A stretch of DNA of 64,000 bases from an uncultured Acidobacteriota bacterium (GTDB taxonomy: Bacteria; Acidobacteriota; UBA6911), in contig CAWHCF010000036.1 of the NCBI GenBank assembly GCA_963827655.1, forward strand, positions 224,001 through 288,000, given 5' to 3'. Under the pieces are notes generated by a model. The model was given only the letters and a program-made list of their open reading frames with translations, was not told the DNA's origin and ran no database searches. Positions 1 to 64,000 of the stretch are shown piece by piece (within the stretch, counting starts at the first letter, position 1; every line of letters starts with the position of its first letter). The position numbers and the translations under genes are program-made.

Positions 1-447
1 ATGCATCCCGGTATCGATGTCGATGTAGACGCCGATACACGCGCCGCACCCGCGGGCGGCCTCGGAGAGAAGCTCCAGGTGCTCGGGCCGGCTGACGATG
101 ATCCTCAGCTCGAGCTCTCGATGTCGCTTCTGGAGGTCCAGGAGGCGGCGCATCTTGGCAGGATGAACCAACGGGTAGGCCAGAATGATCTGCCGCGCGC
201 CGCTTGCGGCCAGGACCTCGGCCTCTTTCAGGGTTGCGCACTTGTAGCACGCGATACCCGCCGCAAGCGTACGCTGCAAGATGGCGGCCGATTTGTGGGT
301 CTTGAAGTGGGGCACCAGGCGTTCGGGCGATCCGCACAGTTCGATCGCGCTGGCGAGATTGTGCTCGAGAGCCGGTTGGAAGACGAGCATTGCCGGGGTT
401 TCGATCGCCTCCGGCTCTTTCAGGCGGTAGTCACGGATTTCGAGCAC
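1..447 (-). CDS. PLP-dependent D-threonine aldolase/DSD1-like (alanine racemase fold) enzyme, 3' part outside window
   Basis: Not in the ORF track. Manual translation from GTG 447 (GGAGG RBS upstream): VLEIRDY...IETPAMLV...LVPHFKTHKS...KCATLKEAEVL...VYIDIDTGMH, with the HxKTHK PLP-lysine motif. Confidence 0.85.
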   Translation of the reverse strand, partial: MLEIRDYRLKEPEAIETPAMLVFQPALEHNLASAIELCGSPERLVPHFKTHKSAAILQRTLAAGIACYKCATLKEAEVLAASGARQIILAYPLVHPAKMRRLLDLQKRHRELELRIIVSRPEHLELLSEAARGCGACIGVYIDIDTGMH

Positions 448-521
448 CGATTCCTCCGTAAAGACGACCCTGTGGCAAGCCGGGTCGCCGCAAGACCTCC
501 CGCCGTAGCCATTTCAGCGGC

Positions 522-1328
522 CTAGAAGGTTGGAGGCGTGTTGACCCACAGCAATACAGTTTCCCGATTGCTCAGATTCTCCCAGCGGTGTGTATGCGTG
601 CTTTCGAAATAGAGACTGTCGCCGGTCTCGAGCACGTAGCGCTTGACTTCGTCCAGCCACATCTCCAAGGAACCCTGAATCACGTAGATAAATTCTTCTC
701 CCTCGTGATGGTACGAACCCCCGCTGCTCGCCCCCGGCGCAATTCGATAGAGGTGGGGCTCCATCACGGGCGTGCCGAACGCGAGCAGCTCCATCTGCAC
801 GCCGGGATAGGGCTGCAGCACCTTGCGATCGCGCGGACGGACCAGCTGGCGCCCACCGTCTCCATCGCCGAAGAAGGAGAGCACGTTTGTTCCGTAGAGG
901 TGCGTTAGTTTCTGCAGCGTGGCGACCGACGGATTAGCCTGCCCTCTCTCGACAGCGCTCAGCAAACTCGCGGAAATACCCACCGTGTGCGCCGCAGCCG
1001 TCAAGGTCAGCTTCTGATGGTGACGGAGCCGCCGCAAACGGGCGGCAATGCCCTCCGATTTATTGCTCGACGCCGGCTTCACGCGCGCGCCACGTCGCGT
1101 TGTCCGCATCAGGTGGAGGATGGCGCGCGGGTTCAGCTGTTCGACATGACGCAGGCGCTTGATACGCTTGGCCTCGTTGAGCAGCGCGGGGGAGTAAAGT
1201 CGATACCGTCCCTTGCTCCGAATCGGCGCGATCAGCCCTATCGCCTCCCAATTGCGCAGCGACGACGCGCTCACGCCCAGAATCCTTGCAGCTTTGCCGA
1301 TGCTCAGATAGAGCTCTTTCCTGCTCAT
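522..1328 (-). CDS. MerR-HTH + XRE-HTH + cupin transcriptional regulator
   Basis: SIGKAARILGVSASSLRNWE..GYR-like MerR head, LRRLR..LTL..LSAVERGQANPS XRE domain, C-terminal cupin HEGEEF. Start at ATG 1328 is inferred. Confidence 0.85.
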   Translation of the reverse strand: MSRKELYLSIGKAARILGVSASSLRNWEAIGLIAPIRSKGRYRLYSPALLNEAKRIKRLRHVEQLNPRAILHLMRTTRRGARVKPASSNKSEGIAARLRRLRHHQKLTLTAAAHTVGISASLLSAVERGQANPSVATLQKLTHLYGTNVLSFFGDGDGGRQLVRPRDRKVLQPYPGVQMELLAFGTPVMEPHLYRIAPGASSGGSYHHEGEEFIYVIQGSLEMWLDEVKRYVLETGDSLYFESTHTHRWENLSNRETVLLWVNTPPTF

Positions 1329-1466
1329 CCAAAAAACCTCAGCGCGACACTGAATGCCGGGCACAATTATAGTCGCCAAGCGGGACAACCCGCAACGTGG
1401 TGGACAAAAGGAAACGGATCACTCCCGCGATGATCGTGACGCTCACCATGTTCTTCGGCACGAACT

Positions 1467-1640
1467 GGTCATCGGTCGATTAGCCATGTCTTAGTCGTTT
1501 ATGTCGTGGCAAGCGCTTCGCGATCGTCTCGAGCCAGACCAGGTCGTAGTACAACTAATGAACATGACAGATGACAAATGAGAAATGACCAATGAAAGCG
1601 TCCCGTGTCAGTGTCTTATTGGTCATTTGTCATTCGTCAT
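1467..1640. repeat. AATGACN heptamer-repeat palindromic element
   Basis: ATGACAAATGAGAAATGACCAAT (1571-1593) pairs with ATTGGTCATTTGTCATTCGTCAT (1618-1640). A related copy lies at 22606-22783. Confidence 0.75.
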
Positions 1641-1904
1641 ACCGTGCGGAAGCGGCCCTGCGTTCAGTGTTGACAGACTCCACCGAAAATCTGTAAGGTT
1701 ATCGAAAATCCCAAGCGGGGGTTCCAGCCGACACAAATACATCAAGCACGAAAGAAGGAACCAGCTTTCATGGTGAGCAGGGCAGCCTGGTCCAGCAGCC
1801 TTGGGAAGACATAGCGCAAGCGTTTGCCGGGTAGTACAGGACGCGCCGGCGTCGTGGGTTGATAATTCATTTCTGGCCGATATCCGTCGTGGGAGGATCG
1901 GAAC

Positions 1905-4900
1905 ATGGTGGCAAACAACTCTTTCAGACTGGCCCAGAGGCAAGTTCGCCTGGTCGTTCTCAGAATCGTCTTTCTCTCGCTGTCCATACTGCTGATTCCG
2001 CTACCCGGTCGCTCCCTGTACGCCCAGACCGCCACCACCGGCGCTCTTTCGGGAACCGTGCGGGATGCTTCTGGAGCCTTCGTTGCAGGCGCGATGGTGA
2101 AAATCGTGAATCTGGGCAGCGGCGAAGAACGGAATCTCGTCACGGATGGAAAAGGGCGGCTATGCGGTCGGATTCCTCCCTCCGGGCCAGTACCGGATCG
2201 AGATCTCACAAGCGGGGTTCAAGACCGTCGTCCGGGAACCGGTCACCGTTCGGGTCACGGAGTGGGCGCGTAGCAGACGCTCTCCTCGACGTCGCGCAGC
2301 AGCGTGAGAGCGTAACGGTCACGTCCGAGGCCGAAATCCTGCAGACCGGTACCACGGCACTGGGTCGCGTCGTGGACTCCCAGTTGATTACCGAGCTTCC
2401 GCTGGTCACACGCAACTTCACCCAGCTCACGGCCCTGTCGCCAGGCAGTTCCATCAGCCTTCCGGACAGCTCGGCGCTGGGGAACGGCAGTCAGAACGTT
2501 TACACCAATGGCGCCTATCAACTGAGCAACAGCTACCTGATCAACGGCATCGATGCGACCAACGTCACTGTCCAACGCGGCCACGAACGTCGGAAATAAC
2601 ACGGGAGTTGCCGTCCCCTCCGTCGACAGCATTCAGGAGTTCAAGTCCCAGACGTCGCTCTACGATGCGTCTTTCGGACGCAACGGCGGGGCCAACATCA
2701 GTATCATAACCAAATCGGGCACCTCGGAATTCCACGGCAACGTCTACGAGTTCTTTCGAAACGAAGCGCTCAATGCCAATCACTTTTTCTTCAACAGTCT
2801 CGGGCGGCCTCGACCCGTCCTGCGCCAGAACCAGTTCGGGGGGACGCTGGGAGGTCCCGTCGTCAAGGACCGGACTTTCTTCTTCGTCTCCTATGAGGGC
2901 GCGCGCCAGTTCAACGGCGCGAGTCTCACGACCACCAGTCAGCTGGTGCTGCCTCCGATTCCTCAGGACCGCAGCGCGTCGAGCCTGGGCGCCGTTTTCG
3001 GCGGCCAGCGAGGCGCTCTCGGCGGCCTTGCCATCGCCTCTGACGGCTCGAACATCCATCCGGTCGCTTTGAAGCTCCTCAACGTGAAGTTGCAGAACGG
3101 GGAGTTTCTGATCCCGAGTCCCCAGCGTTCCGGTGCCGGTACGAATTATGCTGTTTCGGTTCCGGCCACGTATCGGCAGGATCAGTTCAACGTCAACCTC
3201 GACCATCAGATTCACAAGAACAACCGCCTGGCAGGCAAATACTTCTTCTCTGACGCGCCTCGCGACGAGGAGTTCGCCCAGTCCAACATCCCGGGCTTCG
3301 CCGACCACACGGAGGCCGGAAACCAGAATCTCTCCTTGATCGACACGCACATTTTCGGCGCCGCCTCGCTCAACGAAGCCCGGTTGGGCTATACGCGCTT
3401 CTTTGGCCTTAACTCAACCGATACAGTCGTCACGAGCGAGGAGGTGGGGATGTTCCGTACCAATGAGAAAGACATGCCCGGCCTCCCCCTGATCAATGTC
3501 ACGGGCTCACTGCGATTCGGCAGTACCGGAAACCAGTCGGTGCCCGTGACCAATACCTTCGTCTTCGCCGACACCTATTCGTTCAGCCTCGCCGCCAAGG
3601 GGCGCCATGATCTCCGGGTCGGCACGGAAACCCGCCGGATGCAGATCAATCAGGATATCTTGAATACGGTCCAGAATATGACCTTTCAGTCATTCCCCGA
3701 TTTTTTGATCGGTCGTTCCGGCGGCCCGATCGAAATGGGCGGCAACGGCACCACGTCCAGTAACATCTTTTCCACGAGTTCGGGCAACGGCATCATCTAC
3801 CGCGCCATGCGCCAGACGGACCAGTCGCTGTTCATAGCCGACGACTGGAAGATCCATCCCAGACTCACTCTCAATATGGGCCTTCGCTGGGAGTTCCTGG
3901 GCAACCCGTGGGACCAGGATGGCCGGAATACCAACTTCGACCCCCGTCTTTACAAGGTACCTCCTCCGGGCGGGCTCAGCTCCGCGGGATTCGTGCAGCC
4001 CGAGGGAACCCAGTTTCCCATTGCCGGCATTCCCCAGGTCAGCAGGACCTTTCTTGACTCGGAGGACTGGAACAACTGGGCTCCCCGCTTTGGCTTCGCG
4101 CTGCGTCCCTGGTTAGACCGCCCCGTCGTCCTGCGCGGAGGATACGGTGTTTTTTACGACCGGAAGAACTCTCGTACGATCATTCAGGAGACGGGCCAGG
4201 GTCAGCCCCCTTTCTTCAGGCGCATCATTCTTACGGGCCCTACTAATGCCGAATCTCGCCTGGACAATCCCTTTCCTGTTTTGCCCGCGCTGACGGATTT
4301 TCCGATTTCACTGAACATCATCCCGGGCCCGATTAACGGTACCTTCAGGGACGCTTTGCTGGGAATCGGCTTCATCGATGCGTTCAACCGGACCCCTTAC
4401 CTCCAGCATTACAACTTGAATATCCAGTACGAGCTTTCCGGCAACTTCTTGCTGGAGGTGGGCTACGCCGGCTCGAAGGGGACGAAACTGTACACGACCG
4501 AGGTGTTCGGAGCCCCGCTTGCCAGCCCGGAGCGTCCGCTCAACGACATCACGACCAACTCTCCCGCCAACGCATCGCTCAGAATGCCTCTCCTGGGCAC
4601 GACGCCGGGGATCTTCTGGACCAACCAGAACTCGGCCACATCCAACTACAACTCTCTGCAGTCCAGCCTGACCAAGCGGTTTGGTGGCGGGCTCTATTTT
4701 CTGGCCTCCTATACTTATTCGAAGACGCTGGGAACGGTCGACACCGGGGGCGACAGTTTCGTCGGCGCCGTCAACAGCGCGGCGCAGGACCACAGCGACA
4801 TCCGCGGGACAGGCTACGGCCCCACGCTCTTCGATCGGACCCACCGGTTGGTGGCCAGCTACGTTTACCAGCTTCCCTTCCTGGATGGGAACTCGGTTCG

Positions 4901-5429
4901 CGACCGAATTCTTGGAGGTTGGCAAGTCGCCGGCATCGTGACCTTTCAGTCCGGCACCCCGTACAGTGTGTTCGACACACTGGGCGCAAGTCTGTACGCC
5001 ATGCGCACTGGAAGGGCGAGTTACGCTCCCGGGGCGAGCCTCGAGACAGCCGAATTGTCCGGCTCGGTGAACTCGCGCCTGAACCGGTACTTCAACACGG
5101 CCGCGTTCGTGCGCGCGCCCACAATCCCCGCCGGCGGGACCACGCCTGACGGCTTTCCCGTTTTAGCCGCGGGTACCATATTCGGGAATACGGGCCGGAA
5201 CATTCTGCGGGGACCGGGTCAAGGCAATTTTGACGTGTCGGTCTCCAAGAGAGTTTCGTTGCGGGAGAAGCAGTATCTCGAATTGCGCGGGGAATTCTTC
5301 AACGTGTTCAACAACGTGAATTTCGCCAACCCCGCCTCGAATGTCGGCGCCCCTGCCAGCTTTGGAGTGATCAGTGCCACGACGACTTCGCCGCGGGTAG
5401 TTCAGCTGGCGATCAAGTTCCAGTTCTGA
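1905..5429 (+). CDS. Oar-type TonB-dependent receptor (carboxypeptidase-regulatory-like N-domain), three +1 indels in the 5' part
   Basis: The pieces 1905-, ~2156-2268, ~2270-2570 and 2553-5429 join into one protein collinear with the paralog at 9607-13137. C-terminus is PRVVQLAIKFQF. Confidence 0.85.
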
Positions 5430-5442
5430 GAGACTGGAAAAA

Positions 5443-5478
5443 GCAGTCAGCAGTCAGCAGTCAGCAGTCAGCGGTCTG
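5443..5478. repeat. Tandem heptamer repeat (GCAGTCA)x4 plus a degenerate copy
   Basis: gcagtcagcagtcagcagtcagcagtcagcggtctg directly after the TBDR stop codon. Confidence 0.85.
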
Positions 5479-5553
5479 CAGGTCATCACGCCTGCGTTTG
5501 CGCAACGCAAGCTACCGACGGCGCGAAAATGGATCGACAACGGCAGGTGTTCG

Positions 5554-6495
5554 ATGGTTAACAGATCGGCGCCATGGATTTGTGTGATCCTGGCGCTTGC
5601 ACTTGCGCAGGAGCGGGTATCCGGTCAGGCGACCGATCGCATGCCGTCGATCTCGGAACAAGTCTCGGCCATCGAGATGACTGTCTCCAGGGCCCGCGAC
5701 GGCCGTGAAACGGCCGCCGCGGTGCGGAGACCGCCGGGCCGGTCAGGACCTCTCCCGGCCGTCGTGCTGTTTCATGGCGGTTTGGACGAGTGGCCGGTCA
5801 CCAGGTTGAAGCGGGCGGTGCTCAATCAACCACTGCCCGCTTTTTTCCTGGCCGAAGGCTATATGATCGTCCAGGCCACTTACCGGAGCCGGAGTGAGGA
5901 CCCACAGTCTCCGAAAACCGTGTGGGACGCCGTCGCGATGGTCGAGCACGTCAAGCAGCTTCCCGGTGTCGATCCCAGGAGTGTCGTGATCTGGGGCACA
6001 AGCGGTGGGGGAAGCCTGGCTTTCGAGCTGGCGGCCGAGATCGAGGTCGCCGCGATCGGCGTGTGGGAGCCGGGCACGATCATTTTTTCGGGAATGCTCA
6101 CCAAGGGGAACCAGGTTGGCAAGGTTTTGTCTCCTGATCCACGGCGTTACTGGACACCCGAGATCGAACGACGCACGCAGGAAAGGCTCCGGCGACTCAG
6201 CTGTCCGATCTTCGTCGGCCATGGCGACGTGCATCCGCTCAAGGAACTCAACTTCAAGTTGTTTTTCCCCGAACTGTTGAGAGTGGGGAAGCCGGTTCAG
6301 ATCAACGTCTATCCCGGAATGCAACATGGAATTTTTTACTGGTACGACAAGGACCGGTTGCCATACATCAAGAGCTTCTTCGACGATTGCAATTACATGT
6401 TCAAAAAATACCTTGCGACCCAACCGGTTCCGATGGATCCCAGCGCGATCCAGTGGGTGCCCGACAGCCCCGCGAATACGATATTGGAGCGATAA
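5554..6495 (+). CDS. Secreted alpha/beta hydrolase (dienelactone hydrolase/S9-like)
   Basis: Signal peptide, HGG oxyanion motif, WGTSGGG nucleophile elbow, YPGMQHG. Confidence 0.85.
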   Translation: MVNRSAPWICVILALALAQERVSGQATDRMPSISEQVSAIEMTVSRARDGRETAAAVRRPPGRSGPLPAVVLFHGGLDEWPVTRLKRAVLNQPLPAFFLAEGYMIVQATYRSRSEDPQSPKTVWDAVAMVEHVKQLPGVDPRSVVIWGTSGGGSLAFELAAEIEVAAIGVWEPGTIIFSGMLTKGNQVGKVLSPDPRRYWTPEIERRTQERLRRLSCPIFVGHGDVHPLKELNFKLFFPELLRVGKPVQINVYPGMQHGIFYWYDKDRLPYIKSFFDDCNYMFKKYLATQPVPMDPSAIQWVPDSPANTILER

Positions 6496-6550
6496 GACTT
6501 TTCTGGCACGATTGGTGTTTCTGCGTATCTTTGTATCCTGGAGGAGATTG

Positions 6551-7726
6551 ATGATGCTTTCGAGAGCGATTGCGGTGCTGTGGGTGTTCGGGATCGCTTC
6601 CCTGTCCCACGGCGCCGAGAAGGTGTCCATGCAGCCGACGCCCAACGGTGGCATCCGGCCTCAGGTGGTCGTCGACGGAAAGGGTGTCGTGCACCTGGTC
6701 TACGCGTGGAATCCGAATCCGGGCGAAAGGCCGGGCGGCGACAACCTCGCCTACGTGCGCAAGGAACCGGGCCAGAGCGAGTTCTCGAAACCGATCGATG
6801 TGAACAGTGTTCCGCGCAGCGTCTATCCCCTGGTCCCGTCTGAAATGGTGGTCGGCCGCGACGGACGTGTCCACGTCTCCTGGGCCGCCTCTCCCCGATA
6901 CTTCCGCGAGCGCGCGAGCGAGGGAGGAGAGAGGCGCTTGAAATATTTGTTCTACACCCGGCTGAATGACGCCCGGACCGCCTTCGAAGAACAGCGTAAC
7001 ATCGCCGGCGACACGTTCGGCTTCGAGATGGCGTCGGCGATCGTGGCGAATTCCAAGGGGGACGTACATCTGTTCTGGGGCGGCAACCACGCGGATCACG
7101 GTGCCGGCGACGCAAACCGAAAAGTCTTCGGCATCCACTCTAAAGACGAGGGGAGCACGTTCTCTCCCGTTGAAGCTGTCTGGGACGACGGCAAGGGCGC
7201 ATGCATGTGCTGTACGACCGAGGCAATGGAGACCGACGCCGGGACGATACTCCTGATTTACAGATCGGCCGAGAAAAACGTCAATCGCGACACGTATCTG
7301 CTGACCTCGAAGGATCAAGGTAAGACATTCGCGGGACAACGAGTCGACGGCTGGGAGATCAACGCCTGCCCGATGACGAGTTACGGCCTGGTCGAAACTC
7401 GTCTGGGCGTCTTCTTCGCGTGGGAAACCAAGGGCCTCGTCCAGCTCGCGCGAACCGCCGCCGGCAAGATAGTTACTCCTGTCTCTCCGAGCGGGGAGGG
7501 TCACGAGCGGAAGTTCCCGAGCGTCGCGGCAAACTCCAAGGGCGAGATCCTTCTGGCCTGGACCGAGGACTCCCACTACCGGAAGGCCGGAGACCTGGCC
7601 TGGCAGGTGTTCGACAAGAACGGAAACCCGACCGAGGAAAAAGGAACCGCGAAAGGCGTGATCCGGGCGGCGGCAATGCCTGCGGTCTATCCGAATCCTG
7701 ATGGTACTTTTGTGATCCTTTACTAG
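6551..7726 (+). CDS. BNR/Asp-box (sialidase-fold) secreted protein with CxCC...CP motif
   Basis: Asp boxes SKDEGSTF and SKDQGKTF, ACMCC and NACP motifs, GAGGAG RBS, signal peptide. Confidence 0.8.
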   Translation: MMLSRAIAVLWVFGIASLSHGAEKVSMQPTPNGGIRPQVVVDGKGVVHLVYAWNPNPGERPGGDNLAYVRKEPGQSEFSKPIDVNSVPRSVYPLVPSEMVVGRDGRVHVSWAASPRYFRERASEGGERRLKYLFYTRLNDARTAFEEQRNIAGDTFGFEMASAIVANSKGDVHLFWGGNHADHGAGDANRKVFGIHSKDEGSTFSPVEAVWDDGKGACMCCTTEAMETDAGTILLIYRSAEKNVNRDTYLLTSKDQGKTFAGQRVDGWEINACPMTSYGLVETRLGVFFAWETKGLVQLARTAAGKIVTPVSPSGEGHERKFPSVAANSKGEILLAWTEDSHYRKAGDLAWQVFDKNGNPTEEKGTAKGVIRAAAMPAVYPNPDGTFVILY

Positions 7727-7861
7727 CTTATGAACTACTTACGTCGCTTGCCTGGTTTTTTGAGACAGCCCTTTGGCAGTAGATCCGTCTCGGCCATTTT
7801 AGCTTTGACGGACGCAGATCGCCGGTATCTCACGGGGCCGCGGAGACACAGCTACACAAAG

Positions 7862-8308
7862 ATGTTCAAATTTTATGTCTGTGCTTTTCTCTGTGGCGCT
7901 GTGACTCTGTGGCCGTCTGATTCGCAACTGGCTTCAACGGGCGGAGGTCCTGCGGCAGTCCGGCCCATAGCCGTAACGGACGCGAACTTCGCGGCCGAGG
8001 TGGAGCGGTCCAAAGAGCTCGTTCTAATCGAATTCTGGGCCGACTGGTGCGGTCCGTGTCACGCCCTGATTCCGATCCTGGACGCCATGGCGGCGGAGTA
8101 TGCCGGCCGGGTGAAAATCTGCAAGGTGGATGTCAGCGACGAGAACAGCAATCCCGCGCTTGCCCAGCGGTTCAATCCCAATCCCCTCCCTTGCCTGGTC
8201 CTTTTCAAGAACGGTCGTGAGATCGATCGGAGCTACGGCGTCGATCCGAAGCAGCCGGACGCGAAGGCCTTCTTTCGAAGTTGGTTCGAGCGGAACCTGG
8301 CGCGCTGA
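7862..8308 (+). CDS. Thioredoxin with probable signal peptide
   Basis: FWADWCGPC active site and hydrophobic N-terminus. Confidence 0.85.
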   Translation: MFKFYVCAFLCGAVTLWPSDSQLASTGGGPAAVRPIAVTDANFAAEVERSKELVLIEFWADWCGPCHALIPILDAMAAEYAGRVKICKVDVSDENSNPALAQRFNPNPLPCLVLFKNGREIDRSYGVDPKQPDAKAFFRSWFERNLAR

Positions 8309-8575
8309 GCCGCGCGTTGGAGTGACGACCGTCAGCTTCCTCCCGGTCGGCCAGGAACAAATTCAGCGAACTCTCACCTGTAGAATGTCGCAGACAGTAT
8401 CTCGAGCGTCGTTGAGAGGGCCAAGGCTCGGCACTGGAGTCTGAAGTCGAGGCTGAGCTGGAGTGCCACTAACCGAGGGCCGAAGCCGGCATTGATAGCC
8501 CCGCTCTAGATTGGAGTAGTGCTGAGCGGGTCATGGCATGAGACTTGCCTCAAAACGAGTTCATTTGTTGCCACT

Positions 8576-8617
8576 GGGGGTCGGACGGGCTTGATAGCCC
8601 GTCCGCACATGTATCGG
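8576..8617. repeat. REP-like hairpin, copy 1
   Basis: CGGACGGGCTTGATAGCCCGTCCGCACATGTATCGG (36 bp) is identical to 16700-16735. Confidence 0.85.
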
Positions 8618-8654
8618 GAAGGCTTTGCGAACTTGTGACGTGCCGTGGATCCGA

Positions 8655-9593
8655 TCAGCGCATGACACCTTGCCCGGGCGGATCGGGCACCCATTGGACC
8701 TGGGAGCGATCCAATGGAACCGGCTGCGTCGGCAGAAACCTCCGGAAAAAGCTCTCCTCTTCCTCGAAGGTGCGCTGCAGCTTCTCGATCCTGCCTTCTG
8801 CAGAATACCAGGAGAGCCCGTGCGGCATTCCGGGGTGGATGCTGATCGTTACCTTCTTGCCGGCGTTCAGGAGCTCGGGGAAGAAGAAGTCGAAATTAAG
8901 CTTCTTGAGAGGGTGAACGTCGCCGTGGGTCACGATGACGGGACACCGGATCTTGGCGAGCTTCTCCCGCGTGAGTTGCCGGTGCCGATCCGTAAAATAC
9001 TTGGCGGGGTCGGCCATGATCGGCTTGGCGCTCCCCTCTTCATCCGGCCCACTTTTCGTCATCATCCCGGTGAAAAGAACCGTGGCCGGCTCCCACGCGG
9101 CGACCGCGGCAAGATCGGTTTCTCCCGCCAACTCGAGGACGAGACTGCCGCCACCGCTTCCTCCCCAGGCGACGATGCTCTTCGGGTCGACCTGAGGCAG
9201 CTTCTTGACCTCCTCGACCACCGCGAGAAAATCCCACAGCGCGCCGGGCGCCTGAGGGTCTTCTCTGCGGTCGCGCCATGTGGTGAGAACCGTGATGTAC
9301 CCCGCAGCCAGGAAATAAGCGGGATAGGGTTGTTCGGTCGCTCCCTTCTTCAGTTGTTCGGCGGACCACTCACTAAGCCCGCCATGGGACAGAACGACCG
9401 CCGGCAGCTTCCCCCGGGAGGTCGGGTAGCGCACGACGGCCCGCGTCACGTGTCCGTCGCGGGCCGTGGCGGTGATCACCTTCATCGGAGAAACCTGCTC
9501 GGACACGTGAGGCCGCTTGTCGACCGCTCGGGCCTGAGAGGCCACTGAACTTGCCAGCACGAGCATGGCCAGGAATGAGGCAATTCGTTTCAT
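8655..9593 (-). CDS. Secreted alpha/beta hydrolase, paralog of 5554-6495
   Basis: HGG, WGGSGGG, HGDVHPL, HPGMPHG; signal peptide MKRIASFLA. Confidence 0.85.
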   Translation of the reverse strand: MKRIASFLAMLVLASSVASQARAVDKRPHVSEQVSPMKVITATARDGHVTRAVVRYPTSRGKLPAVVLSHGGLSEWSAEQLKKGATEQPYPAYFLAAGYITVLTTWRDRREDPQAPGALWDFLAVVEEVKKLPQVDPKSIVAWGGSGGGSLVLELAGETDLAAVAAWEPATVLFTGMMTKSGPDEEGSAKPIMADPAKYFTDRHRQLTREKLAKIRCPVIVTHGDVHPLKKLNFDFFFPELLNAGKKVTISIHPGMPHGLSWYSAEGRIEKLQRTFEEEESFFRRFLPTQPVPLDRSQVQWVPDPPGQGVMR

Positions 9594-9606
9594 AAGATTC
9601 TTCCTT

Positions 9607-12600
9607 TCAGAACAGGAATCGCAGCCCAAACTGAATCACTCGCGGGGCGGCCGTCGTCGAGCTGATGACGCCGAAGGTCGCCGGCGTGGCGATGGCGGTT
9701 CCCGGAAGTCCGAAATTGGTCTGGTTCAGCGCGTTGAAGAATTCCGTTCGGAATTCGAGGAACCGTTCTTCGCCCAGGGCTACCCGTTTGGAAACGCCGA
9801 GATCCAGGTTACTCTGCCCTGGCCCTCTCAGAATGTTCGACCCCGTGTTGCCAAAAATCGTGCCGGCCTGCGAGACCGGGAAACCGTCGGGAGTCGTCTG
9901 GCCTGCCGCAACGGTGGGAGCTCGCACGAATGCCGCAGGATTGAAATACTGGTTCAGACGGGATTGCGTGGAACCTGATAAGGTCGCGGTTTCGGCCGTG
10001 GCGCCCGCAGCGAAGCTCGCCCTCCCGCCGGCATTTCCGTACAGAGTGCCTGCAGTGCTGTCCCCGATGCCATAGGGTGGGCCCGATTGCACCGCCCACA
10101 CGCCGGAGAGCTGCCAGCCTCCAAAGACTTTCTGAAGCGCGGAAGTGCTCCCACGATAGAAGGGAAGCTCGTACAGGAAGCTGGTCACAAAGCGGTGGGT
10201 GCGATCGAAGCCGACCAGCCCGTAGCCGGTTCCCCGGACATTGTGCTGGTCCTGGGCGAGATTGCCGAAGCTGCCGGCAAAGTCCCCGAACGCGTCTCCT
10301 CCGTCAACCGTGCCGAGACTCTTCGAATAGGTGTAGGAGGCGAGCAGGCCCAATCCATGACTCATCCGTTTGGTGAGACTCGCCTGCAGCGAATTGTAGT
10401 TGGAAATCCCGGTGTTCTCGTTGCTCCAGGTGGTGTTGGCAAAGCCCAGCCATTGGGCCCTCATCACCGCGTTTGCGGGCGTGTTGGTCGTGATGCCGTT
10501 GATGGGATGCTCCGGACTCGCGAGAGCTGCCTGATTCTTGGTTATCGAAAGGTATAGCTTCGTGCCTCTGGAGCCGACGTATCCCATTTCCAGCAGGAGG
10601 TCGCTGGTAAACGCATACTGCACGTTCAGGCTGTAGGTCTGAAAATAGGGGGTTCGGCTCAAAGGGTCGAGGAATCCCCTGGATACGGTGGCTCCCGCGA
10701 AAGGGGGTCCGGGGATGATCGAGAGAGAGATGGGGGAATCCGGCGGCGGCACCGGCGGAAAAGGATTGTCCAGGGTGGAGGCCGCATTGTCGATACCACT
10801 GCGCAGGAGGGGAGCCTGAATCAGACCACTCTCCAGAATCACGGGAAGGAAACTTTTCTTGTCGTAGTAGATTCCGTATCCGCCGCGAATGACCGTGTTT
10901 TTCCAGGACTGATAGGCGAAACCGAAACGCGGGGCAAAGTTGTTCCGGTCTGACGAGTCGAGAAACGTCTTGTTGACGAGGGGGATACCCTCAAGGGGAA
11001 ACGCCGTATTCTCCGGAAGCACCCAGCCGGCCGAACTGAATCCGCCCGGCGGAGGTACGCGATACAGGCGCGGATCGAAGTTGGCCCCATAACCGTGCGC
11101 ATCCCACATGTCGCCCAGGAACTCCCAGCGCAGCCCCAGATTCAGGGTCAGCCGGGGATGGACCTTCCAGTCGTCAGCCAGGAAGAAGCTTTGATCCCAG
11201 GCACGTGTCGCCCGGTAGTTGAACCTCGCTGTGGCGGCGATGTTGATCTGGTTGATATTGCTGAAAGTAGTCCCGTTGCCGCCCTGATCGATAGGGCCTG
11301 CCCGGCGTCCCAGGAGAAAGTCGGCGAAAGACTGAATCCGCATGATCCCGACCTGCTGGCCACGGAAAGTATTGATATTGACCTGAAGCCTCTTGGTTTC
11401 GGCTCCTGCTCGAAGTTCATGCCTCCCCCGTCGGAAAGACAGGACATCACCAAAGGAAAAGGTGTTCGTGACTTGACGCGAATTATTGCCCTGAGTGCCA
11501 AAGGCGTACGCACCCGTAATAATGATGGAGGGCATCGCAGGATACACGTCCTGATAGGGACGGTATATCCCCACGTCGGTGTCCCGGAGTGCTTCGCCGC
11601 TGTTGTTGATACGTCCGGTCCGGGTATAGCCGAGCCGTGCCTCGTTGATGGTCCTGGCTCCGAAGAAATGGGTATCGCCCAGTGAAAGATTCTGGTTATC
11701 GAAGTCTATGTTGGTAGGGAAGCCCGGAAGGTTTATACCGTTATAAATTCCCTCTTCGCGGATCGAGTCGGCGAAAAAGTATTTGCCTGCCAGACGGTTG
11801 CGCTCGCTGACTTTATAATCGAGGTTGGCGTTGAACTGGTCCTCATGGAAAACAGCCGGTATAGAAACGGCATAGTTGACGCCCGGACCCTGGTGCTGCG
11901 GACTGGGAAGGAGAAACTCACCCCCGGGGAGCTTGTAATTCAGCAACCTGAGAGCGACCGGGTGAATGTTAGAGCCATCGGGAGCGATCGCCAGCCCACC
12001 CCGTATTCCCGTTTGACCACCGAAGACAGCCCCCAGGCTCGCCGGGCTTCGGTCCTGCGGTACCGGCGGCAGTACGATCTGGCGGGTGGAGGACAGAGAG
12101 GAACCATTCAGCTGGCGAGTTCCCTCATACGACGAGAAGAAGAACAGCCGATCCTTCAGGACCGGTCCGCCGACTGTCCCTCCAAACTGATTCTGGCGCA
12201 GGATGGGACGGGGCGCGTCAAGACTGTTGAAGAAGAACTGATTGGCGTTGAGAACTTCGTTCCGGAAGAACTCGTAGAGGCTCCCATGAAATGCCGAGGT
12301 TCCGGACCTGGTCACGATGGCCACGTTGGCGCCGGCATTTCTGCCATAGGACGCATCGTAGAGTCCAGTCTGAACCTTGAACTCGTGAATCGTTTCGACG
12401 GATGGCGTTGACACTCCCGCCTGAATTCCAGGCCCGGAATTCGAGGCCGAATTCGTGTAGGGATTGTTGGCGTCGACGCCGTTGATGGTGTAACTGTTGC
12501 CCAGCTGGTAGACCCCGTTGGTAAACACGTTGCGCGTGCCTTTCCCCAGGGCCGAGCTGTCCGGCAGGGCCATCGTCGTTCCGGGAGAGAGGGCGCTCAA

Positions 12601-13137
12601 CTGTGTGAAATTGCGCGTGACCAGGGGCAACTCGGTGATCTGGCGTGAGTCCACAACCCGCCCCATGGCTGGGCTGTTGGTCTGAAGGATGGACGCGTCC
12701 CCTGTGATCGTGACCACTTCGTCCCGTGTCGACACTTCCAGCGCGACGTCCACCACCGATGTCTCCGTGACTCGAACCGTCACGCCGTCCCGGATAACCG
12801 TCTTGAAGCCAGGCATGGAAACCTTGATGCGATAGCTGCCCGGATTAAGCAACTGGAAGCCATAGAGTCCTTCAGTGCCCGTTATGGTCTCGCGCATCTC
12901 TCCGGTGTCGGTCTGGTTGATTTGAACCGAGACGCCTGGAATGATTCCCCCGGATGCGTCCTTCACCGTTCCCGTTATGGCACCCGTGTTCGCAGTCTGC
13001 GCCATCAGACTGCTGCCCGGAATCAGCCACAATAGAACCAGCGCGCAGAACAATACCCTCAACGAACAAGCGTCCAGGCGTTCGGCCTTGAGCCGCACCC
13101 ATCCGCTTCCACCTATCGGTTCCCTCTTGATCTTCAT
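9607..13137 (-). CDS. Oar-type TonB-dependent receptor
   Basis: ITGTVKDASG, LPLVTRNF, YEFFRNEVLNAN, RQNQFGGTVGGP, DDWKVHPRLTLNLGLRWE, terminal Phe. Start position uncertain. Confidence 0.92.
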   Translation of the reverse strand: MKIKREPIGGSGWVRLKAERLDACSLRVLFCALVLLWLIPGSSLMAQTANTGAITGTVKDASGGIIPGVSVQINQTDTGEMRETITGTEGLYGFQLLNPGSYRIKVSMPGFKTVIRDGVTVRVTETSVVDVALEVSTRDEVVTITGDASILQTNSPAMGRVVDSRQITELPLVTRNFTQLSALSPGTTMALPDSSALGKGTRNVFTNGVYQLGNSYTINGVDANNPYTNSASNSGPGIQAGVSTPSVETIHEFKVQTGLYDASYGRNAGANVAIVTRSGTSAFHGSLYEFFRNEVLNANQFFFNSLDAPRPILRQNQFGGTVGGPVLKDRLFFFSSYEGTRQLNGSSLSSTRQIVLPPVPQDRSPASLGAVFGGQTGIRGGLAIAPDGSNIHPVALRLLNYKLPGGEFLLPSPQHQGPGVNYAVSIPAVFHEDQFNANLDYKVSERNRLAGKYFFADSIREEGIYNGINLPGFPTNIDFDNQNLSLGDTHFFGARTINEARLGYTRTGRINNSGEALRDTDVGIYRPYQDVYPAMPSIIITGAYAFGTQGNNSRQVTNTFSFGDVLSFRRGRHELRAGAETKRLQVNINTFRGQQVGIMRIQSFADFLLGRRAGPIDQGGNGTTFSNINQINIAATARFNYRATRAWDQSFFLADDWKVHPRLTLNLGLRWEFLGDMWDAHGYGANFDPRLYRVPPPGGFSSAGWVLPENTAFPLEGIPLVNKTFLDSSDRNNFAPRFGFAYQSWKNTVIRGGYGIYYDKKSFLPVILESGLIQAPLLRSGIDNAASTLDNPFPPVPPPDSPISLSIIPGPPFAGATVSRGFLDPLSRTPYFQTYSLNVQYAFTSDLLLEMGYVGSRGTKLYLSITKNQAALASPEHPINGITTNTPANAVMRAQWLGFANTTWSNENTGISNYNSLQASLTKRMSHGLGLLASYTYSKSLGTVDGGDAFGDFAGSFGNLAQDQHNVRGTGYGLVGFDRTHRFVTSFLYELPFYRGSTSALQKVFGGWQLSGVWAVQSGPPYGIGDSTAGTLYGNAGGRASFAAGATAETATLSGSTQSRLNQYFNPAAFVRAPTVAAGQTTPDGFPVSQAGTIFGNTGSNILRGPGQSNLDLGVSKRVALGEERFLEFRTEFFNALNQTNFGLPGTAIATPATFGVISSTTAAPRVIQFGLRFLF

Positions 13138-13338
13138 TAAAACGAGACTCCCATGTTGCGGCGGCGAGCCAGGACGCTCCAAGCCGATTTGAAATCTGCC
13201 CTTCTCTGCTCAGGTTCTGCAGCGCGTATGATCGGGACGAGACAGGTGCCCGGAGATGATTCACGATAGCCAGCATCCGTGGCTCGGTCCGGTTTATCCC
13301 GATCGTGTCAAATCGCCAGCCGCAGTAGCAGGTGAATT

Positions 13339-13445
13339 GAATTGTTCGAAGATAATCTTAGTCCCCAAGAACAAAACGTCAACAGAAATTGTCCACAAGT
13401 GGTGTTGAATTGTTCTCAAATCAGGTTAGAATTGTCCCCAATTCT
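13339..13445. promoter_or_regulatory. Repeated AATTGTYC operator-like boxes in the divergent promoter region
   Basis: AATTGT at 13340, 13387, 13408 and 13430, including the palindromes TTGTCCACAA and GAATTGTCCCCAATTC. Confidence 0.45.
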
Positions 13446-13857
13446 CGGTAGCCGGCTCTTCCCATCTCGCGCTCTTTGTTCCTGCTCGAACCGGGATCGA
13501 CGCCGAGATAAGAAAAGGGGATGGCCGGACCGGCGTGGCCGGACTCTATGGCCTGGGGAGGCGCATGCGGAGAGAATGCGAGTCCGAATCAGGAATCTGT
13601 CTCGATGTGCCGCACCTTCGGCGGGCGTAATTTCTAAGACCGTGCAACTCTTTTCCCGGCCTTGCGGCGCGGGCCTATCACTGCCGAGCACCTGTGCGCC
13701 TGAGGGACATTGGTTACTTCGCCGGTCGCGGCAGCAAGCTGCCGAGGCACAAGTGCGCAAGCAGTAGCTTGCGCACTTCAAAATTGACTCAAGGTCGTTC
13801 ACCGCCGTACATGTCTGATATCGGGAATTCTAACCCGATGACTTGGGAGCAAGACTC

Positions 13858-14241
13858 ATGAAACAAGCGACACGGTCGGCGGTTGCGTCTTACGCTCGCG
13901 ACGCGCGTTTTGAACCTGACGACACCATACGCACCTGGCTGCGGTTCCGCGATCTCGGTGTGGCCCAGGCGACCGAAGGCAAGTTCCACGCCTACGTCAC
14001 CCGCGCCGCCGAGTTGGGGAAATCCACCGGCTGGCATTACCACAAGTTTGATTTCCAGTTGATCTTTTGTCTGAAGGGCTGGGTGAAGATGCAGTACGAG
14101 GGGGGTCAGGAAGTCACACTGGGTCCCGGCGATTCCGTGTACCAGCCGCCCGGAGTTGTCCATAACCTGGTCGACTACTCGGAAGACATGGAGATCCTCG
14201 AGATCGAATCTCCTCACGGGATCGTCACTGTCGATGTCTGA
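13858..14241 (+). CDS. Cupin domain protein
   Basis: GWHYH...PGDSVYQPPGVVH. Confidence 0.85.
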   Translation: MKQATRSAVASYARDARFEPDDTIRTWLRFRDLGVAQATEGKFHAYVTRAAELGKSTGWHYHKFDFQLIFCLKGWVKMQYEGGQEVTLGPGDSVYQPPGVVHNLVDYSEDMEILEIESPHGIVTVDV

Positions 14242-14250
14242 CCCGCGACG

Positions 14251-15753
14251 ATGATCCCCCTCTCGACAGTGGACTGGCTGATCTGCCTGGGCTACCTGGC
14301 CGCGGTGATCGTGGTGGGGTTCTGGTGTGCTCGCAGATCCACTACCGAAGAAGATTACTTCGTAGGATCGCGCAGAATGAGCTGGTGGCTCATCGGAGTT
14401 TCGCTGTTTGCTACCGGCTTCAGCTCACTCTCTTTCGTGGGGCTGCCGCGCGAGGCCGCCTACGCGGACTACCACCTCTTCCTCGCGATTCTGCTCATTC
14501 CTGTCTGGGTGGCTCCCGTCGTCGGCCGGGTTTTCATTCCCATCTACCACAGGCTGCGGTTGACCAGCGCCTATGAGTACCTCGAGCGCCGCTTCAACCG
14601 GCAAACGCGGCTGGCGGGAAGCGGTCTCTACACGGTCTACTGCCTGGGCTGGTTGGGCTCGATGCTGTACGCCGTCGGTCTGGTTGTGGCAGTGGCCCTC
14701 GGTCTTGCGGATGACCAGATCATCCGGATAGTGGTCGTAGTCGGTCTCTTAACCACCATCTACACGGTGGTGGGAGGATTCACAGGAGTGATCTGGAACG
14801 ACCTGCTGCAGGCTGTCACGCTGGCGGTGGGGATTGCAATCGTGCTGACCACCGCAGTTGGCCAGATCGATCGCGGCTGGATCGGAGTATGGGAACTGGC
14901 GCAGCTCCATGACAAGCTGCAGATGTTCGACTTGCATCTCGATCTCCCCTCTGGCGGAACCTTCTTTTCGGCGGCGGCTCTCGGGTTGTTCACCTTCCTG
15001 GGAATCTTCGCGGTCGAGCAGGTCATGGTCCAGCAGTACGTCGCAATGCCGGATGTTGCGAGCGCGCGCCGCGCCTTGTGGCTCACCGCGCTCATCGTAG
15101 TCTGCGTCGATCTTATGTTCTTCGTGGTAGGAACCACGGTTTTTGCTTACTACCACCAGTCCCTGCCGGCGAACGCCCCGGCGGGAAGCGGTTTCCCTCC
15201 TCTTGCGCGGCAGGACCAGCTGCTCCCACTCTTCATCAAAACCGAAGTTGGGTTTCCCGGGCTGACGGGTGCCTTCCTGGCCGGCCTGTTCGCAGCGGCA
15301 ATGAGCAGCCTTGCCGGAGGTTTGAACTGCCTGACGGCGCTTCTCGTCTGCGACTGGCTCCCGGGACGGAAGCTCCGCGCCGGCGCGACACGCCTGATCT
15401 CAGCCCTGTTCGGGCTCGCGGTTACGGGCGCGTCGCTCCTGGTCCCGCACATTGGAAAGAATGTCTACGAGATCATTGTCAAGATCATGGGCACACTGAG
15501 TGGCCCGCTGCTCGGAGTCTTTCTGCTCGGCATCCTCACTCGCCGCGCGAACTCAGCCGGCGCCCTCGCCGGGCTGGCCGGAGGACTTGCGTTCAGCGTC
15601 TGGCTTATCTTCCAATCGGTCGTGTCCTACTGGTGGTTCAGTGCCATCACCACCTTTGCCACGATCACGATCGGCCTGGTCGTGAGCCAGTTCTTGCCGC
15701 CTCGTCCGGCACATGAACTCGAGGGACTCGTCCTGCGTCGGTCCCTTGAGTAG
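14251..15753 (+). CDS. Sodium:solute symporter
   Basis: EDYFVGSR, SAYEYLERRF, GGFTGVIWND, AAAMSSL and many transmembrane helices. Confidence 0.92.
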   Translation: MIPLSTVDWLICLGYLAAVIVVGFWCARRSTTEEDYFVGSRRMSWWLIGVSLFATGFSSLSFVGLPREAAYADYHLFLAILLIPVWVAPVVGRVFIPIYHRLRLTSAYEYLERRFNRQTRLAGSGLYTVYCLGWLGSMLYAVGLVVAVALGLADDQIIRIVVVVGLLTTIYTVVGGFTGVIWNDLLQAVTLAVGIAIVLTTAVGQIDRGWIGVWELAQLHDKLQMFDLHLDLPSGGTFFSAAALGLFTFLGIFAVEQVMVQQYVAMPDVASARRALWLTALIVVCVDLMFFVVGTTVFAYYHQSLPANAPAGSGFPPLARQDQLLPLFIKTEVGFPGLTGAFLAGLFAAAMSSLAGGLNCLTALLVCDWLPGRKLRAGATRLISALFGLAVTGASLLVPHIGKNVYEIIVKIMGTLSGPLLGVFLLGILTRRANSAGALAGLAGGLAFSVWLIFQSVVSYWWFSAITTFATITIGLVVSQFLPPRPAHELEGLVLRRSLE

Positions 15754-15847
15754 AGCGGCTTGGTCTGTGGCGCGGGCCATAATGAGGCCGTCGCAAAACG
15801 TAGATTCCCCTGGTAGTCATGGCTCAGACCTTCTTCCGAGCACCCTG

Positions 15848-16617
15848 ATAGGGGTAGGGAGGATCGATTGAGTTCGATCCCCCCTCCCTCCGAACCGGAC
15901 GTGCGGATCTCCCGCATCCGGCTCTCCAGTCGGTGGTTCACCTCGAAGAGGGTTGACGTGCCATTCAGAGGCGTTGGTCAGGATCCCACACCTGCGAATG
16001 TAACTGAAAACTTTCGCGATTGGTTTCCAGTTGCCCGGATGACCAAGGCTGTCAACATGCATCTCACGTGCGCTGCCAGTTCCGGCCACGGGTTTCAACC
16101 CGTCGCTCTCTCCGACTCGCATAGCCCTTGGGCACTAGCGTCGGTTTGTCTTCTGTCAGTCACGCATCCATGCATCCACCTCCCTGCGCTCCTTTGCTCC
16201 AGGCCCATTACGGCCCTTCCCCGCTCTTATGAGCGCTCTGACTCCTGCCCGCCCGGCTCTTCGGCTCTTCCGAGCATGAACTCCGGCTCCTGCTACGAGC
16301 AGGTCTCCCTGATTCACGCACTTGATCTTCCGATCCCTCCGTCTCCAACCACCAGTCAGTCCCCCAACGTCGCTTTCGCACGCTACCCCTCAGCTCGTCG
16401 AGTCTCCCGCTTTTGCGGGTCTAGGTTTTGCCTTACGCCAGCAGGCTCGCCGATACAGACCGGCCGAATCGAGTTCGTTATCCTACGGATGGATCGTTCA
16501 CCTCCTGCTGCTCCCCACCCCGCCTCACGGCGACGCAGTTGCATTCGGTTTCAGGCCGGAGAGCGTATGCCTGGAGAGGACTTTCACCTCTCTGATCATG
16601 TGCGCTTTAAGGCGCAC
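15848..16617 (-). mobile_element. Group II intron without an intact RT ORF (770 nt)
   Basis: 5' end GTGCG at 16617; domain V GAGCCGGATGCGGGAGATCCGCACGTCCGGTTC; domain VI ending CCCCTAT at 15848; only IEP remnants (MLTAL; ARQPSSR*) in domain IV. Confidence 0.9.
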
Positions 16618-16693
16618 TGGCGACGGGCCAGTGGCCCGTCGCAATTAACGTAATCGGTATACCTTAACCTTAAAAAGTTCGGTTGTGCCCCTC

Positions 16694-16735
16694 GGGGGCC
16701 GGACGGGCTTGATAGCCCGTCCGCACATGTATCGG
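16694..16735. repeat. REP-like hairpin, copy 2
   Basis: Identical 36-bp core to 8582-8617. Confidence 0.85.
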
Positions 16736-16804
16736 TGGTTTTTGCGACGGCTCGGCGAAGCAAGCTTGCGCACCCCAAAGAGCCTGTCGCCAATACGATC
16801 GCAT

Positions 16805-18577
16805 TCAGCGATTCGGCATCACCGGTAGGGCCACATGGGACGGGCGCGCGCGATCGTGGAAGACGGTCTGGCGCGCGGACCTCCACTCGGTATCGGTAGG
16901 AATAGGGTTCCCGGTATTCTGGTTCGGCGCTATGAAGGGATATGCGCTGCTCGAAATTTCGATTCGCACCCTATGCCCGGGCAGGAAGGCATGCGCGAAA
17001 TCGAACAACTCGATCCGGAACTTCTCGGGTTTCCCGGGCGTGAGAAGCTCCGGGCGCTCGAGCCCGTTTCGATAACGCGCCCGGATGACGCCCGTTGGTA
17101 GCGTACCGAGTTTCACCGCGCGCCCGTCGGGATAGACATCCAGTATCTTGGCGGTGAAGTCGGTATCCCGGGCGTCACTGGCCGCAAACAGCTCGACGTG
17201 GCTGCGACCAATCACCTCCAGCCGGTCAGCCAGTGGATCGCTGGTGTAGACGAGTACGTCGTCGCGGCGCTCGATCGGTCGGTGGTCGAGAGGTAAGTCC
17301 TCGCCATTGAGCTTCGAAGGCACAGGATTTCGAGGGTCGAAAGTAAAGCCATCGGGAGGCTCGTCGGCCGCGCTGTCCCAACTGAGTCGCCCATCCCCGG
17401 TGGCAGAGTTTGCTCGGCCGCCGCTGTGCAGGTAGAGGGGCCGGAACCGGGCATCGGCCGGCGGGTACTGATCGAAGCTGCGCCACTGGTTCAGTCCGGT
17501 AACGTAGACGCGGGCCCGCGGGAAGTCGAACTTCGGGGTCACTCTCTTCAGGTAATGGTCGAAAAAGGCGAGGTGAAGCGCTTTGTTGTCGACCACCGAA
17601 TCGGAAGAGAAGTCCATGTCTCCGAGCTTGATCTTTCCGCCCAGAAAGGTGTCGTTGTGAGTCCACGGTCCGGCAAGCAGGTACTGCTGTTCGCGGGACG
17701 GAGAGTGTGCCGTCATGCCGCGCCACCGGTGCATCGCCGTGGGCTGGTCACCGTCGAACCAGCCGGTGACGTGGAGGGCAGGAATGTCGAGGCTGCGGTA
17801 GACTTCGGGATCGAAGTGCAGCTTCTTCCAGTGTGGATCCCAGTCGGGGTGCTCCATGAAGGCCCGATAAAAAGGAATCCGGCGGCCAAATGCCTCGTCC
17901 ATCGTCAGGAGCGGCCGGTGCTGGAAAACCTGGTCCCAGTCTGTGCCGGTGACATTGTCCCCCTGGTAGATCCGTCCCGAGACGAGGTTCAGCCACGGGA
18001 TCGCCCACCCCATGACGACCGCTCCTCCGAGGTAATTGAAGATGCCGTCGAGAGCACCGGAGGCGGTGGGGGCGATACAGACCAGGTGAGGCGGACGCGC
18101 CCGAGCCGCCAGCCACTGCACTTCCCCCAGATAGGAAAACCCCAGCATCCCGACACGGCCGTTACACCACGGCTGCGTTGCCATCCATTCCACAGTGTCA
18201 TAGCCGTCGTCGGCGTCCGTGAGATAGAAGTTGTACTCTCCTTCCGAATCTCCGCGTCCGCGCACGTCCTGGACGACCAGGACGTAACCACGGCTCGCAA
18301 AGAATGCCCCGTGTTCAGGGAATTTGAACAGCCCCCTGGTCTTGAGATAGGGCGTCCGGATAAGGAGCGCAGGGTAGCGCCCGGAATCCGGCGGGAACCA
18401 TACGTCGGCCGAAAGGCGTACCCCATCGCGCATCGGGATGCGCATGTCAAACTGCCTCCGGACCTTGGGGGACTCCTTTGATTGTCCCCAGACACCCAGA
18501 TTCGCCGCGAGCGTCAGCAACGCGACGGCAAAACCGGGAATCGACCACCGAACCGAACCTGACAGAGTCAAGGCCAT
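16805..18577 (-). CDS. CocE/NonD family hydrolase (Xaa-Pro dipeptidyl-peptidase fold)
   Basis: MRDGVRLSAD, RTPY, QDVRGRGDSEG, GFSYLG, GWFD, GPWTH. Confidence 0.93.
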   Translation of the reverse strand: MALTLSGSVRWSIPGFAVALLTLAANLGVWGQSKESPKVRRQFDMRIPMRDGVRLSADVWFPPDSGRYPALLIRTPYLKTRGLFKFPEHGAFFASRGYVLVVQDVRGRGDSEGEYNFYLTDADDGYDTVEWMATQPWCNGRVGMLGFSYLGEVQWLAARARPPHLVCIAPTASGALDGIFNYLGGAVVMGWAIPWLNLVSGRIYQGDNVTGTDWDQVFQHRPLLTMDEAFGRRIPFYRAFMEHPDWDPHWKKLHFDPEVYRSLDIPALHVTGWFDGDQPTAMHRWRGMTAHSPSREQQYLLAGPWTHNDTFLGGKIKLGDMDFSSDSVVDNKALHLAFFDHYLKRVTPKFDFPRARVYVTGLNQWRSFDQYPPADARFRPLYLHSGGRANSATGDGRLSWDSAADEPPDGFTFDPRNPVPSKLNGEDLPLDHRPIERRDDVLVYTSDPLADRLEVIGRSHVELFAASDARDTDFTAKILDVYPDGRAVKLGTLPTGVIRARYRNGLERPELLTPGKPEKFRIELFDFAHAFLPGHRVRIEISSSAYPFIAPNQNTGNPIPTDTEWRSARQTVFHDRARPSHVALPVMPNR

Positions 18578-18880
18578 GCCTCTCGATAAACGCGCCGCAC
18601 GTCAGCGCTCACTCTTCCTGGCCCAGCGAGAGCCGGTGCGTCGCACGTGTGATCCGCGTTGCTCTGCGCAGCTGCATTCTTTCAGGTACGCGGATGAACG
18701 CGTAAACCGCGGCTCGATATCAGCCGCTGAAACTCTTACCAGATCCCGAGGTGAAAGGCCACGACGTTGACATTACCGCATCCTTCTCCTACGATGCCCC
18801 GCGCCGGCGACTCTCTCAGTAATACAGGCGAGATCTTACAGTGATCGGGCCGGCAGTCGTCCAAGGCGGAGCTTGATGTG

Positions 18881-20350
18881 ATGCGCGTCGTAACTGGAGG
18901 GATCAGCCACGAGACCAGCACCTTCACGCCCATCCCGACAACCTGGGGGAGTTACGACGAGCGCTTCAATCTTCGGGGAGCGGCCGTGCTGGAGACCTTT
19001 CGCGGCACTAACACGCCGATCGGCGGCTTCATTGAGGGGTCGGAGTCACACGGTTTCGAGCTGGTACCTACCCTCTTTACCGAGGCATTTCCCAGCGCGC
19101 CGACACCGCGGAGAATCTTCGACTTGCTGCTCGGCGAACTGCTGCAACGGATTGAGGAAGCGGGGCCAGTCGATGGCGTCCTGCTCGACCTGCACGGCGC
19201 CATGATCGCCGAGGGAATCGACGATGCCGAGAGCCACATTCTGGCCTCGGTGCGCGGGCTCGTCGGCCCGAAGGTTCCGATCGTGGCGCAGCTCGATCTC
19301 CACTCGCACATGTCGCACCGCATGATCGAGATTGCCGACGTTCTCATCGGGCGGGAGACCTACCCGGAGGTCGATATGGCCGAGCGCGGGCGAGAATGCG
19401 CCGACGTCTTGGCCAGGATTCTCAAGGACGGTCTCCGGCCCGCGACGGCGCTTCACCAGGTCCCGATGGCGTGGTGCGGCAATGATGTGACTGCCATGCC
19501 GCCGGCCAGTGAAGCGATCGCCGAGCTGCACCGGATCGAGCGTGAGCCCGGAGTCGTCTGCGGCTCCATCGCCATGGGGTTCCCCTTTGCCGACGTGCCC
19601 GACATGGGCGTGTCGGTGTTCGTCGTCACCGACGGCGATAAGGCGCTCGCACAATCCTATGCGGACCATCTAGGCGAGTGGATCTTCGACAGGCGACAAG
19701 TCTGGTGGGATTTTCCCATGCCGAGCACTCGAGAGGCTCTCGACCTGGCCCGAATCGAGCAACGCTTTCCCGTGATCTTTGCCGACACGAACGACAACAC
19801 AGGAGGCGGGACCGCGGGCGACAGCACGGGCATGCTCGAGGTCTTCCTCGAGGCCAAGCTCGAGGACGCGTGCCTGCTTTACATTGTGGACCCTGAGGCA
19901 GTCGCTCAATGCGCCCAGGCGGGAGTGGGCGCGACGGTAACATTGAACGTCGGCGGGAAGTCCTCCCCGCTGCAAGGACGTCCGGTCCGCATGACCGCCG
20001 AGGTTATGGGGCTGGCTGACGGCCGCTTTCGCTACGACGGGCCGATGTATGCCGGGCTCGAGGGCAATCTGGGTCCCTCGGCCTGGATCCGTCAGGTGGG
20101 AGTCCATGTTGTGCTGGTGAGCAAGCGCGAGCAACCCTTCGATGCGGCCCTGGCGCGCACTCTGGGGCTGGAACCGCGCCGGATGCGCTACCTCGGGCTC
20201 AAGTCGAGCGGTCATTTCCGAGCCAGCTTCGGGTCATGGGCCGGGGCCATACACGTGGTTTACGAGCCGAGCGTTCACGACTTCACGCTGAGAACGCTCC
20301 GTTTCCACAGGCTCGGCCGCGAGCTTTACCCGGTCGACGGCAGGTGGTAG
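18881..20350 (+). CDS. M81 family (MlrC-like) metallopeptidase
   Basis: SHETSTF, LHGAM, LDLH, DNTGGG, KSSGHFRA. Confidence 0.92.
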   Translation: MRVVTGGISHETSTFTPIPTTWGSYDERFNLRGAAVLETFRGTNTPIGGFIEGSESHGFELVPTLFTEAFPSAPTPRRIFDLLLGELLQRIEEAGPVDGVLLDLHGAMIAEGIDDAESHILASVRGLVGPKVPIVAQLDLHSHMSHRMIEIADVLIGRETYPEVDMAERGRECADVLARILKDGLRPATALHQVPMAWCGNDVTAMPPASEAIAELHRIEREPGVVCGSIAMGFPFADVPDMGVSVFVVTDGDKALAQSYADHLGEWIFDRRQVWWDFPMPSTREALDLARIEQRFPVIFADTNDNTGGGTAGDSTGMLEVFLEAKLEDACLLYIVDPEAVAQCAQAGVGATVTLNVGGKSSPLQGRPVRMTAEVMGLADGRFRYDGPMYAGLEGNLGPSAWIRQVGVHVVLVSKREQPFDAALARTLGLEPRRMRYLGLKSSGHFRASFGSWAGAIHVVYEPSVHDFTLRTLRFHRLGRELYPVDGRW

Positions 20351-20352
20351 GT

Positions 20353-20439
20353 CTTGGTGTTTCTTGGAGTCTTCGTTCTTCGTGGTTAGCGTTGCGAAAC
20401 AATTACCACGAGGCCACAAAGACTCGAAGAAACACCAAG
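20353..20439. repeat. Imperfect inverted repeat (CTTCGTG/CACGAAG-type)
   Basis: cttggtgtttcttggagtcttcgttcttcgtggt ... accacgaggccacaaagactcgaagaaacaccaag. Confidence 0.7.
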
Positions 20440-20449
20440 GGAGCAGCCA

Positions 20450-22582
20450 ATGAAAGAGATCTTCAAACTCATCGGTGCGCACAGGCGCGCACTCCTTGCC
20501 CTGAGCATCGGTTCAGTTCTCGTTGCGCTTGTCGTCCATAGACTGGACGCTCAACGGCGAGGCCCCGCCGTCGCCTCGGGAGTTCCAGCCCCACAGCTCT
20601 ATTACGTCAGCCGAGTCCCGCTTTCGGAGTGGGAACTGGACGGGAGCGTTGCCGAAGGCGATCTGGCAAAGGTGATCCTGAGACACAAGGAAACGAAGCT
20701 CCCGCCGGCGCAGCTCCTCAAGGCGGTCCATGGCCAGCGCGATTATCGTGTCGAGGACTTTGACCAGCTGTCCGGGCCTCACTTGATCAAGGTCGCGGTG
20801 CAGGAAAACGGAGACGTCCAATTAGCGGCGGCGCCCGAGAAGATCGTGATGATGCCGATCCACCGATACGTCGTGCCGCTCTTGATCAAGAGCGAACGCA
20901 GCACGCCCGGGATGCTGCAGGTGCAGGTGGCGACCCGGAGCTACGAATTACCGCTGCCGCCCCAGTCCGTACGCGGGTACTGCGTCAACCTGCGCGCGGA
21001 CCAGGTTGGGACCTCGCTCACGAAGATAGCAGTGAAGTTTGGCGAGCAGCAGAAAGAAGCTCCGTTGACCCTCGACGTCCGGCCCGCGGCGACGCTAAAG
21101 GTCCGTCTCACGGACCCAGGAAACGAGCCTGCGGCCGCGAGGGTTTATCTTTTCGGAAGCGATGGCCTGGCTCACTCCCCCAACGGCGGGCTGGCCCGGA
21201 TGACACTCGGCGGGGAGTACTTTTTCTACGCCGCTCGTGAATTCGAAGTGGTTCTTCCTGAAGGGGCCGCCGCGATCGAGGCGGTGCGAGGGATCGAGTA
21301 CAGCCCGGTCCGGCGGGAAGTGGCCGTGAGATCGGACGGCACCCCGGAGATTGAAATCAGGCTGGAGCCGCGACTGCCCATTCATCGCAAGGACTGGTAT
21401 TCGGCCGATGCGCACATTCACGCGAACTACGTCAACAACGAGTCGGTCGAGCTGGAGGACATCCGTCTTCAGATTCTCGGCGAGGGTCTCGACCACGCCA
21501 ACCTGATGGTGGCCAACTCTTACTCGGCTGTTGTCCACGACCTGCGCTTCTTCGAAGGAAAACCTAACCGCGCCAGCCAGGGCCGCACGGTGCTCTATTG
21601 GAACGAGGAGATGCGAAATCGCTCCCTCTACGGGCACATGGCCTTCTTCAACTTGAAGCAGCTCGTTCATCCGCTTTTCACCGGGTTTCCCGGCACTCCG
21701 AACTTCGAGGACTATCCACCGAATCACCACCAGGCTCAGAAGGCGCAAGCGCAGAAAGGCGCTGTGACCTACGTGCATCCTGCGACGCGGCCAGGCTTCC
21801 AGGGAACGGGCGCAGTCGGCGCCAAGGAGTTTCCCGTCGACCTTGCATTAGGCCAGGTCGACGCCCTGGATGTGCTGAGCAATTTCAACGAAATGGCCTC
21901 GATGGAGCTCTGGTACCGAGCGCTGAATTGCGGCTTCCGCTGCGCGATCTCTGCCGGAACCGACGCATTCACAAACCATCTCATGGGGACATTGCCCGGC
22001 GCGGGCCGTGTCTATGTTCACGTCCCGGGCGCGTTCTCATACGATCGCTGGGTCGAGCAATACAAGAAGGGGGTGAGCTTCGCCACCAACGGTCCGTCAC
22101 TGACGTTCACGGTTGACGGGAAGCTCCCTGGCGATGAGATTCGCGTCCCGGCGGGCAGCTCCAGGGTCTCGCTGCGCGTCAAGGCGGTTGTGGACACGCT
22201 GGTTCCAGCCGACCGGCTCGAGATTGTGGTCAACGGCCAGGTGGTAGCGACCCAGGCCGCGCCGTCGAGCGGGACGAGGTGGGAGATCGAGCGCGAAGTC
22301 CCGGTCGAACGCAGTTCCTGGATCGCGGCGCGAGTCCTCGGACCGGCGCACCGTCTCGTTATCAACGATGCCCAGGCGTTCGCGCACAGCAGTCCCGTCT
22401 ACTGCTACTTCGGCAATCAGCCGATTTGGAGCCGGCAGGACGCTGAATTCTTCGTCGACTGGATCGACCAGCTCATCGCAAGCGTCGAGCAGCGAGGTGT
22501 TTTCCGGTCGCCCGATCGACGTGACAACGTGGTGCAGCTCTTCCGGAAAGCGCAGGCGATCTACCGCAACGGACCCCCGTAG
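20450..22582 (+). CDS. CehA/McbA-like PHP-fold metallohydrolase
   Basis: ADAHIH, NEEMR..YGH, YVHP, SAGTD, ATNGP, AHSSPVY. Confidence 0.85.
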   Translation: MKEIFKLIGAHRRALLALSIGSVLVALVVHRLDAQRRGPAVASGVPAPQLYYVSRVPLSEWELDGSVAEGDLAKVILRHKETKLPPAQLLKAVHGQRDYRVEDFDQLSGPHLIKVAVQENGDVQLAAAPEKIVMMPIHRYVVPLLIKSERSTPGMLQVQVATRSYELPLPPQSVRGYCVNLRADQVGTSLTKIAVKFGEQQKEAPLTLDVRPAATLKVRLTDPGNEPAAARVYLFGSDGLAHSPNGGLARMTLGGEYFFYAAREFEVVLPEGAAAIEAVRGIEYSPVRREVAVRSDGTPEIEIRLEPRLPIHRKDWYSADAHIHANYVNNESVELEDIRLQILGEGLDHANLMVANSYSAVVHDLRFFEGKPNRASQGRTVLYWNEEMRNRSLYGHMAFFNLKQLVHPLFTGFPGTPNFEDYPPNHHQAQKAQAQKGAVTYVHPATRPGFQGTGAVGAKEFPVDLALGQVDALDVLSNFNEMASMELWYRALNCGFRCAISAGTDAFTNHLMGTLPGAGRVYVHVPGAFSYDRWVEQYKKGVSFATNGPSLTFTVDGKLPGDEIRVPAGSSRVSLRVKAVVDTLVPADRLEIVVNGQVVATQAAPSSGTRWEIEREVPVERSSWIAARVLGPAHRLVINDAQAFAHSSPVYCYFGNQPIWSRQDAEFFVDWIDQLIASVEQRGVFRSPDRRDNVVQLFRKAQAIYRNGPP

Positions 22583-22605
22583 CTGGAGCGCTGATCAGGT
22601 GTGAA

Positions 22606-22783
22606 GTCATTGGTCATTTAGTCATTTTTCAAATTCGTCATTTATGAAGGGAGATGGAGATTGTGGCAAGGGCCATTGCGTAGCTACTACGGTAAGCGCA
22701 TACGCGGATGCCCGCAGCACCAACTGGTGACAAATCGCACAGATGCTCATGACAAATGACTAAATGAGAAATGACCAATGAAA
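22606..22783. repeat. AATGACN heptamer element with inverted arms between convergent genes
   Basis: GTCATTGGTCATTTAGTCATTT ... ATGACAAATGACTAAATGAGAAATGACCAATGAAA. Confidence 0.75.
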
Positions 22784-22789
22784 GCTCCA

Positions 22790-24877
22790 TCAGCTGCCGT
22801 TACCCTTCACGTACAGATCGAACCATTCCAGGTTGCGTTGCATGCAATCGAGCAAGAGTTTGGGCTCTTCGATGCCGTGCGGCGTGCGCGGGTAGATGAC
22901 CATTTTGACCGTGCAGCCTTGCCGTTTCAGGGCGTTGTACAATTCCTGACCCTGCGACAGCGGCACGCGCTCGTCGCGCTCACCGTGCTGGATGAGCGTC
23001 GGCGTGCTCACGCCCTTGACGTTGAACATGGCGGAGTGGGCGCGGTAGGTGTCGAGCTTGTCCCAGGGCTCGCCGCCAAAATAGTCGGGCAGGAAGCCTG
23101 GGATGTCGGCAGTGCCGGTGAAGCTCATGAGGTTGGTAACCCCTGCCCCCACCGACGCAGCCCGGAAGCGCCTGGTCTGGGTGATGACCCAGGAAGTCAT
23201 GTAGCCGCCGTAGCTCCAGCCCATGACGCCTAACCGCTCCGGATCGGCGACCCCCGCGGCGACGACGTGATCGACTCCGGTCATCAAGTCCTTGTAGTCC
23301 ATGCCCCCCCAGTCGCCGTAGTTGGCGTGGCGAAACTTCTGCCCGTAGCCGCTGCTGCCGCGAATGTTGCAGCGGAGGACGGCGTAACCGCGCGAGGCGA
23401 ACGCTGCGATGGGGTAGAGGCCCGAGGCGCCGATGTAGTTCTGCGAGAACACGCCCATCGGCCCGCCGTGGATCACGAGCAGCAGCGGATAGCGTTTCCC
23501 CTTCTCGTAGCCGACGGGGTAGGTGAGCAAGCCTTCGACTTCGAGGGCATCCGCCGATTTCCAGCGGACTACCTCCGTCCGTCCCAGCGGCGGCACGGCA
23601 ACGTCCTGGTTTTCCCGGCTGACCTGGGCTGGTTCGAAGCGTTCCACCGCGCTGACGTAGGCCTCGGCTGGTCGAGTCAGGCCTTCCCAAGCGAATCCGA
23701 GCTTGGTTCGGCTGTGATTCAAATGGACGCCGCCGACCATCATGCCGTCGGCCTGGCTTATCTGCTGCGGCTTGGCGTCCAACGGGAGCGCTCCGACCTG
23801 CAATGTCGTGCCACGTGCCTCGGCGTAGTAGAGCTTGCTGCCATCTGCGGACCAGCCGATCAGATCGGAATAGCGCCCGAAGCGGTCAAAGGTTTCCGTC
23901 AATGATCTTGGCACGCCGCCGTTGGCTGGAATTACGTGAATGACGCCGCTGCCGCCCCAGGTCGGCGGATTGTCGCTGGCGACATAGGCGATCTGCCGGC
24001 CGTCCGGCGAAAAGCAAGGTAAAGTTTCGGCTGCTCGGGTCTGCACCAACGGTTTGACGGTTCCCGTTGCGACATCGACCAGCATGAGATCGGCGCTCAT
24101 CCAGTCGTCGGGGCGCGGCGTGGAAGTCCGGGAGAATACCAGGGCCTTCCCGTCCGGCGACCAATCGAACGCCCGGCCAGTCCGCCCGCCTTCATTGCCG
24201 ACACTGTAATTGCCCTTGGTGAGAAGCCTTGCTTCCGCTGGGGGACCGTTCGTTGGCCGGGAGGAAATCACATAGAGCCGGCTCATCTTGATGTTTTCGT
24301 CCACCACCCGGGCGTCGTTTTTCTCCTTGGTCGCCTTCTCCTCTTCGGACGTGAGGGGATCAAGAGCGGTGAAGGCAATCGACTGGCCATCCGGCGACCA
24401 CTTGAAGCTGCCCACACTGTCCTTCACGGCGGTTAGCACCCGCGCCTCGCCGGCCTGCACTCGGATTATCCAGATATTCCTCTTGCCCAGGCGCTTGGAG
24501 AGGAAAGCGATCGATTCGCCGTCCGGCGACCACTGGGGCGAATCGCACGCGTGTTCCCCCTGGGTCAGTTGGAGTGGCATGCTGCCATCCGCATTCGCGA
24601 GATGAAGGTGTGTCAGGTACTCGCTCTTTTCGCCCTCCATCAGCGCCTTGCGGGCCGTGTAAACAACTCGCTTGCCGTCCGGCGAAACATCCACGCCGCC
24701 GATCTGGCGGACTTGCATCATCAGCTCAGGCGTCCATGCGCGCCCCGGGGGTGCGCCTTGCCGGGCCGGCGCCTTCGGGGTCTGCAACATGAGGATAAGG
24801 AAGGCAAGCACGAGGGCGCTCGACGCGCGACGACAAGTCAGGATTGACTCGATCATGACAGCCTCCAATTCAGGCAA
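22790..24877 (-). CDS. S9 prolyl oligopeptidase/acylaminoacyl peptidase
   Basis: WSPDG propeller repeats, IHGGP, GWSYGG, HGERDERVP, PH catalytic His. Confidence 0.95.
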   Translation of the reverse strand: MPELEAVMIESILTCRRASSALVLAFLILMLQTPKAPARQGAPPGRAWTPELMMQVRQIGGVDVSPDGKRVVYTARKALMEGEKSEYLTHLHLANADGSMPLQLTQGEHACDSPQWSPDGESIAFLSKRLGKRNIWIIRVQAGEARVLTAVKDSVGSFKWSPDGQSIAFTALDPLTSEEEKATKEKNDARVVDENIKMSRLYVISSRPTNGPPAEARLLTKGNYSVGNEGGRTGRAFDWSPDGKALVFSRTSTPRPDDWMSADLMLVDVATGTVKPLVQTRAAETLPCFSPDGRQIAYVASDNPPTWGGSGVIHVIPANGGVPRSLTETFDRFGRYSDLIGWSADGSKLYYAEARGTTLQVGALPLDAKPQQISQADGMMVGGVHLNHSRTKLGFAWEGLTRPAEAYVSAVERFEPAQVSRENQDVAVPPLGRTEVVRWKSADALEVEGLLTYPVGYEKGKRYPLLLVIHGGPMGVFSQNYIGASGLYPIAAFASRGYAVLRCNIRGSSGYGQKFRHANYGDWGGMDYKDLMTGVDHVVAAGVADPERLGVMGWSYGGYMTSWVITQTRRFRAASVGAGVTNLMSFTGTADIPGFLPDYFGGEPWDKLDTYRAHSAMFNVKGVSTPTLIQHGERDERVPLSQGQELYNALKRQGCTVKMVIYPRTPHGIEEPKLLLDCMQRNLEWFDLYVKGNGS

Positions 24878-24979
24878 AGCGAGGGCAGCTCTGGCGAAAC
24901 CCGATACCGCTAGTTGGGGCCCGGGCGACGAAGGACACGTCTATTCGGACCAGGCCCAGGCCGGCGCGTGCACTCGCGC

Positions 24980-25213
24980 TCAGACCTTCGGCAACTCTTT
25001 GCTCCCGACAATCGTCAGATTCAAGCCGATCTGGACCGAGACCGGCGTCCCGCCCACGTCCAGGGTCACCTTGCTATTGAGGTACCAGCCAAGCGAGCCG
25101 GTCGAAAACTCTTTGACCTCCGCCATAAACGGGACGTTGGCAATCGTTACCGGCACCGGCTTTGCCTTGCCCTGAAAGTCAGCGCGGGTAATGGGGCAGC
25201 TCGTCTTGGCCAT
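24980..25213 (-). CDS. Small conserved hypothetical protein (FSTGSLGW motif)
   Basis: GAGGA RBS and protein-like composition; function unknown. Confidence 0.7.
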   Translation of the reverse strand: MAKTSCPITRADFQGKAKPVPVTIANVPFMAEVKEFSTGSLGWYLNSKVTLDVGGTPVSVQIGLNLTIVGSKELPKV

Positions 25214-25335
25214 CAGCAGGTCCTCTTGAATGGTCGAAGCGTAGGGTTGGTAAGGGAGTCGGCATCATACCACGCACCCCGCGGGGGGCGCCAGCAAGTG
25301 AGCCATTCAGTCCAATCCGCGGATTTGCTCGGACG

Positions 25336-26895
25336 TCATGTGGCGGGCTCCGTCCGAGGCAAAGTTGATTCCCTCGGTGATGGAGAAAGTAGCGCCGCAG
25401 ACTCTATAGGAATGGCATCCCGGCGGGAGCGGCAGAAGCGGTAGAAGAGGTGGCGGACTCGCGACGCCTCGACAAGCGGCCGCCAAACCGGTCCGGTCAA
25501 CCTGTGGCGGATGAGGAAGGGCCAGAGCCAGTTCGATTTCTTATAAAGCAAGGACATGGCGATATAGGGAAGAACTGCGGCAGCGTGCTCGGGCCGCCGC
25601 CGCCAGATTGACTTCAGCGAGAACAGCGTGTGGTACGACCAGGCATAACCTTCCTCCAGTGCCTCCGGGGACATGTGTCTGGGGAGGAAAACCGCGTGCC
25701 CCGTATCATAAAGCTCCCAGTCACGATGCAGGATTCTTCTCTGAGATTCCAGCTCGCGGAAGAGGGGCGTCCCTGGATAAGGCGTGAGAATGTGAAAGGT
25801 CGCATTTTCCAGATGCGCGCCTTCGATCCAGCGAACCGTCTGCTCGAAGACATCGGGGCGATCGTGATCGAATCCGAAGACAAAGCTGCCGTTCACCTGA
25901 ATGCCGAACTGGTGGAGTAGGTCCACGCGTCGGGCATAGTCCTCGGGCCGGGGAGTTTTTTTGTGCGCATCCTCCAGGTTTTCTGCAGTGATGGACTCGA
26001 AGCCGACAAAGACGCCCACGCAGCCCGAAAGGGCCATCTCCCGAACCAGGCCGGGATCATCCGTGACATCGATGGTTACCGCGGCGCTCCAAATCTTCCC
26101 CAGACGGGCCATTTCCCGGCAAAGCTGGCGGAGATAGCGCGGCCGGGAGCCGAGGTTGTTGTCGACGAACACGGCGTAGGGCTGCGCGTCAGATCGAAAT
26201 TCGTCCACGACCTGCTGCGCGTCTCGCATGAGATAAGGCATGTGCAGACCTTCCGTTGAGAGATAACAGAAGTCGCAGCGATTGTGGCAGCCACGCGTGG
26301 CGATAAGACTGGTGGTCGTCAAGAAGGACCGGCGTGGAAGGAGCGACCGACGAGGTGGAGGATCGTCGCGGTAGGGTCGGCGATAGCTCCCGAGATAACG
26401 CGGTCGAAGCCGCCCGAATTCGACATCCCTCAAGATTGCCGGCCACAGTTGTACTCCTTCTCCAAGGGCCAGGGCATCGGCATGCGGCGCCGCCTCCTCC
26501 GGACAGCTCAGGACGTGAAGACCTCCGAGCACGACCCTGGCCCCGCGTGTCCGATACCAGTGCGCCAGTTCGTAGGCACGTCGCGCGAACGTCAGGTGAA
26601 CGGTAATACCCACGACCTGCGGGAAGGGCTCGAACGGGGGATGCCCCTGCAGCAGGTTTTCGTCCCAGTAGCGAATCGACCAGTCGGGCGGAGTCGCGCC
26701 CGCGATGGAGGTGAGGGCGAGCGTCGGCGTCAGGACATGTTTGCCAAAGCTCGCCACCGGATCTTTGGGATAGAAGGGATTGATCAGAAGCGCACTTTTG
26801 GGCTGCGGGATGCCCACGCGGCGGTCGCAGCAAAGCTCAGGCGCGACCCTCATGCTGCGGGGCCAGAAGTATCCCTCTCTGCCATCAGGTCTCAT
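25336..26895 (-). CDS. B12-binding radical SAM protein
   Basis: VLGGLH; TRGCHNRCDFC (CxxxCxxC); TPYPGT. Confidence 0.92.
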   Translation of the reverse strand: MRPDGREGYFWPRSMRVAPELCCDRRVGIPQPKSALLINPFYPKDPVASFGKHVLTPTLALTSIAGATPPDWSIRYWDENLLQGHPPFEPFPQVVGITVHLTFARRAYELAHWYRTRGARVVLGGLHVLSCPEEAAPHADALALGEGVQLWPAILRDVEFGRLRPRYLGSYRRPYRDDPPPRRSLLPRRSFLTTTSLIATRGCHNRCDFCYLSTEGLHMPYLMRDAQQVVDEFRSDAQPYAVFVDNNLGSRPRYLRQLCREMARLGKIWSAAVTIDVTDDPGLVREMALSGCVGVFVGFESITAENLEDAHKKTPRPEDYARRVDLLHQFGIQVNGSFVFGFDHDRPDVFEQTVRWIEGAHLENATFHILTPYPGTPLFRELESQRRILHRDWELYDTGHAVFLPRHMSPEALEEGYAWSYHTLFSLKSIWRRRPEHAAAVLPYIAMSLLYKKSNWLWPFLIRHRLTGPVWRPLVEASRVRHLFYRFCRSRRDAIPIESAALLSPSPRESTLPRTEPAT

Positions 26896-27450
26896 AGCGA
26901 GGTCCTTTCACTTTATATTGAGAAGTACTTTACATATGCTAAAGCTTTCTGTCGAGAGGAATCCTCTGTCAAGACACCGCGCCGAATAAAAAGATGTCGG
27001 AGCGGGCCGTGCAGGGTGTCGGCGAGGTTGAGCGCGTAGATGGGAGCGCCGCCTCGAGCGGCCACGCACGAGTCTCTTTGAGGATGGCGGAGAGCGTGAC
27101 CTGATCGACACGCGCACATAGAGGTAAAGTGGGCGCTGGGTCCGGGCGCCCGCGCATCCGCTCCCGCTGGCAAGAATGGGACTTCATCACCTCTCCACGA
27201 ATGACGTGCTAAACACGCCGCGTCCCTGGATTAGAGAGTCATCGTTGCATTAACTTGTGGCTCGCTCTGACCCAACGATCTATGGGTCCGATTCACAAAA
27301 CTTTAAATTCTTTTTCGTCATTTGTTCATAAGCCCGCCGCAGACTTGCCTTCCAGAGAATTCGACTTGATTTCAAGATACGTCACGGTTGTCGATCGCCT
27401 TGTCAGGCATCCGGTCCTCGTGAGCCGTAAGACTTCCTCAGGCGTGCAGT

Positions 27451-27985
27451 ATGAACTCGATCAGATGGCTGAGTTGTGCAGCATTGTTTCTGAGCAGCGC
27501 ACGTCTCGGCGCAGCACCGGCACACGTTGTCCTGTCCCAGGAAAAGGAAGCAGGCTCAATCGCAAGGAACCGCGACTTACAGGACGTTGAGCTTCCTGAG
27601 ATTCAGTTCAAGGACTTTTTCGACCCGATCGGCGATCGCGGGCTGACCCTTACCGGGCGCCTGGTGAGTCTTCACGGTAAGCGAGTCCGTATCCGTGGAT
27701 ATGCAGTCCGTGAAGACAAGGCTCATGCTCGACGATTCCTTCTGACGTCGCTTCCGGTTCAGCTTCACAGTGAGTACGGCATGGCGGACGACCTTCCCCC
27801 AGCAACGGTTTTTGTCACACATACCCCGTAATCTGGAAGCGCCTCAGCTGAAAGGTGGCTTGCTCGTTCTTAGCGGCACCCTGGATATCGGAAACCGAGA
27901 GGAACCCGATGGCCGGATTTCATTGGTTCGGTTAACCCTGGATTCAATACTCCAACCTCTACCTCGACCCCCGACGCGGCATTGA
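27451..27985 (+). CDS. Secreted hypothetical protein (possible DUF3299-like OB fold), frameshifted at ~27816
   Basis: ORFs 27451-27831 and 27770-27985 join across GTCACACATA. Confidence 0.6.
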
Positions 27986-28020
27986 CCTCGAGTCCGCATG
28001 GTTCGGAAGAAAGGACATCG

Positions 28021-29946
28021 ATGATCCCGAAGCTCTTATGCCTGGTTATTATGGCGAGTTTTCCATTTCCTTTGCTGGCGGCCCCGGTTATCACGCGGCT
28101 CACCCCTCCCACTAACCGCGACTCAGTGGGAACCCCTGTTCCTCCGGTGGTCGCGCGGTTTCTGCCGGACCAGCGGTTTGACCTTAGAGTCGAAGCTACC
28201 CCGGATGCGGGCCGGAGTTTGACCGAGGTTCAGTTCTTCGTGGATGGAGAGCGGGTTGAGTCCGCGAGGGGTACATTGGGGACCCGGCGCGCGTACTCCA
28301 ACAGCACTCCGGGCATCCATACCCTTAGAGCGATTGTGACTCAGAGTGATGGTCAAACCGCATCCCAGGAGGGCATTTTCGAAATCATAGACATCGTGCC
28401 AGGAGGGCTGCGAGCCCGCAACGTGATCGTTCTAATCGGCGATGGAATGGGGACCGCACACCGAACCGCGGCCCGCGTCATGCTCCACGGGGTCTCGCAG
28501 GGGAAGACGCGGGGGTTCCTGTCCATGGACACATTCCCGGCTACCGGAATGGTCATCACCCACTCGCTCAATAGCATCATCACGGATTCGTCGCCGGGCT
28601 CTCACTGCTACTCGACCGGGAACAAAGGAAACAACAACCAGCACGGTGTGTTTCCGGACAACACCGCAGCCAATTTTGACAATCCTCGAATCGAGCATCT
28701 CGGCGAATATCTGAAGCGGACACGAGGGATGTCACTAGGCCTGGTCACTACGTCGGATGTTTTCGATGCCACACCGGCGGCATGGGCCACACACACGCAA
28801 AGCCGCAGCGCCGGCACCGGCATCGTGGATCAGTATCTTGATGAAAGGGACTTCAACGGGTTGTCTGTTCTGCTGGGCGGAGGAAGAAAGTGGTTTCTGC
28901 CCAACACGACACCCGGATCGGCGAGGTCGGCAAGCACGGATTACATGCTGCCGGCGGAACTGGCTGACGGCTACGGAATTCCAACGGGGAGGATTGATCC
29001 GGGGCGCGATCTCATCACCGATTTTACCGCCGCCGGTTTCCATTACGCTCCCACAAAGTCCGCTCTCAATGCTGTTCCTGACAGCGCCACCAAGCTGCTC
29101 GGGCTCTTCTCCTTGTCGAATATGAATGTGGCTCTGGACAAAATAGAAAAGCGCCGCAATCCGCGTGCTCCCGGCGTCTTGGACGACTACGGCTTTCCAG
29201 ATCAGCCGATGCTGGATGAAATGACTGAAATCGCCCTCAAAGTCCTGGACAAGAATCGTTACGGCTTCGTCCTGATGGTGGAGGGAGCATCGATTGACAA
29301 GCAGGCCCACAACATGGATAGCGAGCGATGGATCCTCGACACCATTGAATTCGACCGGGCGGTGGCCGTCTGCAAGAAATTTGCCGAACAGCGAGGCGAC
29401 ACGATCGTCGTGGTAACCGCTGATCATGAGTGCGGGGGGGTGAACCTGATCGGAGCGTCTCAGCTGTCAAATGCCGAACTCAGAAATCGAGCATCGGCGG
29501 GAGGCGCTGCGGCTCAGCTTCGGGATTCCGTGGTCGGCACTTATGAGAATGCGGGGTTCCCGCAATACACGATTGCGCCGGACGGATATCCGGTCACTAC
29601 TGACGTCGACCGGCGACTTCTCATAGGATACGCGGCCAATGCCGACCGATACGAAGACTGGCTGACCAATGCCCTGCCGCTGCGCGACGGCCAGCAGCCC
29701 TTCAATGGTGAGGCCCCTCTGAACACTTATCCCTCGGGTCCGATGAACCGCGACGAAGCGGGACGATTCCTGATCATGGGCCAGGTAGGAGACACCACCG
29801 CCGTGCATACAGCGTCCGACATCCCGATCTCCGCCTTTGGACGTGGCGCGCTTTTATTCACGGGCGTTCAGGACAATACCGATGTCTTCTTCAAGCTGGG
29901 CCAGCTCATCATTGGTGGGACTAACGTTCCGGACTCAATCCGCTAG
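28021..29946 (+). CDS. phoA: Alkaline phosphatase (PhoA family) with N-terminal Ig-like domain
   Basis: IGDGMG, TDSS, DATPAA, EGASIDKQAH, TADHE, HT. Confidence 0.92.
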   Translation: MIPKLLCLVIMASFPFPLLAAPVITRLTPPTNRDSVGTPVPPVVARFLPDQRFDLRVEATPDAGRSLTEVQFFVDGERVESARGTLGTRRAYSNSTPGIHTLRAIVTQSDGQTASQEGIFEIIDIVPGGLRARNVIVLIGDGMGTAHRTAARVMLHGVSQGKTRGFLSMDTFPATGMVITHSLNSIITDSSPGSHCYSTGNKGNNNQHGVFPDNTAANFDNPRIEHLGEYLKRTRGMSLGLVTTSDVFDATPAAWATHTQSRSAGTGIVDQYLDERDFNGLSVLLGGGRKWFLPNTTPGSARSASTDYMLPAELADGYGIPTGRIDPGRDLITDFTAAGFHYAPTKSALNAVPDSATKLLGLFSLSNMNVALDKIEKRRNPRAPGVLDDYGFPDQPMLDEMTEIALKVLDKNRYGFVLMVEGASIDKQAHNMDSERWILDTIEFDRAVAVCKKFAEQRGDTIVVVTADHECGGVNLIGASQLSNAELRNRASAGGAAAQLRDSVVGTYENAGFPQYTIAPDGYPVTTDVDRRLLIGYAANADRYEDWLTNALPLRDGQQPFNGEAPLNTYPSGPMNRDEAGRFLIMGQVGDTTAVHTASDIPISAFGRGALLFTGVQDNTDVFFKLGQLIIGGTNVPDSIR

Positions 29947-30006
29947 CAGGCCGAGTTGGCCCCACAGGCCTGGACGCTGCTGTACGAGTCGGCTCTGTTT
30001 CTGCCA

Positions 30007-30120
30007 GAGCCGAAGGCCCGTTAGTGAGTAGCCCCGCCCGTGAGGGCGGCGTCTTCAAGGGTCCCTGACGCGAGGTCCGAAAGGACCGGCACTCCGGCTG
30101 TGTCGCACCTTCGGCGCTCT
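30007..30120. repeat. REP-like palindromic element (CCGAAGG family)
   Basis: gccgaaggcc..., ccgcccgtgagggcgg, ggtccgaaaggacc, gcaccttcggcgc. Degenerate relatives lie at ~8417-8505 and ~13605-13705. Confidence 0.55.
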
Positions 30121-30237
30121 TCTTAATCGAACGTTCATTCCGGGTCTCGGTGATTCTGTCATCCATTGTTGGTCAGGATTAGTATCAAGCTTTAGATCAC
30201 TGTATGTTACAGCCGAATTTGGCATCACCAATTCTGG

Positions 30238-30438
30238 TTGGCTATAGATCAGGAACAAGTGGGCTCCCGTGCTGAGGTCGACAGCCTCCATTCTGATCTG
30301 AAGAAAATAGGAGCCACGATAGTGAGCCCACCGCGGGAGTATCCAGAGTATACGCCTCCAGGCTACTACGCTCTCTTCTTCAAGGATCTGGAGGGTATTA
30401 AGTACGAGATCGTGTGCCATGCTCACAGCGGAGCGTAG
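30238..30438 (+). pseudogene. VOC/glyoxalase C-terminal fragment
   Basis: PPREYPEYTPPGYYALFFKDLEGIKYEIV with no N-terminal half. Confidence 0.7.
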
Positions 30439-30439
30439 C

Positions 30440-30485
30440 GCCTAACACGGCAGTGGAGCGGACGGCCAAAGCGCCAGCGTTGGGC
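30440..30485 (+). other. Internally deleted integron attC-like site
   Basis: GCCTAAC (RYYYAAC) right after the stop, GCAGTGGAGCGGAC, then GTTGGGC (GTTRRRY) before the next RBS; only 46 bp. Confidence 0.55.
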
Positions 30486-30506
30486 GTAAAGCACGGAGGA
30501 GTCCAC

Positions 30507-30904
30507 ATGACACAAGCAGAGATTTCCGGCATCTCACCCTTTTTTATCGTGAGCCACGTACCGTCATCGCTTTCGTTTTACCGAGACCGGCTTGGATTTG
30601 AGATCACCTTCCGGGGCCTGCTCCTGACGACATCTTCTTCGGCATCGTTCGCAGGGGCGGTGCGCAGATCCTGCTCAAAGACGTTGGCGTAGCTCCACTG
30701 CCGAACTACAAGCGAGACGTCAAAAAAGGTATCGCCCGCTGGGACGCATTCGTTGACGTCCCGGATCCTGACGCACTGGCGGCCGAATTTGCTTCGCGCA
30801 ATGTCGAGTTTTCCGAGCCACTGAAAGACACTGATGACGGTTTGCGTGGTTTCGAGCTCAAGGACGTCGACGGCTATGTCTTATTTTTCGGTCGTCCTCG
30901 GTGA
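30507..30904 (+). CDS. VOC/bleomycin-resistance family protein, frameshift at ~30612
   Basis: MTQAEISGISPFFIV..FYRDRLGF, then in the shifted frame DPDALAAEF..LRGFELKDVDGYVLFFGRPR*. Confidence 0.75.
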
Positions 30905-31072
30905 TGAGCGTTCAGTCGAAATGGGACACATGAACGTTTCCTGCGGCGGGAGATCACGCCCAACAATGCGCAACTTGACCTGGTTTTGATAAACACCAGG
31001 CGACTACTCAGGACCAATCGCTAGTCGTCACGTCTAGTTGCCGACGCCGGCTGCGACAGCAGGCGTCCTTTC

Positions 31073-31097
31073 GGTTCGAATCCCAGTCACCCAGCCA
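31073..31097 (+). other. tRNA 3'-end fragment (Gln-like), probable island att site
   Basis: GGTTCGAATCCCAGTCACCCAGCCA (T-loop, acceptor half, CCA) with no 5' half upstream. Confidence 0.7.
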
Positions 31098-31323
31098 CAC
31101 AACGTGCCCTGTGTTTTCAATCACTTCCAACGCAGGGTGATTTCACTATCGAACCCAGCGCGGTAAACGATCAGCAAGCAGCGGTTGCTTCAACTGGCCG
31201 GTTGCTCAACTCAGCGCGGTTGTCCAACCTCTTACCTGCTTCCAACAAAACGGCGGCCTGGCGACGGGGCGATTGATTTCCGGGTTGACATACATAGAAC
31301 ACCAATGTATAAGACTTCTACGT

Positions 31324-31662
31324 ATGGACATGAGTAAGGATTTGGTTGCTGCGTCCGCCACGCCGCTCGTGCTCGCGATCCTTGCCGAAGGCGACAGTTA
31401 CGGCTACGCCATCATCAAGCGAGTGACCGAGTTGTCAGGCGGGCACCTACAGTGGACCGACGGCATGCTCTATCCCGTGCTGCACCGGCTTGAGCGCCAA
31501 GGTTATGTCGCGGCGAAGTGGTCCGCGGCCGAGAACGGCCGCAGGCGTAAGTACTACCGGATCACGAAAGAAGGCCGGGCGCAGCTCGCAGCCCAGCGGC
31601 AGCAATGGAAGGCCGTGGACGGTACCCTGCGGGGGATCTGGATGCAGGCGTGCACAGTATGA
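31324..31662 (+). CDS. PadR family transcriptional regulator
   Basis: YGYAI, GMLYPVLHRLE, RRRKYYRIT. Confidence 0.92.
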   Translation: MDMSKDLVAASATPLVLAILAEGDSYGYAIIKRVTELSGGHLQWTDGMLYPVLHRLERQGYVAAKWSAAENGRRRKYYRITKEGRAQLAAQRQQWKAVDGTLRGIWMQACTV

Positions 31663-33035
31663 CGACCTTCACCGATCAACCGCTCGAGGAGCAAATCGCG
31701 CAGTGGCGGGCGTACTTACGCCGCCGGCAGGGGGTTCACAGTCCCGACGTGGAGGAGCTCGAGGGACATCTGCGCGAACAGCTGACGGCGCTCACCGAGG
31801 CCGGCCTGGCAGCAGAAGAAGCCTTCCTGGTCGCGGTCAAGCGCATGGGCAGCCTCGATGCGCTGTCACGCGAGTTCGCACGCGCGCATTCCGAGCGACT
31901 GTGGAAGCAGTTGGTCATGGCCCCCGACGCTGCCGATGAGTCGGCGAACACCGCACACGCCGAGACGCTCATCGTCCTGAGCCTTGCGGTCGCCGCAGCG
32001 TTGGCCATCAAGGTGCCGGCTCTGTTCGGTCTTCGGCTCAGCCCTGATGAAGAACTGCCGCCTTTCTACGCCCGGAACGCCAGCCTGTTCGTCTTCCCGC
32101 TGCTCACGGTCTACTTCGTGTGGAAGCGCGGGTCGGACGTTGTACGCAGCCTCTGGCTGGCGCTGCCCTTCGCGGCCGGGGCTGTTTTCGCCAACGTCTA
32201 CCCCTTCGGCACGGGCAGCAACACTGAGGTGCTGACCGCTCTGCACTTGCCAATCGCCCTATGGCTGGCCGTCGGCTTCGCGTACGTCCGAAGCCGCTGG
32301 TTCGCCGACGATGGGCGCATGAACTTCGTGCGGTTCTCAGGCGAGCTGGCGATCTACTACGTGCTCATCGCACTCGGCGGGGGCGTTCTGATCGGCTTTA
32401 CGATCATGATGTTCGCATCCATCGGGATGAAGGCTGAGTGGTTGGTCGGGGGCTGGCTGGTCCCGTGCGGGGCGGTGGGAGCCGTCATCATCGGGTCCTG
32501 GCTCGTGGAGGCGAAGAAGAGTGTCATCGAGAACATGGCACCGGTGCTGACCAGGCTGTTCACGCCGCTGTTCACCGTTCTGCTCCTTGTGTTTCTGGCC
32601 ACGATGGCGTGGACAGGCAGCCCCATCAACGTGAAGCGGGAGGTACTGATCGGCTTCGATCTGCTGCTGGCGGTCGTCGTTGGGCTGGTGCTCTACGCCG
32701 CCTCCGCGCGCGACCCGCAGGCACCGCCCGACTTCTTCGACGCCCTGCAACTGCTGCTCGTGGTCAGCGCACTCGTGGTCGATGGCGTGGCGCTCGCGGC
32801 GATCGCAGCCCGCATCTCCGAGTTTGGCTTCACTCCCAACCGAGTGGCGGCTCTTGGCGAGAATCTCATTCTGCTCATCAACCTGGCGTGGACGGCGTGG
32901 CTCTATGCGCGCTTCGTGCGTCACCGGGGCTCGTTTGCCACGCTGGAGCGATGGCAGATCGCCTATCTGCCCGTGTACGCCGTGTGGGCGGCGATCGTCG
33001 TGATCGTGTTTCCGCTGGTATTCGGATACAGGTGA
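31659..33035 (+). CDS. Permease-prefix-domain membrane protein
   Basis: ELEGHL..EEAFLVAVKRMG N-domain plus many transmembrane helices; ATGA overlap with PadR. Confidence 0.85.
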   Translation: MTTFTDQPLEEQIAQWRAYLRRRQGVHSPDVEELEGHLREQLTALTEAGLAAEEAFLVAVKRMGSLDALSREFARAHSERLWKQLVMAPDAADESANTAHAETLIVLSLAVAAALAIKVPALFGLRLSPDEELPPFYARNASLFVFPLLTVYFVWKRGSDVVRSLWLALPFAAGAVFANVYPFGTGSNTEVLTALHLPIALWLAVGFAYVRSRWFADDGRMNFVRFSGELAIYYVLIALGGGVLIGFTIMMFASIGMKAEWLVGGWLVPCGAVGAVIIGSWLVEAKKSVIENMAPVLTRLFTPLFTVLLLVFLATMAWTGSPINVKREVLIGFDLLLAVVVGLVLYAASARDPQAPPDFFDALQLLLVVSALVVDGVALAAIAARISEFGFTPNRVAALGENLILLINLAWTAWLYARFVRHRGSFATLERWQIAYLPVYAVWAAIVVIVFPLVFGYR

Positions 33036-33109
33036 CCGGGTGGCGATATACCCGTTCTCCGCACCGGCCTTCGCGGATGTGGACGGGGATGGGCACCTCG
33101 AATTTCAAC

Positions 33110-33994
33110 ATGTTGCGCAACTTCACCAGGCGAAGTTCGCTGGTAGTCCTGCTGGGAGTGCTGAGCGCTCTTGCGGTGGTACTCGTCGGCAGGTGGCTGA
33201 ACGCGACAAAGCGCGGCGGGCAGGAGCCCGCCGAACCGTTCCGCATCGCCGGCAACCTCTACTACGTCGGCGCGAACGACATCGCGGCTTTCCTCATCAC
33301 CGGGCCCGAGGGCCACGTCGTGCTCGACGGTGGCTATCCCACCACCGCGCCGATGATCATGGCGAGCATCGCGAAGCTCGGCTTCGACATCAAGGACGTC
33401 AAAGTGCTCCTGAACTCGGAGCCGCACCCCGACCATGCGGGCGGGCTGGGGGTGCTCCAGCAGGCGTCCGGTGCCGAGCTGTGGGCCAGCGAAGCGAGCG
33501 CGGACGCCATCGCCTCCGGCGGCGACGACCCCGACATCGTCCTGCCGTTGAGGGCCCTCATCCGGATCGGGATCCTCGGCTACCCGGCCACGCGCGTCGA
33601 CCACCGGTTCAAGGACGGCGACACGATCCGTGTCGGGCCGATCGCGCTCACCGCGCACGTCACGGGCGGCCACACGCGCGGCTGCACCTCGTGGTCGTTC
33701 CCCGTCCGCGACGGTGACCGCGTGCTGAACGTCGTGAGCGCCTGCAGCCTGGTGGTGCTGCAGGGGATGCGGTATCCAGAACAAGGGGCCGACCTCGAGC
33801 GCAGCTTCCGCGTGCTGCGGAGCCTCCCCGCCGACATCTGGGTGACCTCGCATGCGAGACAGTGGGGCAGGTACCGCAAGTTCGCCGCACGCGCCACCGC
33901 GAAGAACCCGGTGGACCCGTTCATCGACCCCGAGGGCTACCGCGCCTACATCGACGCCGCCGAGACGGAATTCCGCCAAGGGGTTGTGCACTAG
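33110..33994 (+). CDS. Subclass B3-like metallo-beta-lactamase, ExHxDH variant
   Basis: PFRIAGNLYYVG, LLNSEPHPDHAGG, GHTRG, TSH. Confidence 0.88.
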   Translation: MLRNFTRRSSLVVLLGVLSALAVVLVGRWLNATKRGGQEPAEPFRIAGNLYYVGANDIAAFLITGPEGHVVLDGGYPTTAPMIMASIAKLGFDIKDVKVLLNSEPHPDHAGGLGVLQQASGAELWASEASADAIASGGDDPDIVLPLRALIRIGILGYPATRVDHRFKDGDTIRVGPIALTAHVTGGHTRGCTSWSFPVRDGDRVLNVVSACSLVVLQGMRYPEQGADLERSFRVLRSLPADIWVTSHARQWGRYRKFAARATAKNPVDPFIDPEGYRAYIDAAETEFRQGVVH

Positions 33995-34099
33995 CCGCGA
34001 CACCGCGCCTCGGTGTGGTGGAAGCTGCGCCCGGGTCTGCGCAGCATCAAGTCGATGCGGAAGCCGGATCCTGGTGCCGAAGGAACAGCTCGGACACCT

Positions 34100-34448
34100 G
34101 CAGTTCTCGACGGTCGAGTCGTCGGCAGCCATCGAGGCTGCTACAGATCCGCACATCTCGCTTTCCATCGGCGGTCGCGCTCAAGATCTGGCGGGACGCC
34201 GGCGCGAAGCACTGACGGCTCTCGACGAGCTTCGTCGGCTCGCCGGCCCGCAGGACCCTTCACCCTTCCTCGTGGCGCTTGTCTACACCGGTCTGGAGGA
34301 CAACGACCACGCGTTCGAGTGGCTCGGAAAGGCGATTGACGCGCGGGCATGGGAGATGCCCATGCTGAAGGCCAGCCCGATCTTCGACAGGCTTCGCTCG
34401 GATCCCCGTTTCCCTGCGTTGCTCGCCCGCGTCGGTCTTGCACGCTAA
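34100..34448 (+). pseudogene. C-terminal TPR remnant of a kinase/adenylate-cyclase-type protein
   Basis: ALVYTGL..AFEWLGKA..FDRLRSDPRF..LLARVGL; no start codon. Confidence 0.65.
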
Positions 34449-35181
34449 CTTGGATGTCGGTGGTTCCCTGTTCGATGAGAACCGGCTTTTCGAGCGCGGC
34501 GATCTGCGTCGCGGATCATAGCGGAACCACGAGATCAGGTAGGGTTGGACGCTCGCACGGAACAGAGCCGCAAGTTGAGCGGGAATCATCTCAACCGTTT
34601 TTCCCCTCAGACAGGCTCTTGAGGATCTCATTCGCCTGGTTCTGGAGATCGGGCGGCGCGGCCTTGAGCTGTTCTCGAATCACATCCTGCGCCGGACGGC
34701 CCGCGCCGGCAATCGAGACAAATCCGTCGGCGTTCGCTTTCTTTGCCGCCGCCATCCCGATCAGGGAGCCCTCGCTGTGTCCGATGATCGTCAGGAAGGA
34801 GAAGCGGCGGTCCCCGCGCAGCCTATTGCACCATTCCACGGCATCATCAATATACGTATCGAAGCGTAGATTCCCCTCCGGCACTTTCGTGCTCTCCCCG
34901 ACGCCTTTCTTGTCATAGCGCAGCGACGCAATCCCGCTGGCCGCAAGCTCTTCGGCCAGTTTCTTCAGGCCGTCATTCTTCCCGGGCAACGCCACGGAGT
35001 TCCCATCCCGATCCGTGGGCCCGGAACCGGCGATGATCAACGCCACGGGATGTGGGCCGGAACCCTCCGGCAGAAGTAATGTGCCAGCTACTTTTCCGCT
35101 CGACGTTTCCAGGACAACCGGTTCAGAGGTTGAAACCAGCGCCACCGCTACGACGCCACCAAGAAAGGCTTTCCATTTCAT
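34434..35181 (-). pseudogene. Alpha/beta hydrolase, frameshifted and C-terminally truncated
   Basis: AGSGPTDRDGN, GHSEG; continues in shifted frames WFRYDP..PVLIEQGTTDIQVSVQD, then is lost. Confidence 0.75.
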
Positions 35182-35544
35182 TGCGCGACCGCCTGTTCCT
35201 GTGGTCATTGGAATGTCCAATCCGCGCCGGCGCCCGCTCCAAAAAAGCTTGCCTGACCGGCGAAAACAGTCCAATCCGAGTATAAGGGCCTTCGCGACCA
35301 CCGGTAGGGCGTTTTGTATTGATCAATGTGCCGGTGTAAATGTCTGCTCAGAATTCCACCCTTTCGCTTGCTGCCGTTCCCCGCTCGGCGCTTACCGCTG
35401 AAATTTTCTGGGCCTGTTCAAGTTTTAAGCTTCAATTCGCGCATTCATGAGCGAGGGGGCGAGAGACCGGCTGCACAGGAGCCGGCCGGCAGCTCCCAAA
35501 TCGGAAACCTGAACATTCGATCCAGACTCGGAAAAGGAGGGATC

Positions 35545-37035
35545 ATGAAGCGTCCCAACACGCTGATCAAAGCAGTCTGCGCCGCCATCCTGGTGGCTGC
35601 CGGTTTAGCCTATACCAGTGTCCGGTTGGAGTTCCCAGCGCAGACTCCTGGTCCTCCGTCGTACAGCACCATTGAACCAGGATTCATCCCACATACGGAT
35701 GATTGGGCTGCAGCGCCCTTGGTGCGGCAGACTGCTCGCGTCCCTTCGAACTTCAACCTACTTGATTTCGCTGATCGAACCCCGGCTTTTCCAGGTGGCT
35801 TGCCGCGCTTGCTTCTGGGCGATCTGACCGTAGAGGGACATGCGATTTTCAGGAATGCCCCTCCCCCTGTCGCAGGGCCGTATGACGACGCGATCGGGCA
35901 GGAAACCAGCAGCAGTACCGTCGAGCAGACCCTCTGCCTGGATTGCGATCCCACGCTGTCGGATGCGTCCGCCCGCCTCCGAGCGGGTCGGCATCTCTTC
36001 GACGTGGAGAGGTTCGGCGGCAATGGCCGCACGTGCCGGACCTGCCACAGTAACCGGACCGGCACGTTCTCGCCGGAGGATGCGCTCGCGCGTCTGGCCG
36101 AAGACCCGAACGACGCGCTCTTCCTTCACGACGGTCTCGACGATGGAGTTGCTGGAACGACCCGGATAACCAAACACGCGACGATCCGGATCGAGATCCC
36201 GCTGCCTCCGGATGTGGTTCTGGTGGGCGATCCGACCCGCAGGAGCGTGATCCTCAACCGAGGGACGCCCACGACGATCAACACGCCCGCGCTCGATCCC
36301 ATGCTGATGTACGACACCCGCGAGCCGAACCTGCTGACGCAGGCGTTCAACGCCATCCGCGATCATGCGCAAAATACACGGGAGCCCACGGCGCTGGAGC
36401 TCGATCTCATCAAAGAGTTCCAGCAGACGGATTCGCGCTTCTTCTCCTCTGAGGCGCTTCAAGATTTTGCGAACGGCGGTCCTCCGCCGCAGCTCCCGCC
36501 TGGCACGACGGAATCCGAACGGCGCGGGCGTGCGATGTTCGACAACGTTCCTTTCGATAGGGTGACGACGCGGGGCCTCTGCAACACGTGTCACTCCGGG
36601 CCGATGCTGAACCGATTCGCCCCGGGCAATTCTTTTGGGCTGCCTCCTGGTGGTCTCCGTGGCAGCATAGGAGTCTCAGAGCGGAATCTGATCGGCAACC
36701 CGGTCTATTCGTTCATCGTCACGAATCAGGACGGAAGCGTCGTCGCGATCGCACCCACGCCCGACCCGGGCGCGATGCTGAACGATCCGCCGCCGAGCGC
36801 GCCGCCTGGAGTACCGACACCGCCGAGGTCCTTCTTCGCGAACCTGTTCAAAATCCCGCCACTGTGGGGTATAAAAAATACTGCTCCGTACTTCCACGAC
36901 AACTCCGCTAAGACACTCGAGGATGTCGCGGAACATTACGCCTTCTTCTTTTTGAACAGTCCAAGCACACGAGGCTTCGTGTTCACGGCGCAGGATCAAG
37001 CCGACATGGTGGCATTCCTGAAGCTGCTCCGTTGA
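35545..37035 (+). CDS. Di-heme cytochrome c peroxidase/MauG-like protein
   Basis: CRTCH, CNTCH, FKIPPLWG..TAPYFHDNSA; AGGAGG RBS. Confidence 0.8.
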   Translation: MKRPNTLIKAVCAAILVAAGLAYTSVRLEFPAQTPGPPSYSTIEPGFIPHTDDWAAAPLVRQTARVPSNFNLLDFADRTPAFPGGLPRLLLGDLTVEGHAIFRNAPPPVAGPYDDAIGQETSSSTVEQTLCLDCDPTLSDASARLRAGRHLFDVERFGGNGRTCRTCHSNRTGTFSPEDALARLAEDPNDALFLHDGLDDGVAGTTRITKHATIRIEIPLPPDVVLVGDPTRRSVILNRGTPTTINTPALDPMLMYDTREPNLLTQAFNAIRDHAQNTREPTALELDLIKEFQQTDSRFFSSEALQDFANGGPPPQLPPGTTESERRGRAMFDNVPFDRVTTRGLCNTCHSGPMLNRFAPGNSFGLPPGGLRGSIGVSERNLIGNPVYSFIVTNQDGSVVAIAPTPDPGAMLNDPPPSAPPGVPTPPRSFFANLFKIPPLWGIKNTAPYFHDNSAKTLEDVAEHYAFFFLNSPSTRGFVFTAQDQADMVAFLKLLR

Positions 37036-37206
37036 CCATGATGCTGACTGGGAGTGTTGCAGGCCCGATGCAGGACCCGGTTCCGCGGCCTTTTCGAACG
37101 GAGCCAGGCGCCAGGGCCACTGAGAAGAGAATTCGGAGCCGGGGCCGATCCCACCAAGCAGGTCGGTCCCTCCTCTCTTCTGGGCATGCAGCAGAAGAGA
37201 CAACCG

Positions 37207-40000
37207 CTACCAATCGGAGAAGTCCGCCCGCCAAAGCTCGTGGCGTCCCTGGTTGAACCGGACGAACACCACTTCGTCATGGGACGAGACGTCGTAAAAG
37301 GTTCCGATTGGGTGCAGCGGCCGTAACTCCCCGATCCGCCTCTCGCCACTCCCGTTAGCAGCGATGCACCAGAGTTCTTTACCGTCCCTGGAGCTGCCAG
37401 TGCGCAGAAAATAAATCAACGATTCGTCACGAGACCACTCGGCGTTATAGCCCCTGCGTGACATTTCGGCAACTGAAAGGGTCTAGCGCGCAGATCACGA
37501 CATCGCCGGGCACATAACGCGGATTGGCAGAGTTGTCTGTTGCCAGGAGTGACTTGCCGTTCCTGGACCACCGTGGGTAGCGCAGCGGCAAAGGAAGAAC
37601 CTGCTCCTGCCCGGTTTGAACGTTGTGGATGACGGCGCCGGAGATCGTCCCCTTTTCGATCCTCGAATAGACAATGAACTTTTCCGAATGATCGATCTCT
37701 GCGCTGAAATGAGTACCCCAATGCCAGCCCGCAGCGATCTGCGAACTCGGTCCGCCGCTGAGTGGGATTCTCCGAAACGAGGCGGTCGGATGGTGCTGGT
37801 AGAAATACAGGGCACTGCCGTCAGGCGACCAACGGGGCATGATATTACGCTCGCCCTTTCCGTGCGTGACGCGCGTCAGGTTGCCTCCTTCGATGTTGAT
37901 CGTGCAAACCTGGGTGTCGCCATTTTCCACAATGGCGAAGAATGCGATCTTGTCCTGCAGAGGGGAGAACGAGGGAGCGGTGATGGCGTATCGGGACTCC
38001 CACAGGTTTCGCATCAGCCCGGTGGACGGATTCCAGAGTGTGAGAACATAGCTATTCCGTGTATTGGTATAGATCAGGCTGCGCCCGTTGGCAGAGATGT
38101 CGGGCTCGGTATCCTCGCCGGCGCCCTGCAGCACGGATTCCGGCGTGCCACCGGCGCTTGGGACTCTCCACAGCGTCCTGCTTCCGCCTCGCATCGATGA
38201 GAAGACGACGAACCGTCCATCCGGAGTCCACACCGGCGTACCGCCTAGGTGGTCATCGAAGGTCAGTTGCTTCGCTCTTCCACCATTTGAGGGAATCAAC
38301 CAGACGTCCCCAGGCGGTCCCTTTCCGCATTGAAAGAAGGCGAGGTGCGATCCATCCGGCGAATACGCCGGCATCCGGTCGGCAAGGAGCAGGTCCGCTT
38401 GTGGAATGCCCTCGACCCTTCGCTGATCGCTTCCGTCGGGCGTGGCGGTCCACACCTGGTCGTCTACCTCATAGACAAGCCGGCTTCCGTCGCGTGCCCA
38501 GTTCGGATTACGCCCCCTTTCGATAATCTTCCGCGGGGTTCCGCCCAGAGGCGGCACTGTCCAGATGCTCTGCTCCCAGTCTGTGCCGCGGGTGAAGACA
38601 ATCTGGTCATTCCTGGGCGACCAGCGCGGCCGGTGCGCGGGAACATCTTCGGAAGTAATCGGAATCGGATCACCCTGGGCCAGGTTCTTGATCCAAACCT
38701 GTGGAACGCCTGCCACGTCATTGATGAAGGCGATCATGCTGCCGTCCGGCGAGAAGCTCGCCTCTTGGTGCGAACCGGAAAAAGTCGAGATGAGACGCTG
38801 CTGCGGTTGACCAGGATGAGATACTTGCCACGGTGACAACAGCAGCAGCACAGTCGCGGCTGACAACAGGATGGCGAGCGCCAGAATTAAAGGGCGATAT
38901 GGCCGGGCTCGCCAGGCCGCGTGCCAGGGCAACGTCGCAGTTTCGGGACCACTCAAGACGGCCCTCAGAGCCTGCGCCAGGTCACGGGCCCCCTGGAACC
39001 GGTTCGCAGCGTTCTTCTGGAGGCAACGGCTGACAATCTTGCCGAGCGCCGGAGGAATGTCCTTCTTCAGGTCGGTCAGTGCCGGAGGCTCGTCCTTGAG
39101 GATCGCAGCCAGGGTCTCCGCTGTGGTTGCGTGAGAAAATGGGCTGCGGCCGGAGAGCATCTCGTACAGCACGCACCCTAATGAGAAAATGTCACTCGGC
39201 GCTTCGATGGTTTCGCCCCTCACTTGCTCCGGTGACATATATCCCGCGGTGCCCAGAACACGTCCCGGTTCGGTGGCCGTAGTAACCGGCTGTACCGCGG
39301 GGCGTGCTTTGACGCGTGCAATCCCGAAGTCGACGATTTTTATCTGGCCGTCTGTGGTGAGAAAGATGTTGGCCGGTTTCAGGTCGCGATGGATGATCCC
39401 TTTTTCATGTGCCGCCGCCAGACCCTCGGCGATCTCCACGCCGACATCGGTGGCCTGGCGCCACGCGAGCGGCCCGCGCGCCAGCCGGCTGCCGAGGTCT
39501 TCCCCGTCGAGCAACTCCATCACCGCGTACGTGATCCCCTGCTCACTTCCGAAATCGTGAATTGCCAGGATACCGGGGTGCGAAAGAGCAGCCACCGCAC
39601 GCGCTTCGCTCTTGAAGCGCGCGACAGCCTCTGGACTATGCGCGAGGTGCTCCGGAAGGACTTTGATCGCCACGTCGCGATCGAGACGCATGTCTCGGGC
39701 CCGATAAACCTGGCCCATGCCGCCTGCCCCTAGCAGCGACAAAACCTCATAAGGGCCGAGATTCCGTCCCGCTAGAGACGCTGTTCGGTCCTCCGCGTCC
39801 AAGCGGGAGGCCACGTCGAGCGCGGACTCGTCGAGGAAGGATCCCGCTCGCGCGTCGACCCGGAGCAGGGTCAGGACTTCGTGATGCAGTGCCTCGTCAC
39901 CGGCGCATACTTCCTTGAGAAAGGCGTCACGTTCGTCCGGCTGCAGTTCCAGGGCGTCGTGATAGAGCCGTTCGACCTGGTGCCAGCGCTCAGGATTCAT
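37207..40000 (-). CDS. Ser/Thr protein kinase with TM and TolB/PD40 propeller; +1 indel at 37451-37454
   Basis: GAGGMGQVY, HRDLKPAN, DFG, YMSPEQ, SPDG repeats; C-terminus continues in ORF 37207-37464. Confidence 0.92.
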
Positions 40001-40596
40001 TTCCGGTCGTCGCCATTCTCGTGTGGGTTGAGTTCGTGGAGAAGCCAGGACCTGGCCAGCCGCCAGTCGCGCATGACTGTGTCGGCGGAAACTTTCAGGA
40101 TCTCCGCGGTTTCATCCACGCTTAGGCCGCCGAAGAAGCGCAGCTCGATTACCTCGCTCTTGCGCCGATCGATGGTCGCGAGGGCCTGCAGAGCATCATC
40201 GAGAGCGACCAAATCGGGCCCTTTTTCATGCGAAAACGTAGATGCCTCTTCGAGTGGCACGTGGCGGGCTTCTCCCCCGCGCCTGATGTAGTTGCGCGAG
40301 CGCGCATAGTCGACCAGTATGCGGCGCATCAGCCGCGCCGCTATCGCGAAGAAGTGGGCCCGGTTCTGCCAGCTCAAGCTGCGGGTGTCAATCAGGCGCA
40401 TGTAGGCCTCGTGTACCAGAGCGGTGGTCTGCAGCACGTGCCCGCGCTGCTCCTTCCTCAGGTAGCGCCGGGCCCGCCGATGCAGCTCGTCGTAAACCAA
40501 TGGGGTCAACTTATCGAAGGCTTCCTGATCGCCGTTGCTCCACGCAACCAGAAGTCGCGTTATTTCTTTCGGGGAGGGAAGTTTCTTCGATACCAT
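39997..40596 (-). CDS. ECF sigma factor (TIGR02999-like, kinase-associated)
   Basis: LQTTALVHEAY, NRAHFF, LRFFGGL, RDWRLAR; overlaps the kinase start. Confidence 0.93.
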   Translation of the reverse strand: MVSKKLPSPKEITRLLVAWSNGDQEAFDKLTPLVYDELHRRARRYLRKEQRGHVLQTTALVHEAYMRLIDTRSLSWQNRAHFFAIAARLMRRILVDYARSRNYIRRGGEARHVPLEEASTFSHEKGPDLVALDDALQALATIDRRKSEVIELRFFGGLSVDETAEILKVSADTVMRDWRLARSWLLHELNPHENGDDRK

Positions 40597-40815
40597 CTTC
40601 AGCAGAACCGCGTTTTACGTGGTTTCCAATATTATAGTGCCCGCACCATACTCCTTTCTTGTTTATTTTGTGTGCGCGGATCCTCCAAGAAGTGATAGGG
40701 CGGTCCGTCGATCCGCGAGCCACTTGGACGAGTGTCGGCTAATCGGAAACTGACAACAGACTGAGCAAAATGCCTTGTGAGTCTTCCATCGGTATCCCCT
40801 GCGTATGAGTGCCTC

Positions 40816-41460
40816 TTATTTCAGCGATTGTCCTGCAGGCGGAATAAAGATGAAGTACGAACCCGGAGAATCATCGACTGTCTGCATTATCTTAAAGTCT
40901 TTCAGACCGGCATTCTCCAGGATTTTCGTTAGAGCGTCGGCAACTCTCTCATTGCTCAGATCGATCGTCACCAGCTTGCTCTCAGAAGCGGTCTCCCCGA
41001 AAAGACTGTACCCAACGGCAGCAAATTTGAAAACGTCCTCCAATACAAATCTCAAAGGAACGTTTTCAAACCGCATGTTGGATCGCATGCGTTTATCAAG
41101 CCCGCTCATCAACGGAGTCGAGCGAGATGACAGGCCCGAGGTCTCGAGTTTTGCCAATGGTTCGATTACGAGTTGGCCATTCTCAACGCGCCAGCCACAG
41201 CGGATGCTTTCGCAAATTACGTCGAGGGCTGTTTGTTGGGTCACGCCGTGGGCCCGTACCGTAATCATCTGACTTACTTGTTTATCCAGAGCTACCTCAC
41301 AATTCAGGTCTCGTGCCAGCATCCCAAATACTTCCAACGGGTCGGCGCCTGCAAAGGCAATGGAGACTCGTTTTTGTGGATTCACCTGAGGCGATGCCGA
41401 TGCAAGGCTCATCAAGAGGGGGATGACCAAAAATACAGTTGGACCAATTGTTCCCTTCAT
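40816..41460 (-). CDS. Secreted protein with STN/secretin N-like domains
   Basis: Signal peptide and two repeats (VSIAF..ALDVIC; FENVPLRFVL..ALTKIL). Confidence 0.6.
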   Translation of the reverse strand: MKGTIGPTVFLVIPLLMSLASASPQVNPQKRVSIAFAGADPLEVFGMLARDLNCEVALDKQVSQMITVRAHGVTQQTALDVICESIRCGWRVENGQLVIEPLAKLETSGLSSRSTPLMSGLDKRMRSNMRFENVPLRFVLEDVFKFAAVGYSLFGETASESKLVTIDLSNERVADALTKILENAGLKDFKIMQTVDDSPGSYFIFIPPAGQSLK

Positions 41461-41560
41461 TTCATCTGCCTCCATGAGTACAGGCACCAGGTGCGGCCCT
41501 CAGAAGTGAGCTCGGGCGACGGGGACGGGCATCTTAGGATACGGGAGCATTCCAGCCTAG

Positions 41561-41800
41561 TCACGGCTCTTGAGGATTTGGTGTTGAGTTTTTCTCTCTG
41601 ATTTTTTGCATCCGAGCTTTCATTGCATCCGCCTCAGCAAAGCGGCGACTTTCCTGAAGGAGCCCAGCATAGTACTGCAGGGGTTGCAAGCAGGTTGGAA
41701 TCCTCCGGTCCATATTCACTTTCCAAAGCCTCGAGACATATTTTATAGAGATTCTCCGCTTCCGCGAGTCGCCCCTGCCTGCGATATGCCACGCACAGAT
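41561..41800 (-). pseudogene. TPR (kinesin-light-chain-like) protein fragment
   Basis: QGRLAEAENLY..YGPED and YAGLL..RFAEA in different frames. Confidence 0.5.
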
Positions 41801-42042
41801 TGTTCGCAGAGAACACGATTGCGCGGATATCCGTGGAGCCTTCGCGACCGTAAGCTTCACCGCTCCATTTGCGGAGACCGGCCCGGCGGTGTTATACCTG
41901 AAGCACGCAGGTATGTGAGCCACGCGATTGCGGAGGCATCGCATGTTCCTCTGCAACCTGGCACCGCAGGAACCGTATCGCAGATAACGGGCGAGTGCCC
42001 TCGATCAGCGGCATTCTGAGTTGTTTCTCGTCGCCGCGACAT

Positions 42043-42924
42043 ATGGGCGAAACGTTTACGCCGAGCAGGACTGCCGAGGTAATGGCGCTCTTCCGTGCGC
42101 TCGAAACGCTCCGTCCACCGCAGGAACGGCTGTTTGCGGACCCGCTGGCGGAGCATTTCTTGGGCTCCTGGGGACGTGCTTTGGTCATCGTGTCGCGCAT
42201 CCCTTTCGCCCGTCGGTTGGTTGAGCGGGTCGTGGATCGGAGGTGGCCCGGTGCCCGTACGTCGGCGATTGCACGGACTCGCCTCATTGATGATGCAGTC
42301 GGTTTGGCGATGCACGATGGTGCCGCGCAACTTGTTCTGCTTGGCGCGGGATTTGACAGTCGTCCGTATCGACTAGCAGTCGGCCGCGCCCGAATATTCG
42401 AGTTGGATCAGCCTGCGACACAGAAACGAAAGATTCAGGGGATTGAGGCTCGATTTGGATCATCTGCGAAAAGCGTCATCTACATTCCGGTCGACTTCCA
42501 GACGCAAACTGTCGACTCCGCGCTGCGCGCGAAAGGATTCGATCCAGACGCCCTATCACTTGTTGTGTGGGAAGGAGTCACGAACTATCTGTCGGAAGGC
42601 GCCGTTGACGTAACACTACGGTCGGTCGCAAAGGCTGTAGCTCCCGGCAGTGCCATGGTCTTCACCTACGTCCATCGCGGTCTGCTTGATGGATCGGTTG
42701 AATTCGCCGGAGGCGCTCAGATTTTGGAGCAAGTTCGCGCGGCGCACGAGCCGTGGACGTGCGGGTTCGAACCGCGGGATCTTCCGTCATATCTTGCGGC
42801 GCGCGGATGGACGCTCATCGACGATTTGTCGGCCGACGAGTATCGCGCCAGGTACTTCGGCGCCGCGGCGCAGTTGATGTCAGGATACTCGTTTTATCGT
42901 GCCGTCCTTGCTCGCCGGCAGTAA
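42043..42924 (+). CDS. SAM-dependent methyltransferase (LCM/TIGR00027-like)
   Basis: LFADPLA, RTRLID, QLVLLGAGFDSR, ELD, WEGVTNYL. Confidence 0.92.
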   Translation: MGETFTPSRTAEVMALFRALETLRPPQERLFADPLAEHFLGSWGRALVIVSRIPFARRLVERVVDRRWPGARTSAIARTRLIDDAVGLAMHDGAAQLVLLGAGFDSRPYRLAVGRARIFELDQPATQKRKIQGIEARFGSSAKSVIYIPVDFQTQTVDSALRAKGFDPDALSLVVWEGVTNYLSEGAVDVTLRSVAKAVAPGSAMVFTYVHRGLLDGSVEFAGGAQILEQVRAAHEPWTCGFEPRDLPSYLAARGWTLIDDLSADEYRARYFGAAAQLMSGYSFYRAVLARRQ

Positions 42925-43075
42925 CGCCGAAGTTTTGCAGAAAACATCGGCGCGAGCTCCCTGCACCTCTCGGGACCAGAGGTCCTATTGTGGGAAGTTC
43001 CAGAGGTTTATCTCTTGGTCACCTGGACGTATAGTCGGCTAACCGTCCATTAGGCCTATCAGCATGTACGCTTGA

Positions 43076-43141
43076 TTAGACGGGTTCGATGCCGATCTGG
43101 TCATTTACCGCACCTTTCAAACGCTGCTTGCATCCGATATA
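43076..43141 (-). pseudogene. Tyrosine recombinase C-terminal tail
   Basis: YIGCKQRLKGAVNDQIGIEPV*; family assignment is from memory of ...TTERYLGCKQ..AVND.IGIEP integrases. Confidence 0.7.
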
Positions 43142-43169
43142 AATCAAATGTGCTGCAGGACATTTCAAG

Positions 43170-43244
43170 TACCTCGGCTGTAGACAGAAGCCTCGAATCG
43201 CCGTGAACGACAGCCTTGGAATCGAACCCGGCCAGGCAGCCTGA
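43170..43244 (+). pseudogene. Second tyrosine recombinase C-terminal tail
   Basis: YLGCRQKPRIAVNDSLGIEPGQAA*, homologous to the opposite-strand tail. Confidence 0.7.
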
Positions 43245-43302
43245 TCGTCGAACGGGGCGGCATAGATCACCCCTTGGCGACTTTGCGCGATGTGTCGTTC
43301 TT

Positions 43303-43683
43303 TTACATGTCGCTGCGGAAATCATAGAAGACACGAATGAGGTTGCCATCAAGATCGGCGACCATAAACTCGCGCAGCTTCCACGGTTTGTCCTCGGGCT
43401 CGGAAACGATCTTCGCGTTCGCGGCCTTCCACTGTGCGAAGAGTTCGTCTACCTCAGCCTTGCTGTCGAGATTGAGCCAGAAAAGGATAGGGCCTATGTT
43501 GCCGTAGGACTCTCGGAAGGAGCGATTGGTGATAAACAGTCTGCAATTCCCCCTTGAGATGCCTGCAATGCCGCCTTGGTCGTCCCCCCAATCGAAGGTG
43601 AAGCCCAGCGTGTTGACATAGTAGGCAACGGCTTTGTCGACGTTGGCCGCGGGGATCTCCGGGACAGGAGCGGGGAACGTCAT
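43303..43683 (-). CDS. VOC/glyoxalase family protein
   Basis: YYVNTLGF, PEDKPWKLREF..DLDGNLIR. Confidence 0.88.
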   Translation of the reverse strand: MTFPAPVPEIPAANVDKAVAYYVNTLGFTFDWGDDQGGIAGISRGNCRLFITNRSFRESYGNIGPILFWLNLDSKAEVDELFAQWKAANAKIVSEPEDKPWKLREFMVADLDGNLIRVFYDFRSDM

Positions 43684-44041
43684 GCAGTGAATCGTAGCAC
43701 GAGCACGCGGCTTGGACACCCAGGAATATCAGGGGTTGAGTTCAATCCATAAGTTTCGTCGATCATTCGTGATTAACGCAGCTGGCGTCCTTCAGCGCAA
43801 AAGCGTGAAGGAGGAATGCTATGGCTCGATGCATCGTGCGGAAGAGGATATTGACGTGCTTTTTGATCCCAGCTCCGGTGCAGCTTTCTGGTCAGGCACC
43901 CGCACCAATGGATTCACGGGAGGTCGTTGCGGACAGAAAACGACTGGCGGCCGGTAAGGCTTGACCTGTTGGAATCGCCAGCAAGCTTCGGAAGCGCCCT
44001 CAGCGGACGGGCCGATGGCTCGCATACCGCTCGGGACCCGG

Positions 44042-44455
44042 TCAGGAGAGGGGTGAAGCCGGAGGGCGCCCGGGCTCGTCAGCCGAGGGTCCGACTCTCT
44101 GGATCAGCTCCCCCACCACTAAGAACCAGCCCTGGAGCTCCGCTGCCGTCGGCGCCAGCTCGTACGGGTGATGGTGGCAGGCCCGGCTCAGGGCCGACCA
44201 GGCGTGGCCGGCGCGTGCGGCAAGCTCCGCGTCCTCCAGGTAAGTCCGCAAGCAGATGAGCTGGGCCCGCATCGAGCAGCCCTGGAGATCGAGCGTCCGG
44301 CGTTTCCACAGCCCGAGAACGCTTGCCTCGAGAGCTTGCCGGGCGAGGAGGGCCGAGGCCCGGGGCCACAGACCGGCTGTGGACGGATCCACTCGGCGGA
44401 GCAGGCCGCGGGCCATGTCGAGAAGCTCACGTGGGTTGCCCTCCCCTCTAGTCAA
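44042..44455 (-). CDS. Small helical protein with HEPN-like motifs
   Basis: ARQALEA helix and RACHHH (Rx4H); TTG start overlaps the ATPase stop (TTGA). Confidence 0.7.
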   Translation of the reverse strand: MTRGEGNPRELLDMARGLLRRVDPSTAGLWPRASALLARQALEASVLGLWKRRTLDLQGCSMRAQLICLRTYLEDAELAARAGHAWSALSRACHHHPYELAPTAAELQGWFLVVGELIQRVGPSADEPGRPPASPLS

Positions 44456-46899
44456 CGCAGCCCCTGCAACCACGCCGCCAGTTTGCTCGCCCGCCGGACG
44501 AGGTCGACGGCAGCGAGCGCCTGGACCTCGTAGTCCCCCTCATGGCATTGCCGTAGAGTCTCGGCGCCTCCCGGTCCGACTTCGTGGTCGAGGTGGGGGA
44601 GGACGTCCCCGACGCGCTCGACATCGTCGAAGACGGCGAGGGCGGCCAGCCGTGTCAGGCGACCCGCTTCGGTCAGCGTCCGCTCGACCTCGGCATGCGG
44701 CTCTCCACGGGTCAGCCGCCGCCGGCGCACCACCTCCATGCACGCGGCTTCGAGGGCGAGGCAACACAGTCCCGGCACCACTCGAGCGGCCGCCGAGGAG
44801 GGAAGATCGGCAGTGCTGGCCACCGTGAAGGCGTCCTCGAGGTAGCGACCCACGGGATCGAGGGCCCGCCGCAGCTCCACCACCGAGGCCTCCCGGCGAG
44901 TCACTTCGACGATCTCGGCGGCGATGTCGAGCCGGCGAACGGCTTCGGGAAGCCGGTCGTCGTGGGTGAAGACCAGGACTTGGCGGTTCGCGGACGCGCT
45001 CTCCAGGACGCGGGCCAAGCCGTCGACCCGGGCCGGGTCCATCGACTGCACCGGGTCATCGATGACAATAAAGCGGAAAGGGCTCTCGGGGAGGGTGGCC
45101 CGAGGTACGAAGAGACTTAGGGCGAGCGAGTGCAGCTCGCCCTGGCTCATGACCCCCAGAGCAGCGCCGCCGACACCATCGATGGTGACGTCGAGGGCCA
45201 CGCGGCGTCGTGTGCCCTCTCCTGTGAGCTGGATCTTCCCTAGCTCCACGTGGCTCTGCTGGCGGAGATACTCCCAGATCCGGGCCGCTTTCTCGGCGAT
45301 GGGTGCGAAGCGGTCATCACGGATCCCGGCCGCCGCCTTTTTGAGCCAGGCCTCGGCCGGCTTGAGCCGCTTCAAGTCGGCGGCTCCCCGTACGGCTTCG
45401 TGGGCGCCCGCCAGCCAGGTCGCGACCTCGACGGCCACCGGTCGCCACGCGTCCTCCTTGCGCCCAAGTTCGGCCCGCGCCCTTTCTCGCAGGCGGACGA
45501 TCGCCTCCCGCAGCGGTTCACTGGCTGACTCGACGTGGTCGGCCAGCTTTCCGAGGTCGGCTATCGATCCAGCCTTGACCCAGACCCCCAGCGCTTCGAC
45601 GAACTCGTCCAGGTCCAGGCCCAGGCCGGCCGCGCGCGTGAGCGCCTCCCCTTTCAAGGTGACCAGGCCTTCCCACTGGCGCCGAGCGGCGTCGGCCCGC
45701 TCGTGGATGGCGTCTGCTTCGCGCGCCGCTTTATGAAGACGGGCCGCGGCGGCCCGTTGTCGCACGCTCCAGGGCCGGTCGAGGGCGCCTTTGCGGCCGC
45801 ACACCGGGCAGTCGGCGTCGCCGTGAGCGGCGTGATACTGGAGAGCGAGGTCGAGGAGCGCCGCCGCTTCGCGGGACCGGGCCTGCGCCGTCCCCAGGGC
45901 CGACTGCAAGGCCGCAGCCGCGGTGCGCATCTCGGCGACGGCGGCCGACACTCGCGCGGGCTCGGGTGGCTCCAGGCTCGCGATCCCCCGGAGTACGTCG
46001 ACCTCCGCCGCCCCGGCTCCCGGAGACGGGGCTCCCGAGAGCACTTCTTCGACCGCGCCGAGATCCCACTCCTTGCCGTCGAGGGCGGCGACGACGCGCC
46101 GTGCCCGGGCGTCGTCCACGTTACGCAGGCGCTCGATCAGGCGACCCCGCGCGTCGGTCGCGTCCTTGAGAGCCTTCTCACGCGAGCGGCGGGCCTCCTG
46201 GAGCGCGCGCTGGGCTTCGACGAGGTCCTCGAGACCCAGGATCGAGGAGAGGGCATCGTAGAGCTTCGAGGGCCCTTCGTCGAGCAGGGAGCCCAGCTCG
46301 TTATAGGAAAGGAAGGGGCGATGGGTGCGCAGGGCCGCGGTCCAGCCCAGGGACCCAAGGTCGGACCGGGGCTTGCCGTGAAGCTGGGCCGAGGCTTCGG
46401 CGGCTTCGAACGCCGCCCCGGGTTCCCAACGGCGCCACATCTTGCACGGCCCGTGCTCACCTTCGACGAGAAACGTCGCTGTCAGAGACGCCGTGGGATG
46501 ATGGAGGTTCCGCCAGCCCTCGCGCCAGACGGCGGCGCGCTCCTTCCAGCGCAGACTGTCGCCGGTGAGAAGGACCTCAAGGGCCTCGGCGAAGCTCGAC
46601 TTGCCGGAGCCGTTACGCCCTACGACGAGCGTCAGGCCGGGCCCGGGCCGCAGCTCCAGCGTCTGTGCAGGACCGATCCCGCGGAACCCTTCGACGGCGA
46701 TTGACTGCAGGAATGCGCCGGCGGGCGCCGGAGACACCTGCGCTACGGCACTGCGCGGCGCGGCCGCGCTGCCCGACAGTTCTGCCTCGATCCCGGAGGC
46801 GCCTTCGAGAGCTGCGAGGACGAGCGCACCCCACGCCTTCTCGATGGGGCCGTCGGCCTCGAGCCGCGACAACACGATGTTCCTGATGCCCGGGTCCAT
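44452..46899 (-). CDS. Rad50/SbcC/RloC-like ABC ATPase with zinc hook
   Basis: Walker A GRNGSGKSS, coiled coil with CPVC, signature MSQGE, Walker B IVIDDPVQSMD, H-loop FTHD. Confidence 0.88.
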   Translation of the reverse strand: MDPGIRNIVLSRLEADGPIEKAWGALVLAALEGASGIEAELSGSAAAPRSAVAQVSPAPAGAFLQSIAVEGFRGIGPAQTLELRPGPGLTLVVGRNGSGKSSFAEALEVLLTGDSLRWKERAAVWREGWRNLHHPTASLTATFLVEGEHGPCKMWRRWEPGAAFEAAEASAQLHGKPRSDLGSLGWTAALRTHRPFLSYNELGSLLDEGPSKLYDALSSILGLEDLVEAQRALQEARRSREKALKDATDARGRLIERLRNVDDARARRVVAALDGKEWDLGAVEEVLSGAPSPGAGAAEVDVLRGIASLEPPEPARVSAAVAEMRTAAAALQSALGTAQARSREAAALLDLALQYHAAHGDADCPVCGRKGALDRPWSVRQRAAAARLHKAAREADAIHERADAARRQWEGLVTLKGEALTRAAGLGLDLDEFVEALGVWVKAGSIADLGKLADHVESASEPLREAIVRLRERARAELGRKEDAWRPVAVEVATWLAGAHEAVRGAADLKRLKPAEAWLKKAAAGIRDDRFAPIAEKAARIWEYLRQQSHVELGKIQLTGEGTRRRVALDVTIDGVGGAALGVMSQGELHSLALSLFVPRATLPESPFRFIVIDDPVQSMDPARVDGLARVLESASANRQVLVFTHDDRLPEAVRRLDIAAEIVEVTRREASVVELRRALDPVGRYLEDAFTVASTADLPSSAAARVVPGLCCLALEAACMEVVRRRRLTRGEPHAEVERTLTEAGRLTRLAALAVFDDVERVGDVLPHLDHEVGPGGAETLRQCHEGDYEVQALAAVDLVRRASKLAAWLQGLR

Positions 46900-46931
46900 G
46901 CGCCTAGTGCCGTTCCAACTTGTTGTCTCTA

Positions 46932-47166
46932 AGGGTTCGTGAAGAAATAAGTTCGCATTCTGCTGCAGGCCCCCAGGCCCGCTGGCGAGGCGCGAGCGAC
47001 GATGCGTACCCGGTGCGGTACGTGAGGAGCGAGCAACAAAGCCAGCGGGCCTGCGGGCCGCAGCCCGAAGGGGCGCGATCCTCAGCGTGCTTGGCGAACA
47101 GAAACCGGTTCATGATTGACCACCGACTCTCGCGCCAGAATGTGAAGTTATTTCTGCGCGAGCCCT
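46932..47166. mobile_element. MITE-like element, ~235 bp
   Basis: 31-bp imperfect terminal inverted repeats AGGGTTCGTGAAGAAATAAGTTCGCATTCTG / CAGAATGTGAAGTTATTTCTGCGCGAGCCCT; internal IR GGCCCGCTGGC..GCCAGCGGGCC; no transposase. Confidence 0.7.
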
Positions 47167-47256
47167 ATAGCATCGAAATCGAAGAGGCGAGTCGGCGTTT
47201 CAGGTAGCGGCCTCCGTTGCCAGTCTTCAGAAAGAACGTACGGCTCCGCGTCCAAG

Positions 47257-49023
47257 TCATCGGGCCTTCAGGATGAGGGCGGTCAGGTCGTCGCTGGAGC
47301 CCACCGCGCCCGCCCATTGGTTGACCGCCGCTATCAGGCCCTCCAGGATGGTGGACGCGCTCCCCCCGGAAAGTGTGCATAGAGCCTCGCAGACCCGCTC
47401 GTCGCCGAACTCGCGTTCGTCGGGAGAGTTGGCCTCGGTCACCCCGTCCGTTACCATGGCTACCACGTCCCCCGGCTCGAGCCTCACCTCGCCCGCCTCG
47501 TAGGACACATCATCAAGGATGCCCAGGGCGAGCCCGCCCGTCAGAAGCCGGCTCACCGTCCCGTCCCGGGCGACGCGGTAGGGCGGGACGTGGCCGGCGT
47601 TGACGTAGGCGAGCCGGCCCGATGCCGCGTCGAGTTCCCCATAGAAGAGCGTCACGTATTTATTGGCCTGGGTCTTCGCGAAGAGGAAACCGTTGAGGCG
47701 CTCGATCACCTTCGCGGGCGCTGCCGTCCCCGCCAGCGCCTGCATGGATGCGTGGACCGAGGCCATCAGAAGGCTGGCCGGCGTCCCCTTCCCCGAGACG
47801 TCCGCTATGAGGAGGGCGAGTCGGCCGCTTCCCAGGTTGATCCAATCGTAGCAATCGCCGCCCACCTCGTAGCATGAGCGGCTCTCGGCCGCCATGTCGA
47901 AGCCCGGGATCGCGGGGAAGTGCGGCGGGAAGAGACTGCGCTGGATCTCGCGGGCGAGCTGCAGCTCGCGGTCCTGCCGCTGCTTCTCGACGCGCAGCCG
48001 GTGCAGGCGCGCGCCTTCCAGCGCGGCGAATGCGTGACGGGCCAGCGTCTGAGCGAAGTCCCGGTCCTCCGACGAGAACGGCGTGCGAGAAGCGCGCTCC
48101 CCGATGGCCAGGACCCCCTCGACGCGCTCCCCAGCCGTCAAAGGCACTGCGAGGGCCAGCCGGGCTTCCTTCAGCCGCCGGCGCAGCGGTCCGTCCGGCA
48201 ACTCAGCCACCTCCTTCGGCCCGAGGAGGTCACGGAGCGCGGCCCGCGCCTCTTCGGGAGGGATTGGCGCGCTGTTGACCTCGCGCCGCAGCCCGCGTTC
48301 GTACACGAGGGTCAGTCCTCGCGGCCCGAGGAGGTAGAGGCCGCAGCGCGAGACCACGAAGTGGCCCATGACGGTGGTCGTGATGAGGCCCTGGATCGCC
48401 TCCTCCTCGAAGCTACCTGTCAGCTCACGGCTGACGTCGAACAGGTTGTGGAGCTGGTACACCTTGACTGAGAGCTTCTGCTTCACGCGCCTCAGCTCGT
48501 CGTAGATGAGGTTGTTCTCGACCGGAGCGGCGGCACAGGCGGCCACGCTGCGCAGGAAGGCGTGCTCCTCCGCGCCGTACGCGTCTCCTCCCGCTCGGGG
48601 GCCCAGGCCGAGCACGGCGATCGCGCGCTCGCGGCGACGGATCGTGCACAGCAGCACGAGACCGTGGCGGGCATGGGCCTGGTCGCCGGGCCCCAGGGCC
48701 GTGAGGTCATCGGGTGGCGCCTCAAAGCCCAGTGTGGAGGGCGCCCCCGGCGGGAGGCCGCACGAGGCCCGGATCGCGAAGGTGTCGTCGTCGCGCCTCA
48801 CGAAGAGGGCCCCCCGCGAGGCCTGCATCTCTGACATGACGATCAGAAGGGCCGCGTTCAGGCTCTCCTCACTGGCGAGGCCTGAGCTGAGCGTGGTCGT
48901 GAAGTCGAGGAGCGAGATCAGCTCCGACATCCGCTTGAGGAGCGGTGGCTTCCTCCCCCCCTCCCGCCGGAAGTGGTCGAGGGCCTGCTGGTACTCGCGA
49001 ACCACGGGGGTGGAGGCCGACAT
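47257..49023 (-). CDS. GAF-GAF-SpoIIE/PP2C phosphatase (RsbU-like)
   Basis: VGGDCYD, DVSGKG, NAGH, TDGVTEA, DDLT. Confidence 0.92.
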   Translation of the reverse strand: MSASTPVVREYQQALDHFRREGGRKPPLLKRMSELISLLDFTTTLSSGLASEESLNAALLIVMSEMQASRGALFVRRDDDTFAIRASCGLPPGAPSTLGFEAPPDDLTALGPGDQAHARHGLVLLCTIRRRERAIAVLGLGPRAGGDAYGAEEHAFLRSVAACAAAPVENNLIYDELRRVKQKLSVKVYQLHNLFDVSRELTGSFEEEAIQGLITTTVMGHFVVSRCGLYLLGPRGLTLVYERGLRREVNSAPIPPEEARAALRDLLGPKEVAELPDGPLRRRLKEARLALAVPLTAGERVEGVLAIGERASRTPFSSEDRDFAQTLARHAFAALEGARLHRLRVEKQRQDRELQLAREIQRSLFPPHFPAIPGFDMAAESRSCYEVGGDCYDWINLGSGRLALLIADVSGKGTPASLLMASVHASMQALAGTAAPAKVIERLNGFLFAKTQANKYVTLFYGELDAASGRLAYVNAGHVPPYRVARDGTVSRLLTGGLALGILDDVSYEAGEVRLEPGDVVAMVTDGVTEANSPDEREFGDERVCEALCTLSGGSASTILEGLIAAVNQWAGAVGSSDDLTALILKAR

Positions 49024-49800
49024 GGCACTCGGAAACCTATAGGAGATTAGAATACGCAGCCGCGACGGCAGAGTTCCCGGAGCGAGGCCTCCCGCAACTC
49101 GTGCGAGAGATGCACGGCATGACGCTTCGTCGTTCCGGAAATCTTACAGGCGTTGTATATCGCGAAGGCGTCCGGCGAGCAAGGGAAATGGTGGCAGCGG
49201 ATGGTTGCCTCGCCGATGTGGGGACTGGGAAGGTCGGGATTGCCTCTACTTCCCCGGCAACCAGAACCGCCCTCGCAGCCCTGACGTTGCTCGAAATGCG
49301 CTCCTCCAGCCCCGGCCCCGCGCGAAATTTCGCTTCCTCCGGAAGCCTCCACGATAGAAACGCTTATATGCGTATCTCACGAAATCACGAATCTCACGCT
49401 CATCATCGCCAGAAGGACGTCTATCACCGCATTGATCGATGAGGGTGACTGCTCTGTGGGGGATCGGCAATCGAGATCTTCAGCATCTCCTTCCGCCTTG
49501 GGAACTGCATTACTCGTGCCAGATCGTTCTTGGGTTCGAGATGTATCGTAAAAAGCTGATTGGAATAAAGTTCACAAAGGATGCGGCGAATCGCGTGGCG
49601 AGAACTGTCTAAGGTGTCGACACGACACGTGTCGAGAGGTGTCGGACTTTAGACACAATTCCCGCGAGCCGACTGTGAACAAGCGGACAGCGAATAATCG
49701 AAGTACTGAAGGCACATGATTCATCCAGAGCAATGGAGACGTCTAAGAGCTGGCGACGGGAGGGGGAATACCCTATGGCGAGCGCCGCTCGCGCTGATCC

Positions 49801-50064
49801 ATGGGCTCGCCGTTCAACTACGGCCTTCTTCACGAAGACCTCTTCTTTGAGACCAGCGGCGAGTTTTTCGGGGTTTGGGAGATCATAAAACCCATCGTCC
49901 CACAGGCTCGCGAGCGTTTCGTCGACCAGCAATATCTCTCACACCTGGAACGGGTCGCACAGCGCTACGAATCCTTGGCGGAACGCCGTGCGCCCGGCCA
50001 TGTTGCTGCCATGCGGCAATTCATGCAGCAGATGCGCCCTCAACCGGCAGCGGCAACCGCCTGA
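49801..50064 (+). pseudogene. C-terminal fragment of a hypothetical protein (possibly DUF4760-like)
   Basis: LHEDLFFETSGEFFGVW..; N-terminal half absent. Confidence 0.45.
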
Positions 50065-50221
50065 TCAGACCGCAAACTAACCCGAGATGATGCTGGCAGG
50101 GTTCTCGTTCGGTCAGTTTGTCAGCGAACTTCACTACAGTCTGCGGTCTTGATGTCAACCTGACGAGATTCCTTCGAGATCCTCGCGATCGAAATTTCGG
50201 GACTGCGCCAAATCGAAGATG

Positions 50222-51526
50222 TTAACGGCTTGCCTTGATGTCGTAGGCCCACAACGTCTCGAGATCCCGAATGTAAAGCCTCCCATTAGCAATGACCGGA
50301 TACGCAAACGCCCTCTCCGCATACTGCCCCACCTTTTTATGCTTCGGCTGATTCGGCGGAGTGAATCGGCCCTTTTCGCGATACGCCTTCAGGGGTCGCC
50401 TCCACCAACACGAAATCTCCATTCTCTTTGTGAAGGTATAAATGCCCATCGGCGTAGGCTACCGAACTCATGCCTAAACTCTCGGCCTTCCATTTCACCT
50501 TCCCCGTAGTGAACTCAACCGCGACCAGCTCTTTCCCGGCGATTTCAGTGCCGTAAAGATAGTCACCGACCAGCACCGCCCCGCCGAAGCCGTTCGGGAG
50601 TCCGCGCGTGAAGTAGACCTGCTCCGCGGCGACTCCGCCACCGTCCGGCTTTAAGCGGACGAGTCCACCTCCGATACTAAGCGCCCCACCGTACACATAT
50701 TCACCACGCGCGACCGGCGTGAAAGACTGCGCCGGGCCTTTGGCCACTTCCTTGTAGCGCCAGAGGAACTCGCCCGTCTTCGCATCAACTCCGACTATGC
50801 CTTTTTTCAAAAACTGCACATATTGTTTTCGCCCGCCCCCTTGCACGACAATCGCCGACGCATAACCTGCGGGGTCGCCACCCGGAACCGCCGATTTCCA
50901 GATGACCGCGCCCGTCTTCTTGTTAAGCGCCACTATGGTGGCCTGCGCGCCGCCGGGGGTTACGACAACGACGTCACCATCAACCAACGGAGACTCCGCA
51001 TAGGCCCATTCGCCCGGTTGGCCGCCGAACTCTTTACGGATGCTCTTCTGCCATCGAATCTTGCCGCTGCCGGTCTCGAGGCAGGCGAGGTCACCGTCCG
51101 AGCCCAGCGCGTAGATGAAGTCTCCGTCAACGGTAGGAGTGGACCGGGCCTTCGGGTAAGGCGGGTTCTGATCCGGGTTGCCTACGTTGCCGACGCGCGT
51201 TGTCCAGACAGGTGTTCCATCCTGAGTTGAGAGAGCCTGAACAAACTCGTTCTCCATGCCACGGTTACTCATCAGGTAGATCCGCGTTCCGACAACCGCC
51301 GGCGTTGAATAGCCGTCTCCTATGTCGTTCACTTGCCAGAGCAGTTTGGGTCCCTCCACCGGCCATTGTTTAAGGAGGCCGCTCTCCTGCGATGTCCCGT
51401 CACGTTGCGGACCTCGCCACTGAGGCCAGTCGGAAGTCGAAGTACCCATGTTGGCAGACCTCGAAATGGACACGGCTGAGAAGCCAACCAAACCGCTGCA
51501 ATGGTAGTTAGTAATCGTGACTTCAC
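50222..51526 (-). CDS. PQQ-like/BamB-type beta-propeller protein, indels at ~51492 and ~50387
   Basis: DWPQWRGPQRDG, GYSTP, STPTVDG, AYPVIANGRLYIRD; GTG start with AGGAG RBS. Confidence 0.85.
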
Positions 51527-52257
51527 TGTCTTCTCCTTCTGACTATTGGAGATGCAGAGGGATGCCCATGGCTGAAGGCAACAGGTATTCACATCAACAG
51601 ATCAGTAGTTTTACGATTTTTGCGGGCTTTTGGTTTGAATTCATTTTTTTTCTCCTTTTCTTGAACGATATTGAACAGGCTATGAGCGCACGGTCAGGGA
51701 TCTTGTCGGCACTCCTGTCCTAGGAGGTCTACGAATGCTCAACGGGGCCCGGATTGGGTTCTTGACGGATATTGGGATGGATCGCTGTCAAATGTGGAGT
51801 ATGTGGTCGTCGCTCAATGCGGCTGAGAAGGCACGATTGGGCCTGGCGGTTCCGCAACGGCACGCCGCGCTTGCTCCAGCCACAGTGTGAACCGCATCGC
51901 GGCCAGGTCATGAGCCTGACGATCGGCTCACTCTCTCCTTCGCGATCCCCGGCCGCCCACCGCGCCCGGGATCAATTCCCCTTCGGCACCGCCTGCGTCA
52001 GGAGCGCGAGTGCGCGCCGCAAGCTCCGCAGGAACAGATTTTCAGCGGCGAGCGCACCTCGTGAACGAAGCCCGGTCCTAAACACGAAACTCACTCTATG
52101 CGACAGGGAATGGATGATTATGCAAGCATGGATCAGAAAGGGGATCTTCCGATGAACGCTTGCTGCGCCAGCTTTTGGATCACCATGTCGCGCTCAAGCG
52201 TCGGGAACTGACGTTTGACGATGGTCGTCGGTCAGAGAGTGCCGCCGCAACGGCTAG

Positions 52258-53661
52258 TCAATACTCGCGACTCCTCGTGATGCCCGGCATCGGCACCGGA
52301 TACTTGCCGTCGGGGCCGCACTGCAACGGCGCGGGCGAATTCTCAGCGAGCCGGTCGAGCCCGGGAGCGAACTCGTGGTCCCCATTGAGGATCTGATCAA
52401 AAGTGATGACCTGCCCGGTGTGCGCGGCCATGCGGCCCATCGAAGTGACAAGGCTCGCCTCGACGCCGCGCTTGACCTCGTTGTAGGGTGTGTCGTTGCG
52501 GATCGCGGTGATCAGGTGGGTCCATTCGTTTCGATAGGGGTTCCGCTCGTCCGGATTGACGTTGGATTCCCACAGCAAGTCTGAGGTCGGAGACTGGCCC
52601 TTGAAGATGCTGGAAGGCAGTCCGCAGTCGCCCCGGCTTGAGCCGATCGCGGAGCCCTTAGAGCCGTGGATGTAGCTACTGTAGTAATTCTGGCAGCCAT
52701 TGATACAGCGGCCATCAAAATTGAACTTGGTTCCGTCGGCGAACGTGTATTCGACGGCATACACATCGAAGTTCTGGTCAACGTAGGTGGCGCCATCGGC
52801 ACTCTGGCGATAGTGGCGGCCGCCCAGCGCGTGGGCCTCCACCGGCCACTCGTTCTTCATCCAGCAGAGATGGTCGATGATGTGAATGTAGAAATCGCTG
52901 TAGTTGCCGCCGCTGGCCCACAAGAAACTGTGGAATCGCTGCACCTGATACCGCAGGTCGCTCATGCCTTCCGGTTTCGGCGGCGACGAGAAAGAGCCGA
53001 CGGGCCCGTGCATGCGGTAGCCGCGCATGAGGATGACGTCGCCGATCTCCCCGCCGTGGATACGCTGGGCCAGCTCCTGCAGTGCAACGCTGTGTCGAGA
53101 CATCAGGCCCACCCCGACCTTAAGATTCTTTTTCGCCGCTTCCTCGCCGAGCGCGAGCATCCGCTTGCTCGTCGGGCCGTCCACCGTCACGGGTTTTTCC
53201 ATGAAGACGTTCAGGCCCTTCTCAATGGCGTAGGTGAAATGAACCCACCGGAACGCTGGCGGCGTCGCCAGGATCACCACGTCGCCCGGCTTCAGGCAAT
53301 CCATCGCGTTCTTGTAGGCGTCAAAGCCGAGGAACCGGCGCTCCTCCGGTACATCCACCAGCGTGCTGACCTCTGCGTTATTGCTCAGCACACCGTGGCT
53401 GTTCTTAAGCTTGGACTCGAACACGTCGGCCATGGCGACGAGCTTGATGGGGCCGATGCTGGCCGTGCTGAACGCATCGCGGATCGCACCCGTACCGCGT
53501 CCGCCGCAACCCACGAGGGCGATCTGCATGGTGTTATTGCCAGCCGCGTAAACGCGCGGGATGACGGCGCCCGCCAGGGCCGAACCTGCGGCCGCCACCA
53601 GGAATTGGCGGCGGGAGGGATGCTGGGATGTCGGCAACGATGAAACTGATTGTCGCTTCAT
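52258..53661 (-). CDS. Tat-exported Gfo/Idh/MocA oxidoreductase
   Basis: SRRQFL, VGCGGRG, ATPP, MEKP. Confidence 0.92.
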   Translation of the reverse strand: MKRQSVSSLPTSQHPSRRQFLVAAAGSALAGAVIPRVYAAGNNTMQIALVGCGGRGTGAIRDAFSTASIGPIKLVAMADVFESKLKNSHGVLSNNAEVSTLVDVPEERRFLGFDAYKNAMDCLKPGDVVILATPPAFRWVHFTYAIEKGLNVFMEKPVTVDGPTSKRMLALGEEAAKKNLKVGVGLMSRHSVALQELAQRIHGGEIGDVILMRGYRMHGPVGSFSSPPKPEGMSDLRYQVQRFHSFLWASGGNYSDFYIHIIDHLCWMKNEWPVEAHALGGRHYRQSADGATYVDQNFDVYAVEYTFADGTKFNFDGRCINGCQNYYSSYIHGSKGSAIGSSRGDCGLPSSIFKGQSPTSDLLWESNVNPDERNPYRNEWTHLITAIRNDTPYNEVKRGVEASLVTSMGRMAAHTGQVITFDQILNGDHEFAPGLDRLAENSPAPLQCGPDGKYPVPMPGITRSREY

Positions 53662-54142
53662 AGCTTGCTCTTTCTCCGAGGGCTGTGAACGTGGGCTCGG
53701 TCGTATTCGCCCGAACCCGTTCCGGTTCGCATTCATTGGAGCACTGCGCGATCTGTATACTATAGCACTGTCTTCGTCGATTGCGGCTGGCTCTCGGCAG
53801 ATATAATACAACATCACCCTTCTGCCTAACGTGATCAGATCAGCTCTCTTACCGTTCGAAGGTCCATCTGGAGCCGTCAACTTGCTCCGAACAGACTTGA
53901 CCAGCCGTCGCACGCGCGATCCTCGCCAAGGGAGGGACGCGCGAAGAAGTCGAGGCCAGGACGAAGCAATGGCTCGCAGGGCACCGGTCGCGCCCAGTGA
54001 AGCGGGTGTTTTTTGGCGCGTCAACCCGATGAATTGACCGCAGCCTTCTTCATCTCTTGAGGAGGAAACTGAAGGCTTTCCCTATTGCTGGAACCCGTGA
54101 ATCCCCCCGAACTGGCCCCTCAGAATTGTCAACCCCACCCTC

Positions 54143-55195
54143 TCAAAGGGCACTCACATCGAGGTGTTCAGCCGTCATCGCGGTGACTTCTACCATCCGC
54201 ACAGGACCCTTCCCCTTGAGTTCAACCGCTCCCCGTAAGGAAACATCGGCGCAGGGAAGCCGGGCGGACATTTCTTCCGTTACAGCGACCGTACCGGGAG
54301 AGGCCACGCCTGCCAGACGGGCGGCGACATTCACGGTGTCACCCCAAATGTCGAACTGGTAGCGCTCGCGGCCCACGATCCCGGCCATGACCGGGCCCAT
54401 GTGAACGCCGGACCTGACCCGCCAACTGTGCCTGCTCTGGCCAGCCACTTTGGAGATCGCCAAGGCGCAAGTCACTGCGGCGTGCAAAGGGTCGGCCACT
54501 GGGTGGAGCAACCCGGCTGTTGCAAGAAATGCGTCGCCAATCGACTTTATCTTTTCCAGCCCATGGGAGCTCACGCATTCCTCGAAGGCAACGAAGAGGT
54601 CGCCTAAATCGCGGACGACCTCTTCCGGAGAGTGTTGATCGCAGTAAGTCGTGAAAGCCACCAGATCCGCGAACAGCACCGCGACGTTCTCAAAGCGGCG
54701 CGGTATCACGCTACCGGTCTTCTTGATCTCCACGACGGCGGCGGCCGGAAGAATATTTTCAAGGAGTCGATCAACCTTGCGTTTTTCCTGGGCCAATTGC
54801 TCGCGAGCTTCGCGCAGCGTCAGGTGCGTTTGAACACGCGCCTGAACCACGGCAGGCGAGAAGGGCTTGTGGATATAGTCGACGGCGCCGAGTTTGAACC
54901 CCTTGGTCTCGTCCTCGGTCTCGGTTTTCCCGGTAAGGAAAATAACGGGAATGTCGCACGTAGTCGGGTCCAGTTTCAAGCGGCTGCACACCTCATAACC
55001 ATCAAGATCAGGCATCATGACGTCGAGCAGGATCAGGTCAGGCTGCGGGAGCTCTTTCGCAAGCTCCAAGGCCTTAGCACCGTTGGTTGCAATCCGGGTT
55101 GTGTAGGAGTCCTTGAGGATGTTACGGATCACCTGGATGCTTGCTGGCGTATCGTCAACCAGCAGGATCAGCTTCTTGTCCATGCTGTCTTCCAT
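54143..55195 (-). CDS. Response regulator receiver + class III adenylate cyclase
   Basis: LVDD, LLDVMMP, KP; VLFADLVAFT, KSIGDA, FDIWGDTVNVAARL. Confidence 0.93.
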   Translation of the reverse strand: MEDSMDKKLILLVDDTPASIQVIRNILKDSYTTRIATNGAKALELAKELPQPDLILLDVMMPDLDGYEVCSRLKLDPTTCDIPVIFLTGKTETEDETKGFKLGAVDYIHKPFSPAVVQARVQTHLTLREAREQLAQEKRKVDRLLENILPAAAVVEIKKTGSVIPRRFENVAVLFADLVAFTTYCDQHSPEEVVRDLGDLFVAFEECVSSHGLEKIKSIGDAFLATAGLLHPVADPLHAAVTCALAISKVAGQSRHSWRVRSGVHMGPVMAGIVGRERYQFDIWGDTVNVAARLAGVASPGTVAVTEEMSARLPCADVSLRGAVELKGKGPVRMVEVTAMTAEHLDVSAL

Positions 55196-55268
55196 TCTTG
55201 CACCTCAAACGGGGTAGAGAACGCACCTGCGGAAGTTCCGTGATGGCTTCAGGGTGCTCCACGTAAAC

Positions 55269-58200
55269 TCAGATTTTTTTGGTGAGAGCATTCCTCTCTC
55301 CGGCGGCTATCAGTTCCTCGTATGCCTCGGAGAAAGCATAGTTCTCGATCAGGCTCGCAAAATGTTCGAATTCTTGCTTGTTGAAGAAGATCCGCAAATG
55401 CGGCGCTGCAGACTCGAAATAGTCAATCGCGGCTCCATCGGACTTCGCCAGGTAGCGCGACAACTGCTCGACAGCTGACTTAACCTGCCCAGGATCGCCT
55501 GCTGGAGCGGGTTCGCGGTCCGCTCGATCAATTCCTTTCAATCCTTGGATGAGATCGGCAAGACACTCCTCAAGCGATGCGCGCCACAGTTCGATGTCAG
55601 ATGCTGCAACCGAATCGGTAATAGCCTTCTCGAGATTGGCGGCCGCATGCTGGACAGCTTTGGCGCCAATGTTTCCGGCGACACTCTTTAAACTGTGAGC
55701 CAGCCGACCAGCCAGGGAACGATCGTTCCCGGCAAGGGCGGCCGCAATGCGCTGGGCAGCGTCAGCTTCCGTGTTGCAGAACTGGCGCAGGAGTTTTCTA
55801 TACAGCTTTCTGTTGTCGGCCACCCGCAAGAGACCTTCCGCCGTGTTAAGGCCGGGCACATCCGGCAACTCGTCAGCCTCCGCGACCACAGCGGAACCCT
55901 GTTCATGTGCCGGCACGGCGACCGTCTTCACGATCGGCGTGACGAAGCGCTCCAAGGTTTCGAAGAGCGAAGAGGGATTAATCGGTTTGGACACATGAGC
56001 ATTCATGCCAGCTTCTAAGCACTTCTGCCTTTCCTCAATGGTGGCGTGCGCTGTCATGGCTATGATTGGAAACTTCTCGAATCGTGGATCAGACCGGATT
56101 TTCTTCGTGGCCTGGTAACCATCCATTCCCGGCATTTGAATGTCCATCAGCACCACATCAAAATTTGTGGGCGCCGGCTGGTCCAGCATCTTGCGGACCG
56201 CTTCAAGACCGTCGTTAGCGATCTCAACGGTCGCGCCGACCCCCTGCAGCAACTCCACGGCGATCTGCTGGTTGATCTCGTGGTCTTCGGCAAGAAGGAT
56301 TCTTACGCCACTCAGCCGGTCTGCATGGCGATCGATCGCCGAAGCCGGCGTCGTTGTGTCTTGGCGGGCTCCAGAGAACAGAGTGACCAGCGTATCGACC
56401 AGCATTGACTGCGTAACCGGCTTAAGCAAGAACCCATCCATCTCCACCCGCTCCGCCTCTTCGCGCACCTCGTCGCGCCCAAAAGCGGTGACGAGCACGA
56501 CAGCGGGGTGCTTCTTCAGTTCAGGCTCCTTTTTGATGAGACGTGCCGTCTCAATACCATCGAGGCCAGGCATTCGCCAGTCCATGAAAACGACGTCGTA
56601 CGGCTCGTCCGAGTCGTGTTGTTTCACTGCGGCTATGGCTTCCTCGCCCGAGCTCACCGCATCCACGCGGGCGCAGAGGCCATCGAGCGAATGCACCAGA
56701 ATGTCGCGCGCCGCAGCATTATCATCCACAACCAGTGCCGAAACGGCGCGAAGCCGCTCGGGAACGATCCTGCTCCGCGCCAGGCCCGAGGCCACTCCCA
56801 AAGAGACTGTAAATCGAAACGTGCTTCCGGAGCCTGGTTCGCTCTCGAGCCAGATCTCGCCACCCATCAATTCTACTAAACGCCGGCAAATGGTCAGCCC
56901 GAGTCCGGTCCCTCCATGTTTGCGTGTTGTGGACGCATCGGCCTGGCTGAAAGGCTGAAACAAGCGGGCCGTCTGCTCTGGCGTCATGCCGATGCCCGTG
57001 TCCCTCACAGAGAATCGGAGCCTCGCCCTGGAGCCTATCTGTTCCAGCAGTTCCACTTTCAAGTAGACTTCGCCGTGATCGGTAAACTTGATCGCATTGT
57101 TGATCAGGTTCGAAATCACCTGGCCCAAGCGCAACGGATCGCCCACCAGATTCTGGGGAACAGAATCTGCGACGTCAGCCAGGAACTCGAGCCCCTTTTG
57201 CTGAGCCTTCTGAGCTGTGATGGAAGTCACGGAGGCAATCACGTCATCCAGGCGGAAGTCCACCGTCTCGATGTCAAGCCGCCCCGCTTCGATCTTCGAA
57301 ACGTCGAGGATGTCATTGATCACCCCGAGCAGCGAGGTCCCCGCATTGTGAATCTTGTTGAGGTAGTCTCGCTGCTTGTCTGTCAACGGCGTCTTCAAGG
57401 CCAGGTACGCCATCCCAATGACCGCATTCATCGGCGTCCGTATCTCGTGGCTCATGTTGGCCAGGAAGATCGACTTCATAGCCGTAGCCTCTTCTGCTCT
57501 CTCTTTCGCGATCTTGAGTTCCTGCTCAGTGGCGCGGAGTTCTGCCGTGCGCTGCTGCACCAGTTCATCGAGCCGCTTTTCACGCAGTTTCAGCCCCCTG
57601 ACTCGCAATCTGTGGGCGCCGAGAACCAGTCCCACAAATGCCAGACCCATCAGGCTCCTGAACCACCATGTCGCCCACCAGGGCGGTAGCACCGTGAGCT
57701 TGAGGGTGATACCCTTGTCATTCCACACCCCGTCTTTCGTCGATGCCAGAACGCGGAAGACATACCGTCCAGCCGGAAGGCTCGTATAGGTGGCTTGCCG
57801 GCGCGTGCTGTCAACCTCGTTCCATTCTGATTCCAGACCTTCCAACCGGTATCGATATCGGTTCTTTTCCGGGGCGGCATAGCTCAGACCAGCGAACTGC
57901 AAAGTAAAAATGCTCTGCGCGTGGTTGAGTATCAGGGAATCGGTCATCCAGATTGGCTTGTCGAGCGGCGAACCTTGACCCGGCTTGATCCGTTGATTGA
58001 ACAAATGAAGGTCGGTCAAAACAACTGGCGGGACGTAGGAATTAGTGAAAAGGCGATCTGGGTAGAAGCTTGTCACGCCGTTGGTTGAGCTAAGGACCAT
58101 TTCACCACTCGGACTCTGCCAGCTGCCCTCTGACAAATAAGGGTTCAGGACATTGGAAGGTAACCCCTCGGATTCTGAGTAGGTGCGATGATCTCTTGTC

Positions 58201-60173
58201 TCAGGATGAAATCTGATCAGGCCGTTTTCCGTGGCTAGCCAGAGATAACCCTCTCGATCTTCGAGAATCCCCCTGATTCCCGTATTTGGGAGACCGTCCT
58301 TGCGCGTGAAAACCGTGAAGGTTCCCGTCCTGGGATCAAGTGTTTGAAGGCCTGTAAAGGTGCCGATCCATAGCCTTCCCTGGCGATCCTCGCGCATGGC
58401 GCATACGCGATTGTGGGCCGGGGTCTGGAACTGCCGTGACTGATCGCGATAGACGGTGAATTGACCCGTGTTGCGGTCAAACCGATTCACCCCGTCGCGA
58501 GTCCCCACCCACAACGTTCCGGCTCGATCCTCGAGGATGACAGAGACGGTGTCGTGAGATAGACTGTGACTGTCTTTCGGATTGTTGCGATAAACTCTGA
58601 ATGTTCCTGTCGCCGGGTCAAATCGGTTCAGCCCTCCGTCCTGTGTGCCCACCCAAAGCACCCCTTGGCGGTCCACAAGAAGAGAAAGCACAAAATTGGT
58701 GCTTAAGCTGCCAGGCTGCTTCGTATTGTGCTGGTATCTGAAGAATCGTCCAGTGGCGCGATCAAAGCGGTTGAGCCCTCCGCCGTAGGTTCCAAACCAA
58801 AGTGCGCCGGAGGCGTCTTCGCGAATCGCCGTTACCTTGTCATAAGAAAGGCTGTGTCTGTCCTTGGGGTCATGCCGGTAGAGAGTGAATTGGCCACTGT
58901 TTCGATCCACCCGGTTGAGACCACCCTCCGTGCCCAACCAAAGGAATCCCTGGCTGTCGCCTTGGACGGCCCAAACCATATTGCGATACAAGCTGTTCGG
59001 ATTACCTGCGCTGTGCTGATAGTTGACAAACGGAAGAGGCCTTCTGGGGAAACGGCTCAGGCCACTCCGTGTTCCTACCCACATCATTCCTTCCCTGTCT
59101 TCAAACAGCGAGTAGACCCAATCGTTCGGCAGGCTTTTTGGGTCGGCAGGGTCCGTGCTGTACCGAGTGAACTGGGTGCGTTCAGGATTGAGTTTCAGAA
59201 GTCCGCGATCAATTGTGCATAGCCAGAGTATTCCCTCCTTGTCTTCATACAGGTTATCCACCCCGGCGAAGGCTTCGTTGCCTGATTCTCCTGGATGAAA
59301 GGAATAGCGGACGAATCGACCAGTCTTAACGTTCAGGGCACTGACGCCTCCCACCTTTGTGCCTACCCAGAGTACCCCTGAGTGGTCTTCGCGGACCGAA
59401 AGCACATCATCGTGGCCGAGGCTGTGGGGATCCATCGGATCGTGCAGGAAACGCGAAAACCGCCCCGTGGTTCGATCCAACTTGTTCAGGCCCCTTTGTG
59501 TACCTATCCACAGATTGCCCAGCCGGTCTTCAACAATGGAACTGATAAGACTATTGCTCAGGCTGCCGGCATCCTGGGGATCGTGCTTGTAGTGCAAGAA
59601 AGTTCCGCTCGCCGGGTCCAGGCGATCCAGCCCCGCTTCGGTTCCAACCCACAGTATGCCGCCGCGGTCCTCGTAGATTTGCCAGACTCTGTCAGCGCTC
59701 AAACTCCGAGGGTTGGCGGGATCAGACCGGTAGTGGGTAAAGATCTCCTGAGCTGGGTCGAGGCGGTTAAGCCCTCCAAAGGACGTGCCGATCCAGAGGA
59801 TGCCAGCGCGATCTATGCAAACAGATTGGACCCAGTCGTCGCTCAAGCTATTGGGATCGTCCGGATCGCGTCGGTAGGTCTTCAGGTTATATCCATCATA
59901 CCGGTACAATCCAACATTGGTCCCAAACCACAGGAATCCGTATTTGTCTTGCGCGATCCCACCTGTTATTCCACTTTGAAACGATTCCTTATCTACGGAG
60001 AGGTGGCTGAACCGGATATCCTGCCTATCCACGACTGGAAGCTTCATGAAGCCGTTGCGAAGCGAAGCTGCGAGGCGGTCCTGCGTGCCCGCTCCGGACG
60101 CAGAGAGACAGAAAGGCAGCAGGACCCCGAGGGCAGAGAGGAGCATTGGTCGTAGTCTGGCCGAATGTGTCAT
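55269..60173 (-). CDS. Hybrid sensor kinase (beta-propellers, YYY, HisKA, HATPase, 2 REC, HPt)
   Basis: LWxGT repeats, [18 protein letters not shown], two receiver domains, AHSLKSVAG. Confidence 0.95.
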
Positions 60174-60859
60174 GGAGTCTGCCTACTGAACAGCGCGAAT
60201 CCATTCCAGGGCGAATATCCGCGAGTGTGAGAGTTGCGCATGTGGAACGCAAAACGGCTATATCCAGGTCCTCGCAGTTCAGAAATCATACGCCTTCTCA
60301 CAAACAGGAGGCTTCGCCAAGCGCTTCAAGGAATTCGGAAAGCAACCTTCCAGGAAAACTGCCCGAAGACCCGCAGTCTGATGCGCGACTTACAGAGAAC
60401 CGAGCCGTGGGGGCCAAGTCACCATGCACTATGACCGCACACTGCACCAATAAAAGGCAAAGGTCGGGACTAAATGATCGATCGGGGAGAAAGCTGACAG
60501 TCCTCTGCGCAGCGAGCTTTGGTTCAAGGTTTCGCGTCGGTCATCGAATCCGCAGGTCAATCATTCCTTGCTGACTGACTGTGAGCGATCCCTCGTGCCA
60601 CCAAGCGAAATATAAGCGCCTGTTCTTGAGAATGGGTTCACGCCCGAGAGCTTCCGACTTGTGATGTCATCTCGACTGCGCGCGTCTTCCCCGGCAATTT
60701 CCCGCCACGCCGGATAGTCTATCACGGATTTTGCGGACTCGCTTCCCGAGGAGGCGTCCATCCAGGCACAATATCTTGCCACGATCGGCAATGATTGACG
60801 CCACGTCAGGATCACAAGAATGGCCCGCGGATCTGGGGACCTCGAGCGAGGCTGAGTCG

Positions 60860-62701
60860 CTATCTTGTCGATTGCAGGGAGCCGAGACGAATCCGGGTTC
60901 CTACCGAGAGGTCATGCGCCCGAAAGGCTTCGATGGAACTGTAGCTGTACCAATGCCACTCCCCGACGATGTCTAGCCGTTTTGTGGCAGGCGCGATCAG
61001 CCTGGCTCGAGGAACATAATACCTTGTGGGTCGGGTGCCTTCGCTCCAGGAAAACGCGCCGCCGGCGTGGAGTACGACTCCGCCCATGAGGCGCACGTCG
61101 GCATAGGCACTGCCATGGTGGCCACGGTCGCTGTATATGGAAATGTCGCGCCGAAAGAACGTCGGGTCGATGAACACGGAGGTCGAATCTATGGTTTCTC
61201 TCGAGTAGGTGCCCACGAGTATCGTTCGCCGTGATTGATTGGGTGTCCATTCCACCGTTACGGCGGCTTGCCGGCTTTGGAAGTCGATACCGACGTTCTC
61301 GTTGGACAGTGTCTTCCAAAGGCCGGTAACCTGCAAGGCATCCGTAATGCGCAACCGTCCTTGAAGGGCTAGCTTGCGGTAATCCTGCAAGCCGGTGCGA
61401 AAATAGGTCTCATCGCCGGGGGAGCCTTCGAAGTCGCCATTCAGCCGCGCGCGGCCCTTCCAAAAACTAAATGTCGCGCCCGCCAAAGCGACGTTTCGAC
61501 GGATACGCGGGTTGTTTAAAACGGTTTCGGGGAAGATCAAATCCGCCGGCGGCAGATCCGTATCGCTGCGCACGTAACGATGGCCTGCCCGGACTGTTAA
61601 CGCACGGCCGATATCGCCGGAGATCTCCGTTTCGCTCTGGTCATAATGGAGATTCAGATGCGTTCGTGGAGAGGAAACCGGCTCCAGCATCGCCGCGGTA
61701 CGCGAAGCTCCGGAGATCTCAAAGTCATCGGAGAACCAGTTGTAGCGCAGGCGCCAGCGGGGGTGCGGCCGGAACTCGGCGCTGAATGTCCCTGACGTAT
61801 GGGGCTGGCTGGCGTCGGCAAAGCTTTGCTCGACCTGGGTCGTGTAGGGTCTGAGGGTTGCCGGGTCCTGGAAGATTCCTTCGGCGTTCAGTTCATGCGT
61901 AACTTCCAGCTCGGGACGGCTGTAGACGAAATGCCCGCTGAGTGCCAGCTGCTGAAAAGGCTGCGCTTGAAAAAAGCCTCGGGTGAACGGCCCCGAACCG
62001 GACCCCTGATACTTCTCCAGCAAGTGTCCAAGAACGATCGTATCCTGCCGGTTTCCTCCATTGACACTGGAATCCAGCGTTTGGTCGTCGGTGTATCCGG
62101 TCCAACCCTGCTCGATGGTGGCGGTCCAGGCCTCGCCATTAAACTGCACACCGCCGCGCGCGGTTGTCAGCTTGTCGCCGAACGTTGTGAAGACGGGAAA
62201 CTCATCCCCGCCCCCGACAAATGGCGTAATCCCCTGCCCGTCTCCTGAAGTGCGCAGGAGTCCAAAGAATGGCGTGACCCGCGATCGGGGCTTGAACCGG
62301 AACTCCATATCGAGTTGATTTCGCCGCAGGTCGATGGCGCGCTGACTGGTTACCGCTCCCTGCGCCAGCAGAGGATTGGCATAGGAAGGCAGATTGTTGA
62401 AGTAGGCTAGATCTCGATACTGCAACTGAAACTCGTACACCTTCTCTCGGCGCAGGTCGAACCTCAGTTCGCTATTCGGATCGCCGCCCCAGTTATGCGC
62501 GCTGAAATCAATGCGATCTTTGCCTTCATAGCGTACCAGGGCATCGAACAGACGCGGCCCCTCCCCCAGGTTCACGATGCTTCGATAGACCTGTCCTTTG
62601 TCGCCGGTCACAAAGCGGTTCCTGATATCGAACTCGGCGCTGAAGGGCTCTTGTGCGTGAAGCCATCCCGCGGTGAACAGAATCACGACGAGAGTCTTCA
62701 T
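60860..62701 (-). CDS. Outer-membrane beta-barrel, MtrB/PioB-like by context
   Basis: Signal peptide, alternating beta-strand pattern, ATGA overlap with the decaheme gene. Confidence 0.7.
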   Translation of the reverse strand: MKTLVVILFTAGWLHAQEPFSAEFDIRNRFVTGDKGQVYRSIVNLGEGPRLFDALVRYEGKDRIDFSAHNWGGDPNSELRFDLRREKVYEFQLQYRDLAYFNNLPSYANPLLAQGAVTSQRAIDLRRNQLDMEFRFKPRSRVTPFFGLLRTSGDGQGITPFVGGGDEFPVFTTFGDKLTTARGGVQFNGEAWTATIEQGWTGYTDDQTLDSSVNGGNRQDTIVLGHLLEKYQGSGSGPFTRGFFQAQPFQQLALSGHFVYSRPELEVTHELNAEGIFQDPATLRPYTTQVEQSFADASQPHTSGTFSAEFRPHPRWRLRYNWFSDDFEISGASRTAAMLEPVSSPRTHLNLHYDQSETEISGDIGRALTVRAGHRYVRSDTDLPPADLIFPETVLNNPRIRRNVALAGATFSFWKGRARLNGDFEGSPGDETYFRTGLQDYRKLALQGRLRITDALQVTGLWKTLSNENVGIDFQSRQAAVTVEWTPNQSRRTILVGTYSRETIDSTSVFIDPTFFRRDISIYSDRGHHGSAYADVRLMGGVVLHAGGAFSWSEGTRPTRYYVPRARLIAPATKRLDIVGEWHWYSYSSIEAFRAHDLSVGTRIRLGSLQSTR

Positions 62702-63519
62702 CGCAGGAAATCCCGGTTCACAAACGAGCCATGAGTCTTCGCATGGCAGACGGTGCAGCTTTGATAGCGCGCACTTCGCAGGTCATGAAAGGCCGGCGGC
62801 GAGCCACCCGCAAACGACATGGTAGTCGTGTGGCACTCCAGGCACAATTGGCTCACATTGCTGCGAGTGAGCATGCGGGGATTGGCGGACCCATGCGGTT
62901 CATGACAACTTGCGCACGGCTGTACGCGGACCGGAGCATGCTCGAACGGGAACGGGCCGCGCTTGTCGCCGTGGCACTTGAAACACGCCGTGTCCTGGCC
63001 GCCGATGGCGCGCACTCGCGTTGCCGGCAGGCTGCCGTGCGGATCGTGACAGTCGCCGCAGTGGACTGCGCCTGAGGTCAGCTTATGCGCGAAGGGCCGT
63101 TCGAAGCTGGCTCGCACTGCCGGGTGGCAGCTCGAGCAGAGCGTGTCGCTCGATCGGCGGATATCGGGAGTGTGAACGCGATGGCAGGCATTACAGCCCA
63201 CGCCGTTCCGCGAATGCGGCGACTCGAACCGCTGCATCTGTCTACGATCCTGCCCGTGACACTTCTGGCAGGACCGGTTGACCGTATCGGCCTGGCTGCC
63301 GGCGTAAATCTTAAGCCGCTCGGGATCAAGCGCTTCAACATGCGCCAGTCCGGGTCCGTGACAGGATTCGCAGGACGAGTCGTGGTGCCGATTCTTATGA
63401 AACTCATCCGCCTGCGTCTTGTGGCAAACGGCGCACCGAGGCGATCCGACAAAGCCCCCCTGCGCGTACAGAGCAGAGCTCTGCAACACGAGCCACAGGA
63501 CTGCCCATTCAGTTCGCAC
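62698..63519 (-). CDS. DmsE/MtrA family decaheme c-type cytochrome
   Basis: Ten CxxCH motifs; KRGPFPFEHAPV..CHEPHGS. GTG start inferred. Confidence 0.9.
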   Translation of the reverse strand: MRTEWAVLWLVLQSSALYAQGGFVGSPRCAVCHKTQADEFHKNRHHDSSCESCHGPGLAHVEALDPERLKIYAGSQADTVNRSCQKCHGQDRRQMQRFESPHSRNGVGCNACHRVHTPDIRRSSDTLCSSCHPAVRASFERPFAHKLTSGAVHCGDCHDPHGSLPATRVRAIGGQDTACFKCHGDKRGPFPFEHAPVRVQPCASCHEPHGSANPRMLTRSNVSQLCLECHTTTMSFAGGSPPAFHDLRSARYQSCTVCHAKTHGSFVNRDFLR

Positions 63520-64000
63520 TCTGAAGTTCCAGACCCTGGTGGCATTTGCGGCAATTGTGGAGCGTCGCAAACGCGGTTTTCCCCGGAGCATGACATGCGG
63601 CGCACAACTCGCCTCTTGCCTCCGCCGTTCGGTGATGGTCCGCCGAGTAGCCGGGGAGACCTCGGCGTCCCATCGGGAACAGTCTGTTGTGGCAGTCGCT
63701 ACAGTCGCCTTTAGCCTTCCCGAGGTGCAGATTGTGATTGAACGTCACCGGACCGAGCCGATTGGCATAAGTCAAGGGCGCGTCGAGCGCGGCTATCGAC
63801 CCGCGCGCAGTCAGCTCGGTATGGCATTTCAGGCAATTGTCTTTGGCGGCAAAAGCCGTTCCATTGTCCCGATGACAGGCGCCACAGGAGGTTTTGTTCT
63901 GTTCGGCCGTTCGATGCAGATTATCGGCATATCCGAGCATGCCTTTGGCGAGAGGAAAGATTTGGTTGTGACAGCTTCGGCAATTTCCTTTGCTGATATC
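63509..64000 (-). CDS. Multiheme cytochrome with c7-type triheme repeats (5' part outside window)
   Basis: Six CxxCH motifs in window, VTFNHNLH; frame is open to the window edge. Confidence 0.85.
   Translation of the reverse strand, partial: DISKGNCRSCHNQIFPLAKGMLGYADNLHRTAEQNKTSCGACHRDNGTAFAAKDNCLKCHTELTARGSIAALDAPLTYANRLGPVTFNHNLHLGKAKGDCSDCHNRLFPMGRRGLPGYSADHHRTAEARGELCAACHAPGKTAFATLHNCRKCHQGLELQSAN

Follow-up and report, generated by a model that had tools for sequence, protein, structure and literature searches.

The closest described relatives of the locus examined here are the RIT (recombinase in trio) elements, reportedly described by Van Houdt et al. in 2009 and 2012 and by Ricker et al. 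in 2013. According to the RIT literature, the elements, their repeats and the palindrome at their ends have already been published (PMC3414803, PMC5737581, PMC8138268, PMC10214605), imperfect palindromes of 47 and 51 bp being given for RIT ends (PMC5737581), and the RitA, RitB and RitC proteins are grouped with the simple, Xer-related recombinases (PMC8138268). The same texts mention that a transposase gene and radC have been hit by insertions and name the megaplasmid pHG1 as RIT-rich (PMC3414803), give the target specificity of RITs as not tested (Table 1 of PMC10214605), and state that RIT transposition has yet to be reproduced in the laboratory (PMC10214605). In the main-text passages on RITs that were covered (PMC3414803, PMC5737581, PMC8138268, PMC10214605), no target rule based on a Tyr codon, no solo sites and no mini-RITs are found.

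The present locus lies in a window of 64,000 nucleotides (the whole stretch of DNA analysed) on contig C36 of an uncultured Acidobacteriota genome (G000) and shares the RIT end palindrome at 19 of 20 positions, but its site lies between two foreign recombinase tails and there is no RIT. Specifically, the RIT-associated 20-bp core AAATGTGCTGCAGGACATTT (43146..43165) differs from the perfect palindrome by a G for C at position 14 and is bordered by two 4-nt spacers, AATC (43142..43145) and CAAG (43166..43169), which separate the core from a Tyr codon on either side and whose position is fixed and letters vary across the 93 sites described below. Translation places on the minus strand an orphan C-terminal tail, YIGCKQRLKGAVNDQIGIEPV with its stop codon (43076..43141), and on the plus strand a second one, YLGCRQKPRIAVNDSLGIEPGQAA with its stop codon (43170..43244), each opening at the catalytic Tyr codon. 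Beyond the minus tail lies the native 3' flank of its integrase gene (42973..43075, minus strand), recognised by blastn homology past the stop codon to L002, L003 and L004, and the 3' flank of the plus tail (43245..43330, plus strand) may travel with it in other strains, as one contig (X1 record 5) weakly suggests; when aligned, the 3' flanks of both arms show a weak motif likeness to each other. Between the tails, positions 43142-43169 read as a 28-bp unit, AATCAAATGTG-CTGCAG-GACATTTCAAG. The whole arrangement occupies a 378-bp gap between two convergent genes, a leucine-carboxyl-methyltransferase-family gene on the left (41995-42924, PF04072) and a glyoxalase/VOC gene on the right (43303-43719, PF00903), in a region whose GC content is a mosaic (0.51-0.54 at 40.5-42 kb, ~0.70 at 44-49 kb and ~0.60 elsewhere). 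Contigs from two other soil metagenome runs, belonging to two studies (X1 record 5 and X2 record 10), span the junction with ~97% identity to the window, and the tail-palindrome-tail junction is not an assembly artefact. Read together with the comparisons that follow, the locus is probably an inert scar of RIT activity, in which RITs would have cut at the Tyr codon and a deletion would then have joined the tails.

The original prediction, made from the sequence of the window, of two back-to-back and diverged tails that both start at the Tyr codon is confirmed by translation, as are the arms of the 28-bp unit, which are complementary at 7 of 11 positions. A tblastn search of the whole 8.18-Mb genome returns each tail as the sole significant match of the other, with 12 of 20 residues identical (E ~3e-4). 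The attribution of the tails to tyrosine recombinases also holds. A genome of the same family (G007) contains an intact recombinase of 324 amino acids (L002, 595-1569) that ends in ...HVSVQTTEKYLGCKQRLKGAVNDQIGIEPAL, matches the Pfam profile PF00589 over residues 135-304 (E 2.3e-20) and resembles XerC/XerD in NCBIfam with scores far under their cut-offs. The minus tail is identical at 19 of 20 positions to residues 303-322 of this protein, the match opening at its catalytic Tyr, and the plus tail shares 14 identical positions out of 21-22 residues with the same C-terminus, so that the two tails align to residues 302/303-322. Judged by this homology, both orphan tails are C-termini of tyrosine recombinases (PF00589) that begin at the catalytic Tyr. 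At the DNA level, blastn homology joins 42973-43141 to L003 (G019), 43020-43141 to L002 (G007) and 43019-43135 to L004 (G014), extending in these three genomes 50-170 bp beyond the stop codon of the minus arm. The plus tail is a diverged branch of the minus-tail family, with the KQKLR-type tails of L014, L062 and L063 as its nearest relatives, and a contig of a soil-metagenome run (X3) carries it inside an intact gene that matches the window from 43168 onward and continues upstream, in frame, as ..GHVSIQTTEQ followed by Y. In the intact genes of the tail family (L002 and the X3 contig), there is no palindrome before the Tyr. Moreover, the decayed relatives that lack the palindrome are broken elsewhere: L003 and L004 have a frameshift or a stop, L005 retains the gene from ~residue 278, and L006 and L013 are internal deletions that join ~residue 33-41 to ~294-299. 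The break exactly at the Tyr codon therefore goes with the palindrome.

The perfect palindrome AAATGTGCTGCAGCACATTT was first met in a genome of the same class (L008), adjoining a different tail, YTHVLNRGGRGVRSPADAL with its stop codon, that also begins with Tyr. A scan of public genomes, one genome per species, finds the core in 92 stretches; it needed the exact core and thus under-counts diverged sites, and many of the loci are short or end at the core, many matches lying at contig ends. After six duplicate or overlapping loci (L001, L009, L021, L059, L077, L100) were dropped, 93 sites were kept, with the window included. The hosts comprise Acidobacteriota, Burkholderiales (Cupriavidus, Paraburkholderia, Caballeronia, Burkholderia), Acidimicrobiia, Chloroflexota and others, the palindrome being identical across phyla, and Paraburkholderia sp. 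LEh10 carries the core at four loci. On 152 of the 183 readable flanks (those of at least 7 nt), a TAY codon stands exactly 4 nt from the core, with ~3% expected by chance, in agreement with the original prediction that an identical breakpoint in two tails is unlikely to be random decay. The tails open with YLG (21), YLH (18), YLK (13), YTH (7) and others, and this variety means that several recombinase families are involved. The 28-bp layout is Xer-like, as the original prediction has it, and among the 93 copies the inner 7 nt of each 11-nt arm are conserved and the outer 4 nt are not. The palindrome does recur, in the 92 stretches of other genomes, but in this genome it has a single copy.

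According to simple motif tests, in which the repeat class relies on a fixed-position motif defined here that misses a few cases (e.g., the right flank of L103), the 93 sites fall into 51 with a RIT inverted repeat on one flank and a recombinase tail on the other, 20 with a tail on both flanks, ten with TAY on neither flank, six with TAY on one flank, and six that are different or too short to read. At several of the ten sites with no TAY, a repeat-like flank opens on another triplet. By its sequence, the window is assigned to the 20 tail/tail sites and hence to the class of RIT junctions and solo sites defined here. Among its fellow members, L062 pairs two tails of the window's own family, and L043 and L054 pair a tail of this family with one resembling that of integron integrases; within 6 kb of the core, no recombinase ORF was detected at the tail/tail sites L019, L043, L052, L054, L061 and L062.

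The 51 mixed sites link the palindrome to RITs at the level of sequence. These elements are ritA-ritB-ritC trios of ~3.5 kb with ~30-nt inverted repeats and the palindrome, and the terminal inverted repeat opens with TAT... and contains an ATG...GT block at a fixed distance. The palindrome flanks trios in L015, L020, L032, L064, pHG1 and others, and the rit genes of palindrome-bearing RITs stay whole when integrated. A strong Rit ORF lies at most 400 bp from the core at 26 flanks (the flag at L068, a neighbouring gene and not a RIT, being excluded), the core adjoining the RitA side in 11 of them and the RitC side in 15; therefore, the element inserts in either orientation, and at the RIT-flanked sites the displaced native tail and the core are always found at the same end. 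L015 is an example of the complete order: a tRNA-adjacent integrase reads ..LGHKDPKMTMR and then, through TAT TAT GCG CAG..., acquires the new tail YYAQRNVM and a stop codon, after which come ritA-ritB-ritC (three tandem genes that each match PF00589 in Pfam), the inverted repeat, CTTC-core-GGTC, the native tail YSHLSPEHLRFAVECLDKLG... with its stop codon (YSHLSPEHL..) and the tRNA. The far repeat was located in 20 junction sets and, in 19 of them, is fused in frame at the Tyr codon to a gene body ending in ..[GRW]H..T(T)xx; none of those 19 has a palindrome on the gene-body side of the far repeat. In the 20th (L075), the gene is that of L083 with the reading shifted by one base, and three further sets (L070, L072 and L094) did not qualify for the count, although L094 still shows ...WLGHESVETTQI up to the break. 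Because 19 of 20 junction sets are fused there, sequence comparison shows as a rule that RITs of this group insert at the catalytic Tyr codon, with the native tail pushed behind the palindrome.

The same rule can be followed in elements of different hosts and in different target genes. A RIT with 90% identity to the element of L064 lies on megaplasmid pHG1 of Cupriavidus necator H16; on the right, the gene annotated there as a "site-specific integrase" passes into the repeat of this RIT, ...QLMWHVQPSTTER being followed by YYRPKVF..., and the native tail YLGYRENCKLFDAVQ... lies on the left beyond GCGC-core-GCGC. The tail family of the window is itself interrupted by a RIT in L051, which consists of residues 2-303, the RIT, the core and residues 302-322, and similar arrangements are present in L087, L091, L101, L102 and L104. 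Moreover, RITs interrupt each other: compared by eye with the L015 proteins, the displaced tails are of the RitA type in L027, L058, L082 and L095 and of the RitC type in L037, L042, L052 and L094. Five mini-RITs of 378-433 bp, one each in L040, L044 and L095 and two in L076, have both repeats and no rit genes. Inspected by eye, the target DNAs share only the loose pattern ACN-ACN-N6-TAY.

At the gene-body junction, the native sequence reaches right up to the Tyr codon, and strand exchange is for this reason placed at or just before TAY; an exchange inside the CTGCAG centre was rejected for primary insertions, since that junction keeps the native sequence to the Tyr and contains no half-palindrome. 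The 4 nt beside the core differ between copies of one element (e.g., L017 and L046 of Cupriavidus lacunae). The two spacers of a core are identical at 20 of 90 sites, where chance would give 1 in 256. A copy of the 4 nt with which the interrupted gene body ends is present in the repeat-side spacer in 6 of 20 cases and in the tail-side spacer in 5 of 20, against the same expectation of 1 in 256. This behaviour resembles that of a 6-bp staggered exchange region, which we infer to consist of the 4 nt and TA and to carry flank bases along. Tn916-type transposons have coupling sequences that are carried from the flanks and, likewise, the 4 nt beside the palindrome vary here from copy to copy. On the basis of sequence, the variable 4 nt and TA may also be likened to the 6-bp footprints that PMC10214605 gives for Tn554 and SE elements. 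Conversely, nothing in Tn916-type transposons, Tn554 and SE elements corresponds to the fixed 20-bp palindrome that adjoins the exchange region here. L051 and L087, which are copies of a single RIT within the same genome, fit a circle with the joint repeat-4nt-core-4nt-repeat that re-inserted by way of one of the two exchange points flanking the core. This joint may be read as four 7-nt arms and three 6-bp spacers, ~46 bp in all, a length close to the 47 and 51 bp given for the imperfect palindromes of RIT ends (PMC5737581).

In the proposed origin of the window's site, the starting material would be two related integrase genes, Xer-like and carried by small acidobacterial mobile elements, each of which was cut at the catalytic Tyr codon. 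Upon insertion of a RIT, the first repeat codon TAT would replace the Tyr codon, giving the gene body a short new tail, and the native tail would end up behind the 28-bp unit of 4 variable nt, the 20-bp palindrome and 4 variable nt. The core would offer an exchange point at either edge, and recombination between two cores would also be possible; a second recombination, at or between palindromes, would then remove both gene bodies together with the RIT and leave the displaced tails joined head to head through a single palindrome. For the window, the route may have started with two family genes in divergent orientation or with a RIT junction that recombined with another gene of the family. Such a precursor arrangement is present in L076, where two divergent integrase genes are each cut at the Tyr by a 378-bp mini-RIT, the cores face outward and the native tails lie beyond them. 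L092 has the same two tail types as L076, joined by one palindrome, and its right flank is clearly homologous to that of L076, the left one being more diverged and containing an insertion. Deleting the DNA between the cores of L076 would yield head-to-head tails like those of L092, and the 20 tail/tail sites are best read as products of such a second recombination, which removed gene bodies and RIT. Two metagenome scans for the plus tail, one with an exact 30-mer and one with a degenerate back-translation, found no precursor of the window's own locus, their 0 hits saying nothing about absence. Likewise, no methyltransferase homologue at E <= 1e-40 occurs in the 40 relatives searched; therefore, there is no empty or precursor site for comparison.

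The state of the site in this genome is consistent with a relic. Neither a second core nor a second copy of the motif originally derived from the window occurs in the genome at up to 3 mismatches. There is no RIT trio: tblastn with the RitA, RitB and RitC proteins of L015 gave separate matches of 25-33% identity on other contigs and none near the site on contig C36, a RitC-like fragment of 95 amino acids (also given as 73) lying on contig C8 and not on C36. A tblastn search with the intact G007 protein returned no N-terminal part of the tail family in the assembly, which is 90% complete; recombinase queries found no recombinase gene on the site's contig besides the two tails; and the RIT terminal inverted repeats are absent at the window, where both flanks belong to the tail class. 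Because no RIT or gene body adjoins the site, the link of the window to RITs rests on the 19/20 match of the core and on the layout of 4 nt and TAY. Among 51 genomes of the bacterial family, two carry the core at up to 1 mismatch, namely G000 and G014, and the site of the latter is likewise tail-core-tail. The mismatch of the window's core with respect to the consensus breaks the symmetry, and the G variant or a similar one occurs in 2 of the 92 scanned stretches; the other stretch of this kind (L098) has no Tyr codons beside the core. In related soil strains (X1 and X2 contigs), A has become G at two further core positions, 43157 and 43160, and another substitution turns YIGCKQ into YLGCKQ; this substitution pattern suggests drift and not constraint, in line with a scar that would have lost its function.

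Several other systems share part of this architecture. SSV1-type integrases have attP inside the int gene, and the N-terminal piece is at the element's other end. Here, likewise, an integrase gene is split site-specifically and its C-terminal piece is left beside the site, but SSV1 splits its own gene, whereas the genes split here are foreign; a split gene of the SSV type was dropped, as the genome contains no N-terminal part of the family. The sites of dif/Xer, pdif and IMEX resemble the 28-bp unit in having a 6-bp centre and inverted arms, and simple Xer-related recombinases are involved (PMC8138268). However, dif is a single site at the terminus, whereas the present core occurs at several loci per genome elsewhere, and the skew profile of the window shows no GC-skew switch at 43.1 kb, for which reason a dif site was rejected. 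In a pdif module, paired sites bracket genes; this genome has only one site, and there is therefore no module bounded by a pair. Tail swapping of the shufflon kind was dropped on the same ground of no second site in the genome. RIT insertions are like integron attC insertions in that the inserted unit has a palindromic site at only one of its ends and crossover takes place at the edge of the palindrome, but this genome has no IntI, attI or array, and the unit inserted by a RIT is the recombinase element itself. A further idea, that the tails are terminal inverted repeats of the integrase's own element (a MITE), was abandoned for an element of ~1 kb because the intact or near-intact genes in L002-L006 are not preceded by an inverted tail copy.

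These comparisons bear on the model of the original prediction, in which a recombinase has its own site joined into its gene and leaves tail and site units that delimit cargo, here the methyltransferase and VOC genes, as an integron/pdif-like shuffling system working in this genome. The site-specific breakpoints, the 28-bp Xer-like layout, the relationship of RitA, RitB and RitC to Xer (simple recombinases in PMC8138268) and the accessory nature and mixed composition of the flanking DNA speak for it. However, the site is not the broken integrases' own: the palindrome travels with RITs, whose genes stay whole on integration, and intact members of the tail family (L002, X3 contig) have no palindrome before the Tyr. 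Moreover, this genome has one site at up to 3 mismatches, no further tail and no intact cognate integrase of the family; with one site, no family gene body and no RIT trio, nothing supports cassette units or an integron/pdif system here, and the model is very unlikely. Chance decay of two pseudogenes has in its favour that pseudogenes of the family are common in relatives (L003-L006, L013), but both breaks are at the same codon, 4 nt from the 20-mer, in a layout that recurs at 152 of 183 flanks, and an assembly chimera at the palindrome is at odds with the independent contigs of two other studies that span the junction; either account has next to no likelihood. A structured RNA or a two-way terminator, with an incidental likeness to coding sequence, is suggested by the position of a long imperfect hairpin (-54.4 kcal/mol) between the convergent methyltransferase and VOC genes, but 8 of 200 shuffled sequences fold as well (z-score -1.71), 0 terminator-like sites and no Rfam match better than E 0.78 are found, and integrase homology at the protein level accounts for the inverted repeat, leaving this reading scarcely plausible.

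The fate of the scar after its formation is a separate matter. X1 record 5 carries 43024-43330 in one piece and is unlike the window past both ends: leftward of 43024, X1 and X2 run into one other sequence that they share, and beyond 43326 X1 departs from the window as well. In G000 itself, a 58-bp copy of 43024-43079 lies at C31:80534-80591, and its boundary at 43024 is the one seen in X1 and X2. The presence of the 43024-43330 unit in another context fits a moved unit better than a purely static scar. The ~307-bp unit might in this case be still live, either as a non-autonomous mobile unit or as a landing pad for RIT or integrase enzymes acting in trans; RITs or mini-RITs adjoin pre-existing cores in L064 and L076, and the mini-genes with internal deletions (L006, L013) suggest that the ends of the family act in cis. 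However, the metagenome evidence consists of short contigs at a depth of ~5, the core mismatch here breaks the symmetry and related strains have two more changes, and the genome lacks a RIT trio and a family integrase, the core being present in just 2 of 51 family genomes; a live unit is therefore unlikely, and an inert scar of RIT activity is the preferred reading.

A sister group of RITs may follow a related principle. RitA-like proteins of 33-36% identity occur in 9 of the 51 genomes of the family, G000 being without them, and two of their loci adjoin a perfect 20-bp palindrome of a different sequence (GAATGTGGAGCTCCACATTC in L113, CTATGTCGCTAGCGACATAG in L117). The flank in L117 is a recombinase fragment that opens at the Arg-His box and covers positions 133-169 of the PF00589 profile (E 5.8e-10); a supposed likeness of the flank in L113 to ISL3-type transposases was dropped, as it has no Pfam match. 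Taken further than the preferred reading, these data could tentatively be explained by RITs that home into catalytic codons of the recombinase genes of other elements, at the Tyr in one group and at the Arg-His box in a sister group with a different palindrome, through a 6-bp exchange (4 nt and TA) beside a fixed palindrome. Since the palindrome would have an exchange point on each side, RIT enzymes could join any two recombinase genes, deleting, inverting or circularising the DNA between them; the tail-palindrome-tail units would keep two element ends and may move again, and the scar would be a record of gene shuffling on the scale of islands and of the disarming of integrases. This wider reading is possible but doubtful.

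RITs are widespread, yet they are the least understood of the transposons that use tyrosine recombinases. The rule proposed here is testable: the element enters other recombinase genes at the Tyr codon, keeps a Tyr in the truncated gene and parks the native tail behind the palindrome. If it holds, it would explain many annotated "orphan integrase fragments" as well as truncated integrases, it would provide a marker of past RIT activity and of genomic islands without a working integrase, and it would define the substrates (target codon, 6-bp exchange region, palindrome) for a first assay of RIT movement. For this genome, the feature is probably a harmless relic, and its interest lies in the Tyr-codon rule that it revealed.

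RIT elements (recombinase in trio, ritA-ritB-ritC between inverted repeats) also insert into one another, entering ritA or ritC of a different RIT at the Tyr codon and producing nested elements in which the recombinase C-terminus starting at that codon is, by eye, of RitA type at loci L027, L058, L082, and L095 and of RitC type at L037, L042, L052, and L094. A second short contig of the soil metagenome run X3 carries a RitC-type tail, joined to ATA-AATC-core, the core being the 20-bp palindrome tied to RITs. Reduced elements of 378-433 bp, found twice at L076 (6025-6404 and 8536-8914) and also at L040, L044, and L095, keep an inverted repeat at both ends and a short interior without rit genes; each interrupts a recombinase gene at the Tyr codon, the palindrome lies between the element and the displaced tail, and these mini-RITs resemble a MITE derived from a RIT. 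The genome of the window itself holds, on contig C8 (8295-8579), a 95-aa fragment that resembles the central part of RitC (E 6.6e-17). Neither RitA nor RitB adjoins it, and it is a decayed RIT remnant.

The tail-palindrome-tail site of the window lies in a unit, 43024-43330, that occurs entire with other flanking sequence in contigs of two other soil studies (runs X1 and X2) and may have moved or recombined as one unit. Its left boundary, 43024, is common to the metagenome contigs and to a 58-bp copy of 43024-43079, the sequence just 3' of the stop codon of the minus-strand tail, located on contig C31 of the same genome (80534-80591; L010 ~2035-2092; 88% identity); this copy includes the GGACG...CGTCC hairpin and has no tail attached. 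A tail-palindrome-tail site also sits within a ~3-kb segment of which one Acidimicrobiia genome has two copies, 97% identical and on separate contigs (L043 3058-6093 and L054 5928-8959).

An X3 contig matching window 43168-43344 carries the gene of the plus-strand tail as an intact allele (..GHVSIQTTEQ|YLGCRQ.., the bar preceding the Tyr). Two mini-genes of the same integrase family, at ~1385-1566 of L006 (genome G017) and ~1834-2016 of L013 (genome G002), fuse roughly the first 32-41 codons to roughly the final 25-30; these internal deletions suggest that the integrase gene and the short stretches flanking it form a small mobile element in their own right, one that keeps its two ends in cis.

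Around the site, GC content shifts sharply, from ~0.60 elsewhere to ~0.51-0.54 at 40500-42000 and ~0.70 at 44000-49200. Given this shift and its gene content, an SMC/AAA-type ATPase (44452-46899) and a GAF-SpoIIE phosphatase (47257-49023), the high-GC block is probably acquired DNA. At 42925-42952, abutting the methyltransferase stop codon, an inverted repeat of 12 nt with 92% complementarity (CGCCGAAGTTTT / AAAACATCGGCG) may be the terminator of that gene; it is absent from the terminator-scan listing.

Other perfect 20-bp palindromes, on the 7-6-7 plan of the window's core type, accompany RIT-like elements in the bacterial family of the window (L113 2861-2892 and L117 1065-1084), and at L117 the adjoining recombinase fragment begins at the Arg-His box, not at Tyr. 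The window-type core itself occurs with no adjacent Tyr codon (TAY) at L025, L028, L029, L036, L048, L053, L056, L067, and L074, and several of these, in Obscuribacterales, Chloroflexota, and Coriobacteriaceae genomes, show a repeat-like flank opening with AAT, TTT, or GGA; these loci may represent sub-groups aiming at other targets.
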